Below are positions 1 to 64,000 of a stretch of 64,000 nt of DNA, piece after piece. Location: the NCBI GenBank assembly GCA_051251855.1, contig JBPOGI010000003.1:512001-576000 (forward strand). The letters run 5' to 3'. Below the pieces are notes generated by a model that saw nothing but the letters and a program-made list of their open reading frames with translations, had not been told where the DNA came from and searched no databases. Numbering within the stretch: the first letter of the stretch is position 1; every line of letters begins with the position of its first letter. Position numbers and translations under genes: made by a program. The DNA comes from Roseibacillus sp. GTDB taxonomy: Bacteria; Verrucomicrobiota; Verrucomicrobiia; Verrucomicrobiales; Akkermansiaceae.

Positions 1-29
1 AGAAGGATGCGGGCGGAGTGAGACTTCAT
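1..29 (-). CDS. Probable N-terminus of a response regulator (runs off the window start)
   Basis: ATG at 29 gives MKSHSARIL(L), resembling a receiver-domain first strand; lies downstream of the histidine kinase on the same strand. Only 9 codons visible. Confidence 0.45.
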
Positions 30-38
30 GCGGGATTA

Positions 39-253
39 TTTGAACAGGAGGTAAGGAGGACGAGGCTGGGTGTACGGACTAGTGTGATTTTCAACGCAGA
101 GTCGCAGAGGACGCGGAGTGAACGCGGAGGACGGACTGATGTGTTTTTTTGAGATTTGAACCACCGCTCTGCGGGGCACGGCAGAAGGCAACAAAGGAAG
201 CGAAGTCGGGGTTGGATGTTTATTTTTGAACAGAAGGTGAAGAGAGAAAGGAA
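39..253 (+). repeat. Cluster of four purine-rich repeat units, each headed by TTT(G/C)AAC
   Basis: Heads at 39, 89, 155 and 225, each followed by AG-rich reiterations (AGGAGGTAAGGAGG; GCAGAGTCGCAGAGG; CAGAAGGCAACAAAGG; AGAAGGTGAAGAGAG). Confidence 0.6.
77..158 (+). repeat. ~80-bp dispersed repeat, copy A (CGCAGAG family)
   Basis: GACTAGT..TTCAACGCAGAGTCGCAGAGGACGCGGAGTGAACGCGGAGGACGGACTGATGTGTTTTTTTGAG; near-identical to 5310-5389 and shares its core with 13573 and 14053. Confidence 0.9.
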
Positions 254-275
254 CTTCGATTCGTAGCTTTGGTTT

Positions 276-1955
276 TTAGGTTTTTTCTTTGAGGGGAAGG
301 TTGATGGTGAGGCGGGTTCCTGTTTTTTGATCAGGGTTGTCGGTGATAGTGATGGTGCCTTTGTGGGCTTGCACGATGTGTTGGACCAGACTGAGACCAA
401 TGCCGGTGCCGGTGACTTCGGTGTTGCGGTCGCGACGATAGAAGCGTTGGAAAACTTTGGTGCGTTCAGAAGCGGGGATGCCTGGGCCGGTGTCGGTGAT
501 GATAAGCTTGAGGGTGTCTGGGCTTGTGGTGGCTGCGAGGGCGATGATTCCGGGGGCGGGGGTGAATTTGAGGGCGTTGTCGAGGAGGTTGAGGAGGAGT
601 TGGCGGATGGCGAGGGAATCGAGATTGGGTGAGAAGTCCGTGGGGAGGTCGATGTTGGTGGTGAGGGTGTGCTTCTTTTGGTCGAGGTTGGGTTGGATGA
701 GTTGAAGGGTTTCGGCGAGGAGCGCGGAGAGGTCGGTGGGCTCGAAGTGGTAGAGTTTGCGGCCTTTTTCGATGCGCGAGAAGTCGAGGATGTTTTCGAC
801 GAGATTGCCGAGGCGTTGGCTCTCGTTGGAGATGAGACGGTGGTATTGGTCCGATTTTTCAGCTGGGAGAGTTTCCTTTTGGAGGCGTTCGGAGAGGAGG
901 CGGATGGAGGTGATGGGGGTGCGGAGTTCATGGGAGACGCTGGCGACGAAGTCGGATTGCAGGGCGGAAAGTTGCTGTTGTTTGCGGAGGGTGAGGTAGG
1001 CGATGGTGGAGGCAAGGGCGGTGAGGAGAACGGTGAAGAGAAGAATCAACTTGAGGCGAGAGAGGCGTTCGTTGATGGAGGTTTGGATGAAGCTATCGTC
1101 AGGGTAGGCAGAGAGGGTGAAGTTTTCCGTTCGTTTCTGAGCGATCGCCTTCTTAAAATTGAATCTGTTAGGGGAACGATCCCACGAAAAATAGCGTATT
1201 CCTCCGGAAGGGTTGAGGTCTCCTTCCCAGAGATAGGTGAGCCATTCTGGGGGAGGGGAGACTTCGATACGATGTCGAATCTCCTCGGCGAGAAGCTTTG
1301 TGGAGATCACGGTAACTCCATCCTCGGTAAAACGAGCTTGGTCTCCGTCTTTGGGCCAATCATCGACCTTGCCTTGGGGGTAGGTGGAAAGACTACGAAG
1401 TTTTTCGTAGATTGGGATTTGGGAGGAGATTTCTTGAAGAAGTTGAGGGTCGGGCTTTTGCAGAAATGGTTTTGATTTTTCGAGAAGAAGAGGGGTGAGT
1501 TCGGTGGGGTGTTGGTGGAGGTTTTTGAGGAACAGAGCGGTGGTTTCGGGGGTGGGTTGCCGCTCAAGGAGGAGGACGAGGTGGTAGGTGATGAGGGTGG
1601 GGAGGTGTTGGCCGGAGGTGGTGTAAACTTCTGAGATGCCCGCTTTAATCAAGAGCACCTGGAGGTCGTAGACGCCCTTCTTGGGAGGGAGTTCGCGAGC
1701 TTCGTGGTAGGCTTGAACGAGTTCGTGTTCGATAGTGGGAGGGGTGATGGGATAGCGGACGTGGAGGGCGACGGCGTTGTCGGCACGGGTGGGGTAGAAG
1801 AGACTTTCGTGAGCGGCGTCGACCCAAGCTTGCGCTTGCTCGCGGTAGCTGGTTTCGATGGCGACTCTCTCGTTCTGGAAGAGGCGTAGGGAAAGGGAGC
1901 CAAGGATGAGAACCGGAGCGAGAAAGAGGAGGGGGATGGCGAGGCGGCGCAGCAT
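276..1955 (-). CDS. Membrane sensor histidine kinase (HisKA + HATPase)
   Basis: Two TM segments; H-box FVASVSHELRTP, N-box LLNLLDNALKF, G1 DTGPGI, F-box FQRFYR, G2 GTGIGL. Confidence 0.95.
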   Translation of the reverse strand: MLRRLAIPLLFLAPVLILGSLSLRLFQNERVAIETSYREQAQAWVDAAHESLFYPTRADNAVALHVRYPITPPTIEHELVQAYHEARELPPKKGVYDLQVLLIKAGISEVYTTSGQHLPTLITYHLVLLLERQPTPETTALFLKNLHQHPTELTPLLLEKSKPFLQKPDPQLLQEISSQIPIYEKLRSLSTYPQGKVDDWPKDGDQARFTEDGVTVISTKLLAEEIRHRIEVSPPPEWLTYLWEGDLNPSGGIRYFSWDRSPNRFNFKKAIAQKRTENFTLSAYPDDSFIQTSINERLSRLKLILLFTVLLTALASTIAYLTLRKQQQLSALQSDFVASVSHELRTPITSIRLLSERLQKETLPAEKSDQYHRLISNESQRLGNLVENILDFSRIEKGRKLYHFEPTDLSALLAETLQLIQPNLDQKKHTLTTNIDLPTDFSPNLDSLAIRQLLLNLLDNALKFTPAPGIIALAATTSPDTLKLIITDTGPGIPASERTKVFQRFYRRDRNTEVTGTGIGLSLVQHIVQAHKGTITITDNPDQKTGTRLTINLPLKEKT

Positions 1956-1986
1956 CTTAGTTTACTTGCTTGGGTGGCGTGGGGAC

Positions 1987-4900
1987 TCATCTTGCTGACG
2001 GCTTTTGAGGAGGGCCTTCGCCTTTTTCGTATGGGTTGATACGAATGAGCTTTTGGGAGGGGAAGAGGGTGATGTTTTTCCAATCTCTTGGGGTTTCTAG
2101 CTGAGCCGTAACTAAGTCAAGGGTGAGAGGAAGGGCTGGCGAATCTTGTTGGTCGAGGGGAGGGGCTTGCCAGATGATTCGGTTCTCTTCGCGAGTGAAG
2201 TCCGGGAAGCGAGGAGTCCATTGGTGTTGAACGGGGTCTTGCATCCCAATCTTGAGAGACCATGGCGTTGAGAGCGTTTCGGTGAAGATTTCATTGAGCC
2301 GATCGGGGAAGGGTGAGTCTTCTTGGGCGGGTGGAAGGACTAGTACGAAGCTGGCGTTCGGATCGATTTGAGGAGGAGAAGTGAGAAAAAATTCTTCAAG
2401 GGAGAAATGTTTCATTTTCTTTCCATGAGGCTGATTTACGCCCTGATGAAAGAGGACGTGAGCCTTCTTCCAATCGATGGGCTGAAGGGGGATTCCATGA
2501 GGTTGAAGCAAGGCCAGAAACACGGCGGCTCTTCCATCGTGGGGAAGCCAATTTACCATTTCTGATAAGCTGAAGCTCATGGAGCTAAATTTTTCTGAGC
2601 TGATTTCCCAGAAGGGACCCTCAAGGCTTTGGCAGATTCGACCTGTGTTGCTCTTGGGGATGACCGGTCCAGGTTGGGGCGTATGCACGTGGAAGTGGAT
2701 ACGATCACCTGAGACGACATGAGTGGAGTCGATGGGGACGAGTTTTCCGGTATCGGGGTTGGGACGAAGGAGTATGCAGTTGTTTAGAAAGAGAGGGGCA
2801 ATGCCAGTAGCAATGCGAACCCTTTCCGTTGAGTATCGAGAAGATTTGGGTTGGTAGCGGAAAATTGGGCCTGTCGGATTGTTCGTGTTAGTGAGGATTT
2901 GATTGTCGCCGAGGGTAATGGCAAGGTCGATGGGGCGAGGGGCTTGGAGGAAGATGGTGACTTCGTCTTTAGGACGTTTGGAATCGATGTGGCGGCTGGG
3001 AATTTCGATGATGTCGCCCCATTGGAGGGCGAAGTCTTGGCCAGAGGCAAGGTGTTCGCGGAAGAGAATGGAGGTAGGCTCGGCTTCGTTGAGGCGGTAG
3101 ACGAGAAGGGGTTGGTCGCCGGAGAAATTAAATAGGCGATCTCTTTCTTGATTGGCTCGATGGAGGAAATCTTTGAGAGTGGTTGGAACGGAGGCGCTTT
3201 CTTTGGAGAGGAGGCAGCGGAAGATGGGTTCTTGGTCGGTCTGGAGGGAGGTGAATCCTTGGGAGAGCCAGAGACCGTTGGGGCGATGAGGGTTGTTGGA
3301 GGGGTCAAAGTGAGCGGCTTGCCAGAGGTGGTGGAAGCATTCAGAGAGGGCGTTTGGAATTTGATTTTCACGACCAAAATAATCTCTTTTCTCCAAGTGT
3401 TTGACGACTTCGGGATTGGCTCCAGCCTGGAGAAGAATTTGAATGGCTTTCGCTTCGTAGGTGGAGTCTCGATCGTCTCTTGAAAGAAAAAGGGCAAGAG
3501 GTTCGCCCGCAAAGGGAGTAAAGTTAGAACTTGGAGGTCTACTTGATAGGGAAATGATTGGGCCGAAATTGGGGTCTGCACCGGCTTTTAAAAGCTGGTT
3601 CAAGATATGAAGGGCTGTTTGCTGACCGTTGGAATAATGAAAGCCGTATTGAGCGAGGAACTGGAGGGGAGTATGCTTTTCTCGAGTCTCTTTTCCTGAA
3701 ACTTGAAAGGAGGAAGACTGATAGTTGAGATCGGGGTTGGTAGCTAAAACTTGCTCGAGGCATGTGAGAATTTTCTGTGCGTCCTCTCGCAGGCCAAACG
3801 ACTTCGAATTTTTCGAATATCGGCAAAAGAGATTTTGGATAAGGTTGTGGGTGGCGCTTTTATAAGGGACAAGGCCGTGGTCGATGAGGGTTTTGAGGGC
3901 GTTTGGGTTGGCGGCCTTGACTGCGTTGTCGATGGCTAATTGCTTGGCATCTTTTGGGAGCGTTTCGAGGACTCCGGCTTGAATCATGTTGTCGAACCAC
4001 TTTTGAGATCCGAGTTCGATGGCGCGCGCGAGAATGGTGGGTTCCGCTTTGTTCCAGTCGGCTCCGGACCGGAGTAGGGTTTGGGTAGCTTTGTTGGCTA
4101 TTTCTTTTTGTTCGTCTTGGGTGAGGAAATTCAAGGCTTGGGCCAGAGGCGACAAACGATTTGAGCCTGATTTTAGATTTGGGTCCGCTCCCGCTGCGAG
4201 GAGTGCCTCAATTTTTGCGAACTTGGTGCCTTGCTCTTTTTGGTCTTTGAGGGTCTCTAGCAGGTAAGCAAGAGGAGAGATCTGAAACTTTTGACTGTCG
4301 TAAGAATGCGGAAGGGTGACCGTTAATGTGTGGTCAGGGTTGGCTCCGTGTTCGAGGAGGAGCTCGAGAAGGGGGAACTTTTTTTGATTGGAATCGAGAG
4401 TGGCCAGGAGAGGAGGCGCTTCGAGAACGGGGTTGATGATTGCTGGTTTTTGGGATTTTGGGAGGGCGTTAAGAAGCTGGGAGAGACTCTTCTGGCCATT
4501 TGAGGACTGGATGGCTTTGGTAAGATGAGATGAGTAGGGAATGAGTCCAAGGGAAAGGAGGTAATCGATGATGGATTGGTGGCCTTGTCCCAAAGCATAG
4601 TCGAGAGCTTGCGGGCCTTCTTGTTCGAGATTAGCTCCCCGTTTGATAAGAAGCTCGCACATCGCCCTGTGACCATTGTGGGCAGCCTCTTGCAGAGGTG
4701 TTCTGTTACCGTTGATTCGCGAGACATCGGCGCCAGCATCAAGGAGGAAGGCGGCGACTTTGAGTTGGCTTTTCTGGGCTGCTAACTGAAGAGGGCCGGT
4801 GTTGAGGAGGTCAGGACTTTCGGCGAGGAGCTTTTTGAGTTCGGCGATTTTTTGATCTTGGGGGTCGATGGGGGCGGGGGAATCGGGATTGGAGGGAGAA

Positions 4901-5238
4901 GCGGGCTCTTGGCCCAGGGCGGTGAGGTTTTCTTGCGCGAGTTTGGTGAGGTTCTTGTCTTCGGGGTAGCGGGTGAGGAGGGTTTGGTAGGTGGTGATGG
5001 CTTCGTCGGTGCGGTCGAGCTTGCGGAGGCATTCGGCTTGGCGGTAGAGGGTGCGGGCGGCGAGTTGGCGTTGCTTTTGGAATTTATCGCTGAGCTTGCG
5101 GTAGCTCTCGAGGGCGGCTTCTGGGTCGCCGTCGACTTCTTCGGAGTAGAGGGCTTCACGAAAGGAGTCTTCGAGGGAGGGGGGCTCCTGCGCCTGGGTG
5201 GTGAGAAGGAGCAGGAAGAGGGTGAAGAGTGTTTTCAT
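1987..5238 (-). CDS. Secreted TPR + ankyrin-repeat protein
   Basis: Signal peptide MKTLFTLFLLLLTTQA; TPR-like N-terminus (AITTYQTLLTRYP); ankyrin motifs TPLQEAAHNGH, LLDAGAD, LLEHGANPD, LLAAGADPN, LLKAGADPN. Confidence 0.85.
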   Translation of the reverse strand: MKTLFTLFLLLLTTQAQEPPSLEDSFREALYSEEVDGDPEAALESYRKLSDKFQKQRQLAARTLYRQAECLRKLDRTDEAITTYQTLLTRYPEDKNLTKLAQENLTALGQEPASPSNPDSPAPIDPQDQKIAELKKLLAESPDLLNTGPLQLAAQKSQLKVAAFLLDAGADVSRINGNRTPLQEAAHNGHRAMCELLIKRGANLEQEGPQALDYALGQGHQSIIDYLLSLGLIPYSSHLTKAIQSSNGQKSLSQLLNALPKSQKPAIINPVLEAPPLLATLDSNQKKFPLLELLLEHGANPDHTLTVTLPHSYDSQKFQISPLAYLLETLKDQKEQGTKFAKIEALLAAGADPNLKSGSNRLSPLAQALNFLTQDEQKEIANKATQTLLRSGADWNKAEPTILARAIELGSQKWFDNMIQAGVLETLPKDAKQLAIDNAVKAANPNALKTLIDHGLVPYKSATHNLIQNLFCRYSKNSKSFGLREDAQKILTCLEQVLATNPDLNYQSSSFQVSGKETREKHTPLQFLAQYGFHYSNGQQTALHILNQLLKAGADPNFGPIISLSSRPPSSNFTPFAGEPLALFLSRDDRDSTYEAKAIQILLQAGANPEVVKHLEKRDYFGRENQIPNALSECFHHLWQAAHFDPSNNPHRPNGLWLSQGFTSLQTDQEPIFRCLLSKESASVPTTLKDFLHRANQERDRLFNFSGDQPLLVYRLNEAEPTSILFREHLASGQDFALQWGDIIEIPSRHIDSKRPKDEVTIFLQAPRPIDLAITLGDNQILTNTNNPTGPIFRYQPKSSRYSTERVRIATGIAPLFLNNCILLRPNPDTGKLVPIDSTHVVSGDRIHFHVHTPQPGPVIPKSNTGRICQSLEGPFWEISSEKFSSMSFSLSEMVNWLPHDGRAAVFLALLQPHGIPLQPIDWKKAHVLFHQGVNQPHGKKMKHFSLEEFFLTSPPQIDPNASFVLVLPPAQEDSPFPDRLNEIFTETLSTPWSLKIGMQDPVQHQWTPRFPDFTREENRIIWQAPPLDQQDSPALPLTLDLVTAQLETPRDWKNITLFPSQKLIRINPYEKGEGPPQKPSAR

Positions 5239-5309
5239 GATGAAAGAGGAAAGCATTTTGAAGGAGGGGGAGTTGTCATGGAATGGTAAAGTTTGGGGAT
5301 AAGTTGCCC

Positions 5310-5389
5310 GACTAGTATGGGTTCACCGCAGAGTCGCAGAGGTCGCAGAGTGAACACAGAGGACGGACCGGTGTGTTTTTTGAGTTTTG
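5310..5389 (+). repeat. ~80-bp dispersed repeat, copy B (CGCAGAG family)
   Basis: GACTAGTATGGGTTCACCGCAGAGTCGCAGAGGTCGCAGAGTGAACACAGAGGACGGACCGGTGTGTTTTTTGAG; direct repeat of 77-158. Confidence 0.9.
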
Positions 5390-5490
5390 GAGAGAGACTT
5401 GGTTGGACGGGACGAATTTTGGTGTTTCTTTCGAGGAGAGGACGGCTTTTGGGGGTTGCCTCTGCTGGGGATGGGGGTAAGTTTCCGCCC

Positions 5491-6444
5491 ATGAGCGGTT
5501 GCGCTGGAGCCAGTGGGAAAAAAGGACTTCGTCCGGGGGATTTCGGTCCTCGCATGCGGATGGATGCGAGTCTGCACTTGGATAAGAAACCAGATTGGAT
5601 TCGGGTGAAGCTACCGAATAATCCTGTCTTCTGGGATACCAAGTCGATGGTGAAGGATCTGAATCTGGTGACCGTTTGTGAGGAGGCGCAGTGCCCAAAC
5701 CGCTGGGAGTGCTGGGGGCAGGGAACGGCGACCTTTATGATTGCGGGTGAGAAGTGCACTCGTGCTTGTGGATTCTGTGCTGTGAAGACGGCGAAGCCGG
5801 ATGCGCTGGAGGAAGATGAGCCCCAGCGGGTGGCGGAGGCGACGAAGCGGATGAAGCTGAATCACGTCGTCATTACGGCGGTGGCGCGCGATGACCTCGA
5901 AGACGGGGGTGCGGAGCATTTTGAAAAGACAATTGAGGCGGTGCGCGAGGTGAACCCAGGGATTACGATTGAGGTTCTGGTGCCGGACTTTAACGATAAG
6001 GATTGGGCGCTGGAGATGGTGATGCGCGCCAAGCCGCAGATTTTTAATCATAACCTTGAGACGGTTCGTCGCTTGACTCCGTTGGTGCGGAGTCGGGCTC
6101 AGTATGATCGTTCTTTGGCGGTCTTGAAAAAGGCGAAGGAGATGGCTCCGGGTAAGGTGGCGACCAAGAGTGGAATTATGCTTGGGTTGGGTGAGCGTGA
6201 TGAAGAAATCGAGCAAGCGATGGATGACCTCCGTGCGGCGGATGTGACGGTTTTGACCTTAGGTCAGTATTTGCGGCCGACGCCGATGCATTTGCCAGTG
6301 GTGGAGTATGTCACTCCCGAGAAGTTTGCGGAGTGGAAGACGATTGCGGAGAGCAAGGGCTTCCGACACGTGGCGAGTGGTCCGTTGGTGCGGAGTTCGT
6401 ATCACGCGGCGGACTTTAAGCCGGAGCTGGATTTGGAGGATTGA
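5491..6444 (+). CDS. lipA: Lipoyl synthase
   Basis: KPDWIRVK, CEEAQCPNRWEC, radical-SAM CTRACGFC, C-terminal RSSYHA. Start placed at ATG 5491 because the ORF extension runs through a repeat. Confidence 0.97.
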   Translation: MSGCAGASGKKGLRPGDFGPRMRMDASLHLDKKPDWIRVKLPNNPVFWDTKSMVKDLNLVTVCEEAQCPNRWECWGQGTATFMIAGEKCTRACGFCAVKTAKPDALEEDEPQRVAEATKRMKLNHVVITAVARDDLEDGGAEHFEKTIEAVREVNPGITIEVLVPDFNDKDWALEMVMRAKPQIFNHNLETVRRLTPLVRSRAQYDRSLAVLKKAKEMAPGKVATKSGIMLGLGERDEEIEQAMDDLRAADVTVLTLGQYLRPTPMHLPVVEYVTPEKFAEWKTIAESKGFRHVASGPLVRSSYHAADFKPELDLED

Positions 6445-6451
6445 GATTCTG

Positions 6452-6532
6452 CGTAGCCGAGTTGGTGACAACTCGGGCGGGGTAGATATTCTTGGGGTCA
6501 ACTCTGCCAGAATTGTCACCAATTCAGCTACG
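6452..6532. repeat. GTAG-type REP doublet (REPIN-like) between convergent genes
   Basis: CGTAG-CCGAGTTG-GTGA-CAACTCGG at 6452-6476 and an inverted imperfect copy at 6508-6532. Confidence 0.8.
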
Positions 6533-6540
6533 GGAGAACT

Positions 6541-7392
6541 TTAGAAGCCTTTGCGCCAGAGAAAGTCTAACCCGTAGTCGGGGTAGTAGCTTTGCACGAT
6601 GAAGGCGACGAGGAAGTAGTCGACGATGAGGTGTACGATGAGCACCCAGAGGAGGCTTTCCGATTTTTCGAACATGGCTCCTTGGGTCCAGGCGAAGAGA
6701 AAGACGACGAAGAAGCCGCAGCCGACGAAGGCCATGTCGAAGAGGACGGCGGTGTAAAGGACAGCTTGGAGTAGGTTGGCGGTGCGGTAGCGAAAGAGGC
6801 TACGGAGGACTGCGAAGCAGGTGTTGACGAAAAAGAGCTCGTCCCAGATACCAACCATGTTGATGCCAATGAAGAGGCGGCGGATTTCTTTATCGTCGGC
6901 TTCGGCGGGCATGGCCCATTGGCGGAAGAGTTCGTTGTCGAAGAACTCGCGGTTACCCCACTCGTAGGATTTGAGGACGACCCAAGCGAGGGGGATGGAG
7001 AGAATGGTGTAGATGAGGTCTTGCTTGCGCCAATGCACGGGCCAGAAGCGGAAGCGGATGAGGCCTTTGTCGCCGCTGAAATGGAGCACGAGGGCGGGCG
7101 CAACGATGGCGAGGGTGAAGGCGATGGAGAGAACGAGGAAGTTTTCGTTAGAGAGAGAGGGGTTGATATCGAGAGCGGCTAAGAAGACTACGAGCCCCAT
7201 CATCACTCCCATGCGACGGCGCAGTTTGGCCTCGGGATCAGTGCCGATGAGCCATGAAGCAACCAATGCGAAAACTCCACCGGCGAGGAATTGGTGGGCT
7301 GGGATCAGGAGGACCGTCGCGAGTGCGAAGCAGACCAGCATGACCTTGCGGCGGGTTGTCAGTTCGAGGTCGAGCCGTTCCATCGTTTCCAT
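6541..7392 (-). CDS. CPBP (CAAX/Abi) family intramembrane protease-like protein
   Basis: Multi-TM protein; WDELFF (EE motif variant), C-terminal LIVHLIVD. Confidence 0.7.
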   Translation of the reverse strand: METMERLDLELTTRRKVMLVCFALATVLLIPAHQFLAGGVFALVASWLIGTDPEAKLRRRMGVMMGLVVFLAALDINPSLSNENFLVLSIAFTLAIVAPALVLHFSGDKGLIRFRFWPVHWRKQDLIYTILSIPLAWVVLKSYEWGNREFFDNELFRQWAMPAEADDKEIRRLFIGINMVGIWDELFFVNTCFAVLRSLFRYRTANLLQAVLYTAVLFDMAFVGCGFFVVFLFAWTQGAMFEKSESLLWVLIVHLIVDYFLVAFIVQSYYPDYGLDFLWRKGF

Positions 7393-7448
7393 CGGGCCCA
7401 CTGTCGCGTGCGACGAATTTGTGACAAGGGCAAAGCCTCGCTCTCTTC

Positions 7449-8486
7449 CTATCGTGCTGCTGGGGCGGGAGCAGGCACGTAGAGGGTGCCGTTCGCTGGG
7501 ATGCGAGAAGTGGCAGAGAGAGCGCAGTGATTGAGCTGATTAAGGGTGTCGACGTCGGTGCCCACTTTCTCAGCGATTTCGCCAAAGGAGGTGTTTTTGG
7601 GAATCTTGATGAGCATCTTGTGAGAAGGTGCTTGAGGCTGTGGAGGAGTAGGAGCGGACTTATATTGTGGCGTAAGTTGCGATTGAGGAGTTGCCTGAGG
7701 TTCGCGCTGAATGGAGCGCAACGGCGGGGAAGCGTAACCAGCGGGCTGCTGGTTGTTGGCTGGGCTTGAGTAAGTGCTCGGGATGTTCAGTCTTTTGCCA
7801 ACCCTCATCCGAGCGGGATCGATGCCTGGGTTGGCGGACATCAGTTGGCTGAGACCAAGCCCGTAGCGTTCGGCAATTTGAGAGAGGGTGTCTCCCGACT
7901 GCACAGTGTAGCTGCGGGCACGGGCTTGAGCTTGGGCGGTGAATTGGGCCGCTTGAGAGGCACTGGGAATGGTCAACCTTTTGCCGATACGCAGTCGGAG
8001 AGGGTCGGTGCCGGGGTTAGCTGTGAGGAGGGAGCTTACGGAGATTCCATAGGCTTCTGCGATCTCGGAAAGTGTGTCGCCGCTGCTGATGCTATGGGCG
8101 CGAGTTTGATTGGAGGCGCCGAGTCGTTGTTGAGGGGCCTCGTCCCAGCGGTGAGTTACCACAGGATTGTTCGGCATGATAACCACTTGCTGTGGGGACT
8201 GCTGTTGAGGTTGATAGGCGGTGGCAGCTTGTGATATTGGGCGGTTGGCGACTTCTTCAATCCGTTTGAGTTGATTGGTAAAGAGAAGGCGCATCTCGTG
8301 GAGCTCGGTTTCGAGGCGTCCAATGCGGTCGTTTTGAGTCTTGAGTCGATCTTCGACTAAGCTTGGAGAAGCTGGGCTTGAGGAATTGCTGGGAGCGGGG
8401 CCTACATTCGACTGTGGTGCGGTGCCTTCCGGGATGCAGGAAACGAGGAGGCAGGAAGTTACCAAGAGTGAAAGAATAAGGCGCAT
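7449..8486 (-). CDS. LysM-domain lipoprotein
   Basis: Lipobox LVSC; coiled coil; two LysM domains (GDTLSEIAEAYG, GDTLSQIAERYG) plus a degenerate third at the C-terminus. Confidence 0.9.
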   Translation of the reverse strand: MRLILSLLVTSCLLVSCIPEGTAPQSNVGPAPSNSSSPASPSLVEDRLKTQNDRIGRLETELHEMRLLFTNQLKRIEEVANRPISQAATAYQPQQQSPQQVVIMPNNPVVTHRWDEAPQQRLGASNQTRAHSISSGDTLSEIAEAYGISVSSLLTANPGTDPLRLRIGKRLTIPSASQAAQFTAQAQARARSYTVQSGDTLSQIAERYGLGLSQLMSANPGIDPARMRVGKRLNIPSTYSSPANNQQPAGYASPPLRSIQREPQATPQSQLTPQYKSAPTPPQPQAPSHKMLIKIPKNTSFGEIAEKVGTDVDTLNQLNHCALSATSRIPANGTLYVPAPAPAAR

Positions 8487-8717
8487 AAGAGTCGAGTGGT
8501 TTGGCTCGTTAAATATTTTATAAAACTTAACTAATGTCGAGCCAATTCTCTTATTTTTGAATGCGATCGGTGGGAAAATCACCAATTTATCAGCATTACG
8601 GAGTTTTCTGTGGTGAGGAAAGTTTTATGAATTTAGGGAGAATACCCTGCTTTGGTGGTTTCAAAACGGTCTTCTGTTCTTTGCAGATGTCCTGAAATGG
8701 ATAGGCTAGATGTTGAA

Positions 8718-9782
8718 ATGAAATTAAAAACTCTCGTTCTTGCCGGACTGATGCTCTTCGGAAGTCCTCTTCTCGCTAAAACATATCAAGCTCTCACTTT
8801 GGCGGGTGAAGTCTTTGCCGCCGCGGCACCAGTCCAGACGAATCACACTCCTGAGGAGATGGTGGCGGCCGCGGAGAGCTTTCTGAAGTCTTTGACTCCC
8901 GAAGAGCGAGTACAGGCATTGCTTCCTCTCGATGATCCAGAGCGACAGAAATGGACGAATGTTCCAACGAAGGCGGATGATGGCGGTTTACGCTTGGGTG
9001 ATTTGACCAAAGAGCAGCTGGAAGGAGCCAGCGCCTTTCTATCGACGGTGTTGAGCAAGGAGGGTTATTTGATGGCTCGCAATGTGATGCTAGCAGATGA
9101 CCTTTTGTTAAGGTCGAAGGAGCAGGCGAATCGCCGAGGCGGTTTTGGGACCGCTAATTTTTGGATTGCAGTCTTTGGGACGCCATCGAAGACGGAGCCA
9201 TGGGCGGTTCAGTTAGATGGTCATCACATTGCCTTTAACCTGACGATTGTGGGGGAGCAGGTGTCGATGTCGCCTTCGTTCATCGGGACTCAGCCTCATC
9301 GCTTTACTTTGGGAGAGGAAGAAATTGTCCCCATGGGGGCGGAGACGGAAGCTGCCTATGCCCTGATGGCGAGTTTATCTGAAGATCAGAAAAAGGAAGC
9401 GATTCAGGGAAAGAAAAGGGGGCGTATGGAGGCCGGGCCAGGGGCCGATGGCAAAAAGCCAAAGCAGCGAGGATTGTCTTGTGAAACTTTGACTCAAGAG
9501 CAGCGGGGACTTCTTTTGAAGTTGGTATCCTTGTGGATCGACGACTTGCCGAAGAATTCCTATTTTGCCCGTTTGGCTGAAATTGAAGCACAGCTGGATG
9601 AGACGGTATTTCTCTGGCAGGGGCCACATGTGCCGGGTAGTGATGCCTCGTTTCATATTTTCGGGCCAGGTTTGATTATCGAATACGCGGGGCAGAACTT
9701 GGGCGGCGATCCGTTGGACCATTTGCATTCGATCTATCGCGATCCGACGAATGAGTATGGGGTGAAGTGGATCGGAGAGTGA
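8718..9782 (+). CDS. DUF3500 family secreted protein
   Basis: Signal peptide; WTNVP, VFGTPS...W...DGHH, P.FIG.QP, DHLHSIYRDPTNEYG. Confidence 0.85.
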   Translation: MKLKTLVLAGLMLFGSPLLAKTYQALTLAGEVFAAAAPVQTNHTPEEMVAAAESFLKSLTPEERVQALLPLDDPERQKWTNVPTKADDGGLRLGDLTKEQLEGASAFLSTVLSKEGYLMARNVMLADDLLLRSKEQANRRGGFGTANFWIAVFGTPSKTEPWAVQLDGHHIAFNLTIVGEQVSMSPSFIGTQPHRFTLGEEEIVPMGAETEAAYALMASLSEDQKKEAIQGKKRGRMEAGPGADGKKPKQRGLSCETLTQEQRGLLLKLVSLWIDDLPKNSYFARLAEIEAQLDETVFLWQGPHVPGSDASFHIFGPGLIIEYAGQNLGGDPLDHLHSIYRDPTNEYGVKWIGE

Positions 9783-9786
9783 AAGA

Positions 9787-11034
9787 GTGGCATTCAGGAT
9801 TTCATTTTACGTTCTCGCATTGCTCGTCTTCCGAGTGGGATTACTCTCCGCGCAGGGGAAGAACGAAGACGAGCAAAAGGTTCCAGCCTATACTTTGCCA
9901 GCCTTGTTCAGTGAGGATGATGGCTCGACAATAAAGACAGTTGCGGATTGGAATGAGCGTCGTTCGGAGATTTTGGATCTCTTCGCAGGGGATGTCTACG
10001 GGCGGGTTCCAAACAAAGCAAAAAAGGTAAAGTTAGTAGGTGAAGAAGGAACGGTGATTCCTGATTTTCTGAATGGGAAGGCAACCTTGCGCGAAGTGGC
10101 TTTGGTCGCAGAAGGAATTCAGCTGAATCTTCTCCTTGTCCGTCCCAATCACGTTTCGAAGCCGGTGCCTGTTATTCTGGGTCTGAATTTTGAAGGAAAC
10201 CATACTATCCATTCCGATCCGCGGATTTCGCTGACCAAGTCTTGGGTTCCAGCAAGCCGCCAGGGGCATTCTGAGAACAATCAGGCTCGTGACGAAGGCA
10301 GGGGAAAGCATGCGGGACGTTGGCCTATTGAGAGGATTGTGGAGCAGGGGGTTGCCTTCGCCACGATATACTGTGGCGACATCGATCCTGATTTTGACGA
10401 TGGCTTTGGCAACGGAGTTCATGCGGTTTTTGGAAAACCGGCAGCGAACGAATGGGGAACGTTGGCAACGTGGGCCTGGGGTTTGAGTCGGGGACTGGAC
10501 TATCTTTCTGCGAGGAGTGATATCGACGGGCGAGATATTGGAGTCTTTGGTTTTTCGCGTTTGGGAAAGGCTGCTCTGTGGGCGGGTGCTTCCGACCATC
10601 GCTTTGCGTTTGTGATTTCGAATCAATCGGGATGCGGTGGTGCGGCTTTGAGTCGTCGTGCATTTGGAGAGACGGTGTCCCGAATCAACACTGTTTTTCC
10701 TCACTGGTTCGCGGATAGTTTCCTGCAATATAATGATAACGAGGCTTCTTTACCCGTTGATCAGCATCAGCTTTTGGCACTGATTGCGCCGCGACCGGTC
10801 TATATTGCGAGTGCGGTGAAGGACCGGTGGTCGGATCCCAAGGGGGAGTTTCTTTCCGCCAAATTTGCGGAACCCGCCTTCTTACTTTTCGGGAAAGAAG
10901 GTTTGGGAGTGGAAGAGCTTCCCGCCGTTGATCAGTCTGTTGGGAAAACGATTCGTTATCACATTCGGTCTGGGGGACATGGGGTGACTGAATATGATTG
11001 GGAGCAATATCTCAAGTTTGTGAAAGAGGAGTGA
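9787..11034 (+). CDS. CE15 family (glucuronoyl esterase-like) hydrolase
   Basis: VPAYTLP N-terminus, nucleophile motif GFSRLGKAALWAGA, SGCGGAAL, LPVDQHQLLALIAPRP. Confidence 0.9.
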   Translation: MAFRISFYVLALLVFRVGLLSAQGKNEDEQKVPAYTLPALFSEDDGSTIKTVADWNERRSEILDLFAGDVYGRVPNKAKKVKLVGEEGTVIPDFLNGKATLREVALVAEGIQLNLLLVRPNHVSKPVPVILGLNFEGNHTIHSDPRISLTKSWVPASRQGHSENNQARDEGRGKHAGRWPIERIVEQGVAFATIYCGDIDPDFDDGFGNGVHAVFGKPAANEWGTLATWAWGLSRGLDYLSARSDIDGRDIGVFGFSRLGKAALWAGASDHRFAFVISNQSGCGGAALSRRAFGETVSRINTVFPHWFADSFLQYNDNEASLPVDQHQLLALIAPRPVYIASAVKDRWSDPKGEFLSAKFAEPAFLLFGKEGLGVEELPAVDQSVGKTIRYHIRSGGHGVTEYDWEQYLKFVKEE

Positions 11035-11054
11035 ATTGTGATTGAGGCGGGTAT

Positions 11055-13562
11055 CTAGCCAAAGAGGTCCATCTGGGGATTGTTGGCTTGGGGGAGGTTG
11101 TCGTGGGTGTCGCGGGTGTTTTTGGCCTTGGGGTTGGTGGGCTTGTTTGATTTTTCGGGCTTTTGGGAGTTGAGCTCGAGGTGGCTGAGGATTTCGGTGG
11201 CGCGGGCGATGATGGGTTGAGGGAGGCCGGCGAGGCGGGCGACTTGGATACCGTAGCTTTTGTCGGCGGGGCCGGGTTGGATTTTGCGGAGGAAGATGAT
11301 GTCTTCGTTCCACTCGCGGACGGCGACGTTGTGGTTCTCGACCGCTTCTTTGCTGGCGGCGAGGTCACAGAGCTCGTGGTAGTGGGTGGCGAAGAGGGTG
11401 CGCGATTGGGTGCTGTCGTGCAGGTGTTCGGCGACGGCCCAGGCGATGGAGAGTCCGTCGAAGGTGGCGGTGCCGCGGCCGATTTCGTCGAGGATGACGA
11501 GGGAGTCGGCGGTGGCGTTGTTGACGATGAGGGCGGTCTCGTTCATCTCGACCATGAAGGTGGACTGTCCCTGCGAGAGGTCGTCGGAGGCGCCGACGCG
11601 GCAGAAGATTTTGTCGACGAGGCCGATGGTGGCTTTTTCGGCGGGGACGTAGGCTCCGATTTGGGCCATGAGGGTGACGAGGGCGACTTGGCGGATGTAG
11701 GTGGACTTTCCGGCCATGTTGGGGCCGGTGAGGATGTGGAGACGGCCGGTCTCGGGGTCCATGGAGGTGTCGTTGGGAACGAATTTTTCTTCGATGAGAG
11801 TTTGTTCGAGGACGGGGTGGCGCGCGTTGGTGAGGTGGAGGCTGCGGTCGGTGGTGAGGTGGGGGCGGGTGTGTTGGTGGAGTTGCGCAGTCTCGGCAAA
11901 GGAAAGGAGGACGTCGAGGGTGGCGAGGGCGTCGGCGGTTTGCTGCAGAGGGGCGAGGTGCTCGCAGACTTGTTTGCGCAGGTGGACGAAGAGGTCGTAT
12001 TCGAGGGCTTTGGCGCGCTCGTCGGAGCCGAGGATCTTCTGCTCCATCTCCTTGAGGGCGGGGGTGATGTAGCGCTCGGCGTTGGCCATGGTTTGCTTGC
12101 GCTGGTAGTCCTCGGGGACTTTGTCGACTTTGCCTTTCGAGACTTCGAGAAAGTAGCCGAAGACATTGTTGAACTTGATTTTGAGGTTGTCGATGCCGGT
12201 GCGTCTACGTTCGGTTTCTTGCAGTTCGGCGAGCCAGTTCTTTCCTTCGCGGGAGGCGGAGCGAAGTTCGTCGAGCTCGGCGGAGTAGCCGTCGCGAATG
12301 AGGTTTCCGTCTTTGGGTGAGGCCGGTGGTTCGTCTCCGAGGGCGTTGGCGAGGAGTTCGGTGAGTTCGGGGAACTCTTGGATTTGGGTTTTGAGATGGG
12401 AAATTTGAGAGGTGTCTTTTCCTAAGGCCTCGAGGTCTTCGCGAAGAGCTGGGACGCGTTCGAGGGAGGTGGCGAGGGTTTTGAGATCGCGGGGGTTGCC
12501 GCTGCCTTGGGAGAGACGGCCGGTGGTGCGCTCGATGTCGCGAATGTCTTTGAGGGATTCGCGGAGCTTGGAGAGGAGGTAGGGTTCGGCGAGCAGTTGT
12601 TCGACGGTGTCGAGTCTGTCGTTGAGGGTGTCGAGGTCGCGCAGGGGATGGAGGACCCAGTCACGGAGCTTGCGCGCGCCCATGGGGGTGGCGGTGCGGT
12701 CGAGGGTGGCGAGAAGGGTGTGCTGGGTGCCGGAGCGGGATTGCACGAGGTCGAGATTGAGCTGGGAGGCGGTGTCGATGAGGACGTGCTCGCTGTGGTC
12801 GCGCACGGCGAGGGTGGAGAGGTGTTCGCAGTTGCGGCGGAGTTGGTGGACGAGGTAGTGGAGGGCGGCTCCACCGGCGCAGATCGCGGAGGCCATGTCT
12901 GCGCACCCAAAGCCTTTGAGGGACTGCACCTTGAAGTGGTCGAGGAGGGTGTGTTGAGCGGTCTCGTTGAGGAATGCGTAGGCGTCGTAGGGGAAGGAGC
13001 CAGGGAGTTGACCGAGTTGTTGCAGCTGGTCGTCGGGGATGAGGAGTTCGGAGGGAGCGAGGCGGTTGATTTCGTCGCGGAGGAGGTCGAGGTCGGTGAA
13101 TTCGGCGAGGGAGAATTCGCCGGTGGAGTGGTCGGCGCAGGCGAGTCCGTAGCGGAGTTTTTTTCCGGAACCAAATTGGCAGGCGGCGGCGAGGTAGTTG
13201 TGCTTGGTGTCGTCGAGGAGGGTGAGGTCGTCGATGGTGGAGGCTGAGATGATCTGCGCGATTTCGCGTTCGACGAGTTGGCCGGGTTTGGGTTCGGAAG
13301 TTTGTTCGGCTAGGGCGACGCGTTTGCCGGCTTTGACGAGCTTGGCGATGTACCCGGTGGCGGCGTGATGGGGGACTCCGGCCATGGGGATGTCGTGGCG
13401 CTTGGTGAGGGAGATGTTGAGGATGGGTGCGGCGATTTTAGCGTCCTCGAAGAACATTTCGTAAAAGTCACCCAAGCGATACAGGAGTAGGATGTCGTCC
13501 GGGAGGGAGCGACGGATGGCTTGGTACTGGGCCATCATTGGGGTGAGTTTTTTTTCGGGCAT
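11055..13562 (-). CDS. mutS: DNA mismatch repair protein MutS
   Basis: TPMMAQY, GDFYEMF, Walker A TGPNMAGKST, DEIGRGT, FATHYHEL, SYGIQVARLAG, beta-clamp-like QMDLF C-terminus. Confidence 0.99.
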   Translation of the reverse strand: MPEKKLTPMMAQYQAIRRSLPDDILLLYRLGDFYEMFFEDAKIAAPILNISLTKRHDIPMAGVPHHAATGYIAKLVKAGKRVALAEQTSEPKPGQLVEREIAQIISASTIDDLTLLDDTKHNYLAAACQFGSGKKLRYGLACADHSTGEFSLAEFTDLDLLRDEINRLAPSELLIPDDQLQQLGQLPGSFPYDAYAFLNETAQHTLLDHFKVQSLKGFGCADMASAICAGGAALHYLVHQLRRNCEHLSTLAVRDHSEHVLIDTASQLNLDLVQSRSGTQHTLLATLDRTATPMGARKLRDWVLHPLRDLDTLNDRLDTVEQLLAEPYLLSKLRESLKDIRDIERTTGRLSQGSGNPRDLKTLATSLERVPALREDLEALGKDTSQISHLKTQIQEFPELTELLANALGDEPPASPKDGNLIRDGYSAELDELRSASREGKNWLAELQETERRRTGIDNLKIKFNNVFGYFLEVSKGKVDKVPEDYQRKQTMANAERYITPALKEMEQKILGSDERAKALEYDLFVHLRKQVCEHLAPLQQTADALATLDVLLSFAETAQLHQHTRPHLTTDRSLHLTNARHPVLEQTLIEEKFVPNDTSMDPETGRLHILTGPNMAGKSTYIRQVALVTLMAQIGAYVPAEKATIGLVDKIFCRVGASDDLSQGQSTFMVEMNETALIVNNATADSLVILDEIGRGTATFDGLSIAWAVAEHLHDSTQSRTLFATHYHELCDLAASKEAVENHNVAVREWNEDIIFLRKIQPGPADKSYGIQVARLAGLPQPIIARATEILSHLELNSQKPEKSNKPTNPKAKNTRDTHDNLPQANNPQMDLFG

Positions 13563-13572
13563 CTTAAGGTGG

Positions 13573-13615
13573 TTCGTTCAACGCAGAGTCGCAGAGAGCA
13601 CGGAGTTACGCAGAG
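13573..13615 (+). repeat. Left 43-bp inverted repeat flanking the GxxExxY gene
   Basis: TTCGTTCAACGCAGAGTCGCAGAGAGCACGGAGTTACGCAGAG; 39/43 match to the reverse complement of 14053-14095. Confidence 0.95.
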
Positions 13616-13662
13616 TTTTTTTTGAGTTTTTTGAGTCGGGTTTGGATGACTTTTTTGAGTGT

Positions 13663-14040
13663 TTACTCGGGGAGGTTGTTGGCGAGGCGGCGGATGCCGT
13701 CTTTGAGGAGAGGGACGTTAAAGTTAATGAGGAGTCCGAGTGGCTTTTTACTGAGCTTGAGATATGTGAGAATCTGGGCGGTGTGAATGGGGTCGATTTT
13801 TTCTACGGATTTAAGTTCGAGAATGATTTTGTCTTCCACGAGGAGGTCGATTCGATAGGCGTCTTTGACGATGAGGCCTTTGAATTGAATGGGGAGGATG
13901 ACTTGTCGCTCAACTTTTAGGCCTCGCTGTGTGAGTTCATGGAAAAGGCAAGCTTCGTAGGTTTGCTCCAAGAGTCCGGGCCCAAGTTCTCGGTGAACTT
14001 CGATTGCGGCTCCAATAATTATCTGACTCAATTCATTCAT
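13663..14040 (-). CDS. GxxExxY protein (PD-(D/E)XK nuclease superfamily)
   Basis: IIGAAIEVHRELGPGLLEQTYEACL, YRIDLLVE, ILELKS, AQILTYLKL, GLLINFN. Confidence 0.95.
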   Translation of the reverse strand: MNELSQIIIGAAIEVHRELGPGLLEQTYEACLFHELTQRGLKVERQVILPIQFKGLIVKDAYRIDLLVEDKIILELKSVEKIDPIHTAQILTYLKLSKKPLGLLINFNVPLLKDGIRRLANNLPE

Positions 14041-14052
14041 ATCTCAAACAAT

Positions 14053-14095
14053 CTCTGCGAAACTCTGTAATCTCTGCGACTCTGCGTTGAACGAA
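14053..14095 (-). repeat. Right 43-bp inverted repeat flanking the GxxExxY gene
   Basis: Minus strand reads TTCGTTCAACGCAGAGTCGCAGAGATTACAGAGTTTCGCAGAG, ending 12 nt before the ATG. Confidence 0.95.
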
Positions 14096-14100
14096 TTACA

Positions 14101-14997
14101 TTAATACTCCCGATCGAGGAGATGATGGGCGATTTGGTTGAGATGGGTGGCGGCTTGGCCGAATGATTCTAGGGCGGCGAGGGAGAGGTCGGTGAGGCGT
14201 TTGGCTTCGGCTTTGGATTGTTCGAGTCCGAGGATGGCGGGGTAGGTGGATTTGTTGACCGCTTCGTCTTTGCCAGCGGTTTTGCCGAGGGTGGCGGTGT
14301 CGGCGGTGACGTCGAGGATGTCGTCGATGACTTGGAAGGCGAGGCCGAGGTTGTAGCCAAAAGTTGTGAGTGCGCTGAGTTGTTCGGTGCTGGCGTTGGC
14401 GGTCATGGCGCCGAGGCGGATGGAGGTGGTGAGGAGGGCTGCGGTTTTGCGCTCGTGGATGGCGATGAGTTCGTCGTGGCTGAGCAGGGTGTCTTCGCCT
14501 TCGCCTTCGAGGTCGAGGATTTGGCCGCCGATGAGTTGCTTGGATCCGGCGCAGACGGCGAATTCGGTGAGGTAGGATCCGACAGGGAAGCGTTCGGCAG
14601 GTGGGGTGTGGGCGATGAAGTGGAATGCTTCCGCTTGGAGGGCGTCACCAGCGAGGACGGCGATGGCTTCTCCAAAGACCTTATGGGATGTGGGGCGCCC
14701 TCGGCGGAGGTCGTCATCGTCCATGGCTGGGAGATCGTCGTGGACGAGAGAATAGGTGTGAAGAAGTTCGGTGGCGCAGGCTGGGAAAAGAGCGCTGGTT
14801 TCGTCGCCGCCACAGGCTTCGGCGGAGGCGAGGGTGAGGATGGGGCGGAGTCGTTTACCGCCTGCGAAGACGGAGTAGCGCATGGCCTCGTGGATTTTGG
14901 CGGGCTTTTCGAGGTCTGAGGGGAGGTGGGTGTCGAGGTGGGCGTCGATGAGGTCGCGTTTTTGGGCGAGATAGCTTTTGAGGTCTTCGCTTGGCAT
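14101..14997 (-). CDS. ispA: Polyprenyl (farnesyl/geranylgeranyl) diphosphate synthase
   Basis: GGKRLRP, HTYSLVHDDLPAMDDDDLRRG, GLAFQVIDDILD, GKTAGKD. Confidence 0.95.
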   Translation of the reverse strand: MPSEDLKSYLAQKRDLIDAHLDTHLPSDLEKPAKIHEAMRYSVFAGGKRLRPILTLASAEACGGDETSALFPACATELLHTYSLVHDDLPAMDDDDLRRGRPTSHKVFGEAIAVLAGDALQAEAFHFIAHTPPAERFPVGSYLTEFAVCAGSKQLIGGQILDLEGEGEDTLLSHDELIAIHERKTAALLTTSIRLGAMTANASTEQLSALTTFGYNLGLAFQVIDDILDVTADTATLGKTAGKDEAVNKSTYPAILGLEQSKAEAKRLTDLSLAALESFGQAATHLNQIAHHLLDREY

Positions 14998-15140
14998 GAG
15001 GCCTAGAGAGTCGGAATTGTGGCTCTAAGAATCAAGGCTGGGCTTTGTGTTTAAGAGGCCGGAGTCTAGAGTCGAACCGAAGTGGACGGCTCGGAGGGGA
15101 CGGACTTGTGGGGCCGGTCAAAGACCAGCGCTCCCAGTGG

Positions 15141-15482
15141 TTAGCGGAGGGAGAGTTTTTTGGTGAGATGGAGGATGTCTTTTTTGAGGTCGGCGTGGGT
15201 GGCTTCTTTGGCGCGCCAACGGGCGATGAAGACAAGGTGATGGCCGGGGGAGATTTGGTCGCCGATTTCGACAAGGACGGCACGGATGAGGCGGCGGATG
15301 TGGTTGCGCTCGTGGGCTTTTCCGGCCTTTTTGGAGGTGATGAGGGCGTAGCGGAAGTGGTCGAGTCCAGGCTGGGGGAGGGTGGCGAGGACGAGGTGTT
15401 TGCTAGAGGCAGTCTGACCCTTCTCGCGCACTGCTTGGAAGTCAGCGCGGTCGTTGAGGGTGAGTTTGCGAGAAAGCTTCAT
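15141..15482 (-). CDS. rnpA: Ribonuclease P protein component
   Basis: DFQAVREKG, SKKAGKAHERNHIRR (RNR-motif variant); directly downstream of rpmH. Confidence 0.93.
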   Translation of the reverse strand: MKLSRKLTLNDRADFQAVREKGQTASSKHLVLATLPQPGLDHFRYALITSKKAGKAHERNHIRRLIRAVLVEIGDQISPGHHLVFIARWRAKEATHADLKKDILHLTKKLSLR

Positions 15483-15581
15483 GCGACTACGGCGAGTGAG
15501 AGGGCTACGAAAAAACCGGAGCGGTTTGGCCACTCCGGTTCTTTGAAAACTTTAGGAAGCGGAGCGAGTCCGCTGCTGCCG

Positions 15582-15767
15582 TTACTTGGTGTTGTGCTGA
15601 ACGGTGTGGCGCTTGAAGTGAATCTCGGCACCTTTCGGGATGAGACGCTTGCAACCTTTACGGCGGCGCTTGTTGAGAATCTTGCGACCAGCTTTGGTGG
15701 CCATACGGGCGCGGAAGCCGTGCTGGCGCTTGCGGGTACGTTTGGAAGGTTGGTAGGTGCGCTTCAT
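15582..15767 (-). CDS. rpmH: 50S ribosomal protein L34
   Basis: [38 protein letters not shown]. Confidence 0.98.
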
Positions 15768-15934
15768 GGTGGTCTTTACTTAAAGTGTTGTGCCGGTTGG
15801 CGGATTGACTCGCCTTAGGGGGCGAAAGGGGCGGAAGACTAGTCTTAGGCGACGAGGTGTCAAGACAGGAGAAACACTTGCTTAAAAATATTCCTTCCCC
15901 GTTTCGGCAGGGGCGATTAGTCTCCGCCTGTCTC

Positions 15935-16201
15935 ATGGCGTCCACAAAAACATTTACGGTCAATAATAAGCTTGGAATTCATGCTCGTCCTGCAGCGCAG
16001 TTTGTCAAAATTGCGAGTCGCTTCGATTGCGAAATTCGTGTCGAGAAAGATGAGGAAGAGATTGATGGTAAAAGTATTATGGGTTTAATGATGCTCGCTG
16101 CTGGCCATGGATCTCAGCTTAAGGTAACTGCTGAAGGAAGTGACGAGGAAGAGGCGTTGAAGGCTCTCGAGGAGCTTGTGAATCGTAATTTTGAAGAGTA
16201 A
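15935..16201 (+). CDS. ptsH: Phosphocarrier protein HPr
   Basis: GIHARPAAQFV (His15) and DGKSIMGLMML (Ser46). Confidence 0.97.
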   Translation: MASTKTFTVNNKLGIHARPAAQFVKIASRFDCEIRVEKDEEEIDGKSIMGLMMLAAGHGSQLKVTAEGSDEEEALKALEELVNRNFEE

Positions 16202-16246
16202 TTCTTTGGGGTATTCAGGTGGGATAGCGTTGGGTTAAGTTCTTTT

Positions 16247-17713
16247 GTGAACCGAATCTTTTCTTTTCTGGCCGTCTTTGGCTGTTTCTTTCCTGTTTTT
16301 GGAAAGACGAATTTGGTTTTGATTCTGGCTGATGACTTGGGGTGGGGTGAGTTGGGGTGTTACGGGCAGAGAAAGATTAAGACTCCGAATTTGGATCGCT
16401 TGGCATCTGAAGGGGTTCGGCTGATGCGTCACTATGCGGGGGCACCGGTTTGCGCTCCGTCGCGTTGCGTGCTGTTGACTGGCAAGAGCTTGGCTCGAGC
16501 GGAGATTCGGAGTAACGGGGACTCGGGAAACGGTCGTCAGTTCCCGGGTCAGTGGCCGATTACTGATGAGGCGGTGACGCTTGCGGAGGTTCTTAAGGAG
16601 GCGGGTTATCGCACGGGTGGCTTTGGAAAGTGGGGTTTGGGGCCGACGGATTCGAGTGGCTCGCCGATGCGACAGGGGTTTGATCGCTTTTATGGCTATA
16701 ACTGCCAGCGCAATGCGCACTCCTTCTATCCTCCGTTTCTGGATGACGATGAGGGGGTCGAAATTTTGAATGATCCGGCGGTTCCGGGGCATGCTAAGAA
16801 GCTGGAAGGGGAGGTGAAGGCTGAAGACTATCGAGCAAAAATCTATGCGCCGGATCGAATCTTGGAAGAGGCGTTGGATTTCTTGGATGAAGGAAAAGGG
16901 GAGCCTTTCTTTCTGTATTGTCCCTTTGTGGAGCCGCATGTGGCGATGCATCCTCCTGCTGAGTGGCTTGATCGGTATCCGAGGGAATGGGATGAGGGAA
17001 ATGGAGTTTATCGTGGATTAGGCGGGTATCTGCCACATCCTCGGCCGAGGGCGGGATATGCGGCGATGATTTCTGATCTCGATGAGCATGTGGGTGTTGT
17101 TTTGGCGAAGTTGGAGTCGCTGGGGGTGGTTGAGAATACTTTGGTCGTTTTTACATCGGATAACGGAACGACCCATGGGAGTAAGGATCCTAAGTTTGGT
17201 ATTGGGGGAGTGGATGCTGATTTTTTTAATTCTACCCGAGGTCTCAGGGGATTTAAGGGCTCTGTTTATGAAGGTGGTTTGCGAGTCCCAGCCATAGTTC
17301 GTTGGCCAAGGAAGATTCCGAGAGGTGAGAGTAATGAGACCCCGAGTTACTTTCCGGATTGGTTTGCTACCTTTTGTGCAGCGGCGGGAGTAGTACCTCC
17401 GGAGGATTTGGATGGGGTGAATCTTTTGCCAGAATTGACGGGGCAATCATTAATGCGGGAGAAGCCGATGATTTGGGAGTTCCATGGCTATGGTGGCCAG
17501 GTCGCTGTTATTGACGGCGATTGGAAGGCGGTTTGGGAGAAGTTTTCGCGGAAGGGAAGGGGCTCATCTTGGGCTCTTTACGATCTGGAATCTGATCCGA
17601 GTGAAAAGAAGAACCGAGCAGAAGAATTTCCTGAGAAGTTGAGAAGTCTACAGGAGGCTTGGTCGCGGAATCGTAGCGAGAACCTCCGTTATCAAAAACC
17701 TGCAGTGGATTAG
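16247..17713 (+). CDS. Arylsulfatase (formylglycine-dependent)
   Basis: ILADDLGWG, CAPSR, GKWGLG, FTSDNG, KGSVYEGGLRVP; signal peptide. Confidence 0.95.
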   Translation: MNRIFSFLAVFGCFFPVFGKTNLVLILADDLGWGELGCYGQRKIKTPNLDRLASEGVRLMRHYAGAPVCAPSRCVLLTGKSLARAEIRSNGDSGNGRQFPGQWPITDEAVTLAEVLKEAGYRTGGFGKWGLGPTDSSGSPMRQGFDRFYGYNCQRNAHSFYPPFLDDDEGVEILNDPAVPGHAKKLEGEVKAEDYRAKIYAPDRILEEALDFLDEGKGEPFFLYCPFVEPHVAMHPPAEWLDRYPREWDEGNGVYRGLGGYLPHPRPRAGYAAMISDLDEHVGVVLAKLESLGVVENTLVVFTSDNGTTHGSKDPKFGIGGVDADFFNSTRGLRGFKGSVYEGGLRVPAIVRWPRKIPRGESNETPSYFPDWFATFCAAAGVVPPEDLDGVNLLPELTGQSLMREKPMIWEFHGYGGQVAVIDGDWKAVWEKFSRKGRGSSWALYDLESDPSEKKNRAEEFPEKLRSLQEAWSRNRSENLRYQKPAVD

Positions 17714-19515
17714 TCGTCCTTGGCGAGCCGAGGGTCCTTGGGTGGCTTTTGATCGAGAAGCTTTGAAGTTTTCGTGGCGAGGTCGTAGAATTCGGTCTGA
17801 ATCGCTTTGTAGGTGTTGAAGAAGAGTGACTGGTTGAAAGAGTCGCTGCTATACTCTTCATTATCGTAGCGCTCTTTTGCGCGGGCAAGAGTGCGGACGC
17901 GATTGGCGAGGTCGAGGGCGCTATCGTACATCTCCCGGTCACCCATGGCGATGTAGCGGGCGAGAGGGTCGAGGTTGGCCCGGCATGTCTCATGAATCTC
18001 TTCCAAAGTGGACGCATTGAGGCCGCGTGAACTTGAATAGGGAATGTTGGAGAGAGGCATGAGGGATGACTGGATGATGGCTGCAAGCGCCTTTGTAGAG
18101 TGATTTTGGGGGTAGCTTCCAGAGCCGCGCATTTTCAAGAGAGTTGCAGAGAGATGGCGGGGCTCGATTTCCTGAACCTCTGTAAGTCGAGTGAGGACGT
18201 GGGGGTTTGAGACAAAGACGGAGGTGGATTTTTCTGCGCCAACGCGGCGGATTTCTTGAAATTTGGTGATGGCTTGGGTGGTGTTCTCGGGGGTCGTGTT
18301 TTCGAAGGAAAGCTCCAAGGCCTCTTCTAAAGTGGCCACTTGAAAGATATCAAAATCGAAGAAGAAGTCTTCATTTTGCTGGGTGAGAAAGGAGATGAGG
18401 AGCGGGGTCATCTGGGGGGCGATAAGGAGGCGCCTTGGTTCGTCGCTTGTGCTCGCGAGTAAGATTTCTAGAAATTGCCAAGGGAGCTTGGGGGCTTCGA
18501 TGGTGCCGTTTCTAGTCAGTTTTCCAAGGACCACCAAGTTGTCGAGGGGCTTTCGTTCGCTGAGAAGTCCCTCCATGAGAATTGCCATTGGAAAGGCGAG
18601 GGTGTGGCCGTTCGTGTCGAGGTAGTTTTGTTTGCCGAGAACAAATTTTCCCGAGACTCCAGCCACGATTTCGGAGTCATGGTTATTGCGAAGATTGCTT
18701 TCGGCGATGGAGAGCGATTCAGGAAGGGTCTTGGAGTATTTGTTGAGAGGGAGTTTGACGTTATGGGAACCTTCTTTGAGTTTTCCTTCGAAGAGGAGTG
18801 CTCGAACTTGAGGACGAATTTTACCTCCTGCGCTTTCTGCTTCGCGAAGAATGACGGGGACCATCACTGAGTCTTCGAAGTCGGCGACCTTTTTAAAGGG
18901 CTTTTCTTCTGGCTCTTCGGGGATGTCGTTACTTCCTCCAGCCAAGGAATTTTCCTCATTCATCTCATTTTCTTCGACTGAGGGGAGAGGTTCAGGTTGT
19001 TTCACAAAGCTGGCAGCAGGTGCGACTGCCCGACGCCAGCGGGGGGATTCTTCTGCGCTAGGGCGGGCGCTCATGATGCCGAGCTCGGGCGTTATGGTTG
19101 CCAGGGGGTCGAGTAGCATTTGGGCGACGGCAAAATGTTCCTTTTGATCGGGATCTTCCAAGAGAAAGAGAACCGTGCGGGAGATGTTCTCGAGAGGTTC
19201 CGTGTAATCTACAACGGGAACTAGGTAGTCCTCGGGAAGATCGGCAAAGATCTTGGCGGTATTGAGGGGGGCTTTGGACTTGGGAGCTAGATTGGAGGCA
19301 AGAGCGAGGAGCTGAGCTGTGGCTCTGCTTTCGGCTGGATCTTTGAGGGCGGTGGGCCGGTTGGCGAGGGTGACGAGATCTTTAGCGAGCAACTCCTGCC
19401 GGTTGGCATCGAGCTTGAGGGCGTCGCGCCGAAAGAGAAGGATGTCTTCTGCAGGAGGAACAAAGCAAGCGAGCACGGCGCTCGTCGTTGCAAGCAGTAG
19501 GAAGAGGATCTTCAT
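17710..19515 (-). CDS. Secreted hypothetical protein with a degenerate Lon (S16)-like domain
   Basis: Signal peptide or possible lipobox (VLAC); segment NGHTLAFPMAIL...VVLGKLTRNGTI...LLIAP...QVATLEEALE resembles the Lon C-terminal domain. Confidence 0.55.
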   Translation of the reverse strand: MKILFLLLATTSAVLACFVPPAEDILLFRRDALKLDANRQELLAKDLVTLANRPTALKDPAESRATAQLLALASNLAPKSKAPLNTAKIFADLPEDYLVPVVDYTEPLENISRTVLFLLEDPDQKEHFAVAQMLLDPLATITPELGIMSARPSAEESPRWRRAVAPAASFVKQPEPLPSVEENEMNEENSLAGGSNDIPEEPEEKPFKKVADFEDSVMVPVILREAESAGGKIRPQVRALLFEGKLKEGSHNVKLPLNKYSKTLPESLSIAESNLRNNHDSEIVAGVSGKFVLGKQNYLDTNGHTLAFPMAILMEGLLSERKPLDNLVVLGKLTRNGTIEAPKLPWQFLEILLASTSDEPRRLLIAPQMTPLLISFLTQQNEDFFFDFDIFQVATLEEALELSFENTTPENTTQAITKFQEIRRVGAEKSTSVFVSNPHVLTRLTEVQEIEPRHLSATLLKMRGSGSYPQNHSTKALAAIIQSSLMPLSNIPYSSSRGLNASTLEEIHETCRANLDPLARYIAMGDREMYDSALDLANRVRTLARAKERYDNEEYSSDSFNQSLFFNTYKAIQTEFYDLATKTSKLLDQKPPKDPRLAKDD

Positions 19516-19640
19516 CAGAAGTGGTTGGAATAGCAGAAATTGGCCTGATCGACAATCGAGGATGGCGGCAGCTCCGACTCCTTTACGGGAGGAAAGAGAG
19601 AGGATTGGTCATTTCTTGAAAAGTTTCTTAAGAGATCGGT

Positions 19641-20045
19641 ATGGCAGACGAAAGGGAGACCCAATACCAGTGTGAGACGGAGGAGGAAGTGATGTTCTAC
19701 GATACCGATTGTGGGGGAGTAGTTCACAATCTCGCCTACCTGCGCATGGTGGAGAAATGTCGCACTCACTTGGCGGCTCAGATGGGTTTCGAGCTGCGGG
19801 CGATGGGGGAAACGGGGATCTTTCCGGTGGTAGTGAGAACGGAGGCGGACTATCGCAAGCCAGCGCGCTTGGCCGATGTTTTGCAGATTCGAGGCTGGTT
19901 AGCGGAGTGGAGTAAGGCGCGCTTTTGGTGTGAGTTTGAGGTGACGCGAGGTGAGGACTTGATTTTGACGGCGCGACAGTCTTTGGCGTTGGTGAAAATG
20001 CCGGAAGGTAAAATTCAGCGATTGGGGGAGTTGCCTAAAAAATAG
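19641..20045 (+). CDS. Acyl-CoA thioesterase, YbgC/4HBT family
   Basis: VMFYDTDCGGVVHNLAYLR...E; YRKPARL.D. Confidence 0.9.
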   Translation: MADERETQYQCETEEEVMFYDTDCGGVVHNLAYLRMVEKCRTHLAAQMGFELRAMGETGIFPVVVRTEADYRKPARLADVLQIRGWLAEWSKARFWCEFEVTRGEDLILTARQSLALVKMPEGKIQRLGELPKK

Positions 20046-20090
20046 TGGGTCTTGTTTGCAATAAGAGAGCTTCGGTGGCGTAATACCCCC

Positions 20091-22547
20091 ATGCGGCTCT
20101 TTGCGATATTTCTCTCTTTCCTGCCTTTTTTTGCTCACGGACAAGAATCGATTGAAGGGAAGGTTTCACCCCAGAAAGAGGTAGCTACTTTGTTGGATGG
20201 TTTTGTCTTGGAGCATATCGTTGATGTTCCTAAAGCTTACGGGAGTTGGGTCGCGCTTGCGAGCTTACCTGAAGTGGACGGGAAGACTCAGTTGGCGGCC
20301 GCTGATCAGTATGGTGACATCTATCGAATCACCTTAGAAGGCGATGCAGTGGAGGTGACTCCATTTGGAGTCGCTTTAAAGGGAGCGCATGGACTGCTTT
20401 GGTTTCAGGATTCGCTCTATGTGGTTGTCGGAGAAGCGGTGGGGAATGAGCGTGGGGTTTATCGCGCTCGCGATTTAGATGATGATGGCAAGTTCGAGAA
20501 AGTGGATGTGCTTCGCAAGTTCGAATCAGGGGGGGAGCATGGGGTGCATTCTTTGGTGCCATCGCCTGATGGGGAGTGGCTCTACATGGTGCTGGGAAAC
20601 TACACCAAGGATTCGAAACCAGAGAACACCCTGGTTCCTCTCGTCTGGGATGAGGATCAGCTTTTGCCGCGTAACCCTGATGGCCGCGGACACGCGAGCG
20701 ATAAGTTTGCGCCGGGAGGGCGGGTTTTGCGGTGTCGGCCTGATGGCACTGAGTGGACTTATGTGAGCACTGGTTATCGGAATCCTTTCGACGGGGCTTT
20801 CAATGAGGATGGTGAGTTCTTCGTCTATGATGCAGACATGGAGTGGGATATGGGCATGCCATGGTATCGCCCAACACGGCTCTGCTGGGCGATGGAGGGT
20901 TCGGAATTTGGCTGGCGCAATGGCACCGGAAAATGGCCAGAATACTACGAAGATAGTTTGCCCGGGGTGACTGATTTCGGACCAGGAAGCCCGGTTGGGG
21001 TGGTGAGTGGAAGAGGAGCTCAATTTCCAGAGAAGTATCAACGGGCCATCTACTGCCTCGATTGGACTTTTGCCACCATCTATGCCGTGCACCTAGACCG
21101 AGATGGAAATGGTTATAAGGGTGAGTGGGACGAGCTTCTCACCGCGACACAGGCGTTGCCTCTCACGGATGCGGTGATTGGAAGTGATGGTTTGTTTTAT
21201 TTCGCTACCGGAGGTCGTCGTGGGGAATCCAAGATGTGGCGGATTCGCTACCAAGGGGAAGAATCGACAGAGAATGCGTGGCGTGAGACTGAAAAGCCCA
21301 AGAACGAAGGAGACGATCGCTACTCGCGTTTTCAACGACGGGTTGAGGCTGAGTTGAAGGGCCCAGATGCGGTGCGCAAGCTGATTGGAAAAGGTTCGGA
21401 CTTAGAAAAAATGACTGCCGTGATGGGATTGGCTCGAGTGGGGAATGAGGGCGACCGGGCGATTGCAATTTCCGAACTCCTGACCATGAATTGGTCAGAA
21501 TTCGATAGGCAAGAGCAGCTCACTTGGTTGCGAGCTTTGGGACTGGTTTTCATTCGGATGGGGGAACCCAGCGAGGAAGAGCGGGAGCTTGTATTGGCCC
21601 TCATCGATTCCTCATTTCCTCATCAGGACCGCGACGTGGAAGACGAGCTTTGTCGCATGCTTTGCTATTTGCAGGCGCCCGAGATTGTGAGTCGAACCTT
21701 GGCGTTGCTTGCGAAGACTGAGGAAAATAAAGGAGATTCTAATTGGATGCGGTTAGTGGAGCGGGGACAGGACCGATATAATGGTAAAGTGGCTGAAGTT
21801 CTTCGGGAGCTTGGTTCTCCTCGCAAAATTCATTTGGCCTACTGCCTTCGGGTCGTGAAGGGGCCTTGGACGGAAGGACAGCGACGCCAGTTGATGGAGT
21901 GGTATTCTCGCGAGGAGAAGAGTAAGGCTCAGCAAAGTGCGCAGTTAGGTCTCGCTAAAATGCGTGATGATACTTTGGCGAATGCGACAGAAGAGGAGCG
22001 CTTGATGGTGGAGACTTGGGGATTGAAGGTGAAGCGAGATCCGTTTGCCAACCTTCCGAAAGCGAAAGGGCCTGCCCGAATCTGGACGGTAGAAGAAATT
22101 GCGGAGGTGGCCAAGGATTTGAAGGACGCGGACGTGGCGAACGGCAAGTTGATGTTTCGGGCGACGCTGTGTGCAGCGTGTCACCGCTTTGGAGCAGAGG
22201 GTGGAGCGGCGGGACCTGATTTGACCAATGTGAAAGGCCGTTTCACGGCAGAGGAACTGGCGATTGCTATCCTAGAGCCGAGCCGAGAAATCAGTGATCA
22301 GTATGAGTTCAAATACTTCCTCAAGCATGATGGTTCGACGGTTGTGGGCAAGGTGCTCGATGAGCGTGATGAGATTTTGGTCATTGCCACTAATCCTTTT
22401 AACTTTGCCGAGACGGTCGGGCTCTCGCGTGCGGACATTAAGGAGATCACATCTTCCCCTGTTTCCCCCATGCCGGGAGCGTTGGTGAATCAGCTCAACA
22501 AGGATGAGATGAAGGACTTGCTGGGCTATCTGTTAGGTGCCAAGTAG
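20091..22547 (+). CDS. PVC-type heme-binding protein (dehydrogenase-like propeller, HEAT-like region, cytochrome c)
   Basis: Signal peptide; GEHGVH, GYRNPFD, DADMEWD; CAACH; GPDLT, ILEPSREI, SPMP. Confidence 0.88.
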   Translation: MRLFAIFLSFLPFFAHGQESIEGKVSPQKEVATLLDGFVLEHIVDVPKAYGSWVALASLPEVDGKTQLAAADQYGDIYRITLEGDAVEVTPFGVALKGAHGLLWFQDSLYVVVGEAVGNERGVYRARDLDDDGKFEKVDVLRKFESGGEHGVHSLVPSPDGEWLYMVLGNYTKDSKPENTLVPLVWDEDQLLPRNPDGRGHASDKFAPGGRVLRCRPDGTEWTYVSTGYRNPFDGAFNEDGEFFVYDADMEWDMGMPWYRPTRLCWAMEGSEFGWRNGTGKWPEYYEDSLPGVTDFGPGSPVGVVSGRGAQFPEKYQRAIYCLDWTFATIYAVHLDRDGNGYKGEWDELLTATQALPLTDAVIGSDGLFYFATGGRRGESKMWRIRYQGEESTENAWRETEKPKNEGDDRYSRFQRRVEAELKGPDAVRKLIGKGSDLEKMTAVMGLARVGNEGDRAIAISELLTMNWSEFDRQEQLTWLRALGLVFIRMGEPSEEERELVLALIDSSFPHQDRDVEDELCRMLCYLQAPEIVSRTLALLAKTEENKGDSNWMRLVERGQDRYNGKVAEVLRELGSPRKIHLAYCLRVVKGPWTEGQRRQLMEWYSREEKSKAQQSAQLGLAKMRDDTLANATEEERLMVETWGLKVKRDPFANLPKAKGPARIWTVEEIAEVAKDLKDADVANGKLMFRATLCAACHRFGAEGGAAGPDLTNVKGRFTAEELAIAILEPSREISDQYEFKYFLKHDGSTVVGKVLDERDEILVIATNPFNFAETVGLSRADIKEITSSPVSPMPGALVNQLNKDEMKDLLGYLLGAK

Positions 22548-22559
22548 CTGAGGGTTGAG

Positions 22560-23492
22560 CTAATTTCTCGAAAAGATAAGTTGGGCGAAGTACTTGCTAC
22601 CAGCGGGGAGCTGGGTCCGAAAGGTTCCGAGAGAAGACTCCGTGGTTACAGCTGGAAACCATGAGGTGAGGTTCGTCGAATACCTGCCTAAGATTTGGAC
22701 GTCGTTCGTATCTGTTTGGGGCTGCCACTGGAGTTCTCTACTTTCTGCTAAAAAAGTAAAGCGGGCTCCAGGTTGATCAGGAAGGGAGGGGTTCATGCCG
22801 AATACGTATTCGGCAAGGTTCGGCCAGCGGTCGGCATCCGAGTCAGAGTTGTCTCCTGAAATCTCTGGAGTGGCGAGTTCGGTATCGTCGAATTGAGAAA
22901 CAAGCCAACCGTCAAAGCTGAGAGTATTTTTAGGGGCAAGTCGTAGTTCGGTGCCGATGTCGGTGCCTCGAATAATAGTGTCGATTTGGGAGGTGTTAAG
23001 GGTGGTCGAACCAAGGGCGGAGGGCATCTGCCAACTCGTCTCAGTTGAGCTGAAGATACCCCATTCGGTTGCTAGACTCGGATCTTGGTGGTTGAAGACC
23101 CAGATGACGAGTGGTGTCCCTGAAGGAAGGGAAGAGGTATTAGTGATTTGGCCAAAGACATGACCCACCGTGAATTGGTCGTTTACTTTGAGTATCGTTC
23201 CAGAGTTCCCATTCTGCACGACTTGACCTCCTCCTTGGGTGCCTTCGGCTAAAACGGTCCAGCGAGGAAGGAGGCGACTTTCTTCTGAGGAGTATTGGGC
23301 GATCTGCAAGCCAACCCCCGAGAGATCGACTTTACCGACTCTGATCGCGAATCCGGATAGGAGATTACCCTGAGAGTCTCGAAGAGGGGTTCCGCCGTTA
23401 CTGTTAATTGAGACGGTGGAGGAGGCAGCGAAAGTGCTTAGAGCAACTGTGAGAACAAGGGGCAGGTAGAAAGATTCAATTTGTCTCTTCAT
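22560..23492 (-). CDS. Secreted protein, paralogue of 31188-31838, with a C-terminal DSDxD/EYxFG domain
   Basis: Signal peptide; shared WVFN...ATEW...SW.MP...GSTTL domain; tail DSDADRWPNLAEYVFGMNP...YSTNLTSW...KYFAQL. Confidence 0.75.
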   Translation of the reverse strand: MKRQIESFYLPLVLTVALSTFAASSTVSINSNGGTPLRDSQGNLLSGFAIRVGKVDLSGVGLQIAQYSSEESRLLPRWTVLAEGTQGGGQVVQNGNSGTILKVNDQFTVGHVFGQITNTSSLPSGTPLVIWVFNHQDPSLATEWGIFSSTETSWQMPSALGSTTLNTSQIDTIIRGTDIGTELRLAPKNTLSFDGWLVSQFDDTELATPEISGDNSDSDADRWPNLAEYVFGMNPSLPDQPGARFTFLAESRELQWQPQTDTNDVQILGRYSTNLTSWFPAVTTESSLGTFRTQLPAGSKYFAQLIFSRN

Positions 23493-23548
23493 GCGAGCAA
23501 TCGGGGATGTTGGCTGCACACCCCGACATATCGCTGCCCAGAGATGGG

Positions 23549-24517
23549 CTAAGGTGCTGTCAGACTAGGGGCGGCAAGAGTGATAACCTTGTCCAAGTTG
23601 ACGCTAACTGCGAGCGCGCGACCAGCCTCTAGTGGGACATTGTCGGAAGTCTGGCCCATCCCATTGATGAAACTGTTAGTGCCAGGATTAGTTGCTCCTC
23701 CATCGGTGAGATAGGTGCCCAAGGTCATCAGGCTGCCATCTTGAAGGAAGATATTTGCCGAATCTGAAAAGACTGCGAAGTCATCCTTGAATCCTAGATC
23801 CCCAAGCGAGATAGAGGAGGGAAGGGGGTTGGAGGGGCCGATGAGGTTGACGGCTCCGGCATAGACGGGGACTCGAGTGGGAGTTGATTTTATGTGGGTG
23901 AATTGTCCATCAGCTCCGACGCTGAGGGAGCGATCGGTGCTTGAGTAGAAGACGAGTCCTTCACAAGGGAAGATTCTCTCTGCGCCTTTGTCAGCTCCCA
24001 TCACGTCAATCCAGGTGGCAGTGGCAGGATTCCAATAGAGATCAAGGCGGCTGCCGTCGGCGTTGAAGAGGGTGAGGGTGTCTTCTAAAGGGGCGAAGTC
24101 TGCACCGTCGGGAAAGAGGGTGGCTACTGTGAGATGCTCTCTCACGATAATGCGGTGGCTTCCCGTGAGTCCGTAGGCGATCGCGTCGCCTGCCAGTGTT
24201 ACTGAGCCAGCTTGGTTGTTTTCAATGTCGAAGGTGAGGCCGGCATTAGGGCCGTCTTGAAGCTCTAGGTAATGGTTGCTCAAGGAGGAGGGAAGAAGAC
24301 TCGTAGTGTTGAGTTCAACCAAAGTTGCGTCTTTATCAAACTCCACACTGATGGCGATTCCTGAAAAGTGTTCGACCGCAACAAAGGGAGGAACCCATGT
24401 TGAATTACCTTTAGGAATCTCAACGCTAATGCTTCCGACAGTCGAAGAAGTGGCAGCACTCAAAATTTTAGTTGAGAGAGATAGAAATGCAAAAAAACGA
24501 TAAATTACTGGTTTCAT
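23549..24517 (-). CDS. TIGR02597-like verrucomicrobial secreted protein
   Basis: Signal peptide; TVGSISVEIP, YLELQDGPNAG..F.I..N, HLTVATLFP, I.P.EG pattern recalled for this family. Confidence 0.55.
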   Translation of the reverse strand: MKPVIYRFFAFLSLSTKILSAATSSTVGSISVEIPKGNSTWVPPFVAVEHFSGIAISVEFDKDATLVELNTTSLLPSSLSNHYLELQDGPNAGLTFDIENNQAGSVTLAGDAIAYGLTGSHRIIVREHLTVATLFPDGADFAPLEDTLTLFNADGSRLDLYWNPATATWIDVMGADKGAERIFPCEGLVFYSSTDRSLSVGADGQFTHIKSTPTRVPVYAGAVNLIGPSNPLPSSISLGDLGFKDDFAVFSDSANIFLQDGSLMTLGTYLTDGGATNPGTNSFINGMGQTSDNVPLEAGRALAVSVNLDKVITLAAPSLTAP

Positions 24518-24809
24518 GATGACAGGGAATTATTGATTATAGGAGGGTTCTAGCTGATTTTGGTGGCAGCAGGTCAAGTTCTTATTCTCTCATAAAAGGC
24601 TCTAGATGAGAGATTTGTATCCGTCTTCAGGTGGGGCAATGCGTTGAACTCGCATGACACACTTTTATTTTAAAAACTTAATGCTGTCAAATATTAAAGT
24701 TGCCCGAAGTTTTGGTTGGTATGTAGTTGCACCGCTTAGACGAAAGTTTGAGGTATTGGAAAGAAGGCCTGAAAGATGTCTTTCTTCACCAATGTTTCGA
24801 TTTTTCATC

Positions 24810-24937
24810 TGCACCAATCCCCTTCATTAGGTCGAAAGGCCGGAGCTACCGAGAAGGGGATCCGCTAGGAATGCTCCGGTCGAAATATTGCGAGTAACTA
24901 TTGAAGTCCCCTTCAACCGATTGCTCTCATCAGTGCA
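24810..24937 (+). promoter_or_regulatory. Candidate structured 5' leader of the PEP-CTERM gene
   Basis: Several complementary segments: ATCCCCTTC/GAAGGGGAT, GGCCGGAGC/GCTCCGGTC, hairpin 24892-24926, closing TGCAC/GTGCA. Confidence 0.4.
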
Positions 24938-24945
24938 AAAATCAT

Positions 24946-25656
24946 ATGAAAAACAGAATATTCGCTACAACAGCCGCTCTTGTTACAGGAGCAGGTTTCC
25001 TCCATGGTCAGACTTGGATTGACCTTTCCAGCACCGAGCTAGGTAACCCTACCGAGGCTCAATTGATCGCTGGTCACACTACCACTCTGGTTTCCGCGCC
25101 GGACATCACAGTCACGGTTACTGCGACTTCAGATGGTTGGGAGCCTGGGACTTCTCCCAATATTACAACGACTGGTGCCCATACTAACCTGCTTATGGCC
25201 GGCGGTAGTTTTGGAACATACTCTTACACCTTTTCGGGAGCCAATTCTTGGAAGGTTATCGGTGTCGATTACCTCAATACGAACATTATGGTTGATAGCC
25301 TCAATGAGCGGACTACCAGTTCGGTAACGGGTGGCACGTGGACTTCGACGCAAGGAACCGAACTTGGTGATCCTAATTTGACATTCTCTGCCTTGGGTTC
25401 GAATACAATGATTTTTGATTCCATCAATGGCGTAACTGCAGGTTCCACTCCTGTTGCTCCTACTGACTTCGGTGCAATTGCGACCGGAAGCAATATTACT
25501 GCTTACTCGACCACCTATAATCGCGATACCACCACCGGACGCAGCACGCAGTCTTATCTTGCTGCGATTCAGGTCCAGCAAGTTGTCCCTGAGCCAAGCA
25601 GCGCCTTGCTTCTTGGTCTTGGTGGATTGGGCTTCCTTGCCCGCCGCCGTCGCTAG
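24946..25656 (+). CDS. PEP-CTERM sorting domain protein
   Basis: Signal peptide; Thr/Ser/Gly-rich body; VPEPSSALLLGLGGLGFLARRRR. Confidence 0.95.
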   Translation: MKNRIFATTAALVTGAGFLHGQTWIDLSSTELGNPTEAQLIAGHTTTLVSAPDITVTVTATSDGWEPGTSPNITTTGAHTNLLMAGGSFGTYSYTFSGANSWKVIGVDYLNTNIMVDSLNERTTSSVTGGTWTSTQGTELGDPNLTFSALGSNTMIFDSINGVTAGSTPVAPTDFGAIATGSNITAYSTTYNRDTTTGRSTQSYLAAIQVQQVVPEPSSALLLGLGGLGFLARRRR

Positions 25657-25679
25657 GTCCGATTCTAATTATTCTTCTG

Positions 25680-25709
25680 AAAAGCCTGTCGGTTTCGACA
25701 GGCTTTTTT
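25680..25709 (+). terminator. Rho-independent terminator
   Basis: AAAAGCCTGTCG-GTTT-CGACAGGCTTTTTT after the PEP-CTERM gene. Confidence 0.9.
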
Positions 25710-25771
25710 GTGTATAGGTGCTGCGGTCAGAGTGACGGTATTGTCACACGGGAATTCTGAAAGAACGGAGA

Positions 25772-26000
25772 AGTCTCTCTCCCTTGGGAACAGCCACAGT
25801 TCTGTTTGGTGCAATTAATGGCGTATCTGCGGGTGTCTCTCCGTTCGCCTCCAGGTGCTTTAGAGCGCTGGCAACTGGTAGCGCAATTGCCGTGTGCTCG
25901 ACTCCCTACGAGTTGCCAAGGAACGCAGCCCGCAATGATACAATGCGGCAATTCAGGTTCAGCAGATATTCCTGAGCCAACAGGCCTCTGGATTCTTTAA
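25772..26000 (+). pseudogene. Frameshifted remnant of a paralogue of the upstream PEP-CTERM gene
   Basis: LGTATVLFGAINGVSAG...ALATGSAI..STPY aligns to LGSNTMIFDSINGVTAG...AIATGSNI..STTY; AAIQVQQ and IPEP then follow in shifted frames. Confidence 0.85.
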
Positions 26001-27412
26001 AGGAGGAAGCCCAGTGGAGGAGTCGAAGAGGTTGGGCTGTAGAATTCTGAGATATTTGGAAGGATGGTCTCTAGATCTGAATTCGAAACGCCAAACCATT
26101 TAGCAAGCTCTGCGAAGTAGAGGTCACACGAAGTTGAGGGAAGGAGACGGCCGTTCGTGCCAATGTCCATTCCTGATGCGAGGCCGAGGGTGTCGGGATA
26201 TTGACCGTAGATGCGAGAACCCTTGACGGCGCCCCCTACCACGATCTGATTGCCTCCCCAAGCATGGTCGGTGCCTCGTCCGTTGGAGCGAATCGTTCGC
26301 GAAAATTCGGAACAGGTGAAGAGGGTGACTTGGTCTTCGAGTGACAGGTCGCTCATAGCGGTTTGGAATGAGCTGATGGCGTTGTCGAGCTCGGTGAGTC
26401 GCAGGGTCTGTGCTGCAAGGAGCTCATCGTGATGGTCGAACGAACCATAACCCACAAAGAAGATTTGGCGCTTGTGGCCGAGGGCGGGGCCAGCGGCAAT
26501 AGAGCGAGCTACCATAGCGAGATTTTGGGAGAGGGTGGTGGAATCGAAAGCAGTTGAGATATTGACCGATGAGGTGGCGGAAGCGAAGGAACTGTGGGTG
26601 TCGAAGCTGCGGCTTGATTCTTCGGCGTAGGCTCTTTCGAGGACCGTGCGATAGGTTTCTTCCATCATGGACTCGGTGGCTCCAACCCTGAGGCCATTGC
26701 TCCCGCCAAAACCACTCCCTGTGAGTCCCACAGAACCGTCCTTGGTAATGGAGTAGGGGAAAACGTTAGAACCCGTTTGCATGATGTTGTTGCCGTCGAG
26801 CGAGATACTCATGGGCACGGTGCCGTTAGGGTCATTCCTGATGTTCGTGGCGTCGGCCATGCGACCCGCCCAGCCTGAGAGCGCGCTAAGGGTTTGAGGA
26901 AGGGAGGTCTGCCACTCTGCTTGCTGGTTGTTGTGAGAGAAGAGGGCTTTGGGGAGTTCGAAGTTGCCACTCTTGTAGTCAACGGGAGTGGGGATGGGAA
27001 CGACGAGGGTGCCCACGTTGGCGACGAAGGCGGCTTCGCTAGTATTGAAAAGGCTTTGGAGCTTGGGCATCGCAGGATTGAGTCCGAAGGTCCGTCCTGG
27101 GGTATTAAGTGAGGTGAGGGGAAGCACGCCTCCGGTGTTGCCTGGGGACGGGAGGGCGAGATTGGAACGACTTGCAGCGTAGGCGGAATACTCGTCGGTG
27201 GTGGTTGGCACCAGCATGTTGAAGGAGTCGTTTCCTCCGAAGAGAAAGATGCAGACGAGGGCTTTGTGATCGTCGTCTCCGGCCCCACTTTGAGCCATCG
27301 CATTTCCGGTCATGCGAAGTTGAAGAAGAGTATTGAAGAGAGCGAGTGAGCTCATGGCTCCGCAGGTGCCCTTGCCGAGGAACATGCGGCGGCTGATGGT
27401 CGATTGCTTCAT
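25997..27412 (-). CDS. DUF1501 family protein (Tat-exported)
   Basis: SRRMFL Tat motif; KALVCIFLFGGNDSFNMLVP, LFSHNNQQ, FDHH, SEFSRT..SNG.GTDHAWGG. Confidence 0.92.
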   Translation of the reverse strand: MKQSTISRRMFLGKGTCGAMSSLALFNTLLQLRMTGNAMAQSGAGDDDHKALVCIFLFGGNDSFNMLVPTTTDEYSAYAASRSNLALPSPGNTGGVLPLTSLNTPGRTFGLNPAMPKLQSLFNTSEAAFVANVGTLVVPIPTPVDYKSGNFELPKALFSHNNQQAEWQTSLPQTLSALSGWAGRMADATNIRNDPNGTVPMSISLDGNNIMQTGSNVFPYSITKDGSVGLTGSGFGGSNGLRVGATESMMEETYRTVLERAYAEESSRSFDTHSSFASATSSVNISTAFDSTTLSQNLAMVARSIAAGPALGHKRQIFFVGYGSFDHHDELLAAQTLRLTELDNAISSFQTAMSDLSLEDQVTLFTCSEFSRTIRSNGRGTDHAWGGNQIVVGGAVKGSRIYGQYPDTLGLASGMDIGTNGRLLPSTSCDLYFAELAKWFGVSNSDLETILPNISEFYSPTSSTPPLGFLL

Positions 27413-27456
27413 AAAAAATGGGGTGCTGTTGGGGAAAATCTTTCTTACTGCCAAGT

Positions 27457-29736
27457 CTACTTGAGAATGGCGGTGCTGGGGGAGGTCATCGTGAGGTAGT
27501 GGGCGGTGTGATAGCGGTAGCTGAGATAGAGGCTAGAATAGATGGAGACGGCTGGGGCAATGGCACTTCTTCCCTCAGCGCTCAGGCGACCGTTGGCATA
27601 AAGGAGATTGGTCTCGTCTAACAGGAGTTCGGTGTCGAGACCATCGTTAGAAGAGTCGGTATAGAGAGGACGGAATTCTGGGGTGCCACCGGATGTTCTT
27701 TCGTGAAGCCCAAACCCGTAATATCGCCAAAAGAGGTTGAGAGAAGTTGTGGCGGTGTAGGAGTTGAGAATTTGGAAAACGGGGCTGACCATTCCTTCTC
27801 CTCTCACTTCTCCGGGCTTCGAGTATCCGGGTTGGAAGTAGTTGAAAACGGAGGGAGGCTCGAGAGGGAATTGTAAAAGCTCGGTGGCGGCATCGGAGTC
27901 CTGCCAGTATTGAATTCCGGTCTCGTCGTGGAGGGCTGGGTTGGCGGCTCCAGCGGCGGAGGCTCTCACGAGCATGGTCATCCGAATCATGGGCTCGCGG
28001 AGGCGCCCTACTTCAGGATTGGAAAGATCGGGGAGGGGGTTGCGAGCCTCGGGATCGAGAAGAATGGCCTTCACGACGGCTCCCAGATTTCCTCGGTTCC
28101 CGTTACCATCGTTCACGAAGACATGGGCAATGCGTTCGACGAAAGAAGGGGAGGGATTGGAGGTGATGAGGAACTGAATGAGTTGCTTCGAGATGAAGGG
28201 GGCGCAGTTGGGGTGCTCGACGAGCATTTTACAGGTATCGCGAATGTCGTCATAGCCTGTGCGTCCTGCATCGCTTTCGTGGGAAGGTAGAACAACCCCG
28301 TTGAGGAGAGTCTTTTCCCCGGTATCATGGCGATCGGCAAACATGGCGAGAGGGGCTTCAGCCATGTGATTCTGAGTGGCGCTGTTAGGAGGATTGGCAC
28401 CCCAGTTCGCGTTTTGATACCAAAGACCTGTGAAGACGCGGGCCATTTCCTGAATGTCATCAATATCATAGGTGGGAATCGGTTCTCCAGCGGAGTCGAG
28501 CTTGAGGGTTCCGTCCATATTGAGCTCGTTGAGACCAATGGAAAAAAGTTGCATGATTTCCCGAGCATAGTTTTCGTCAGGAAATCGGTTGATGGAGGCG
28601 TCAGCTTTTTCGTTTCCGAGGCTACTCAGCCACCAGCCCATCATAGGGTGGACGCTTGCTTCATAAAGAAGGTCTTCAAAGTCACCGAACGAATGTTCGA
28701 TGAGGAGGTCGTAGTAGTCGGTGCTTCCGAGAGCGAATCCGGCGCAGCGTCTTCCTACCACGAGAATTTCGCTCAGAGCGTAAGCGGTTCTCTGTCGGAG
28801 TTGATCGGGAGCGAAACAGGCAGTTCGTACCCAGGGCGTTGAGATGTTTCGATTTTGAATCCGGCGTTCTTCGAGTTCCGTTGAGACTGTCGGCCAAGGA
28901 GTGAGAGTTCCGTTGTCGAGATAGGCTTGATAGTCGGTGCTACGGCGTGCGTAAAGGAAGTCAATGTAAGGGCTGAGATAGCTCTCAGGAATAACCATTT
29001 GTGCGTCGATCCATTTCTCGTAAGCGTTGTCTCCTAGGGCCTGAAGGCTGGCGATGTCGGCTAGAGAAGGTCCAAAAGTTGCTTGGGCGAGAAAGCGAGA
29101 TGCGGTCTCGGGGGAGGGGGTTCCAGCAACGCTGGTTCCAAAGAGACCTCCTTTAGGGTTTCCTCCCGAGAGGAGATTGGTCATTTGTTGAAGATCGCCC
29201 CCATTGGCAGCAGTGCGCACACTGGCTGCGCTGTTTGGATCAAATCCAACGAGGGTTTCTGCCCAATCGGGGACTTGGTCTCCGTCGGAGTCGGTGGCTG
29301 TGGTGGTGCTCACTCGGAAGAAATCAAAACCGCTTCCGGGAAGGCTTGCTTTACTAACGACGAGACTTCTAACAGTCCCGTCTCCGGTGACGGGGCCACC
29401 GGTGTTGGTCCAAGTGGTGCCATCGGAAGAGTATTCGACTTGGTAGCCAAGGCCTGCCTTTGAAGGCCATCGCACTGTGAAGGAGGTCTCATCCTCGATC
29501 AAAGGCAGACAGCGTAGGCAGTCGGTGGGGCTTTCGGGATCAGTCAGGGAGGCCGCTTCTTCGGCGTTGGAGAAACCGTCTCCATCGCTGTCAGAGCTCA
29601 AGGGTACTTCTAAAATTGAAGGGTAGAGCGCTTCGTAGAGGTCGTCGACTCCATTGCTATTCAAGTCAAGTCCTTGAAGGGGGCTGACTTGCGCTAGGAG
29701 TAAAAAAGCAGGGGGGATGATAAAAGCCTTCTTCAC
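27457..29736 (-). CDS. DUF1800 family protein with an N-terminal DSDGDG surface domain
   Basis: ASRFLAQATFGP, DQLRQR.A.ALSEILVV, PDENYAREIMQLFSIGL, HPNCAPFI, LREP, PSVFNYF. Confidence 0.92.
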   Translation of the reverse strand: MKKAFIIPPAFLLLAQVSPLQGLDLNSNGVDDLYEALYPSILEVPLSSDSDGDGFSNAEEAASLTDPESPTDCLRCLPLIEDETSFTVRWPSKAGLGYQVEYSSDGTTWTNTGGPVTGDGTVRSLVVSKASLPGSGFDFFRVSTTTATDSDGDQVPDWAETLVGFDPNSAASVRTAANGGDLQQMTNLLSGGNPKGGLFGTSVAGTPSPETASRFLAQATFGPSLADIASLQALGDNAYEKWIDAQMVIPESYLSPYIDFLYARRSTDYQAYLDNGTLTPWPTVSTELEERRIQNRNISTPWVRTACFAPDQLRQRTAYALSEILVVGRRCAGFALGSTDYYDLLIEHSFGDFEDLLYEASVHPMMGWWLSSLGNEKADASINRFPDENYAREIMQLFSIGLNELNMDGTLKLDSAGEPIPTYDIDDIQEMARVFTGLWYQNANWGANPPNSATQNHMAEAPLAMFADRHDTGEKTLLNGVVLPSHESDAGRTGYDDIRDTCKMLVEHPNCAPFISKQLIQFLITSNPSPSFVERIAHVFVNDGNGNRGNLGAVVKAILLDPEARNPLPDLSNPEVGRLREPMIRMTMLVRASAAGAANPALHDETGIQYWQDSDAATELLQFPLEPPSVFNYFQPGYSKPGEVRGEGMVSPVFQILNSYTATTSLNLFWRYYGFGLHERTSGGTPEFRPLYTDSSNDGLDTELLLDETNLLYANGRLSAEGRSAIAPAVSIYSSLYLSYRYHTAHYLTMTSPSTAILK

Positions 29737-29743
29737 TAACTCT

Positions 29744-29772
29744 ATTTGAGATTAATATGTATTAATTGTCAA
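29744..29772 (-). promoter_or_regulatory. Putative sigma70 promoter with a palindrome in the spacer
   Basis: Minus strand TTGACA-17 nt-TCAAAT; spacer holds ATTAATA-TG-TATTAAT (29751-29766). Confidence 0.5.
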
Positions 29773-29848
29773 TTCTGTTGAAGTGATTCTTCGATCCGTA
29801 CTGACGGCAAGGAGATTGAGGGCAGTTTGCGAATCGGCACTACGGCTC

Positions 29849-30454
29849 TTATAAACCCTGCTCAGGACTTGTAAGGGGCTGGGCATCTTCACTTTCGACT
29901 AGGTCGTCTTCAGTCCACATCTGCCGATCGGGTCCGGCGGAGCGAACTCCCACGCGATTGATATCAATGGCATGAAAGTAGAGAGGACTTTCCCAGCGGT
30001 CTAGGAACTCTCCCTGCTCGCTGATCCAGGGTGAATCCGGTGAGAGGAAGCGAATCAGAAAAGGGTTTTTCCCTAGAAGGGCTGCGGTGGTCTCGCGATT
30101 TTCTCCTACAGGCAAGGGGTCGGGAGATTTGACGAGGAGAAAGTAGTTATCGAAGACTCCTGCAATTTCCACCAAGTCTTGTTGAGGGCTCGTGTCTTCG
30201 CTCCCGTATTGTTTCAAGTAGTTGCTTGAAAGGTCGTCAATTTCCGATTCGGTGGGAACTTCAGACACGGTTGTGGAGGTCTTTGAGTCTTGGGTGACTT
30301 CAGTTACTTCTTGGGCTGTTTCGGGGGCGCTGCCTGGCAATGTCGACTCCGTATTTTGCGGCTCGATGGACTCGCTGGTCATGGTAGCCCGCCAGATGAG
30401 AGCAATGAGAAGAGCGAGAATGACGGCAACTGCAATGGATAGCTTGGCCTTCAA
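29849..30454 (-). CDS. Membrane-anchored protein with a GspG/pseudopilin-like C-terminal motif
   Basis: N-terminal TM; DRWESPLYF...VRSAGPDRQMWTEDDL resembles GspG DPWG.PY...SAGPDG..GT.DDI. Confidence 0.6.
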   Translation of the reverse strand: MKAKLSIAVAVILALLIALIWRATMTSESIEPQNTESTLPGSAPETAQEVTEVTQDSKTSTTVSEVPTESEIDDLSSNYLKQYGSEDTSPQQDLVEIAGVFDNYFLLVKSPDPLPVGENRETTAALLGKNPFLIRFLSPDSPWISEQGEFLDRWESPLYFHAIDINRVGVRSAGPDRQMWTEDDLVESEDAQPLTSPEQGL

Positions 30455-31044
30455 AATCGCCTCCGGTTTCGAGTAAAGAGCATCCCACTAGAAATGATAG
30501 CTAGAAGGGTGAATGCCGAGGGTTCGGGGACCGCTTGTGCTTCGAAATCAAGAATATAGTTCGAAGCAGCGCCAGTCTCGTTGAGCCATCCGGCGTAGTT
30601 GCCTTCTTGGAGGGTTGAGACTCCGAAAAAGGGAGGAAGGCCGGTGAGGCCTGGCAAGGTGATGACGGGCAGGATGTTGCCGCCACTCGTGACGGAGCCT
30701 TCAGAAATGCCCGTATATCCAATAGCGTCAGAGAAGGAATTCGACGGGGGAGAAGAAAGTTGATCGCCTGGCATCATGAGGAGGTAGCTGGCATCCTTTC
30801 CGCCGCTGAAGGAAAGAACCCGAATCCCTGTAATTTCCAATCCGGCAGGAACCACGAGGCGGAACATGTCTAGATCAGAAGTGTTCCCTAGAAGAGTGCC
30901 TTCCAAGACGTTGGAGCCGTCACCGATCACCAATACGGTCGGTTTGAGATAATCGTCGGAAAGATCGCCTGAGGTGGCTTCGCTGTAGTTGAAGCCTTGG
31001 GCTAACAACCCTCCCGAGGAGAGGGCGAAGAAGATCAATTTCAT
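30451..31044 (-). CDS. PEP-CTERM sorting domain protein
   Basis: Short signal peptide; VPEPSAFTLLAIISSGMLFTRNRRRF. Confidence 0.92.
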   Translation of the reverse strand: MKLIFFALSSGGLLAQGFNYSEATSGDLSDDYLKPTVLVIGDGSNVLEGTLLGNTSDLDMFRLVVPAGLEITGIRVLSFSGGKDASYLLMMPGDQLSSPPSNSFSDAIGYTGISEGSVTSGGNILPVITLPGLTGLPPFFGVSTLQEGNYAGWLNETGAASNYILDFEAQAVPEPSAFTLLAIISSGMLFTRNRRRF

Positions 31045-31187
31045 GGCCCCAAAATAGTTTGGGAAAGCTGGAAGTATAGGGCTGAGAATGTCAGGATGTC
31101 TTAGTGTCAGTATCCGATTGGTATTCCTTAGAATGCGGATTGTCAGATTGACTTTATTTTCTGAAGTTTCAAATCTGTTGGTGCGCT

Positions 31188-31838
31188 ATGAATCTCCCCC
31201 CTTCCTTCCCTCTGTGCTCAATCTGTCTATTGAGCTGGAGTCTACATTTGCCGGCTCAAACGGTGACGGTGAGTGGGGTTGATAAGGTGACAGGTCAATT
31301 TTTGAATTCCGGAGGGGCAGGGCTTCAAATGGGTTCTGTGGTGAGGGTCGGTAGTTTTAACCTCTCAGGAGGAGGTCAATCAGTGCTTCAGTTTTCAAAT
31401 GACTTCAGCGAAATTGACGCTTTGTTTACTCCTTTGGCTGAAGGGATTCTGAACGCGGGGACGGTAAATCAATCGCCGACTTCTGGAGACCAATTGGTCA
31501 TTAACGATTTTTCAAATCCTGGCGATATCTTTGGTAATATTACCGATACCGATGGCAGTTATTTGGCGGCTGGGAGCGCTCTTTTCCTCTGGGTATTCAA
31601 TAGTGAAATCATGGGCGATGCTACTGAGTGGGCAATTGTAGGTTCGACAGATAGTTCTTGGATGATGCCGGAAGAGGAGGGGTCGACGACGTTGACGCCG
31701 CAAGATGTTGATACGATTTTGCGAGGTAGTGGAGCTGGACCTAATATCCTATTGGAGACTTATGCGGTTCCGGAACCCAGTGTAGTTCTACTGGGTTGTT
31801 TGAGCGCGAGTGTGCTCCTTGGACGCCGGAGAACGTAG
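31188..31838 (+). CDS. PEP-CTERM sorting domain protein, paralogue of 22560-23492
   Basis: Signal peptide; VPEPSVVLLGCLSASVLLGRRRT. Confidence 0.92.
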   Translation: MNLPPSFPLCSICLLSWSLHLPAQTVTVSGVDKVTGQFLNSGGAGLQMGSVVRVGSFNLSGGGQSVLQFSNDFSEIDALFTPLAEGILNAGTVNQSPTSGDQLVINDFSNPGDIFGNITDTDGSYLAAGSALFLWVFNSEIMGDATEWAIVGSTDSSWMMPEEEGSTTLTPQDVDTILRGSGAGPNILLETYAVPEPSVVLLGCLSASVLLGRRRT

Positions 31839-32387
31839 TTACTCAACCTTCTCGAAGTAAAGGATGGCGGTCTTGCCGTAGTTCTTGCGCTTGATGAGTT
31901 TAAGGCCCTCAAGTTCTTCCGGGCTCGTTCGTTCGGACTCGACTTCGAGCATCAGAATTCCTCCGGGAGCTAATGGAAGTGGCGCGAGGAGGAGGGGGCC
32001 AGCGAGGTCGGGGGCACCATTACGGTGATAGGGTGGATCGGCAAAGATGAGGTCGAAGAGTTGAGGTCCCCGCGGATTTTCAATGAACTTGACTGCGTCG
32101 CCCTCGATGATTTTCCCGTTGGTGAATTTAGTATGGGCGAGGTTTTGGCGCAGGCAGCGAAGGGCGTTGGAATCGTTTTCGATAAAGAGGCAGCTGGCGG
32201 CACCGCGTGATAGGGACTCAAGGCCAAGAGCTCCGGTGCCCGCAAAGAGGTCGAGGACTTTGGCGTTGGGAACGACGAGACTGAGTACATTGAAGACGGC
32301 CTCGCGCACGCGATCGGAGGTAGGACGGGTGACGTCGGCGGGTTCTTTGAGGCGGGTTCCGCGATGGGTGCCGGCGATGATTCTCAT
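31839..32387 (-). CDS. rsmD: 16S rRNA (guanine966-N2)-methyltransferase
   Basis: MRIIAG, TRPTSDRVREAVFN, LDLFAGTGALGLESLSRGA, FADPPY. Confidence 0.96.
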   Translation of the reverse strand: MRIIAGTHRGTRLKEPADVTRPTSDRVREAVFNVLSLVVPNAKVLDLFAGTGALGLESLSRGAASCLFIENDSNALRCLRQNLAHTKFTNGKIIEGDAVKFIENPRGPQLFDLIFADPPYHRNGAPDLAGPLLLAPLPLAPGGILMLEVESERTSPEELEGLKLIKRKNYGKTAILYFEKVE

Positions 32388-33919
32388 GGGTTGCTGGGGC
32401 TGCTGGGATTGGAAGTCTGTGGTGGAGGAAGTTCTTCGGCGACCTCCATACTGGTGAAGGCTTTTAAGGAACTTAGGAGTTCTGGGAAGGGGATAAACTC
32501 TCCCCGGCGTCCCGTGTTTACCTGGGCATTGGGGAGAAAGCCTTCGAAGTGGAGGTCGCGATAGAAGCGATCAGGGGTTTCGAGCGGGGATAGCCAGCGG
32601 CGAGTCCACCCTCGGCTGATCAGGCTGCCGATAGCGACATTCGTAAACCGATCTGCGAGTTCGGGGTCGGATACGATCCGCAAGACGCCGAGGAGGTATC
32701 CTCCTAGGTGGAGTTGACCATTGCCGAGGAGGGAGAGTCTTTCGGAACGGAGTGAGAAGTCGGGAGCGACAAGAGTGGCGTTGCGGAGGTTTGCGCGCGC
32801 ACGAGCCGTTTCGAAGTGAAAGTGTTGTTCGCGGAGCTCGGAGAAAACTTCGATCTCATCGAGAGCAGCGTTCGAATCGAAGCGCCAGGTGTTGGGATTG
32901 AGCAGAGCGCCTCGGGCCGCTATGTTCGCAGTGATGGATTTGGCGCGAAGATGAAAGCGGGAGTCGCGGTGGAGGATGTAGTCTGAAAGTGGTTGTGAAG
33001 GAAGAGAGGCCTGGAAGCGAAAGTCGCGACTTGCTCTTCGGGGCGAGAAGCTTCCTCCGACACGGATGTCAAAGGGGATGGCTGAGAGGGCGTCATCGGC
33101 CAGTTGGGGCAAGGTGAGGGGAAGGTCTTGATTGGGGAGAGTCCAAGTGGGAGATTTCCACTCTATGGGAAGGGTGCTGCTGCTTGCGAGCAAGTGCTTC
33201 CCCAAGGTAATTTTCTGCCACGAGAGGGATCCTTTGGTTGGGGGGCCGCCGAGCGGAAGGTTAGCGTTGAAAGAATGAAAGTTGATGCCCTGACCGAGCT
33301 TCATGGAATAGACGCGAATATTCGCGTTGCGGAGTCGGACCCAGAAGCGCTTTTCGTCGATAGGCTTTGGCTCTAATTGAGGCTGAGGCTTTGTTTTTTC
33401 GGTTCTTTTCGGTTTGGTTTTTTGGGCTGGCTGGTTCTCTGGGAGTGGTGGTTTCGGCTTTGTGGCAGGGGGTGGGCTGACCTTGGGTTGCAGTACTGTG
33501 GTCGGTTTGGTGGGCTCGACGATGAGAAGCATCTCGACGGGGATGTTAAGCTGAGGCTTATCGAGGATTATTTCACGGAAGAGATTTTTCCCGCGAAGAA
33601 GTTGGCCCCAATAGGGTTTGAGTTCGACTTTTTGGAGCTCGAGAAGGGGGAGGAGGGGTTTCTGGGCCTTTTGGGAAGTAGGAAGGGAAGCTGTTAGTTT
33701 TTTGACGGTGATTCCGTTCCAAGGGGACCAACTTGCGCCCGCGACTTGCCACGAGATGCCATAGGTGCGGCGGTTGAGATTTTTTTGGAGAAAGTTCTGA
33801 CCGGGCTTTGTGCTCAGAAAGAGGTTGCTGCCGGCGTAGCCGAGCAGGGTGAGGATGATGATGGTGAGGCCTGCGCGTACAAGCCACCGGAGAGGGTGTC
33901 GGGACTTGTGAGAGTTCAC
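32384..33919 (-). CDS. Hypothetical membrane-anchored protein, AsmA-like
   Basis: N-terminal TM, then beta-rich pattern with LDKPQLNI; Pro/Lys linker; stop overlaps the rsmD start. Confidence 0.5.
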   Translation of the reverse strand: MNSHKSRHPLRWLVRAGLTIIILTLLGYAGSNLFLSTKPGQNFLQKNLNRRTYGISWQVAGASWSPWNGITVKKLTASLPTSQKAQKPLLPLLELQKVELKPYWGQLLRGKNLFREIILDKPQLNIPVEMLLIVEPTKPTTVLQPKVSPPPATKPKPPLPENQPAQKTKPKRTEKTKPQPQLEPKPIDEKRFWVRLRNANIRVYSMKLGQGINFHSFNANLPLGGPPTKGSLSWQKITLGKHLLASSSTLPIEWKSPTWTLPNQDLPLTLPQLADDALSAIPFDIRVGGSFSPRRASRDFRFQASLPSQPLSDYILHRDSRFHLRAKSITANIAARGALLNPNTWRFDSNAALDEIEVFSELREQHFHFETARARANLRNATLVAPDFSLRSERLSLLGNGQLHLGGYLLGVLRIVSDPELADRFTNVAIGSLISRGWTRRWLSPLETPDRFYRDLHFEGFLPNAQVNTGRRGEFIPFPELLSSLKAFTSMEVAEELPPPQTSNPSSPSNP

Positions 33920-33931
33920 GAAGGTGAGATG

Positions 33932-34627
33932 CTATGGCCGCTTAACCGCGAAGCGGATGACCATGCTCTTGTCGAAGAGTCGACGGCCTTTTTCTGAGAC
34001 TTCTTGGATACGATAGACGAGGAGACCGTAGCTGCCGTCGGAAAGCTTGCCGATTGCGAGGTTTTCTTTCGTGATGCCAAAGCCATCGTTGGCCTCCATT
34101 TTCCATTCTTTGCCAGTCCATTCCCCGAGAATGCTGCGCTTGTCTGCCTTGATGTCTTCGATGCGGTTGAGGGTGCCGCTGGTGGTGGTGTAGGTGTCGG
34201 CTTTGGGATCGTAGAACATGGTGGTGATGTCGGAGCCCTGTCCGGTCACCCGGATGCGCCACCTTTCACCCGCTTTTTCCAAGCGAACGATGAGTTCGCC
34301 TTGGGGAAGGGGCTTCATTTCGCGTTTGTCCCAAAGCTTGAGATATTCTTCGTATTCGGTTTTGGAGAGGCCGAGCTTTTCGTCATAGGGAAGAGGGATG
34401 CCTGGTTTGGCGTTCTTGGAGTATTCCTCGAACCATTCGGGGTCTGTTTTCCGCACTTCGTCGACTTTGGCGATATACTTCTCGATTTCCTCGGGAGGAA
34501 CTACCGCCACGATTTCTCCCTTTACCGCTACGTCAGGGACGAGGTAGTCGGCAAAGACGGCAGGAGCCTTTTCCTGAGCGGAGGTAGAGAGAGTGAAAAG
34601 GAGTGAAAGCAGTAAAAAAGTTTTCAT
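33932..34627 (-). CDS. Secreted hypothetical protein
   Basis: Signal peptide MKTFLLLSLLFTLSTSA; codon bias like neighbouring genes. Confidence 0.8.
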   Translation of the reverse strand: MKTFLLLSLLFTLSTSAQEKAPAVFADYLVPDVAVKGEIVAVVPPEEIEKYIAKVDEVRKTDPEWFEEYSKNAKPGIPLPYDEKLGLSKTEYEEYLKLWDKREMKPLPQGELIVRLEKAGERWRIRVTGQGSDITTMFYDPKADTYTTTSGTLNRIEDIKADKRSILGEWTGKEWKMEANDGFGITKENLAIGKLSDGSYGLLVYRIQEVSEKGRRLFDKSMVIRFAVKRP

Positions 34628-34723
34628 AGCAGGGTGTGTTGTGGGGGAAGCTTCGTTGGCTGGCGGAGAATCTCAAGCATATAGCAATGCTTGGTGAGCA
34701 ATCATTTGGGGTGAGAGGACAAG

Positions 34724-34753
34724 AAAAAGGGATCCTCGCGAGGATCCCTTTTT
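34724..34753. terminator. Bidirectional rho-independent terminator
   Basis: Perfect palindrome AAAAAGGGATCCTCGCGAGGATCCCTTTTT. Confidence 0.9.
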
Positions 34754-34791
34754 AATCGGAGTCGGGCACACGGCCCAACGATGAGTTAACG

Positions 34792-35172
34792 TCAGCGGCT
34801 AGCGCTGCGGCTACGGGAGGGGGTCACGTAGCGACGATTGCTGCTGGAGTGATGGCTGCTTCTCGTGCTTCTGCTGGTTGAGTAGCGGGGGCTCACGTAG
34901 CGACTGCTGTAGCCGTGGCGAACGACGGGGGCGCGGTAAGCGGTGCGGCAACCGCAATTGAAGGGCTGGCGGTAATAGCTATAGATGGGGCGGCGGTAAC
35001 CATCGTAGCCGCGGACGACACGCTTGGTGTAAATGGGGCAACCACAGCTGGCACGGCCACTAACGTAGGTGTAACCGGTGCCAATACTGATGTGGACACC
35101 GGCTTCTGCGGTGTTGGGAGTGGCGACGAAGCCGACCAAGACGGCAGCGATTGTTGTGAGTAGTTTTTTCAT
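34792..35172 (-). CDS. Small secreted Arg/Tyr/Ser-rich protein with two CGC motifs
   Basis: Signal peptide ending AEA; AGAAAGGAA SD-like sequence upstream; followed by a terminator. Confidence 0.75.
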   Translation of the reverse strand: MKKLLTTIAAVLVGFVATPNTAEAGVHISIGTGYTYVSGRASCGCPIYTKRVVRGYDGYRRPIYSYYRQPFNCGCRTAYRAPVVRHGYSSRYVSPRYSTSRSTRSSHHSSSNRRYVTPSRSRSASR

Positions 35173-35803
35173 AGTCTGGTTCCTTTCTTTTCAGTTGGGG
35201 TTCGCAAGCTAGGACCCTGACGAAGGGGAAAGTATTCACTGCAAGGGAACGTTTTCGTGATTTGTGCTCGCTCGGGAGAGAAGAGCGGAAACTTGGAATG
35301 ACGGACGGCGGGGGCACCATCCTCATGCTGTGAGCTAGCCAAGTTACAACGGACCAGTTTCGATAGAGGATGGGGGGATGTTTCTAAATTTCGCCTATTT
35401 TCGCACGCAGATGGAAGAGGGGGGGAAATTGGGTTGAGAGGGAGCCCGCTGCGCGGTATGGGGGCTACTAAGTCATCGATATCGATTATCGGACTGGCTG
35501 TAAATGCGGAGACCGAACGGGAAAGGATTTTCCGGTGAGTGAGTTCGCGGTGGCTCAGTTTAGAAAACGGGGATTGGAGCCTCCTGAGTTCATACCGGTA
35601 TCGGTCCCTGTGCCTGCTCGAGATCCACGAGATCGATAGTCTTGGGGGGGATGCTGGGAGATTCTCGAAATCAATTGGTTCTGGGTCGTTTGCTTCGATT
35701 ACAAAACTTTGGGGCAATTGTAGTGAGTAAAAGTCGGAAGATCGCGTTCAATAGGGCGAACAAAAACAGCGGGCGGAGACGCTTTGCTGAGTAGAACAAA
35801 ACA

Positions 35804-36184
35804 ATGAACGAAGAATCAAATGATAACAGTACTGCTCCCGAGCCTAAGCGTTCGTTTGAGCGCGTTGATGATGCGGTGAAGTCTGCGATGGAAGAAGCTA
35901 CCAAGAAAGCCCGCGAGGCTGCTCCAAAGGTGAAAGAGTCTTTGGGTGATATTCTCAAGGATATGGCCTATGGGTTGGCTTACGGATCGAGTTTCGCGAG
36001 TTCCTTTGCGAACGAATTTGTGCCGGAGTCCGTTAAGGAGTCGGTGGCGAAGGGGGCGGCAGATGGAAGTAAGGCGGCTGAGGAGGCTTCCGAGCGCTTG
36101 AAAGAAGCGGTCGAGCGTCGTTCCAAGCACCCGGATAAGGCTGGTGACGGTCCGATCGAGGCCATTCAAGCGCCTGCCGGATAA
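35804..36184 (+). CDS. Hypothetical protein (helical, Ala/Glu/Lys-rich)
   Basis: Plausible composition, A-rich start context, followed by a terminator. Confidence 0.7.
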   Translation: MNEESNDNSTAPEPKRSFERVDDAVKSAMEEATKKAREAAPKVKESLGDILKDMAYGLAYGSSFASSFANEFVPESVKESVAKGAADGSKAAEEASERLKEAVERRSKHPDKAGDGPIEAIQAPAG

Positions 36185-36215
36185 CGATTTTTTTGGCTGT
36201 AATGTGTGTATGGTG

Positions 36216-36253
36216 AGAACGGTCCTTGGTTTACCAGGGGCCGTTCTTGTTTT
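36216..36253 (+). terminator. Rho-independent terminator
   Basis: AGAACGGTCCTTGGT-TT-ACCAGGGGCCGTTCT followed by TGTTTT. Confidence 0.75.
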
Positions 36254-36313
36254 CTGGCTCTTTATCAGAAGAGTCGAAAAAATTTAGTGGCGTGACAGGA
36301 TACTGATTCTTGA

Positions 36314-36400
36314 GGAGCGTTGACTTCAGTCGTCGAGTCTTGTGGCTGGAGTTATTTTATGAGGGCCGGAAAGTGGGTGGACGACTGAAGTCGACCTTCC
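36314..36400. repeat. REP-like inverted doublet
   Basis: GGAGCGTTGACTTCAGTCGTC (36314-36334) and GACGACTGAAGTCGACCTTCC (36380-36400), 18/21 complementary. Confidence 0.75.
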
Positions 36401-36472
36401 TTTTTGAGAGAGGCATTTTCCTTTGATTTGTTAGGACTGGTCAAATGTTTAGCTTTCCGGTATAGGGTGGCC

Positions 36473-37402
36473 ATGAGAGTTCTGGTTACTGGCGGAGCGG
36501 GTTTTTTGGGTTCGCATTTGATTGATCGCCTTCTGGAGCAAGGAGATGAAGTCGTTTGCTTGGATAATTACTTCACCGGGCGAAAGGCGAATGTGGCCCA
36601 TTTACTGGGGAATCCAAACTTCGAGCTGATGCGGCATGATGTCATTGAGCCCTTCAAGGCAGAGGTGGACCGTATTTATAATTTGGCGTGCCCAGCGAGT
36701 CCTCCGCACTATCAATATAACGCTATCAAGACGATCAAGACCTCGGTGATGGGGGCGATCAATTGTTTGGGTTTAGCCAAGCGGACGAATGCGCGGGTTT
36801 TTCAAGCTTCGACGTCGGAGGTTTATGGAGATCCGGAGGTTCACCCGCAGCCAGAGAGCTATTGGGGAAACGTGAATCCGATTGGGATTCGCTCGTGTTA
36901 CGATGAAGGTAAGCGGTGTGCGGAGACGCTCTTCATGGATTATCACCGCCAAAATGGGGTGGATGTGCGCATTGTGCGCATCTTTAACACCTACGGGCCA
37001 CGCATGAATGCGGAGGATGGGCGGGTGGTTTCGAACTTTATTGTGCAGGCCTTAAAAGGGGAGGATATCACCATTTATGGCGACGGAACGCAGACGCGGT
37101 CTTTTTGTTATGTGGACGATCTGATTCGAGGCTTTATGGGCCTGATGGAGAGTGATTATGCGCTCCCGATGAATATTGGGAATCAAGGAGAGTTTACGAT
37201 GCTGGAGCTGGCCGAGGAGGTGCTCAAGCAAGTAGGGGGAACTTCGAAACTAGTTTTTCGAGATCTTCCGCAGGATGATCCTAAGCAGCGCAAGCCGGAT
37301 ATTACGATTGCCCGACGGGAATTGGGATGGGAGCCGAAGGTGCCCTTGAGCGAAGGGCTAGAGAAGACGATAGCGTTCTTCCGTAAAGACTTGGGGCTTT
37401 AG
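36473..37402 (+). CDS. UDP-glucuronic acid decarboxylase (UDP-xylose synthase) family
   Basis: [56 protein letters not shown]. Confidence 0.95.
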
Positions 37403-37444
37403 GTCGCTGCTTGTATCGTCAGGGCTTTGGGTCATGGTTTGGTG

Positions 37445-38029
37445 ATGAAGAAAGCGATTGTCTTTTTTGTGCTCACGGCGGTGTGCTGGGTGCTGTCGAT
37501 TGCGATGGCGGTACGCTTTGTGAAAGCAATTGCTGAGGAGACTCATTCGAGCCTAGCGGTGGTGGAGGCTCCTGGGTCGGCGATTTTTGAGATCGAGGAA
37601 GCGGGGGTGGTGTCGTTGTGGCACAACTATGAGGTCTTTCAGGGGGGCAAGACGGTGAGTAACGATTCTCAGCTGCCGGGAGGTTACAGTTTTGAGCTGA
37701 GGCCGCTGGGGAGCGCGGCGACTCTGCCGTTCAAGGCCACGGGAATGAATACGAATTTTACGAGCCCAAGTGTTTCTAAGACGGGGTTGGGTACTTTTGA
37801 GGTTTCTTCGCCGGGGGACTATGAACTCACGGTGACGGCTCCTGCGGGGCAAAACCGAATCATCTCGCTGAGCGAAGGGACGATGATGTCGGGTTTCGGG
37901 AAGATCTTTGGGATTGTGGGGGTGGCGATCGTATTAGGTCTGATTGGTTTGGTGACTTTAGTGTTAGGAATCGTTTTTATTATCGCCAAGCCCAAGTCTC
38001 GGCCTTCTATTCCTTCCGATGCTTCCTGA
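37445..38029 (+). CDS. Hypothetical membrane protein (2 TM)
   Basis: Hydrophobic segments at both termini flanking a beta-rich domain. Confidence 0.75.
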   Translation: MKKAIVFFVLTAVCWVLSIAMAVRFVKAIAEETHSSLAVVEAPGSAIFEIEEAGVVSLWHNYEVFQGGKTVSNDSQLPGGYSFELRPLGSAATLPFKATGMNTNFTSPSVSKTGLGTFEVSSPGDYELTVTAPAGQNRIISLSEGTMMSGFGKIFGIVGVAIVLGLIGLVTLVLGIVFIIAKPKSRPSIPSDAS

Positions 38030-38666
38030 AGCCCTATTGTTTGATTTTGATGGCACCTTAGTTGATACCGAGTGGGCGATTTACTCCGCTTGGTTAAGAA
38101 CGTTCGAGCGCGAGGGGCAGGATTTACCAATTGAGGTCTATGTTCAATGTATCGGTTCTGATTTTGCGACTTGGTCACCTCAGACTCATCTGGAGGAGTT
38201 GACAGGGAAGTCTTTCGACTGGGCTACGATGGATGCCGAGCGGCAGGTGGAGATCGAAGCTGATCTGCGTGAAGAAGGTCCGGTGGCGGGAACGCGGGAG
38301 CTTTTAACTGCTCTGCAGGGTAAGACTCGGCTGGCGGTGGTGTCCTCTTCTTCCCATCGTTGGGTGGATGGTTGGCTGGAGCGTTTGGACTTGATGTCGT
38401 TTTTCGAGAACGTGACCTGTCGTGGTGATGCGCCACGGATTAAGCCGGCGCCTGACCTCTATCTTGCCTCAGCAAAAGCCTTGGAGATTGAGTCTGAACG
38501 CTGTGTGGTGATTGAAGACTCGCTTAATGGGGTGCGGTCTGCAAAATCAGCGGGGATGACGGCCTATGCCATTCCCAATCGCATCACGACCGTGAGTGAC
38601 TTTTCGGAGTCTGATCAGGTCTTTCAAACGCTGGGTGCGCTCGGCGACGCTCTTTTTCCTGAATAA
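38019..38666 (+). CDS. HAD-superfamily hydrolase (subfamily IA)
   Basis: FDFDGTLVDTE, VVSSS, KPAPDLY, IEDSLNGV. Confidence 0.93.
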   Translation: MLPEALLFDFDGTLVDTEWAIYSAWLRTFEREGQDLPIEVYVQCIGSDFATWSPQTHLEELTGKSFDWATMDAERQVEIEADLREEGPVAGTRELLTALQGKTRLAVVSSSSHRWVDGWLERLDLMSFFENVTCRGDAPRIKPAPDLYLASAKALEIESERCVVIEDSLNGVRSAKSAGMTAYAIPNRITTVSDFSESDQVFQTLGALGDALFPE

Positions 38667-38711
38667 GCCCTGTAATAATTCCGCCTCAGGCGGGTAGATC
38701 TTCTCAAAATC

Positions 38712-39788
38712 ATGTTGCTCAAACTCCGCTATCAATTCTTCTGCGTCCTTCCGGTTCTTTTTCTGGCGGCCTGCGGTAACAAGGCACCCAGTAATACGGG
38801 ATTGGGCCCCTCAAGTGGCCTTCGGGAGCAAAAGTTGGCGGCGTTGGGTTATACTTCGTTACCACTTAAGAAAATTAGCCGCGATTCTCGCTATTCGGGC
38901 AAGTTTTTGGTGAATGGTCAGCCTGTTGAGTTGTTGATTGATTCGGGTGCGAATTCTACCGACCTTGATACGAGCCTAGCCCCAAAGTTGAATCTTCGTA
39001 TCGATGATAGTGCGAAGGTGATTTCTCGGGGAGCCTTGGGACGTCCGGTGACTTCGAGCGTGGGACTTGGTGTTCTATCCGCAGGACCGGTGTCGGCATT
39101 GCCCTTTCCGTTCATGCTGGCCAATGAGTCCCTTGGGACCACGGCGACCTCCCGCTATGACGGGCAGGTTGGGCTAGACGCCTTAGAAGCCTTGGGAGCA
39201 TTGATTGACCTACGCAATGGTAAGATGTGGGTGCCAGGCAGGAATGCGCGCACGGCAGGAGCACAGAGTATCCGTCCTTTGGGGGAGATGAGTGATTTGG
39301 GTTTCAATATTTTGCATCTTCGTCCCGCCAAGGAACTCCCGCACCTCGTACTGGAGTCGCAGTGGAATGGTAAGTTGGTGACTTGGATTGTGGATACGGG
39401 TGCTGAGGTTTCTGTGCTATCGGCCGAAAGTGCGCGCCAACTGGGATTGAAGACAGTGGCGAGCTCGGCGCGGATCATCGATGCGTCAGGGGACAACGCG
39501 GCGGCGCGGGCGGGTCTCTTTGAGAATGTGGTTTTTGAGCAGTTGGTGGTGACGGAGTTTCAAGTGGCGGTCATTCCTTTGCCGGTGGTCCGTAAGAACT
39601 TTCGAGATCGCAATGGACGTGTTGTGGACGGGATTATCGGAATGGACTTTTTGGAGAATAGCGGCGCGCTCTTTGATGCTGGGTCACAACTTCTCTATGT
39701 GGGTGATGCTGCGCAGAAGGGGGAGGCAATTCCAGCCCGCACGCTGGCGAAGGGCAAGAAAGCTCCCGCGCTGGGTATCAGGTGGTAA
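38712..39788 (+). CDS. Lipoprotein with tandem retropepsin-like aspartyl protease domains
   Basis: Lipobox LAAC; LLIDSGA...DGQVGLDAL and WIVDTGA...DGIIGMDFL. Confidence 0.88.
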   Translation: MLLKLRYQFFCVLPVLFLAACGNKAPSNTGLGPSSGLREQKLAALGYTSLPLKKISRDSRYSGKFLVNGQPVELLIDSGANSTDLDTSLAPKLNLRIDDSAKVISRGALGRPVTSSVGLGVLSAGPVSALPFPFMLANESLGTTATSRYDGQVGLDALEALGALIDLRNGKMWVPGRNARTAGAQSIRPLGEMSDLGFNILHLRPAKELPHLVLESQWNGKLVTWIVDTGAEVSVLSAESARQLGLKTVASSARIIDASGDNAAARAGLFENVVFEQLVVTEFQVAVIPLPVVRKNFRDRNGRVVDGIIGMDFLENSGALFDAGSQLLYVGDAAQKGEAIPARTLAKGKKAPALGIRW

Positions 39789-39827
39789 GTGAGAACGAAT
39801 GCGGAGCTGCTGCGCTGCGCTTCTCCT

Positions 39828-40685
39828 CTACTCCTCCGCGGGTTTCTTGACGTCCCAGGCGGTGAGCCAACGGTGTTCTTGGAGGGTGAAGCCGTCAGCA
39901 AGAAGGCGCTTTTCCATATCTGGAAAATGGGCCGCTCCGTAGAAGACTCCGATGTTGGTGGCCCCTTTCTTTTGCTGTGAGGCAAGGACTTGGAAGCACT
40001 TGTCGTTGCGGTCGGTGATGACAAGGTTCTTGCCTGTGATGGCCGCTGCGGACTCATCACCTTGGTCCATCATCTTCATGTATTCGAGTTTGAGGCCAGT
40101 GCCGTCGCCAGAGAGCATGGCCCTCATAACTAGCCCCATGTTGAGGCCTCCAAAGGGTTTTCCGGTGATTTCGGTCGATTTTACTGAGGTTTGGAGGGCG
40201 AAGGCGAGGAGGTCGCCTTCCTTTCCTTCCGTAACTTCCTGATACTCGGCCATGGTGAGGTCGGCATGAACGAAGTTGTCTTTGGTGTAGTCGATATACT
40301 CAATCTGCTCGACGAGCTGCATCGTAGAGGCAAAAGAGCCATAAAGGCCTCGAAGTCCTTCTGCTGGGCGGCCATCGGCTTCTGCTGCTTTGTGCGGCTT
40401 CCCGTCTAGGGTTTTAGCGGCTTCCTCTCCACCAATGAGCTCGAAGAGGAGGACGGGGTATTTGGTAAACTCCTGATTGAGGGCTTGGAAGTAGGCTTCG
40501 TCAGCGATGTGGATGGCCCCGATGAGGGTGACGAAATTTTGGTCTTTTTGGTAGCGGGTGACCGAGGTTTGAAGCCGTGCGTGGCCGTCTTTCTCCTCGA
40601 TGCGAATGAAGTCTGTGGGCTCGGCAGCAGATAGCGTGGCGGTCGCTACCAGAAAAGGGAGGGATTTGCTAAGTATTTTAAACAT
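39828..40685 (-). CDS. Secreted hypothetical protein (TraB-like motifs)
   Basis: Signal peptide; LIGAIHIAD, DRN, FYGAAH. Confidence 0.6.
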   Translation of the reverse strand: MFKILSKSLPFLVATATLSAAEPTDFIRIEEKDGHARLQTSVTRYQKDQNFVTLIGAIHIADEAYFQALNQEFTKYPVLLFELIGGEEAAKTLDGKPHKAAEADGRPAEGLRGLYGSFASTMQLVEQIEYIDYTKDNFVHADLTMAEYQEVTEGKEGDLLAFALQTSVKSTEITGKPFGGLNMGLVMRAMLSGDGTGLKLEYMKMMDQGDESAAAITGKNLVITDRNDKCFQVLASQQKKGATNIGVFYGAAHFPDMEKRLLADGFTLQEHRWLTAWDVKKPAEE

Positions 40686-40786
40686 GCTGGCAAGTAAGCA
40701 GTGAATGCCTCCTTTGGCGAGGGAAGTGTTTTGAGGCCACGCCTGTTCTTGTCTGTGGGCGCGATTGGTTTAGAGTCCGCCCCTAC

Positions 40787-42577
40787 ATGAGCGAACTTTT
40801 GCAGTATTGCCCCGATCTCTTCTCCTACCAGCGCCGCGAGTCGCGCGAGGTGATGGTGGGGCATGTGGGCATTGGAGGGGACAATCCAATTCGGATTCAG
40901 TCGATGATCACGAGTGATACTCGGGATGTGGAGGCGAGTGTGGGGCAGGTGCTCGACCTCGCGGAAGCGGGCTGTGAAATTGTGCGTATCACGGCTCAGA
41001 CGAGGAAGTATGCGGAGTTCTTAAAGCCGATTTCGGAACAAGTGCGGGCGGCAGGGGTGGAGGTGCCTTTGGTTGCCGATATTCACTTCAAGCCAGATGC
41101 GGCGATGGAGGCGGCGAAGTGGGTGGAGAAGGTGCGAGTGAATCCCGGTAACTATGCCGACAAGAAGAAGTTTGAGATCCGCGAATATACTGATGAGCAG
41201 TATGCGGCGGAGTTGGAGCGGATTCGCGAGCAGTTTGTGCCGCTGGTGGACCTTTGCAAAGAAAAGGGGCGGGCGATGCGGATCGGGACCAATCATGGTT
41301 CGCTTTCGGATCGGATCATGAACCGTTACGGCGACACTCCTCTCGGAATGGTGGAGAGCGCGCTGGAGTTTGCTCGTTTGGCTCGGGAGAATGACTATCA
41401 CAATTTTGTATTTTCGATGAAGGCCTCGAATCCCAAGGTGATGATCGAGGCCTATCGTTTGTTGGTGGCGAGACTTTATGCGGAGGGAGTCGATTGGAAC
41501 TACCCGCTGCACCTTGGTGTGACGGAGGCCGGTGATGGCGAAGATGGTCGCATCAAGTCGGCGATTGGAATTGGTAGTCTCTTGGCTGATGGAGTGGGAG
41601 ATACCATTCGCGTGAGCCTCACGGAGGATGCTGTGCATGAGATTCCAGTGGCAAAGGCTTTGGTGGCTGAGTCTCGCGTGCAAGGGGCTGGTTCGACGAA
41701 CGAGTGGGCGGGGGTGCCAATGTCTTGGGATCCTTTCAGCTACGAGCGACGTCGCACGGGGGTGGTGTCTTGTGGTGATGTGCCCGTAGGGCGCACGGAG
41801 TTGATGCGAGTGTTCACTTCGCGAGAGAAATTTGATGCGGTGAAGCATAAGTTGGCAGGGCTGGGCGACTTTCAGCCGGAAGTTGTCTCTGAAGATGCCA
41901 ACGTGCTTGAGCTCGATCCTCGGAACGATGAGGAGATGGCGGCGGCGAATGCTCTTTCGGAGCGGCAAATCGTGACGGTGCGCGACGGCCTTGAGATGGA
42001 GGTGATTTCGGCGTTCCGACTTTTGGCGGCACGGTTACAGAAGCAGCACCCGATTTTATTGAAGGATGTTTTGACTCCCTCAGCCGATACGCAGAAAGAT
42101 TTTCTGGAGACGCTCTTGGAGGGGGCGAAGAATTTGGGTTCGTTGATTTGTGACGGGATTGGTGATGCCATCCTCGTGCAGGGTGAGGTCGCGCCGGGGC
42201 AGTCGCTGCGATTGAGTTATAATATTTTACAGGCGGCCGGTGCTCGCATCTTTAAGACCGATTATGTGGCGTGCCCCAGTTGTGGTCGGACCCTTTTTGA
42301 TTTGCAGGATACCACGCAGAATATTCGGGCGGCTACTGGTCACCTGAAGGGAGTGAGGATTGCGATCATGGGTTGTATTGTGAATGGCCCGGGGGAGATG
42401 GCAGATGCGGACTTTGGTTATGTGGGAGGAGCCCCGGGTAAGATTAATCTCTACGTGGGCAAGCAGCCGGTGAAGTTCAATATTCCGGAGGCCGAGGCGG
42501 TCGATCGGCTGGTGGATTTAATTAAAGAGCACGACCGTTGGGTTGAAGCCCCCGAGCCAGTGGCGGAAGAAGTATGA
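40787..42577 (+). CDS. ispG: (E)-4-hydroxy-3-methylbut-2-enyl diphosphate synthase, long form
   Basis: IQSM, LVADIHF, RVNPGN, RIGTNHGSLS, PLHLGVTEAG, ACPSCGR, MGCIVNGPGE. Confidence 0.98.
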   Translation: MSELLQYCPDLFSYQRRESREVMVGHVGIGGDNPIRIQSMITSDTRDVEASVGQVLDLAEAGCEIVRITAQTRKYAEFLKPISEQVRAAGVEVPLVADIHFKPDAAMEAAKWVEKVRVNPGNYADKKKFEIREYTDEQYAAELERIREQFVPLVDLCKEKGRAMRIGTNHGSLSDRIMNRYGDTPLGMVESALEFARLARENDYHNFVFSMKASNPKVMIEAYRLLVARLYAEGVDWNYPLHLGVTEAGDGEDGRIKSAIGIGSLLADGVGDTIRVSLTEDAVHEIPVAKALVAESRVQGAGSTNEWAGVPMSWDPFSYERRRTGVVSCGDVPVGRTELMRVFTSREKFDAVKHKLAGLGDFQPEVVSEDANVLELDPRNDEEMAAANALSERQIVTVRDGLEMEVISAFRLLAARLQKQHPILLKDVLTPSADTQKDFLETLLEGAKNLGSLICDGIGDAILVQGEVAPGQSLRLSYNILQAAGARIFKTDYVACPSCGRTLFDLQDTTQNIRAATGHLKGVRIAIMGCIVNGPGEMADADFGYVGGAPGKINLYVGKQPVKFNIPEAEAVDRLVDLIKEHDRWVEAPEPVAEEV

Positions 42578-42870
42578 AGTCGGTAACTGTTGATAAGCCG
42601 CGCACGAAGTCGAAGACCAAGTCGCGCGAGAAGCTGGATTTGCCTTGGAAGGTGGTGGTCTACGATGATCCCGTGAATTTGATGGAATACGTGACCAAGG
42701 TGTTTCAGAAGGTCTTTGGATACTCGCGAGAGAAGGCGGAAGTCTTGATGCATCAGGTGCATGATGCCAAGCGGTCGGTGGTGTGGTCAGGCAATCGTGA
42801 GAAGGCGGAGTACTACGTGCAGCAGCTTCATGCCTTTCAGCTTCACGCAGGATTGGAGAAGGACGAATGA
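42574..42870 (+). CDS. clpS: ATP-dependent Clp protease adaptor ClpS
   Basis: WKVVVYDDPVNLMEYV, LMHQVH, EKAE; ATGA overlap with ispG. Confidence 0.93.
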   Translation: MKSVTVDKPRTKSKTKSREKLDLPWKVVVYDDPVNLMEYVTKVFQKVFGYSREKAEVLMHQVHDAKRSVVWSGNREKAEYYVQQLHAFQLHAGLEKDE

Positions 42871-43418
42871 GGATTGAGCCAACAGAGGAAGGGGGCCTGA
42901 GTCTGGTTCTCACTGAGGAGCGTGAATGGGAGCTCTTTGAGCTTTTGGTGTCGGACGCGGAAGGCCGAGGGGAAGGATGGCTGGCGAAGCGTCTGGGGGT
43001 CTTGATGGACGATGAGGAGTGGGATGAACTGGTGGCTCCGGGTCTGACTGAGCAATTTCAAAGTGACTTGGGGAAGGTTCGGGAGCACTTGCGGCTTGCC
43101 TTTGATGCGTCTTTGAAGGTCTTGGCTAAGAAAAAGATTGAGGAGAAGGAAGAAGGCTTAGAGCTCCCCTTTGACGATGAGGAAGAGGCGGACTGCGGCG
43201 CGATTCTGATCGAGAAGGCGGATAGCAGCACGTGGTATAGCGTCTTGAATCAAGCGCGCTTGGCTTTGGAGGGGAAGTGGAAGTTAGCGGCGCTGGAAGA
43301 CGAAGAGGATTTTGGCAGTTTGGAAAAAATTGAGTCGGAACGATTGGCTGCTTATTTGAGGAGTCGTTTTTACACTCGTATTCAGGCTATTTTGTTGGAT
43401 TTCTCGATGGAACTCTAG
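42867..43418 (+). CDS. DUF2017-like protein
   Basis: WYSVLNQARLAL resembles DUF2017 W...LND.RL.L; ATGA-coupled to clpS. Confidence 0.65.
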   Translation: MRIEPTEEGGLSLVLTEEREWELFELLVSDAEGRGEGWLAKRLGVLMDDEEWDELVAPGLTEQFQSDLGKVREHLRLAFDASLKVLAKKKIEEKEEGLELPFDDEEEADCGAILIEKADSSTWYSVLNQARLALEGKWKLAALEDEEDFGSLEKIESERLAAYLRSRFYTRIQAILLDFSMEL

Positions 43419-43477
43419 GTTGCCATATTTGGAAAGCTGGCAGGGAAAGTGAGTGCGTTGCTCTTGGGGCGGTCGCT

Positions 43478-44797
43478 ATGGTGTCGGTCTTGTTTCGCAC
43501 TTGGACAGCTCGGATTGTGCTCGCCGCTCTCACTATTGAGGTGGGGCTGGTTTGTAATTTGTTTACGGAGGAAGTTCCGTTCCTGCGCCGGAGTGAAGAG
43601 GGGATTTTTCAGAGTTTCCTTTCTTCGATCAGGGAGATGGATTCCAAGAATGTGATTTTGGAAACGAATCCGGAGGGCGATGGATGGAGTCTACGCACTT
43701 TGGAAAGTCGTCAGGTGGCTTCTGAGTGGGATTTGGTTGAAGTGCCGCTTGCGAGTGAGCTCTTTGATGGTAAAGCACCCAAACCCTCGGAATATGCCAT
43801 TCTATTGGCGAAGCTACATCAGTCAGGAGCTCGTAGGCTGGCCTTTACTCACCCGCTAACTTGGGATGATGCTGCAGAGTTAGAGTTGCGTGCGCTGGAT
43901 AGTTCTTTGCGCCCTTTTCAAGAGGTCTTACTGCCCCTCGATTTGTCGGAAGTTCCCGAGCCAGTGAGGGCTCCCAGTTGGTTGGTAGGCTCTCGCATCA
44001 CGAAGGCGCAGGTGGTAGGCGATGCTTCCAGCTTGCCAATGATGAATCAGGTGACTGTTCCGCCGTCGGTATCGGGGCGCGATGGGGTGGCGTTTGCCTT
44101 TCCTGATTTTGGCGGACGGGACTTGCAATATCGTGCTCCCAGTCGATTGCCAATTTTGACTCGCTGGGAGGATGGCTTTTTGCCGTCTTGGCCGCTGGCG
44201 CTTGCGATGCGCTTGGAAGGGGTGAGTCTTTCTGAATTGGTGATCAAGTCTGGGCAACATGTGCGCATTGGAGCTGAGGGGCCAGTGGTCCCTTTGGATG
44301 ACTTTGGTCGAGCTAAGATCGAGACGATAGAGGGAAATGTAGAAGAGCTAGAGATGATCTCGGCCAAGACGCTGTTTCCACTTGGAGAGGTTGACCTCCC
44401 GGAACTGAAGCCCGGGGTCGTGCTGGTTGATGCTACGAGTCCACAGCGCGCTGAGGAAAGTCGCCGTTTGATAGGGGAGGCACGACGTCTGCTACAATTT
44501 CCTCGCCCGGGGCCTCCGGAGGTGTTTCGCCGATTGGGGTTCGGATGGGAGGTTTTGCTCTATTTGCAAATTGTGCTCGTGGCCTTTGTAGCTCTTTATT
44601 TACGGCCATTCCCGCAATTGATTGCGTTAGCAGTGCTTTGTGCAGGATTGTTCTTGTTGGTGTTGGGGCTTTTGAACTGGCGTGGGGTTTGGACCCCGAT
44701 ATTGCCTTTGGTAGTAGCGACGATTATGTCTTGGTGTTTGGTGGGGTATCTTCAGCAAATCGCGCATCCAGTGGCTCGTAAGAGGGTTTCGAGCTGA
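43478..44797 (+). CDS. Membrane protein, CHASE2-like sensor without output domain
   Basis: N-terminal TM, YAILLAKL...GAR, PS.PLALA, IPLDD-like VPLDDFGR, three C-terminal TMs, very short tail. Confidence 0.5.
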   Translation: MVSVLFRTWTARIVLAALTIEVGLVCNLFTEEVPFLRRSEEGIFQSFLSSIREMDSKNVILETNPEGDGWSLRTLESRQVASEWDLVEVPLASELFDGKAPKPSEYAILLAKLHQSGARRLAFTHPLTWDDAAELELRALDSSLRPFQEVLLPLDLSEVPEPVRAPSWLVGSRITKAQVVGDASSLPMMNQVTVPPSVSGRDGVAFAFPDFGGRDLQYRAPSRLPILTRWEDGFLPSWPLALAMRLEGVSLSELVIKSGQHVRIGAEGPVVPLDDFGRAKIETIEGNVEELEMISAKTLFPLGEVDLPELKPGVVLVDATSPQRAEESRRLIGEARRLLQFPRPGPPEVFRRLGFGWEVLLYLQIVLVAFVALYLRPFPQLIALAVLCAGLFLLVLGLLNWRGVWTPILPLVVATIMSWCLVGYLQQIAHPVARKRVSS

Positions 44798-44863
44798 GCG
44801 GAGATTGGAAGGATCCGTAGGATTGCAGTTGCTCTTGGGGCCAGAGCTTGATGGAGTAGAAGC

Positions 44864-45997
44864 ATGAAGCGAACTCTTTCGATTGCGTGTCTCCTTGTAT
44901 CCTCCCTTTTGAGCCCTGCTGCGGAGAAGGTCTATGTGGCTTGTGGCAAAACTGGAATTAGGGTGGCTGATTTTGATAGTGAGACAGGGAAGCTTTCGCA
45001 GCTCAATGAGGCCTTGAGCTTGCCGGGCACTGGTTTCTTGGCTCTTCATCCGGAAAAGCCACTGATGTATGCTACTTGTTATACTGATGGTAAAAAGGGG
45101 GAGAATGGAGCGATAGCGGCCTTGGAAATTCTCGAGAACGGAACCTTGGACGTTCTGAATCGCTCACTCACGAAGAGTGGAGGAGCTTGTCATGTGTCGT
45201 TAGATGCCACAGGCCAAGTTGTTTTCGCGGCGAGTTATGGAAGTGGTTCGGTCGCATCGTTTCAGGTGAAGGAGGATGGTTCGTTGTCTGAGGCGGTTTC
45301 CTTTTTTGAGCATGAGGGTTCCAGTATTCTCCCAGGGCGCCAGAGCGCGTCTCACGCACACTACTTTTCCGCAGGACCGAAGAATCAGTTCGCTTATGTC
45401 CCTGACCTCGGTTTGGACAAGGTGGTCATTTATCGATTTGATGATGCTTCTGCGGAGTTGACTGCTGCTGGGGCGGCGGAGTTGGAGGGGGGCGCGGGCC
45501 CTCGGCATATGAAGTTTTCGAAGGATGGGAAATTTGCTTACGTTCTCAATGAATTGAACATCACGGTAACGACTTTTCGCTACAATGAAGAGGATGGGTC
45601 ATTGAGTGAAGGCGCTACCATTTCGGCTGTGCCGGAGGGGACTGATAAAGAGAAGCTGAGCTGCGCAGAAATTGTGGTGCATCCTAATGGCAAGTTTGTT
45701 TACACCTCGCAACGGGATCTTCAGACGCGCGGTGAAAATAGCCCGGTGGGAAGAAACAGTCTCTCGGTCTATCGGGTGAGCCAAGAAGGAACCATCCAAC
45801 GGATACAGACGATTTCGGCAGGGGTGAGAATTCCTCGTAACTTTAATCTGGATCCAACAGGCAAGTGGTTGTTGGCGGGGGGGCAGTCCTCACAGGATGT
45901 GCAGGTCTTTTCCGTTGATGATAAAACAGGGAAGCTGACGGTATCGGGTGAGCCTGTCGCATGCCCAGGAAATCCGATGTGCTTCGTGTTCCGATAA
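44864..45997 (+). CDS. Lactonase family beta-propeller (6-phosphogluconolactonase-like), secreted
   Basis: ACHVS, ASYGSGSV, HAH, PDLGLD, GAGPRH, PRNFNLDPTG. Confidence 0.92.
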   Translation: MKRTLSIACLLVSSLLSPAAEKVYVACGKTGIRVADFDSETGKLSQLNEALSLPGTGFLALHPEKPLMYATCYTDGKKGENGAIAALEILENGTLDVLNRSLTKSGGACHVSLDATGQVVFAASYGSGSVASFQVKEDGSLSEAVSFFEHEGSSILPGRQSASHAHYFSAGPKNQFAYVPDLGLDKVVIYRFDDASAELTAAGAAELEGGAGPRHMKFSKDGKFAYVLNELNITVTTFRYNEEDGSLSEGATISAVPEGTDKEKLSCAEIVVHPNGKFVYTSQRDLQTRGENSPVGRNSLSVYRVSQEGTIQRIQTISAGVRIPRNFNLDPTGKWLLAGGQSSQDVQVFSVDDKTGKLTVSGEPVACPGNPMCFVFR

Positions 45998-46009
45998 GCG
46001 CTTTGCGGA

Positions 46010-46786
46010 CTATCGAACGACGCCGCGTTCGGTGGTCTCGATGAATTTGATAAGGCGCTGGGCACATTCGTTTTGGGCGTCTTCGTGTTCGAGGAAGACG
46101 CTGACTTGAGAGCCAAGGTTGAGGTCTTTCTTAAGGAAGAGCTTTTTGTAGCCGGTCTTGAGTGCGCGAATATCGTTGTCGGAAAAGCCTCGTCGTTGCA
46201 GACCGATAACATTGAGTCCACGGGTTGAGGAGGGGTTGCCGTCGATGATCATGAAGGGAGGAACGTCCTGGGTGACACGAGCCAAGCCCGCGATCATAGA
46301 GTGCTCTCCGACTCGGCAGAATTGATGAACGGCGCTCAGGCCGGAGATGATAGCATGGTCTCCGACGGTGACATGGCCTGCGATAGTGGCGTTGTTGGAG
46401 AAAATGGTGTGGTTGCCAACATGGCACTCGTGGGCGACGTGGGCGTAGCAAAGGAAAAGGTTGTGGTCTCCGATTTGAGTGGGAGTGTCGGGGGTGGTCC
46501 CGCGATGAACGGTGACGTTTTCTCGAAAGGTGTTATCGTTCCCAATGAGCAACTGGGTTTGCTCGCCTTGGTATTTCAGGTCTTGAGTTCGTCCTCCAAG
46601 GGCGGCAAAGGGATAAGCATCGCAACGCTCACCGATGATGGTGTCACGCTCGATGACGACATGACTGCGCAGGCGAGAATTGGCTCCGAGAGTAACGTTA
46701 TCTCCGATGACGCAATAAGGTCCGATCTCGCAATCGGCGCCGATTTCAGCTTTTGAAGAGATGATCGCAGTAGGATGGATGGCCAT
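46010..46786 (-). CDS. lpxA: Acyl-ACP--UDP-N-acetylglucosamine O-acyltransferase
   Basis: IHPTAII, hexapeptide repeats, QDLKY, RENVTVHRGT, HVAHEC, VHQFCRVG, LNVIGLQRRGF. Confidence 0.97.
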   Translation of the reverse strand: MAIHPTAIISSKAEIGADCEIGPYCVIGDNVTLGANSRLRSHVVIERDTIIGERCDAYPFAALGGRTQDLKYQGEQTQLLIGNDNTFRENVTVHRGTTPDTPTQIGDHNLFLCYAHVAHECHVGNHTIFSNNATIAGHVTVGDHAIISGLSAVHQFCRVGEHSMIAGLARVTQDVPPFMIIDGNPSSTRGLNVIGLQRRGFSDNDIRALKTGYKKLFLKKDLNLGSQVSVFLEHEDAQNECAQRLIKFIETTERGVVR

Positions 46787-46947
46787 GGACCTTTGATTGC
46801 AGCAGGTGAAGAGCGGAGAGGAAAGAGGGGAGTGTGGCGTGAAAAGGGTTATTTTTACGGAGTAAATAAGAAAGATGTGACTCCGAAACTCCTTGGTAAC
46901 CTCTTAAGAGTGTGGTTGCTAAGGCTGCCAAACTAAACAATAAAACG

Positions 46948-47379
46948 ATGCTCAAAGAATTCAAAGAATTTGCTTTTAAAGGCAACTTAATCGATATGGC
47001 TGTAGGATTTATCCTCGGTGGTGCTTTCGGAACTGTGGTCAAGTCACTTGTTGACAACGTGGTCATGCCCCCTTTGGGTGCGATGCTTGCGGGTGTTGAC
47101 TTTTCAGCGATGAAAAAGGTGATTCAAACAGGAGTTCCCGCGGTGGAAGCTTCCGAGGACGGTAGCGTCACTGCTACAGCCGAAGTTGCTGAAGTGGCGA
47201 TCAATTACGGTCAGTTTATTCAAGACTTCATTTCCTTTGTCGCTCTTGCATTTGTCGTCTTCATTATTGTGAAGAAGGTGATGGGTGCGATGAATAAAGA
47301 GGAAGAAGCACCAGCGGAACCACCGAAGCAGGAAGTTCTGCTCGAAGAGATTCGCGACGCCCTTCAAAAGAAGGCGTAA
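46948..47379 (+). CDS. mscL: Large-conductance mechanosensitive channel
   Basis: MLKEFKEFAFKGNLIDMAVG, YGQFI, LLEEIRD. Confidence 0.98.
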   Translation: MLKEFKEFAFKGNLIDMAVGFILGGAFGTVVKSLVDNVVMPPLGAMLAGVDFSAMKKVIQTGVPAVEASEDGSVTATAEVAEVAINYGQFIQDFISFVALAFVVFIIVKKVMGAMNKEEEAPAEPPKQEVLLEEIRDALQKKA

Positions 47380-47401
47380 CAAACGCAGTTACAATTTTTG
47401 G

Positions 47402-47434
47402 AAAGACGGCTTCGGGAGACCGAGGCCGTTTTTT
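47402..47434 (+). terminator. Rho-independent terminator
   Basis: AAAGACGGCTTCGG-GAGA-CCGAGGCCGTTTTTT. Confidence 0.85.
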
Positions 47435-47479
47435 GTGCACGAATACGAGAAATTTGTAAGACACAGCAAGACGCGACAC

Positions 47480-48700
47480 CTAATTGCGGAAACTGAGAGT
47501 TATGCCATCTTTATGGTAACTGTTAGTCAGCAGTTTCTCAAGTGTTCGGTAATCACGGCCTGCAAGTAACTTCTTGCGGGCCGTGCTGCTGTTGGCTCCC
47601 GCGTTTAAGGCGCGGGCGTATTCGCGGAGGCGGGCACCGTCACCAGCGCCGTCGGAGTGGGCAAAGTAGTTAAATACGAGGAGAGAGTAGGGATAGCCAT
47701 TGGGGATGTTCTGAAACCCTCGGTAATCAGACTCCATGAACTTCTGCAATGAGGTGAGCTCGATAGTTTTGCCGAGATTGTGACCTCCTCCATTGCGGTA
47801 GCCGTAGCCGGTGACGTAGCGACGAATAGATTCGCGATGGTTTTCGAGAAGGAGGGAGTTCTTTTTCATGGGGATGGTGGCGACATATTCCGCGGCTCCT
47901 TCCACGAACCAGCCGTCTTTTAAGAGTGGGCCACGCATCATCATGTGGGTGGCTTCGTGCATGAGAGTTTGGTTGCTCCGATCGAGGTCGAGGGCATAGC
48001 TGTCGCGTTTCTTTTCGAGCCCAAGTCCTTCGAAGGGAACGAGAATGAGATCAGGATCAGTGAGGTAGATGCCTCCTGAGCCGGGGGCGCCGCCTTCGCG
48101 CAGATAGTGAGTGTAGTCTTCGATGAGACGTACCTTGAGGTTTCTATCGTTTCCGTTCTGCAGGCGGTGAAGGCCAATAGGGAGGCGGCTGCAGTAGAGG
48201 TGGGTGAGCTCAAAGAGAGCGGTGAACTCTCGCACAACATGATCGCGTAGCGGGGCATCTGAAACGAACTCGAAATGCTCGCTGCGGTAGGTCCAGTTTT
48301 TCTTCTGCTCGTTAGCGGCGACTTTTTTAATCGTCAGGTTGAGGGGCAGCGCCATCTGTCTTTGGGTGGGCCAAGTGCGATGAACGGTGGGAGCGACCCT
48401 TGGTGGGGTTGGGGGGACTGATGTTCCTAGAAAGGGCTTGGGGCGTAGAGCGGCCGTGGGAAGTGACGTCTGAGCTACTTTGGTAAGACGGCTTTGAAAG
48501 CGCTCGCCAGCTTCAAGTAGAGCGGAGTCGTCCTGCCACGTTTGTATCTGTCGTCCGAAGAGAACAAGAAACGTCAGCCAAAGGGTGAGTTGGGCGGCTT
48601 TCAAAGGGGTGATACTAAGGATGACCAAAATGCTGTCTAGTCCCTTGTGTTTTCGCTTTATTTTGTCCGGATGTGAGTCGGCCTTAAGTAGCGCCACCAC
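47480..48700 (-). CDS. Putative zinc metallopeptidase (gluzincin-like); start uncertain
   Basis: LMHEATHMM plus downstream WFVEGAAEY; N-terminal TM. Confidence 0.7.
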   Translation of the reverse strand: MVALLKADSHPDKIKRKHKGLDSILVILSITPLKAAQLTLWLTFLVLFGRQIQTWQDDSALLEAGERFQSRLTKVAQTSLPTAALRPKPFLGTSVPPTPPRVAPTVHRTWPTQRQMALPLNLTIKKVAANEQKKNWTYRSEHFEFVSDAPLRDHVVREFTALFELTHLYCSRLPIGLHRLQNGNDRNLKVRLIEDYTHYLREGGAPGSGGIYLTDPDLILVPFEGLGLEKKRDSYALDLDRSNQTLMHEATHMMMRGPLLKDGWFVEGAAEYVATIPMKKNSLLLENHRESIRRYVTGYGYRNGGGHNLGKTIELTSLQKFMESDYRGFQNIPNGYPYSLLVFNYFAHSDGAGDGARLREYARALNAGANSSTARKKLLAGRDYRTLEKLLTNSYHKDGITLSFRN

Positions 48701-49157
48701 CTTGGCTGGAGGCCCTTTGGGAGGATCGCTTCCAGGTGAGAATCGTTAGCCAAAACGCGAAGGAAACTCCTGTGAAGTCATGACCTGAACCTTTGATGGT
48801 TGCCTTTCTGGTAAAGGGATGATTGGGCGAAAGGGTCAGATGGGTCTCTGGACCGGAGAGGATCATGGAGCGCCCGAGGCCTGGCGCTTTGAGAATGGTT
48901 GTTCCTTCAGGACCCGTAATCTCGAAATGGCGGGTGAAGGGGTTTGCTTTTACAGCTTGATAGAGGACAGCTCCTTCGCTCTTTATATGCCATTCTCCGC
49001 TCCAGATCCCTTGCTTTTCGACCTCGAAACGAGCTCCCTCTATGGCGATGAACCCATGCTCGCTCATGTGGTTGATGCCGAGTTGGCATTTTCGTTTCCC
49101 AAAAAGTAATTCGTATTTGTAGGAGAAGTAGCTTGTTGGGCGGCAGTCGATGTTCAC
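48684..49157 (-). CDS. Hypothetical protein (beta-rich with C-terminal helix, possibly LURP-one/scramblase-like)
   Basis: 157-aa ORF filling the gap; repeated short beta motifs (NPFTR, HPFTR). Confidence 0.55.
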   Translation of the reverse strand: MNIDCRPTSYFSYKYELLFGKRKCQLGINHMSEHGFIAIEGARFEVEKQGIWSGEWHIKSEGAVLYQAVKANPFTRHFEITGPEGTTILKAPGLGRSMILSGPETHLTLSPNHPFTRKATIKGSGHDFTGVSFAFWLTILTWKRSSQRASSQGGGAT

Positions 49158-49233
49158 GGATATGACCGTGGAGAACTTCGGATGTTCTTGCTATGGTAGC
49201 TTTTGGGGAAAATTACAATAGGCCATCCTATTC

Positions 49234-50586
49234 CTAGCGGGGCTGGTAGGACGCTTCGAGGTCGATGCGGAAGGACCAGCGCATGGGGAGTTCATACTCG
49301 CGGTGGTCTTTGAGGCGCCACTGGACTGAGACTTCACAAGAAGGAATGCGGAGGGGACGATTCACCTGCCAAGAGAAGGTTTTTTGTTCTTCGTTCCAGA
49401 CTGCAGGGACTTTTCCAAATCCGGCCACGCGCATGACGATAGACTCGGGGTCGACTTCGCTTTCTTGAGAAAGGTCTGCGGCAATGAGGGGGAGGCGGCT
49501 GGTGATGATGGCGCCGGGCTCAGGGACGACGGGGTGTTTGGTGGTTTGGATATTAATTCCGTCCGCATTTAGGCTGGCGGAGGTTTCGCGAAAGGTGGTG
49601 GCGAGCTGAAAGACGCCATCGCGATTACCGAGGATGATGTAGCGAGGGAGGACAAGGTTGTCGGAATCAAGACGAGTCATGCCTGGGTTGACCGTGAAGA
49701 GGTATTTGTAACCATGGTCGATGGCGACGGGAAACATGGCGTCGGTGACGTAGCCGCCGGGATAGGCATAGGTGGGAACAGGTTTGCCAAATTTCTTTTC
49801 GAGGAAGACTTTGGACTCACCGAACTCGGTGTTGAGGAAGGCTAAGTGAGCTTCTTTTCCCTTTTTAGCAGCGGCTTTGAACTTGGAAGGAAAGGGGTGA
49901 TCGACGGAGTGGGAGCCAATGGTACAAAGGCCCGAGGCGAGCATTTCCTCGATCATGGGGGTGGTGAGGGCGCGACCGCCGCCATCGACGTAGCGCTTGT
50001 AGAGAAAGATGGTGAAGGGGAAGTTGAGCTCTTTGAAGACGGGGAAGGCGTCGGTGTAGACTGACTTCCAGCCATCATCGATGGTGATGAGGAAGGATTG
50101 GGGTGGGAGGGTACCTTCGCCGCTCTTCCACTTGATGAAGTCTTCCATCGAGATAATGGGCTTTCCCAAGTCGCGGAGAGCTTCCATTTGCTTGCGAAAC
50201 TTCTTGGTTTGAATACGCATCGCGGTGTTGGGCAAGCTGGAGGAAAACTCGTGGTAACCGAGAACGGAGACCCGAATGCCGTCGTCCTTTGGAGGAGTTT
50301 TGAGGCTCTCGGGGACGACCTTAGGGGCTCCTTCTTCGATCATGCTCTCCTTGGAGGATACGATTTCGTCAAAAGCTGGTTCGCGATTGGGGTTGGGATC
50401 GGATGGAATGTAGATTCGGCCCTTGTCGTCACGTTCCACGATGGGACGAGAGGGAGGAAGCTCCACAGGCATATTTGGCTCATCGCTATCCGCTGGTGTT
50501 GGCAAAGGGGGGACTTCAATGGGGGGAATTTCGTCTTGGCCACAAAGGAAAGTGGCGAAGAGGAGCAGGAGGGCAAGGGGACGCAT
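49234..50586 (-). CDS. Polysaccharide deacetylase family protein (CE4)
   Basis: Signal peptide; VLGYH, ITIDDGWKS, IGSHSVDH, YAYPGG, LPRY. Confidence 0.92.
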   Translation of the reverse strand: MRPLALLLLFATFLCGQDEIPPIEVPPLPTPADSDEPNMPVELPPSRPIVERDDKGRIYIPSDPNPNREPAFDEIVSSKESMIEEGAPKVVPESLKTPPKDDGIRVSVLGYHEFSSSLPNTAMRIQTKKFRKQMEALRDLGKPIISMEDFIKWKSGEGTLPPQSFLITIDDGWKSVYTDAFPVFKELNFPFTIFLYKRYVDGGGRALTTPMIEEMLASGLCTIGSHSVDHPFPSKFKAAAKKGKEAHLAFLNTEFGESKVFLEKKFGKPVPTYAYPGGYVTDAMFPVAIDHGYKYLFTVNPGMTRLDSDNLVLPRYIILGNRDGVFQLATTFRETSASLNADGINIQTTKHPVVPEPGAIITSRLPLIAADLSQESEVDPESIVMRVAGFGKVPAVWNEEQKTFSWQVNRPLRIPSCEVSVQWRLKDHREYELPMRWSFRIDLEASYQPR

Positions 50587-50804
50587 GGCGAAGAGCCTCT
50601 TGAATTTAGAGGCGAGAATCAAGGCGGAGTCGGGTTATAGCCAAACTTTTTTGACCCATACGGATTGGCCTGTCGGTGAAGTAGAATTCGATAGTAGCGA
50701 CCATACGGGCGTCTTTCTCGAAGCAGCGGGTCTCGCCATTGGCGCTGCCCCACGTTGGCGATGATTTGACTCGCGTTGAAGAAGCCACTCACCGTGGCTT
50801 TGAA

Positions 50805-51755
50805 TTAGTTGCCCGGAAAGGGGTTGGCGGTCAGTCGGAGCTCGATTTCTTGAGAATCGTAATTTGTGGAAGGGGAGAAGGTGCGCTCGATGGCTGGGCG
50901 CAGGGTGGAAAGGGCAAGGGCAGTGCCGACGGTGAGGAGGAGGGTGGCGATAATGGGGAAAAGAGTGACTGGGCGGCGGGGGGAGAGGAGGTTTTCGACG
51001 CGGTCGCGCAGGGTGGACTTGGTGGCCATAGCCATGGCGAGTGCAGGGGTGCGGCATTCCTTAGGCATGGCGAGGTCGCAAAGGGTGTGGGCGTAGCTTT
51101 TGGCGTCGATACCAGTGGCGAGAACGCGGGCGTCGCAGGCGAATTCGCATTGGGTGAGGAGGCGAGCGCGTAGGATCCAAGCGAGGGGGTTGAACCAGTG
51201 CACGAGGCAGGCGAGACGAGCGGCGAGGGCAGCCCAGAGGTCGCGTCGGACATGATGGCCGAGTTCGTGGAGGATGACCGCTTCGGCAGTGGGGCGTGGC
51301 CAGTCGAGGGCGGCTTCGGGAAGGTAGACGGTAGGTTTGAGGAGACCGCCAGCGACGGGCGAGGCGAGCTTGGAATGAATCCGAATTTGGGCCTTGCGAC
51401 CCATGGCGAGTTGTTGATGCGAGGAATCTAAGACGTCTTCTAACAGAGGCGAATCAGTAAGGGGTTGGGAGGATTTTTTCCAACGTGAAAAGGCGAAGAG
51501 ATCGAATAAGAACTTGATGCCGAAGACGGTCAGGCCAATGAGATAAATTTTCACGTAGACACTCGCGGAAGCTTCAAGGGCGATGGGGGCAGCGGTGGGT
51601 AGCTGAAGATGAATCTTGGGGAGAAAGGCGAAGAGTGGGAGAGAGAGAAGGGTGGCTAAAGTGATCGCGGTGAGTAGCGGAGTGCGACGTCCCGCGACTT
51701 GGACCGCGACCAACCCTAGGGCGGCGATGAGAAGGCTAATGAGAGGAGAGGGCAT
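50805..51755 (-). CDS. M56 family (BlaR1/MecR1-like) metallopeptidase, no sensor domain
   Basis: P...GLLKP...P, VILHELGHHVRRD, HWFNPLAW, EFACD, YAHTL, LRDRV. Confidence 0.93.
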   Translation of the reverse strand: MPSPLISLLIAALGLVAVQVAGRRTPLLTAITLATLLSLPLFAFLPKIHLQLPTAAPIALEASASVYVKIYLIGLTVFGIKFLFDLFAFSRWKKSSQPLTDSPLLEDVLDSSHQQLAMGRKAQIRIHSKLASPVAGGLLKPTVYLPEAALDWPRPTAEAVILHELGHHVRRDLWAALAARLACLVHWFNPLAWILRARLLTQCEFACDARVLATGIDAKSYAHTLCDLAMPKECRTPALAMAMATKSTLRDRVENLLSPRRPVTLFPIIATLLLTVGTALALSTLRPAIERTFSPSTNYDSQEIELRLTANPFPGN

Positions 51756-51769
51756 TGATTCGCAAAGAG

Positions 51770-52414
51770 TTAGTTTTCGTCGTTTAAAGCGTAGTAAGAC
51801 ATTCCTTGGACAGACCAACCTTTGGACTCGAGAAGGTTCCCGACTTCTAGCACGCGGGCGGCGTAGATGGGGCTTGTGGGTGACATGAGAGGGGGAGTTT
51901 CAATGGCGGCGGTCCCGATGGCGACCCATTCCGTATCTTGTTTAGTGCGGGTGGGGGCTTGCTCAGAACTTTCAAGGGCGGCGAGGAGGTTAGTAAATCG
52001 GGTGAGAACGCCGTCGAGATAGAATTGACCACGTTGGTCGACGCGCAGGGTGAGGTTCTTCCCGTTTTCTAGGAGGAGTTCGATAGATTCGACGTCTTGT
52101 TCTTCGATGAAGAGGGCGAGTTTCTTCTTGTCTAACAAGATTGCGGAGTAGCTGTAACCGCATGTGCAATCGTTGTGGTTGATGGGAAGAATTCCTTCGA
52201 GTCTCTTCGGGGTGTTGGGGGAGGTCTTGCGAATCTCTTTCCACTGTGTTGTTGTGAGGGTGACGGAGTCGAGGGTTTCTATTTCTTCGATCTGAGACTC
52301 GTTCAGTGAGATAGTCAGGTGAGGGAAGGCGAGATTGCCATCTTCGTCTTTTGGGATGCCTTCTGCAAAAAGTGCGATGGGGAAGAGAGCAAGAGCGAAG
52401 AGGATGGCTTTCAT
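51770..52414 (-). CDS. Secreted hypothetical protein within the blaI-M56 operon
   Basis: Signal peptide MKAILFALALFPIALFA; CTC motif; ExbD-like segment LTLRVDQRGQFYLDG. Confidence 0.7.
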   Translation of the reverse strand: MKAILFALALFPIALFAEGIPKDEDGNLAFPHLTISLNESQIEEIETLDSVTLTTTQWKEIRKTSPNTPKRLEGILPINHNDCTCGYSYSAILLDKKKLALFIEEQDVESIELLLENGKNLTLRVDQRGQFYLDGVLTRFTNLLAALESSEQAPTRTKQDTEWVAIGTAAIETPPLMSPTSPIYAARVLEVGNLLESKGWSVQGMSYYALNDEN

Positions 52415-52430
52415 GGCAAGGAGTGACTTT

Positions 52431-52805
52431 CTATTTGTCGTCAATGAGACCGCGGATGGTCTCGATTTCTTCAGCGGAAAGTTTCTGATCCTTAGGGTCG
52501 AGGAGGGCGGCCACAAGGTTCTCGGGTTTTCCTTGGAAAAAGGTGCCGAGGAGGTTTTTGAGGGCGGAACGTTTGGCGGAGTCCTCGGCGATAGCGGGCT
52601 GGTAGAGGTAGCGACGACCGGATTTGGTATGCTTGACCATTTCCTTGTTTTCCAAAGTGACAAGCAAAGCGCGTACTGCCGAGTAGCTGGGAGGATCGGG
52701 CAAGTTGTCTTGCACGTCCTGCGCGGTCGCTTCGCCGAGGCGATAAATGATGTCGAGAATTTGACGCTCCCGGCGTGAGAGATGGCCTTTTTCCAATCGG
52801 TTCAT
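52431..52805 (-). CDS. BlaI/MecI/CopY family transcriptional repressor
   Basis: LSRRERQILDIIY, PSYSAVRALL..LE.K, Y.Y.P, TFFQG. Confidence 0.95.
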   Translation of the reverse strand: MNRLEKGHLSRRERQILDIIYRLGEATAQDVQDNLPDPPSYSAVRALLVTLENKEMVKHTKSGRRYLYQPAIAEDSAKRSALKNLLGTFFQGKPENLVAALLDPKDQKLSAEEIETIRGLIDDK

Positions 52806-52822
52806 GTCGTTAATTTAGCGGG

Positions 52823-52863
52823 TGCTGGATTTTTGGCAATTTAAATGTTGTTTTTTTGGCAAT
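52823..52863. promoter_or_regulatory. Candidate tandem BlaI-type operators
   Basis: TGCTGGATTTTTGGCAAT (52823) and TGTTGTTTTTTTGGCAAT (52846), 15/18 identical, just upstream of the repressor ATG. Confidence 0.5.
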
Positions 52864-52924
52864 CAGATGTTCGAAGGCTCGAATCAATCGAGAAAAGTCC
52901 TGCTTGGAGTGGTTCCGCCGTGGG

Positions 52925-53220
52925 GCTTATCCCATTTGAGCGGTTAACTTGGTGTAGTGGATTGTTTTTTGGTCCGAAAGAATGCGCGTCACGACGGACG
53001 AGGAGGTTGGGCTAGCCTTCCCCAAAACACCGTTGTTTGCTGCTCCCCTCCAGTCGCCCCTTCGGGTTGCCTTTGCAGGCAAGCTATTTCGCTCTGCTCG
53101 GTTCTCGGTCCGAGCGCACCCACGGGGGATACCACTCGCACTGCTCCCTCGGCGCGACTTGGCCTTGGAGAATCTGACCTCGACCATTACACCAAGTTAA
53201 CTGCTCAGATGGTATTAAGC
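52925..53220. mobile_element. MITE-like non-autonomous element
   Basis: Terminal inverted repeats: 52932-52960 versus reverse complement of 53184-53212 match 26/29, extendable to GCTTA/TAAGC; no credible internal ORF. Confidence 0.8.
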
Positions 53221-53222
53221 TA

Positions 53223-56200
53223 TTAGTCTGGAGTATTTGAGAAAGGAGTTCGCAGCACTGCCCGATAGCGTAAGAAGAAGGGGGATGCGAGATCGGCGCC
53301 AAGAGTGGCGATGCCATTGTCCATGGTGACAAGAGTAGGAACGAGTATTGTAGCGCCAAGGTCTTCTTCCCAAGCGACAACCGGGTTCCAATTCACAAGT
53401 GGGGTTCCGATCTGTGAATTGCTGACCTCCAGATAGAGATCGACGTCGCTCGGCACATTGGCGGGCAATAGGATTTGGCCCGTGCCACTGGGATTTCCTC
53501 CAATGGCTTCGATGCTTGCAGAGCCAAAGACATAGGTGATCCCGTTGGAGATGCCCGTGGGGAGGGAGACAGCATCGAAGGAGCGGTCTAAACCAGAAGC
53601 GATACTAGCTTCGGCCCAGTTGGCATAGAGGCTGTTTGCTCCGAGGAGCACCTGGTCAATCCAGGTCGAGTCCTGTCCTCCGTCAACTGTGCCGTCCTTG
53701 TCATATGTCCAGCTAAGGTTGTGAGGACCTGGGCCCAGAAGATAAGTTTCAAAATAGGTCCAGTCATTTTCACCGGATTGTCTCATGATTTCGACTCCAT
53801 TTATTGTGAAAATGAGGTGGTCAAAGTTCGCTTCGGTAGAGGTCTTCCACCAGAAGGAGAGAAAGTCTTCTCCCGAAATGGTTGTTGTCATTGTCGAACT
53901 TTGGGAATGGTTGATGTTCCCGCTCTGGGCCGAGTCAACCCCGTCAAAGGTATTGCCGTTTGCTTGATCCTGAACGATGGCCCAGTTGGCCTCCCCAGAG
54001 TTTACAAGGGCCAAGCCGGAGTTATCTACTGCGAGGAGAAGCTGATTAAAATCAACTTGGTCTACCCACCCCATAATTTCTTCATCTTCAAAGGCCTCTT
54101 TCGTTAGTATCCATTCGAGAGCATGAGTTCCTGGAGGGATGGGAATAATGACTTGTTGCCAGTCGACGTCTCCCGAGATTTCTGGTGCAGCGACATGCTC
54201 GACATCGTTGAGATAGAAGCGCAAGGAGTCCTCGTTTTCATTAGAGAGGGTCTTCCACCAGAAAGAGAGGGTGCCTTCTCCAGTCACGGTGGTCTCCAAT
54301 GATGATGAGAAAGAGTAACCTACGCCAAGGGTGGCCTGAGCGGCATCAAAACCGTCGGAGTTCGTTGAGGTTTGCCCGACCCAGAATTCGCTACCCGAGG
54401 TTGACCAAATGAAGTTCGTTGTGTCGAGGGCTGTGGGAAGATCGACTGTGTCACTGAATTGAATATCATCGACCCAAGCTGCATCTTGACCATTGCTTAC
54501 TGAAAAGTCCTTTTCATAGCTCCAGCGTAGGGTATGGGTGCCGACTGGAATGGAGATGGTAACAAGCTGCCAATCGATTTCGCCTGAAATTGCAGGGGCA
54601 CCGACTTGTTCTTGCCCATCAAGATAGAACTTCAGAAAGTCATAGTTTGCTTCGGAGGAAGTTTTCGCTCGGTAGCTCAATGCTATTGGCCCCTCGACGG
54701 TAGTAGTCATTGAGGCGGACTGGTTGTTTACCAAATAGGGACTTCGGGCGGCATCTGAGCTATCGAAAGTCACTGATGCCTGACCGAACCAATTGCTGTC
54801 TCCTAAAGTAGAAAAGCTGAGCTCGGTTGCATCCACAGACTCGGGAAGCGGGATCGGGGTGACCACTTCAAAAGTGATGGCCAAATCAGCTTCACCGCCC
54901 GGGTTTGTCGCGGTGAGGGTGAAGGGATAAGAACTAGAGCCTGTTGGGGTGCCGCTAATAATGCCTGTTGTCTCATCTAGGCTCATCCCTGTAGGAAGAG
55001 TGCCTGCGGAAATGGTAAGTTCTGACGATCCGGTGACGTTGGGAACGTAAGTCAGGGGCTGGTTTTCTGGTGCGACTACTGAGGTTAGGCCAGAGAGAGT
55101 GGGAGGAGTGACCACGACTTGCACCTTGTCGACCAAGAGGCGTTCTCCATTCGAGTTGCTTTGCATGGCGATTCGGAGTTGAAAGCTTTCGGTTGACGGA
55201 AGAGGGAAGGCGAATTCTCGGAAGGTGTTGTCGAGGATGGTGCTGTTGAGTTCGCCAAAGCCATCGAGATTGAAGTCTTGGGAGATGGTCACGCTGGAAA
55301 CCGTTGGGCTCGTTCCGTCGGAAGTGGCGTGAAAGGCTCCAACGGTGGTCCAGGTGCTGCCATCAACACTCGTTTGAGCTTCGATGAAGTCGCCTGAGTC
55401 GTAGTTGGCGCCATCAGGTGCGGCAGCGAGAAATCTGACTTCGATCGGATAAGTTGTTGGGGTGTTTAGGTTGAAGTAAATGGCCTCTGGCTCTGAAGCT
55501 GCTTCGATGACCGCGTCTTCGATGGCGAAAGCCCAAGAGCCATCGGTTGCAGCGAGGCCGGGTTCGGTGCGTCCAAAGATATTGTCGTCCGCTGGTTCTC
55601 CGAAGGCTCCGTCCGCAAAGTAGCGTACTCCTTGACCATCTGTTTCAAAGGACTCCATGTAGGGGAGGGTCGTGATGGTCTCTATGACGTTGTTGATCTC
55701 AATTTCTCGAATGGCACTCGCGATGTTGTTTTGGTCATCCGTGATAGTGAAGGTGATTTGTCGGGTGGTGGTGTCAGGATTTGTGGTGTTGGTATTTGTG
55801 TATTTGAAGGTCTGAAGCACCGCCATAAACTCGGCTAGGGTGGCCGGTCCAGAAATCGTGAGAGAATTACCGCTAAAGCTAAGATCGTCGCTGCCAATTG
55901 CTGAATTACCAAAGGTGGAGATGCCTTTAGTATCTTCAGATGAATTATACCCCGAGCTAATGGTAATGGTTGCAGAGTTGAGCGTTGTGGAGTCGAGATC
56001 TGTGATCGAGAGAGTAGGAGCAACGACTTGAGAGCCGCTGCCTTCCTCATAGGTGAGGGGAGTCGGATCCACCCCCGTGATGACGGGGGCCGCCGTGGTG
56101 GAGGCGTCTCCCAAAAAGTAAATGGAATCGATGGCAAAGAACTCGCCTGAGCCGTTGGTCTGCATCTTGATGCGAACTTGGGCATTGGGTCCCGGGACCA

Positions 56201-56831
56201 CGGGGAACCTGACTTCCGAGAAGTTGCTACTACCGATTCCAGGGAAGACGGAAACGTTTGCAAAGGTGTCCGAACGCGTGAGGACTTGGTTCGATGTGAC
56301 CGCAGCGGTAGAACTCGGGGCGAAGCGGACGACCTCTGAGAAGTTGGTGCCATCCGAAGAGTATTCAACAATCAGTTGATCAGTCAGGAAGTCGTCTGGC
56401 GAGTAATCGTATTCGGTATTATCCACGAAGGCGGTGTTGTCACCGTTGGAATCGCCAGGTGCGGCTATGAGGATACGAACGGTTGTATTGGTAAGACCCG
56501 TTAAGTTGACCGAAGCCGTTGTGAGCTCCCCTAAACTTTGAGGAAGGTTGAGGATAGGGTTAGCAGAGGAGTCAATATCTTCCGCCGCGAAGACCTGGGT
56601 CCCATCACCCCCTCCAATGGAGGCAAAGCGGGTTTGGTCATTGGGGAGAACCTGGAAGAAATCAGTTTCCAAGTTATCGAAGAGATGTGGGTTCGTGGTG
56701 TAGCCGAGATCCTCAGTGGGGCTGTCTCCAAAAGTTTCGCAGGCAACGACCTCGGGGTCGACCACTCCGGCGAGCGAGTGGGATAGAAGAAGGCCGCTGG
56801 CGACAGCGCTGATTAGAAAGGGATTCCTCAT
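53223..56831 (-). CDS. Large secreted surface protein (Ig/cadherin-like, putative-Ig and three tandem beta-sandwich repeats)
   Basis: Signal peptide; GTLPTGMSLDETTGIISGTPT (He_PIG-like); three repeats of W...G...W...D...A...LS(F/Y).(W/A)KT...D.L.F...SG..DW...G.H.L.W..K...W(V/I)D; tail YANWA...YVFG...FFLR. Confidence 0.85.
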   Translation of the reverse strand: MRNPFLISAVASGLLLSHSLAGVVDPEVVACETFGDSPTEDLGYTTNPHLFDNLETDFFQVLPNDQTRFASIGGGDGTQVFAAEDIDSSANPILNLPQSLGELTTASVNLTGLTNTTVRILIAAPGDSNGDNTAFVDNTEYDYSPDDFLTDQLIVEYSSDGTNFSEVVRFAPSSTAAVTSNQVLTRSDTFANVSVFPGIGSSNFSEVRFPVVPGPNAQVRIKMQTNGSGEFFAIDSIYFLGDASTTAAPVITGVDPTPLTYEEGSGSQVVAPTLSITDLDSTTLNSATITISSGYNSSEDTKGISTFGNSAIGSDDLSFSGNSLTISGPATLAEFMAVLQTFKYTNTNTTNPDTTTRQITFTITDDQNNIASAIREIEINNVIETITTLPYMESFETDGQGVRYFADGAFGEPADDNIFGRTEPGLAATDGSWAFAIEDAVIEAASEPEAIYFNLNTPTTYPIEVRFLAAAPDGANYDSGDFIEAQTSVDGSTWTTVGAFHATSDGTSPTVSSVTISQDFNLDGFGELNSTILDNTFREFAFPLPSTESFQLRIAMQSNSNGERLLVDKVQVVVTPPTLSGLTSVVAPENQPLTYVPNVTGSSELTISAGTLPTGMSLDETTGIISGTPTGSSSYPFTLTATNPGGEADLAITFEVVTPIPLPESVDATELSFSTLGDSNWFGQASVTFDSSDAARSPYLVNNQSASMTTTVEGPIALSYRAKTSSEANYDFLKFYLDGQEQVGAPAISGEIDWQLVTISIPVGTHTLRWSYEKDFSVSNGQDAAWVDDIQFSDTVDLPTALDTTNFIWSTSGSEFWVGQTSTNSDGFDAAQATLGVGYSFSSSLETTVTGEGTLSFWWKTLSNENEDSLRFYLNDVEHVAAPEISGDVDWQQVIIPIPPGTHALEWILTKEAFEDEEIMGWVDQVDFNQLLLAVDNSGLALVNSGEANWAIVQDQANGNTFDGVDSAQSGNINHSQSSTMTTTISGEDFLSFWWKTSTEANFDHLIFTINGVEIMRQSGENDWTYFETYLLGPGPHNLSWTYDKDGTVDGGQDSTWIDQVLLGANSLYANWAEASIASGLDRSFDAVSLPTGISNGITYVFGSASIEAIGGNPSGTGQILLPANVPSDVDLYLEVSNSQIGTPLVNWNPVVAWEEDLGATILVPTLVTMDNGIATLGADLASPFFLRYRAVLRTPFSNTPD

Positions 56832-56857
56832 TTCGATAAATTATGAAGTTAGGAGGC

Positions 56858-57394
56858 TTAGTTGCGGGACGGAAAGATGCCGATAAGAGCAATACACCAG
56901 TTGATGACGAGGTAGGGCTGCATGTTGGTGTGAGCCAAGCCGCCGCCGGCACTCCCAACGGTGACACTAACGCCTTGAGACGCCATGTTCTCATTGGTGG
57001 AGCTGCTGTAGTTTTCGTCGCCTGCGTGAGCCGCTGAATAGTGATTTTGGGGGCTATCTTCGTCACCTGCGTTAGTGCTGCACTTGATGGTGCCGTTGGC
57101 CGAATGACTGTGAGAAGGAATCTGGGGTGTTGTCAAAGTGACGTTTTCGAGGCCGCTCTTTTGCCCGATCGAGCGAGGAGTTAATCCCGCTCCACTTCCC
57201 ATGTGAATCGGAGCGCGCCCACGGAGGTCCGGAAGGGCGAAGGTAGTTCTGCCGTCACCTCCATAGATCGTTCCCAAAAGAGAAAAGAGGGCTGAATTGG
57301 AAGAGATGGCAATCAGTTGCCCGTCGCAGTGTGCCCAACCACGCGGTGCGAAGTTGAATCCGAAGGGTTGTATTTGTCCGATGAATGGTTCCAT
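56858..57394 (-). CDS. Phage tail-collar domain protein (microcystin-dependent protein MdpB-like)
   Basis: PFIGQI..FGFNFAPRGWAHCDGQL, ALFSLLGTIYGGDGRTTFALPDLRGR, H.NMQPYL..NWCIAL.GIFPSRN. Confidence 0.95.
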   Translation of the reverse strand: MEPFIGQIQPFGFNFAPRGWAHCDGQLIAISSNSALFSLLGTIYGGDGRTTFALPDLRGRAPIHMGSGAGLTPRSIGQKSGLENVTLTTPQIPSHSHSANGTIKCSTNAGDEDSPQNHYSAAHAGDENYSSSTNENMASQGVSVTVGSAGGGLAHTNMQPYLVINWCIALIGIFPSRN

Positions 57395-57411
57395 AATTTT
57401 TTAGGTTGAGG

Positions 57412-57909
57412 TTAGTTTTGGTGAGAGGCCGCTAGGTTGGCTGTTGCTGACTCCGTTCGGAGCCAAGGGAGAAGGGAGGGATAGTTTTCACTCATTCCAA
57501 AGTAAGAGAGCAGAGGGATGCCGGGTCCTACTCCCGAGTGATAAGCTTGGATGAGATCACGACTTTGACCATGGTATCCAGAAGGATGAAAAACGAGCTC
57601 GGGCTCAATTCCGGCTTCCTTTGCGGCCGCGAAGGCCCAAGCCATCGCCGCCATTTCGAGGGCTGGTTCCAGAGTCGCACGATCATCGAGGTGCTGTCGG
57701 TCTTCTGGGAGCGACACTGCGATGCGACCGGCCACGTAGTAGAGGTCGCCAGGAAATTCGAGTTGCTCTCGGTCAAAGCTGACTACGCCCCCTGCACAAG
57801 AAACACCCGGGACACAAGAGCTTTGCCCTTCGGAAAAGGTTATCTCTAGTACCTTGATTCCGATCTTCTCGAAAAAGGAAAAGGTAGCTTGGAATTGTGG
57901 TTGAGTCAT
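57412..57909 (-). CDS. Hypothetical protein, probable inactive member of a GDLLHEAGH family
   Basis: PGDLYYVAGRIAV, EMAAMAWAFAA, VFHPSGY.G, G.PLL, PWLR (family recalled, not searched). Confidence 0.65.
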   Translation of the reverse strand: MTQPQFQATFSFFEKIGIKVLEITFSEGQSSCVPGVSCAGGVVSFDREQLEFPGDLYYVAGRIAVSLPEDRQHLDDRATLEPALEMAAMAWAFAAAKEAGIEPELVFHPSGYHGQSRDLIQAYHSGVGPGIPLLSYFGMSENYPSLLPWLRTESATANLAASHQN

Positions 57910-57930
57910 GGCCTCCGATTTTCTCGATTT

Positions 57931-58224
57931 TTAAGAAAAGAGAGAGAGGGTCACTTGCTTTCCTGCTTCTTCAAATGTGAGCTGATTACCGTCTGCTTTC
58001 ACTCGAGAAGGGGAGAGTTGATGGCCTTTTGCTAAAAAACTTTGGAAGTCTAAGAGTGAGACTTTGGCATGGAGAGCTGAGTTGGTCTCCCGAAGGACGG
58101 AAAAGCTTCGCAGGTGCGAAATATTGAGCTGGGAAGAGAAGTTACTGAGATCAGCCCTGAGCGGAAGAGCCAATGCTGCGGCAGCAGCAGACCCCATGAG
58201 AATAAAGTCACGGCGAGAGTTCAT
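57931..58224 (-). CDS. Small protein with a twin-arginine signal
   Basis: MNSRRDFILMGSAAAAALALPLRA; first gene of the tail-collar operon. Confidence 0.7.
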   Translation of the reverse strand: MNSRRDFILMGSAAAAALALPLRADLSNFSSQLNISHLRSFSVLRETNSALHAKVSLLDFQSFLAKGHQLSPSRVKADGNQLTFEEAGKQVTLSLFS

Positions 58225-58495
58225 AGTTTTGTTGTTCCACCTGCGCTTGAGAAAGAGAAAAGGCCCAATCCTTTATCTTAGAGCAGGCCTAAATCACTAA
58301 AGATAGCCTCTGATTTGTCAATTCAATTCAGTAATCCAATCATGATGATTTCATTGGGAGGTTATGAATGACTCTGTAGAAGTATGCTAAAAGACTTCTT
58401 TTAAAGGAGGTTGATACTATCAATTTAATGGACCCGCAGTTTTTGTGTAGAAGAATGGATTTCGTTGTTACCATATTGCTAATATTGAAACCGTA

Positions 58496-58747
58496 ATGTC
58501 ACAGAACTTGGATAAACTGAGAGAGGCTGTAGAGAACGATCCGCAAAATCCGAATCTACGCCTCGAGCTGGGAAAGGCTTTGGCAGGAGGTTCACTGAAC
58601 GATGCCAAGGAAGCCATCAGTCATCTTCAGCAGGCCACCCGCAATCCGCATATTCGTGAGGAAGTCCTGACGGTGATGCGGCAGGTGTCTTCTAAACTAG
58701 GACTGGATGACATGGGACCACCGACGACTCCGCCCTTTATGAATTGA
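58496..58747 (+). CDS. Small TPR-like protein
   Basis: AVENDPQNPNLRLELGKAL...EAISHLQQA. Confidence 0.65.
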   Translation: MSQNLDKLREAVENDPQNPNLRLELGKALAGGSLNDAKEAISHLQQATRNPHIREEVLTVMRQVSSKLGLDDMGPPTTPPFMN

Positions 58748-58858
58748 TAGAGAGAGAGGGATGGATGGTGGTCTCGGTGGTAAGAACCGTCCTAATTCTG
58801 GCACAGAAAAATCTGCGAGGCTATCTTATCAAGACGACTCTCTCCCGACCTTAGGTAA

Positions 58859-60340
58859 TTAATCCTTTTTCTTTAAAAGAGGGAACAAGACGACGTCTCT
58901 AATCGTGGGGGCGCCGGTAAGCATCATGATAAGGCGGTCGATGCCAATACCGATGCCTCCTGCAGGGGGCATGCCGTGTTCGAGAGTCTCGATGAAGTCG
59001 TAGTCCACGAGTTGTTCTTCTTCGCCACCGGCTTGGTGTTCGAGGCGTTGGCGTTGGACGTCGGGGTCGTTGAGTTCGGAGTAACCAGGGGAAATTTCTT
59101 GGCCGTTGATAATGAGCTCGTAGACCTCGACGGTTTTGCCACCGGGGGTGACTTTGGCGAGGGGAATCAGTTCGCTCGGAACGCGAGTCACAAAGCAGGG
59201 ATCGAAGGTGTGTTCCTCGACCTTCTTTTCGAAGACTTGTTGCACTACCTCGTAGTCCTCCATCCCTTCGGAGATTTGCACGCCGAGTTCGGCGCACTTG
59301 GCGCGGCGGGCCTCGGGAGTGATGTCGAAGAAATCGTCACCGGCTACTTCCTTGACGAGGTCGTGGTAGGCGGCGCGCTTCCAAGGGCGCGCGAGATTGA
59401 TAGTTCGGGTGACTTCGCCTTCTTCGTTCTTGTGTTCGATCTGAAGACCACCGCAGAACTTTTCGGCAAGATGGCAGGTCATCTCTTCCACCATCTCGGC
59501 CATGATCTCGAAGTCGGCAAAAGCTTGGTAGGCCTCGAGCATAGTGAACTCGGGATTGTGACGCCGGGAGATGCCTTCGTTGCGGAAGTTACGGTTGAGT
59601 TCGAAGATTTTAGTAAAGCCACCGACGAGCATGCGCTTGAGGAAGAGTTCGGGCGCAATACGGAGGGTCAGCGCCATATTGAGGGCGTTATGATGGGTCT
59701 CGAAGGGGCGGGCGGCGGCGCCACCAGCGACGGATTGCAGCATGGGGGTTTCGACTTCGAGGTAGTCGCGCTCGTGCAGGAAATTGCGAATCTCGGCCAC
59801 CATGCGGGAGCGAGTGACGAAGACTTCGGCACTGTCGGCATTGGACATGAGGTCGAGGTGGCGCTTGCGATACTTTGTCTCGCGGTCAGTCAACCCTTGC
59901 CACTTGTCGGGCATGGGACGGAGAGCCTTGGAAAGGACGGTAACGTTCTCTACCTGGAGGGAAGGTTCGCCTTTTCCGGTGGTGAAGGTTTTGCCGGAAA
60001 CACCGATCCAGTCGCCCATGTCGAGGCATTGGTAAACCTCCCACTGCTCTTCGCTGAGCTGCTTCTTGTTGAGGTAAATTTGAATGCGACCTTCAGCGTT
60101 GCCCAAGGTGCAGAAGACGCTTTTGCCGAAATCACGAATCGCTTCCACGCGGCCGGCGATGGTGGCGGGGAGGTCGTTCTCGAAATTTGCTTTTAATTGG
60201 CCTGGGGTATGGGTGGTCTCAAAGGCTTGACCATAAGGGTCATGGCCCATCTCACGGAGTTTGCCGAGTTTCTCGCGGCGAACAGCGATCAGTTCTTCGA
60301 CGGTGGACTTCGGTTGGTTGGATGGGGCGTCTGCGCTCAT
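58859..60340 (-). CDS. lysS: Lysine--tRNA ligase (class II)
   Basis: YRKRHLDL, EVETPML, GGAAARPFETHHN, LRIAPELFLKR, FRNEGI, YSELNDP, GMPPAGGIGIGIDRL. Confidence 0.99.
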   Translation of the reverse strand: MSADAPSNQPKSTVEELIAVRREKLGKLREMGHDPYGQAFETTHTPGQLKANFENDLPATIAGRVEAIRDFGKSVFCTLGNAEGRIQIYLNKKQLSEEQWEVYQCLDMGDWIGVSGKTFTTGKGEPSLQVENVTVLSKALRPMPDKWQGLTDRETKYRKRHLDLMSNADSAEVFVTRSRMVAEIRNFLHERDYLEVETPMLQSVAGGAAARPFETHHNALNMALTLRIAPELFLKRMLVGGFTKIFELNRNFRNEGISRRHNPEFTMLEAYQAFADFEIMAEMVEEMTCHLAEKFCGGLQIEHKNEEGEVTRTINLARPWKRAAYHDLVKEVAGDDFFDITPEARRAKCAELGVQISEGMEDYEVVQQVFEKKVEEHTFDPCFVTRVPSELIPLAKVTPGGKTVEVYELIINGQEISPGYSELNDPDVQRQRLEHQAGGEEEQLVDYDFIETLEHGMPPAGGIGIGIDRLIMMLTGAPTIRDVVLFPLLKKKD

Positions 60341-60460
60341 GAATTTGAAGGGAGGTTTATGGAAGAGGTTTGGGCGAATGAACAGGGAAAATAAAACGGA
60401 AATGAAGCTTGGTTCAAATAGGTTACTTCCTATGCTGCTGGGGTCTTTTTGGGGGGAATT

Positions 60461-60502
60461 GTAGTCCCGCAGGACCCGTTGCGAGTCCTGCGGGATTACT
60501 AC
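60461..60502. repeat. GTAG-bounded REP-like hairpin
   Basis: GTAGTCCCGCAGGAC-CCGTTGCGA-GTCCTGCGGGATTACTAC immediately after the DMT stop; no T-tract. Confidence 0.6.
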
Positions 60503-60504
60503 GT

Positions 60505-61389
60505 CTAGACGGAGGGTTTCGCCGGAAGGGCCGGGGTGATGGAGATGCGCCAGGTGGCGAAGAGGGTCAGCACGGCACCCACGAGCTCAATGGGGGAGAA
60601 TCTTTCTTGGAAAAAGAAGAAGGCCCCCGCGCTGGTCAGGAGGGGAATGAGCATTTGAATGGCCGAACCTTGAGCGACATCGAGATGGTAAAAGCCCTTT
60701 GTGATGAGGATTTGGCCATAAGCCACGATCGTGCCGCCGAACATCAGCAATACCCAGGCGAAGGCAGAGGTGTCCCCGAAGCTGGGTGCGGCCAAGGGGA
60801 CGGTCACTAACAAGGTGATGAGGCATTGCCCGGAATAAATAGTGGCTGCGGTTTCGGTTCGGGTGAGCTTTCGAATGACGACCACGGTTGCACCCGCGAG
60901 GACTGCGCCGAGAAGACCTAACAAGTCATAGAGTCCAAAAGTGGAACCGACAAAGCTCTCCGAGAAAAAGAGTCCCAAGCCAACCATAGCGATCACGAGT
61001 AAGGCCATCGTTCTAGGACGAAGCTTTTCTTTGAGGACAAAGGCGGCAATGAGAGAGCCAAAGAGGGGATAGGTCAGATTAATGACCAATGCGCGGGCAG
61101 CTCCGAGCTCGATGACGGTAAAGTAGAGGAGGGAAATGGTGACGACGCCCAAGACCCCTCGCAGGAGGAGCATGGGCTTCACCAAATGACTGAGGTGTAA
61201 GCCTCTCCCTCCCGAGTACATTACTAATACGAAAATGGTGCCCGCCAAGCCGCGAGTAAAAGAGGACATCCAACCGTCCACCGATGCAATGAGTCCCAAC
61301 CAGCGAATGATGAGCACATTCGCTGAGAAGAGGACAACAGAAAAGAGCATCATTAAGACGCCTTTGCGAGTGGATACGGGTTCGGTCAT
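60505..61389 (-). CDS. DMT/EamA family transporter
   Basis: About 10 TMs; LLLRGVLG, TYPLF...A..VLKEK, FFFFQERFS. Confidence 0.92.
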   Translation of the reverse strand: MTEPVSTRKGVLMMLFSVVLFSANVLIIRWLGLIASVDGWMSSFTRGLAGTIFVLVMYSGGRGLHLSHLVKPMLLLRGVLGVVTISLLYFTVIELGAARALVINLTYPLFGSLIAAFVLKEKLRPRTMALLVIAMVGLGLFFSESFVGSTFGLYDLLGLLGAVLAGATVVVIRKLTRTETAATIYSGQCLITLLVTVPLAAPSFGDTSAFAWVLLMFGGTIVAYGQILITKGFYHLDVAQGSAIQMLIPLLTSAGAFFFFQERFSPIELVGAVLTLFATWRISITPALPAKPSV

Positions 61390-61777
61390 GGTCGTAGGTC
61401 AGAACCAAGCTGGGGACCGAACGGGAGAGGGACTCTGGGAAGACCTGCACTCCGGTTCGGCCATTGGGCGAGGCTCCGGAGTGTTGAGGTTGCAAAAATG
61501 CTAATGCGTTCAACTCATCACGACGGGTGCCTCGCACGGCCACATAATGGCTAGGCGTTTGGCAATCGTTTTGACGAGGAGAAGATTCACAGCGGCGGGG
61601 TCATGCCCTTGCTAAAAGATTTTGTCAAGGTTTTGAAGACAAGAGCTTTGATTCCTGGCCGTGTTCTCCCCTCTCCTAGGATTCATGTTCTTTGCCGAGG
61701 TCTCTCGCGTGCCTGGTAGTCTGGAGCTACTTTCTGCTTTCTACGAGCTGGGAAAAGGTCTTCTCTCTATCAGCTCC

Positions 61778-62080
61778 ATGACTACTCAGGAAATTCAAGA
61801 ATACATCGAGGCCGCTATGAGTTCGAAATTTGACGGCTACACCACGGAGTCGGCTGAGATGATGACGAGTGAAGGCGGAGACGGACGTTTTTTCGGCAAG
61901 GTATTTGCGACGAGATATGCTGGGCTTCCGAAGGGACAGATGTTGTTTCTGGTAGTCGGTGAGACTGAAAAGAAGATTCAGATTGTCAAATTTGGAAACA
62001 CCGAAAGCCTTACGCCGAGCGAGACCGACTTGGACCTCCTTCTTCTCAAAGAGCTCGGGGTGGAGATTGATGAGGAGTGA
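61778..62080 (+). CDS. Hypothetical protein (~100 aa)
   Basis: Protein-like composition from MTTQEIQEYIE; start chosen at ATG 61778. Confidence 0.7.
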   Translation: MTTQEIQEYIEAAMSSKFDGYTTESAEMMTSEGGDGRFFGKVFATRYAGLPKGQMLFLVVGETEKKIQIVKFGNTESLTPSETDLDLLLLKELGVEIDEE

Positions 62081-62095
62081 ACTGCATCTCGCGGT

Positions 62096-64000
62096 CTATT
62101 TCTTTTTGGCGTTTTTCAGAGCCATGGAGAACCAGTCGTCGTTGTTCTGAGCCGCCTTGCGGTTGCCGCCTGGCCTGCGATCGGAGCGCTGATTGCGGCC
62201 GCCACCTGGGTTGCGAGGGGCGGGGCTGTTGCGGTTGTTCGAAGTCTTCCGCTCGGACTCAAGTTCGGGTTGAGCTTTCATCGAAAGAGAGATGCGGTTG
62301 CGCTTGAGGTCGACTTCGGTGACGGTGACGTGGACCTTTTGGCCCACTTTGACAATCTCGGCAGGGTCGCTGACGAACTTGTCGGCGAGTTGGCTCACGT
62401 GCACTAGTCCGTCTTGATGAACCCCGACGTCGACGAAGGCTCCGAAGGCGGTGACGTTGGTAACGAGGCCGGGAAGCTTCATCCCTGCGACGAGGTCGGT
62501 GGGTTTTTCGACTCCTTCGGCAAAGGAGAAAATCTCGAACTGCTTGCGCGGGTCGCGGCCGGGCTTGGCGAGTTCGGTGACGATGTCTTCGAGAGTGGGG
62601 AGGCCCACTTCTTCGCTGACGTATTTCCGGAGGTCGATTTTTTTGCGTGCAGCGGGATTGTTCAGGAGTTCTGGAAGTTCGCAGCCGACGTCCTTGGCCA
62701 TTTGCTCGACAAGTTGGTAGCGCTCAGGATGAACCGCGGAGGAGTCGAGAAGATGTTTGCCGCCACGCACGCGCAGGAATCCTGCTGCTTGCTCGAAGGC
62801 TTTGGGCCCTAGGCGAGGGACTTTGTTGAGCTCGGTTCGTGATTGAAAGGGTCCGTTGCTATCGCGGTAAGAGACGATGTTCTGAGCGAGGGTGGCATTG
62901 AGGCCGGAGACGTAGGAGAGGAGTTGCTTGGAGGCGGTATTTACTTCCACTCCCACTGCGTTCACGCTGGAGACCACGGTGTCGTCGAGGCTCTTTTTCA
63001 AAGCGCGTTCATCGACGTCGTGTTGGTATTGTCCGACCCCGATGGACTTGGGATCGATTTTGACCAACTCGGCCAAGGGGTCCATGAGGCGACGACCGAT
63101 AGAGACAGCGCCGCGCACGGTGAGGTCTTCGTTGGGGAATTCTTCCCGAGCCACTTCGGAGGCTGAGTAGATGGAGGCTCCGCTCTCGTTGACCATGACG
63201 ATGGGGATGGTGACCTTGAGTTTGCGGATGAAGGCTTCGGTTTCGCGCGAGGCGGTGCCGTTGCCGATGGCGACAGCTTCGATTTGGTATTTTTTGAGGA
63301 GCTTGGAGACCTCTTCTGCTGCAGCGAGGATTTGTCCCTGAGAGCCAGCGGTGCAGTAGAGTACGGTGTGGTGCAGCAACTTGCCGGAGGGGTCGAGGAC
63401 CACGGTTTTGCAGCCGGTGCGGAAGCCGGGGTCGATGGCGAGGAGACGCTTTTCGCCTAGCGGGGAAGCGAGCAGGAGTTCGCGCAGGTTGTCGGCAAAG
63501 ACCGTGATGGCGGTCTCGTCGGCACGTCGCTTGGATTGCAGACGCGCCTCGGTCTCCATGGAAGACATGAGGAGACGCTTGCAGCCGTCCTCGACAGCTT
63601 TGACGATTTCCTCGCTAGAGGGACCGTTGCCAGTGACCCACTCGGGGATGGCGAGGGCAGCGATTTGTTCGGGTGGCACGTTGACGCGCATGAAGAGAAA
63701 GCCTTCTTTTTCGCCTCGACGAATAGCGAGGAGGCGGTGAGAGGGGGTCTTTGTCAAAGGCTCGCTCCAGTCGAAGTAGTCGCGGAACTTTTGAGCATCG
63801 GCTTCTTCCTCTTTTCCATAGAGAACCTTGGAGGCGAGGATGGCGTCGGTCTGGTAGACTTTTCGGGCGCGGCCACGGAGGTCGGCGTCTTCGGCGACTC
63901 GTTCCGCAATCACGTCACGTGCTCCCGCAAGGGCGTCTTCGACGGTGGCGACGTCTTTTTCCTCGGAGACGAACTTAGTCGCTTCGGCGGTGACTTCGGC
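62096..64000 (-). CDS. tex: Tex family RNA-binding transcriptional accessory protein (5' end outside the window)
   Basis: SHRLLAIRRGEKEG, AIDPGFRTGCK, VNESGASIYSAS, IGVGQYQHDV, VHPERY, S1 domain FGAFVDVGVHQDGLVHVS. Confidence 0.97.
   Translation of the reverse strand, partial: AEVTAEATKFVSEEKDVATVEDALAGARDVIAERVAEDADLRGRARKVYQTDAILASKVLYGKEEEADAQKFRDYFDWSEPLTKTPSHRLLAIRRGEKEGFLFMRVNVPPEQIAALAIPEWVTGNGPSSEEIVKAVEDGCKRLLMSSMETEARLQSKRRADETAITVFADNLRELLLASPLGEKRLLAIDPGFRTGCKTVVLDPSGKLLHHTVLYCTAGSQGQILAAAEEVSKLLKKYQIEAVAIGNGTASRETEAFIRKLKVTIPIVMVNESGASIYSASEVAREEFPNEDLTVRGAVSIGRRLMDPLAELVKIDPKSIGVGQYQHDVDERALKKSLDDTVVSSVNAVGVEVNTASKQLLSYVSGLNATLAQNIVSYRDSNGPFQSRTELNKVPRLGPKAFEQAAGFLRVRGGKHLLDSSAVHPERYQLVEQMAKDVGCELPELLNNPAARKKIDLRKYVSEEVGLPTLEDIVTELAKPGRDPRKQFEIFSFAEGVEKPTDLVAGMKLPGLVTNVTAFGAFVDVGVHQDGLVHVSQLADKFVSDPAEIVKVGQKVHVTVTEVDLKRNRISLSMKAQPELESERKTSNNRNSPAPRNPGGGRNQRSDRRPGGNRKAAQNNDDWFSMALKNAKKK

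Follow-up and report, generated by a model that had tools for sequence, protein, structure and literature searches.

Free-standing homing endonuclease genes are stand-alone nuclease genes that reside between conserved genes and pass through gain, decay, loss and re-invasion. In REP-RAYT systems, as outlined in passages of PMC2817692, the repeats are palindromes with a GT(A/G)G head, and in IS200/IS605 elements orientation is tied to replication, according to sections of PMC5027513 and PMC6006769. The intervening sequence (IVS) of 23S rRNA is described in part of PMC4990558 as being cut out of the rRNA by RNase III. The GxxExxY (PDDEXK_3) proteins constitute a very large family, entered with 'Unknown' function and multiple transfers in an excerpt of the listing of PMC3424549, and are mentioned once in passing in the text portion of 10.1101/2021.01.26.428298. 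Our literature search, outside which lay most subscription papers and supplements, returned no account of GxxExxY genes with terminal repeats. Here we describe a GxxExxY cassette from a 64,000-nucleotide stretch of Roseibacillus sp. DNA (the window), which is apparently an undescribed kind of slowly spreading selfish DNA.

The cassette at the ispA-mutS junction

A sequence-only reading of the window had placed a GxxExxY gene inside 43-nt inverted arms between ispA and mutS. This arrangement is borne out by the coordinates (Table 1), by an inverted-repeat identity of 39/43 between the arms, with four heptamer-type units in each, and by the profile scores of the encoded protein (157 bits on TIGR04256, cut-off 35; 153 bits on PF13366, cut-off 22). 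With a repeat finder, the inverted pair stretches to 68 nt at 82% identity. The unit of 523 bp fills the gap from the ispA stop, 5 nt beyond the outer end of its arm, to the mutS start, 10 nt beyond the other arm. The mutS-side arm has its purine strand on the plus strand, which is the G-rich strand of its own replichore. The gene is also AT-richer than its neighbours, as had been claimed, with a GC content of 48% compared to 61% for ispA and 62% for mutS and a GC3 of 56% compared to 73% and 80%, respectively. Equally upheld is the claim that a transposase and a clear target duplication are lacking: the unit contains no DDE-type transposase gene and matches PF13366 and TIGR04256 only, and a family-wide duplication signal is absent from 61 cassettes, whose longest shared word outside the arms is 4.5 for own pairs vs 4.3 for cross pairs, a comparison in which old insertions may have lost a duplication. 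The TTAA flanking both sides of the window cassette was considered as a target duplication and rejected, for it is missing at the cassette of the congener G002 and has no family-wide signal. An Rfam scan of the cassette gave two chance-level rows and no family near its gathering score. Among 20 sequencing runs listed there was no RNA run, and contigs of four DNA sequencing runs gave neither a joint across the cassette nor a fragment spanning the whole stretch. A promoter scan returned two sites vs 0.4 expected; one of them, a 10-of-12 sigma-70-like site at 14018-14047 on the minus strand, overlaps the GxxExxY start codon and would be aimed into the gene and onwards to mutS.

Table 1. Features of the window, in window coordinates.
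Feature	Position	Strand	Description
mutS-side (downstream) arm	13573..13615	+	T-rich outer end and four C-R-C-R-G-A-G units
ispA-side (upstream) arm	14053..14095	-	inner end 12 nt before the GxxExxY ATG
GxxExxY / PDDEXK_3 gene	13663..14040	-	125 aa; E25, D65, E75, K77, Q89, Y93 present
ispA (farnesyl diphosphate synthase), upstream host gene	14101..14997	-	stop 14101-14103
mutS, downstream host gene	11055..13562	-	start 13560-13562
Gene-free 246-nt spacer	30..275	+	single CGCAGAG arm 93-129 among same-facing arm-like modules of other unit types
Gene-free single arm	5320..5361	+	inner tail common to several single arms of the genome that contains the window (G000)

The family set comprised 241 loci from genome, metagenome, viral and family searches (best-scoring matches only), of which 220 were kept, with 16 dropped for short flanks, four as partial and one as duplicate, and 198 remained after dereplication at 80%. 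The window protein is, in the predicted model (pLDDT 95), of the PD-(D/E)XK fold, and its fold matches are restriction-endonuclease-like. Its six residues given in Table 1 are retained in 189-196 of the 198 relatives, among them the catalytic residues D65 (196/198), E75 (189/198) and K77 (195/198), and its QxxxY motif is one that we take to mark DNA nucleases. The best Foldseek rows are Cas4 (E 0.002; none at E <= 0.001) and the VIA Z is at most 8.5 with many ties, so that at scores this low no closest structure can be named and, among the families listed, none stands out. A sequence search of the PDB gave nothing below E 0.57, the ESM Atlas returned GxxExxY clusters only, and PADLOC found no defence-system profile beyond weak Cas4 rows (E 0.005 or worse). 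Of 23 close pairs, 17 gave an estimable dN/dS ratio, which lay between 0.03 and 0.12, and the other six were saturated at dS; four-fold sites differ at 413/771 in the cassettes vs 638/1601 in the flanks (17 pairs). Judged by these substitution patterns, the cassettes are long resident under purifying selection.

Distribution, residence and decay of the cassettes

Inverted arms, defined by a flank alignment score of at least 36, are found in 149 of the 198 relatives compared to 6% of cross pairs and 0/198 shuffles, and the cassettes recur across phyla. They have a median length of about 500 nt with no second gene in the unit and are co-oriented with the operon, with median distances of 11 nt to the stop and 21 nt to the ATG (63/75 scored), which are uncorrelated (rho 0.13). 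The arm units share a frame R-C-N-R-A-(G/T) and a T-rich outer end. Arm class requires 17 changes on a 129-row protein tree vs 41-48 in the five shuffles printed, which indicates clustering and not causation because kin share labels. A GxxExxY gene is carried by 119 of 201 host-family genomes and was not found in the other 82; at least five arms occur in 61/119 of the former vs 1/82 of the latter, counted with a genome-wide pattern that represents the main arm class only, in an association not independent of kinship. No match was obtained with a stricter pattern written for a second class of arms. The linkage between repeats and GxxExxY genes for which the sequence-only reading had called is seen in the arms that flank most family members and, within the host family, in the gene's presence in almost every arm-rich genome. 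Arm units are expanded into long tandem runs, of at least 12 copies, in G074 (C1:1933144-1933268 and 3776061-3776214) and G125 (C7:176508-176628), and locus L329 (G221) shows a local duplication downstream of the gene, in which the downstream arm is repeated in tandem along with the final codons.

Arms placed directly ahead of a start codon might be operators repressing a toxic nuclease, and the gene might then be a passenger or addiction gene that rides on arms moved by another enzyme or defends its own retention. The missing target duplication would fit, as would other small genes, one with a different repeat family, found in G000 at the same junctions. We nevertheless consider such a passenger role improbable: arm class follows the protein tree, the operator function leaves the downstream arm and the two-arm register unexplained, the unit contains no second gene, and no defence-system profile rises above the weak Cas4 matches.

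The ispA-mutS junction is variable within the genus. ispA is present in seven of eight congeners and mutS is adjacent to it in five, in all of which the junction is either empty (four) or differently filled (one). The gene-free spacers measure about 46-79 nt in G006, G007 and G008 and 146 nt in G001. The G002 spacer of 478 nt contains another GxxExxY gene, of 55% amino acid identity, between arms of a different unit. The window and G002 cassettes are rejected as one clade in the AU test (p-AU 0.0014), a two-row test weakened because the G002 protein is long-branched and odd in composition; the 123-row protein tree is a quick-search tree. ispA and mutS lie on different contigs in G004. Of the 147 mutS matches, the best 30 include 23 loci from outside the genus, and at none of these was adjacency of the two genes seen. 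At locus L130 of G005 (C104:53937-65806), the two are separated by 11.9 kb of other DNA that ends in a different repeat type ahead of mutS. The empty site sought at this junction thus exists, as gene-free alleles in four congeners, and the lack of empty alleles that would have spoken against the sequence-only reading does not hold.

A junction survey of 125 host-family loci (a top-scoring part of 313 matches, plus the G000 loci) left 120 usable, with junction gene names apart from ispA-mutS read from translations. Ten recurring junctions with both flanks shared hold 88 of the 120 cassettes, and 32 are singletons. At one junction, with the halves of a split methionine synthase on either side, there are 30 cassettes; their proteins fall into six clusters, and a single clade is rejected (p-AU 4e-5). 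Nearest relatives of at least 70% identity occupy the same site in 56 of 63 cases and other sites in seven, movement of the cassette therefore being rare; GxxExxY proteins 82-91% identical do occur at unrelated sites. When swapped pairs are compared, identity persists almost to the upstream stop, into the final codons, and is back at the downstream ATG, the downstream flanks being 84-94% identical, which implies that the whole spacer is the exchanged unit.

Conserved operon junctions could be exchangeable slots, integron-like without an integrase, in which a trans-acting GxxExxY nuclease would cut mirrored arrays folded on one strand at the replication fork and host repair would swap the contents. 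The cargo would include GxxExxY genes of various arm types, four-helix-bundle genes and other small genes, and the swaps would also add single arms in a fixed replichore direction. We regard this as a distinctly possible but minority reading; if true, it would mean gene mobility driven by a purely hydrolytic nuclease. At G000 C9:134623-134943, a PF05635 four-helix-bundle gene flanked left and right by short-unit repeats of its own fills a junction at which G020 has a GxxExxY cassette. Other small genes, presumably encoding a nucleotidyltransferase-like protein and a small membrane protein (read from translation), are found at G000 C1 ~108.3-109.2 kb and 14.8-15.3 kb, at junctions that have GxxExxY cassettes in relatives.

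Congeners provide a decay series consisting of a frameshifted gene, an internal deletion sparing both arms, and spacers in which nothing but the first 8-14 bases of the upstream arm is left. Because arm remnants persist, several or many of the empty alleles are losses and not ancestral targets, and because cassettes decay in place, gene-free hairpins need not have transposed. Two cassette-free junctions of G000 (C6 ~371.68 kb and 286.1 kb) retain a short upstream-arm remnant of the congeners' cassettes. No recent insertion was found paired with a near-identical empty allele, and the neighbour pair of the relocated cassette L275 recurs in 0/16 matching congeners, with no precise empty site. As read from these comparisons, the pattern is one of invasion, long residence, decay, re-invasion of the same gaps and rare relocation; the cassette is not a fast-hopping IS and appears mostly inherited in place. 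The notion of a REP/RAYT-like autonomous element with non-autonomous copies therefore stands as an analogy, in view of the empty alleles, the flanking arms and the co-occurrence of genes with arms, and is only partial, because the unit stays at its sites for long periods and decay in place can give rise to arms without a gene.

Strong purifying selection with saturated synonymous sites and mostly vertical residence would also be expected of a domesticated system as argued for REPIN-RAYT, in which the gene is retained for a benefit to the host, such as the processing of hairpins or of stalled forks at the arms, and movement is confined to arms without a gene. The roughly tenfold excess of arms over genes in G000 (32 vs 3) is in keeping with this, as is the near-absence of GxxExxY from mobile collections (0 phage records, 8 plasmid records and 2 viral contigs). 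Against it stand the 82/201 family genomes in which the gene was not found and the frameshifted and deleted copies in congeners. Furthermore, a gain-loss cycle accounts better than a fixed host function for the 1-9 divergent copies per genome, 38-60% identical within the same genome, and for one junction having been refilled repeatedly. Domestication consequently appears to us an unlikely account.

Single arms, arm pairing and strand preference

G000 has three GxxExxY genes with inverted arms around each. A genome-wide repeat count, as suggested along with the sequence-only reading, gave 32 matches of the three-unit arm pattern vs 0 for the reversed control, and 27 of the 32 arms are unpaired. 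The gene-free arm copies reported near 90 and 5322 are present, as unit clusters at 95-129 and 5327-5361, but they are single arms and not hairpin doublets (partner scores of 16 and 20 vs 70 for the cassette). At the G005 counterpart of the spacer at 30..275, the flanking genes overlap at ATGA with no spacer, and the single arm at window position 93 is, by this comparison of alleles, a clear gain without a gene. The arm at 5320..5361 is likewise missing at its G005 counterpart, where the right-hand neighbour differs too.

All 27 unpaired arms of G000 have the purine strand on the replichore's G-rich strand. According to gene calls from a custom script, 21 of them lie before starts and six after stops, with the same polarity either way. 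The closed genome G109 is similar (16/18 unpaired arms follow the G-rich strand), and in G074 concordance is 10/21 in a hand count covering 20 of about 30 candidate regions. Single heptamers of G000 and the reversed control are themselves skewed (~60-64%); when this background is cubed, p is still 0.002. The GC skew of G000 is unusually strong (~0.2), with the switch from G-rich to C-rich located 35 kb from dnaA. The tRNAs (36 vs 14) and rplB favour the G-rich strand, and 56% of the called genes are on the C-rich strand. A motif search of G000 for the origin revealed no parS-like match and no clear DnaA-box cluster.

Within a cassette, one arm stays in strict register with the other. Both linker lengths are equal between own arms in 65/65 parsed cassettes, compared to agreement in 58% of cross pairs per linker and in 68% with the nearest relative, and at free positions an arm resembles its partner more closely than it does its counterpart in the nearest relative. 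The register therefore points to pairing, or else to one arm having been copied from the other. Regarding mirror copying of host coding bases, identity was 0.37 vs 0.28 among 39 related rows, several of which have mis-assigned stops. Pairing of the start codon with the gene's own coding sequence was considered and discarded (96/174, p 0.2; not conserved).

Were the pairing to occur in RNA, the unit would be an IVS-like element whose arms are retained because their pairing in the operon mRNA sets the gene out as a loop and places the upstream stop next to the downstream start; cleavage of the arms, whether by RNase III or by the encoded protein, would tune downstream expression. The sequence-only reading had offered such a stem, and it is indeed predicted to form, with arm-arm pairing of ~0.92 per base in the ispA-mutS transcript. 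The strict register, the co-oriented and gap-filling placement of the cassettes, the four-helix-bundle (23S IVS family) gene at a junction where a relative has a GxxExxY cassette, and tRNA splicing endonucleases among the weak fold matches are all compatible with it. The mismatches argue the other way. About one arm position in six is mismatched. Wobble-type mismatches number 262 on the antisense strand vs 180 on the mRNA strand, the majority by cassette being antisense in 69 and mRNA in 40, with 40 ties, and the duplex is stronger on the antisense strand in 86 vs 59 cassettes when computed as RNA and in 80 vs 62 (p 0.05) when computed as DNA. The arm sequences thus appear to favour pairing on the template strand and not in mRNA; the bias is modest, and A-richness near the start codon could contribute to it. 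In addition, single arms orient by replichore and not by transcription, whichever way the neighbouring gene runs, and the QxxxY motif and the best fold matches are those of DNA nucleases. Taken together, folding and cleavage of the arms at the RNA level seem to us rather doubtful as the basis of the element. The tuning of mutS in particular that had been suggested is not supported, as nothing ties the cassette to mutS and the family sits at many unrelated junctions.

Proposed mechanism and relation to known systems

On balance, and with moderate confidence, we favour the view that the GxxExxY protein is a DNA endonuclease acting on its own unit array in folded single-stranded DNA at the replication fork, and that host repair does the copying. 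The 523-bp unit would accordingly be a selfish cassette, composed of a gene for a stand-alone RecB/Cas4-like endonuclease placed between mirrored arrays of its recognition units. The protein would bind the heptamer units, the two arms would fold onto each other in single-stranded DNA, probably at the fork, and the enzyme would cut near the T-rich arm base. We know of no strand-transfer step in hydrolytic PD-(D/E)XK enzymes, hence integration must be borrowed from the host: recombination repair would copy the cassette into a stop-to-start gap, best where an arm or scar is present. The same junctions might be re-used because gaps already holding an arm or scar take cassettes most readily. One-sided events would leave single arms in fixed replichore orientation, and the stop-to-start position, together with arms folding away in the mRNA, would make the cassette nearly harmless to its host.

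Since the arms change with the protein lineage, they offer a putative cognate DNA site through which the function of the GxxExxY family can be tested directly. If the cassette is self-spreading, it would represent a class of mobile element that uses no transposase, no recombinase and no reverse transcriptase, and the REP-RAYT way of life would have arisen a second time from an enzyme of unrelated chemistry. A common class of unannotated repeats, and the recurring small genes wedged in housekeeping operons, would likewise be accounted for. Pairs of arm and protein with different specificity could yield compact sequence- or structure-specific nucleases.

Among described elements, classical IS and MITEs differ from the cassette, which has neither a DDE-type transposase nor a target-site duplication signal. 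With IS200/IS605, as portrayed in sections of PMC5027513 and PMC6006769, it shares structured ends and the lack of a target duplication; their orientation is tied to replication, and single arms here follow the replichore in 27/27, 16/18 and 10/21 cases in three genomes, with polarity seen in two of them. In contrast to IS200/IS605 it has no HUH transposase, both of its ends are the same inverted array, and its same-genome copies are not clonal. The 23S rRNA IVS with an S23p / four-helix-bundle ORF, to the extent covered by the portion of PMC4990558, is comparable in having about 0.45-0.5 kb with one ORF in a terminal stem, and its PF05635 family shares a junction with GxxExxY cassettes; the present unit differs in lying between protein genes (ispA, mutS) and in having as its ORF a conserved nuclease under purifying selection. 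Cas4 and RecB-like nucleases resemble the protein in fold and in the E..D..ExK..QxxxY residue set, and they provide the best Foldseek rows, whereas the Fe-S cysteines and a CRISPR or helicase context are absent here. Free-standing homing endonuclease genes exhibit the same residence and the same gain-decay-loss-re-invasion pattern. They are set apart by the terminal repeat arrays and dispersed gene-free arms of the cassette, and by one junction holding unrelated lineages and one lineage holding several junctions: same-site proteins are rejected as a clade at two junctions, though sites cluster on the tree.

The closest likeness in behaviour is to REP/REPIN-RAYT, as far as it is laid out in passages of PMC2817692 and PMC3116915. 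Common to both are a single small nuclease gene with an inverted repeat on each side, co-variation of the repeats with the protein (here the 149 flanked relatives of 198 and the 17 vs 41-48 changes), many gene-free copies of gene-dependent abundance (here 61/119 vs 1/82), divergence faster than that of neighbouring genes, and singlets plus doublets. The differences, set against the same passages, lie in the enzyme, a PD-(D/E)XK protein and not an HUH Y1 (IS200/IS605-related tyrosine) transposase; in the arms, tandem heptamer arrays with a T-rich outer end and no GT(A/G)G-headed palindrome; and in the cassettes, which fill stop-to-start gaps and replace one another, with single arms dominating in G000. 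The unit is best read as a selfish cassette of nuclease gene and arms that would act on DNA, similar to REP-RAYT in behaviour without belonging to that group.
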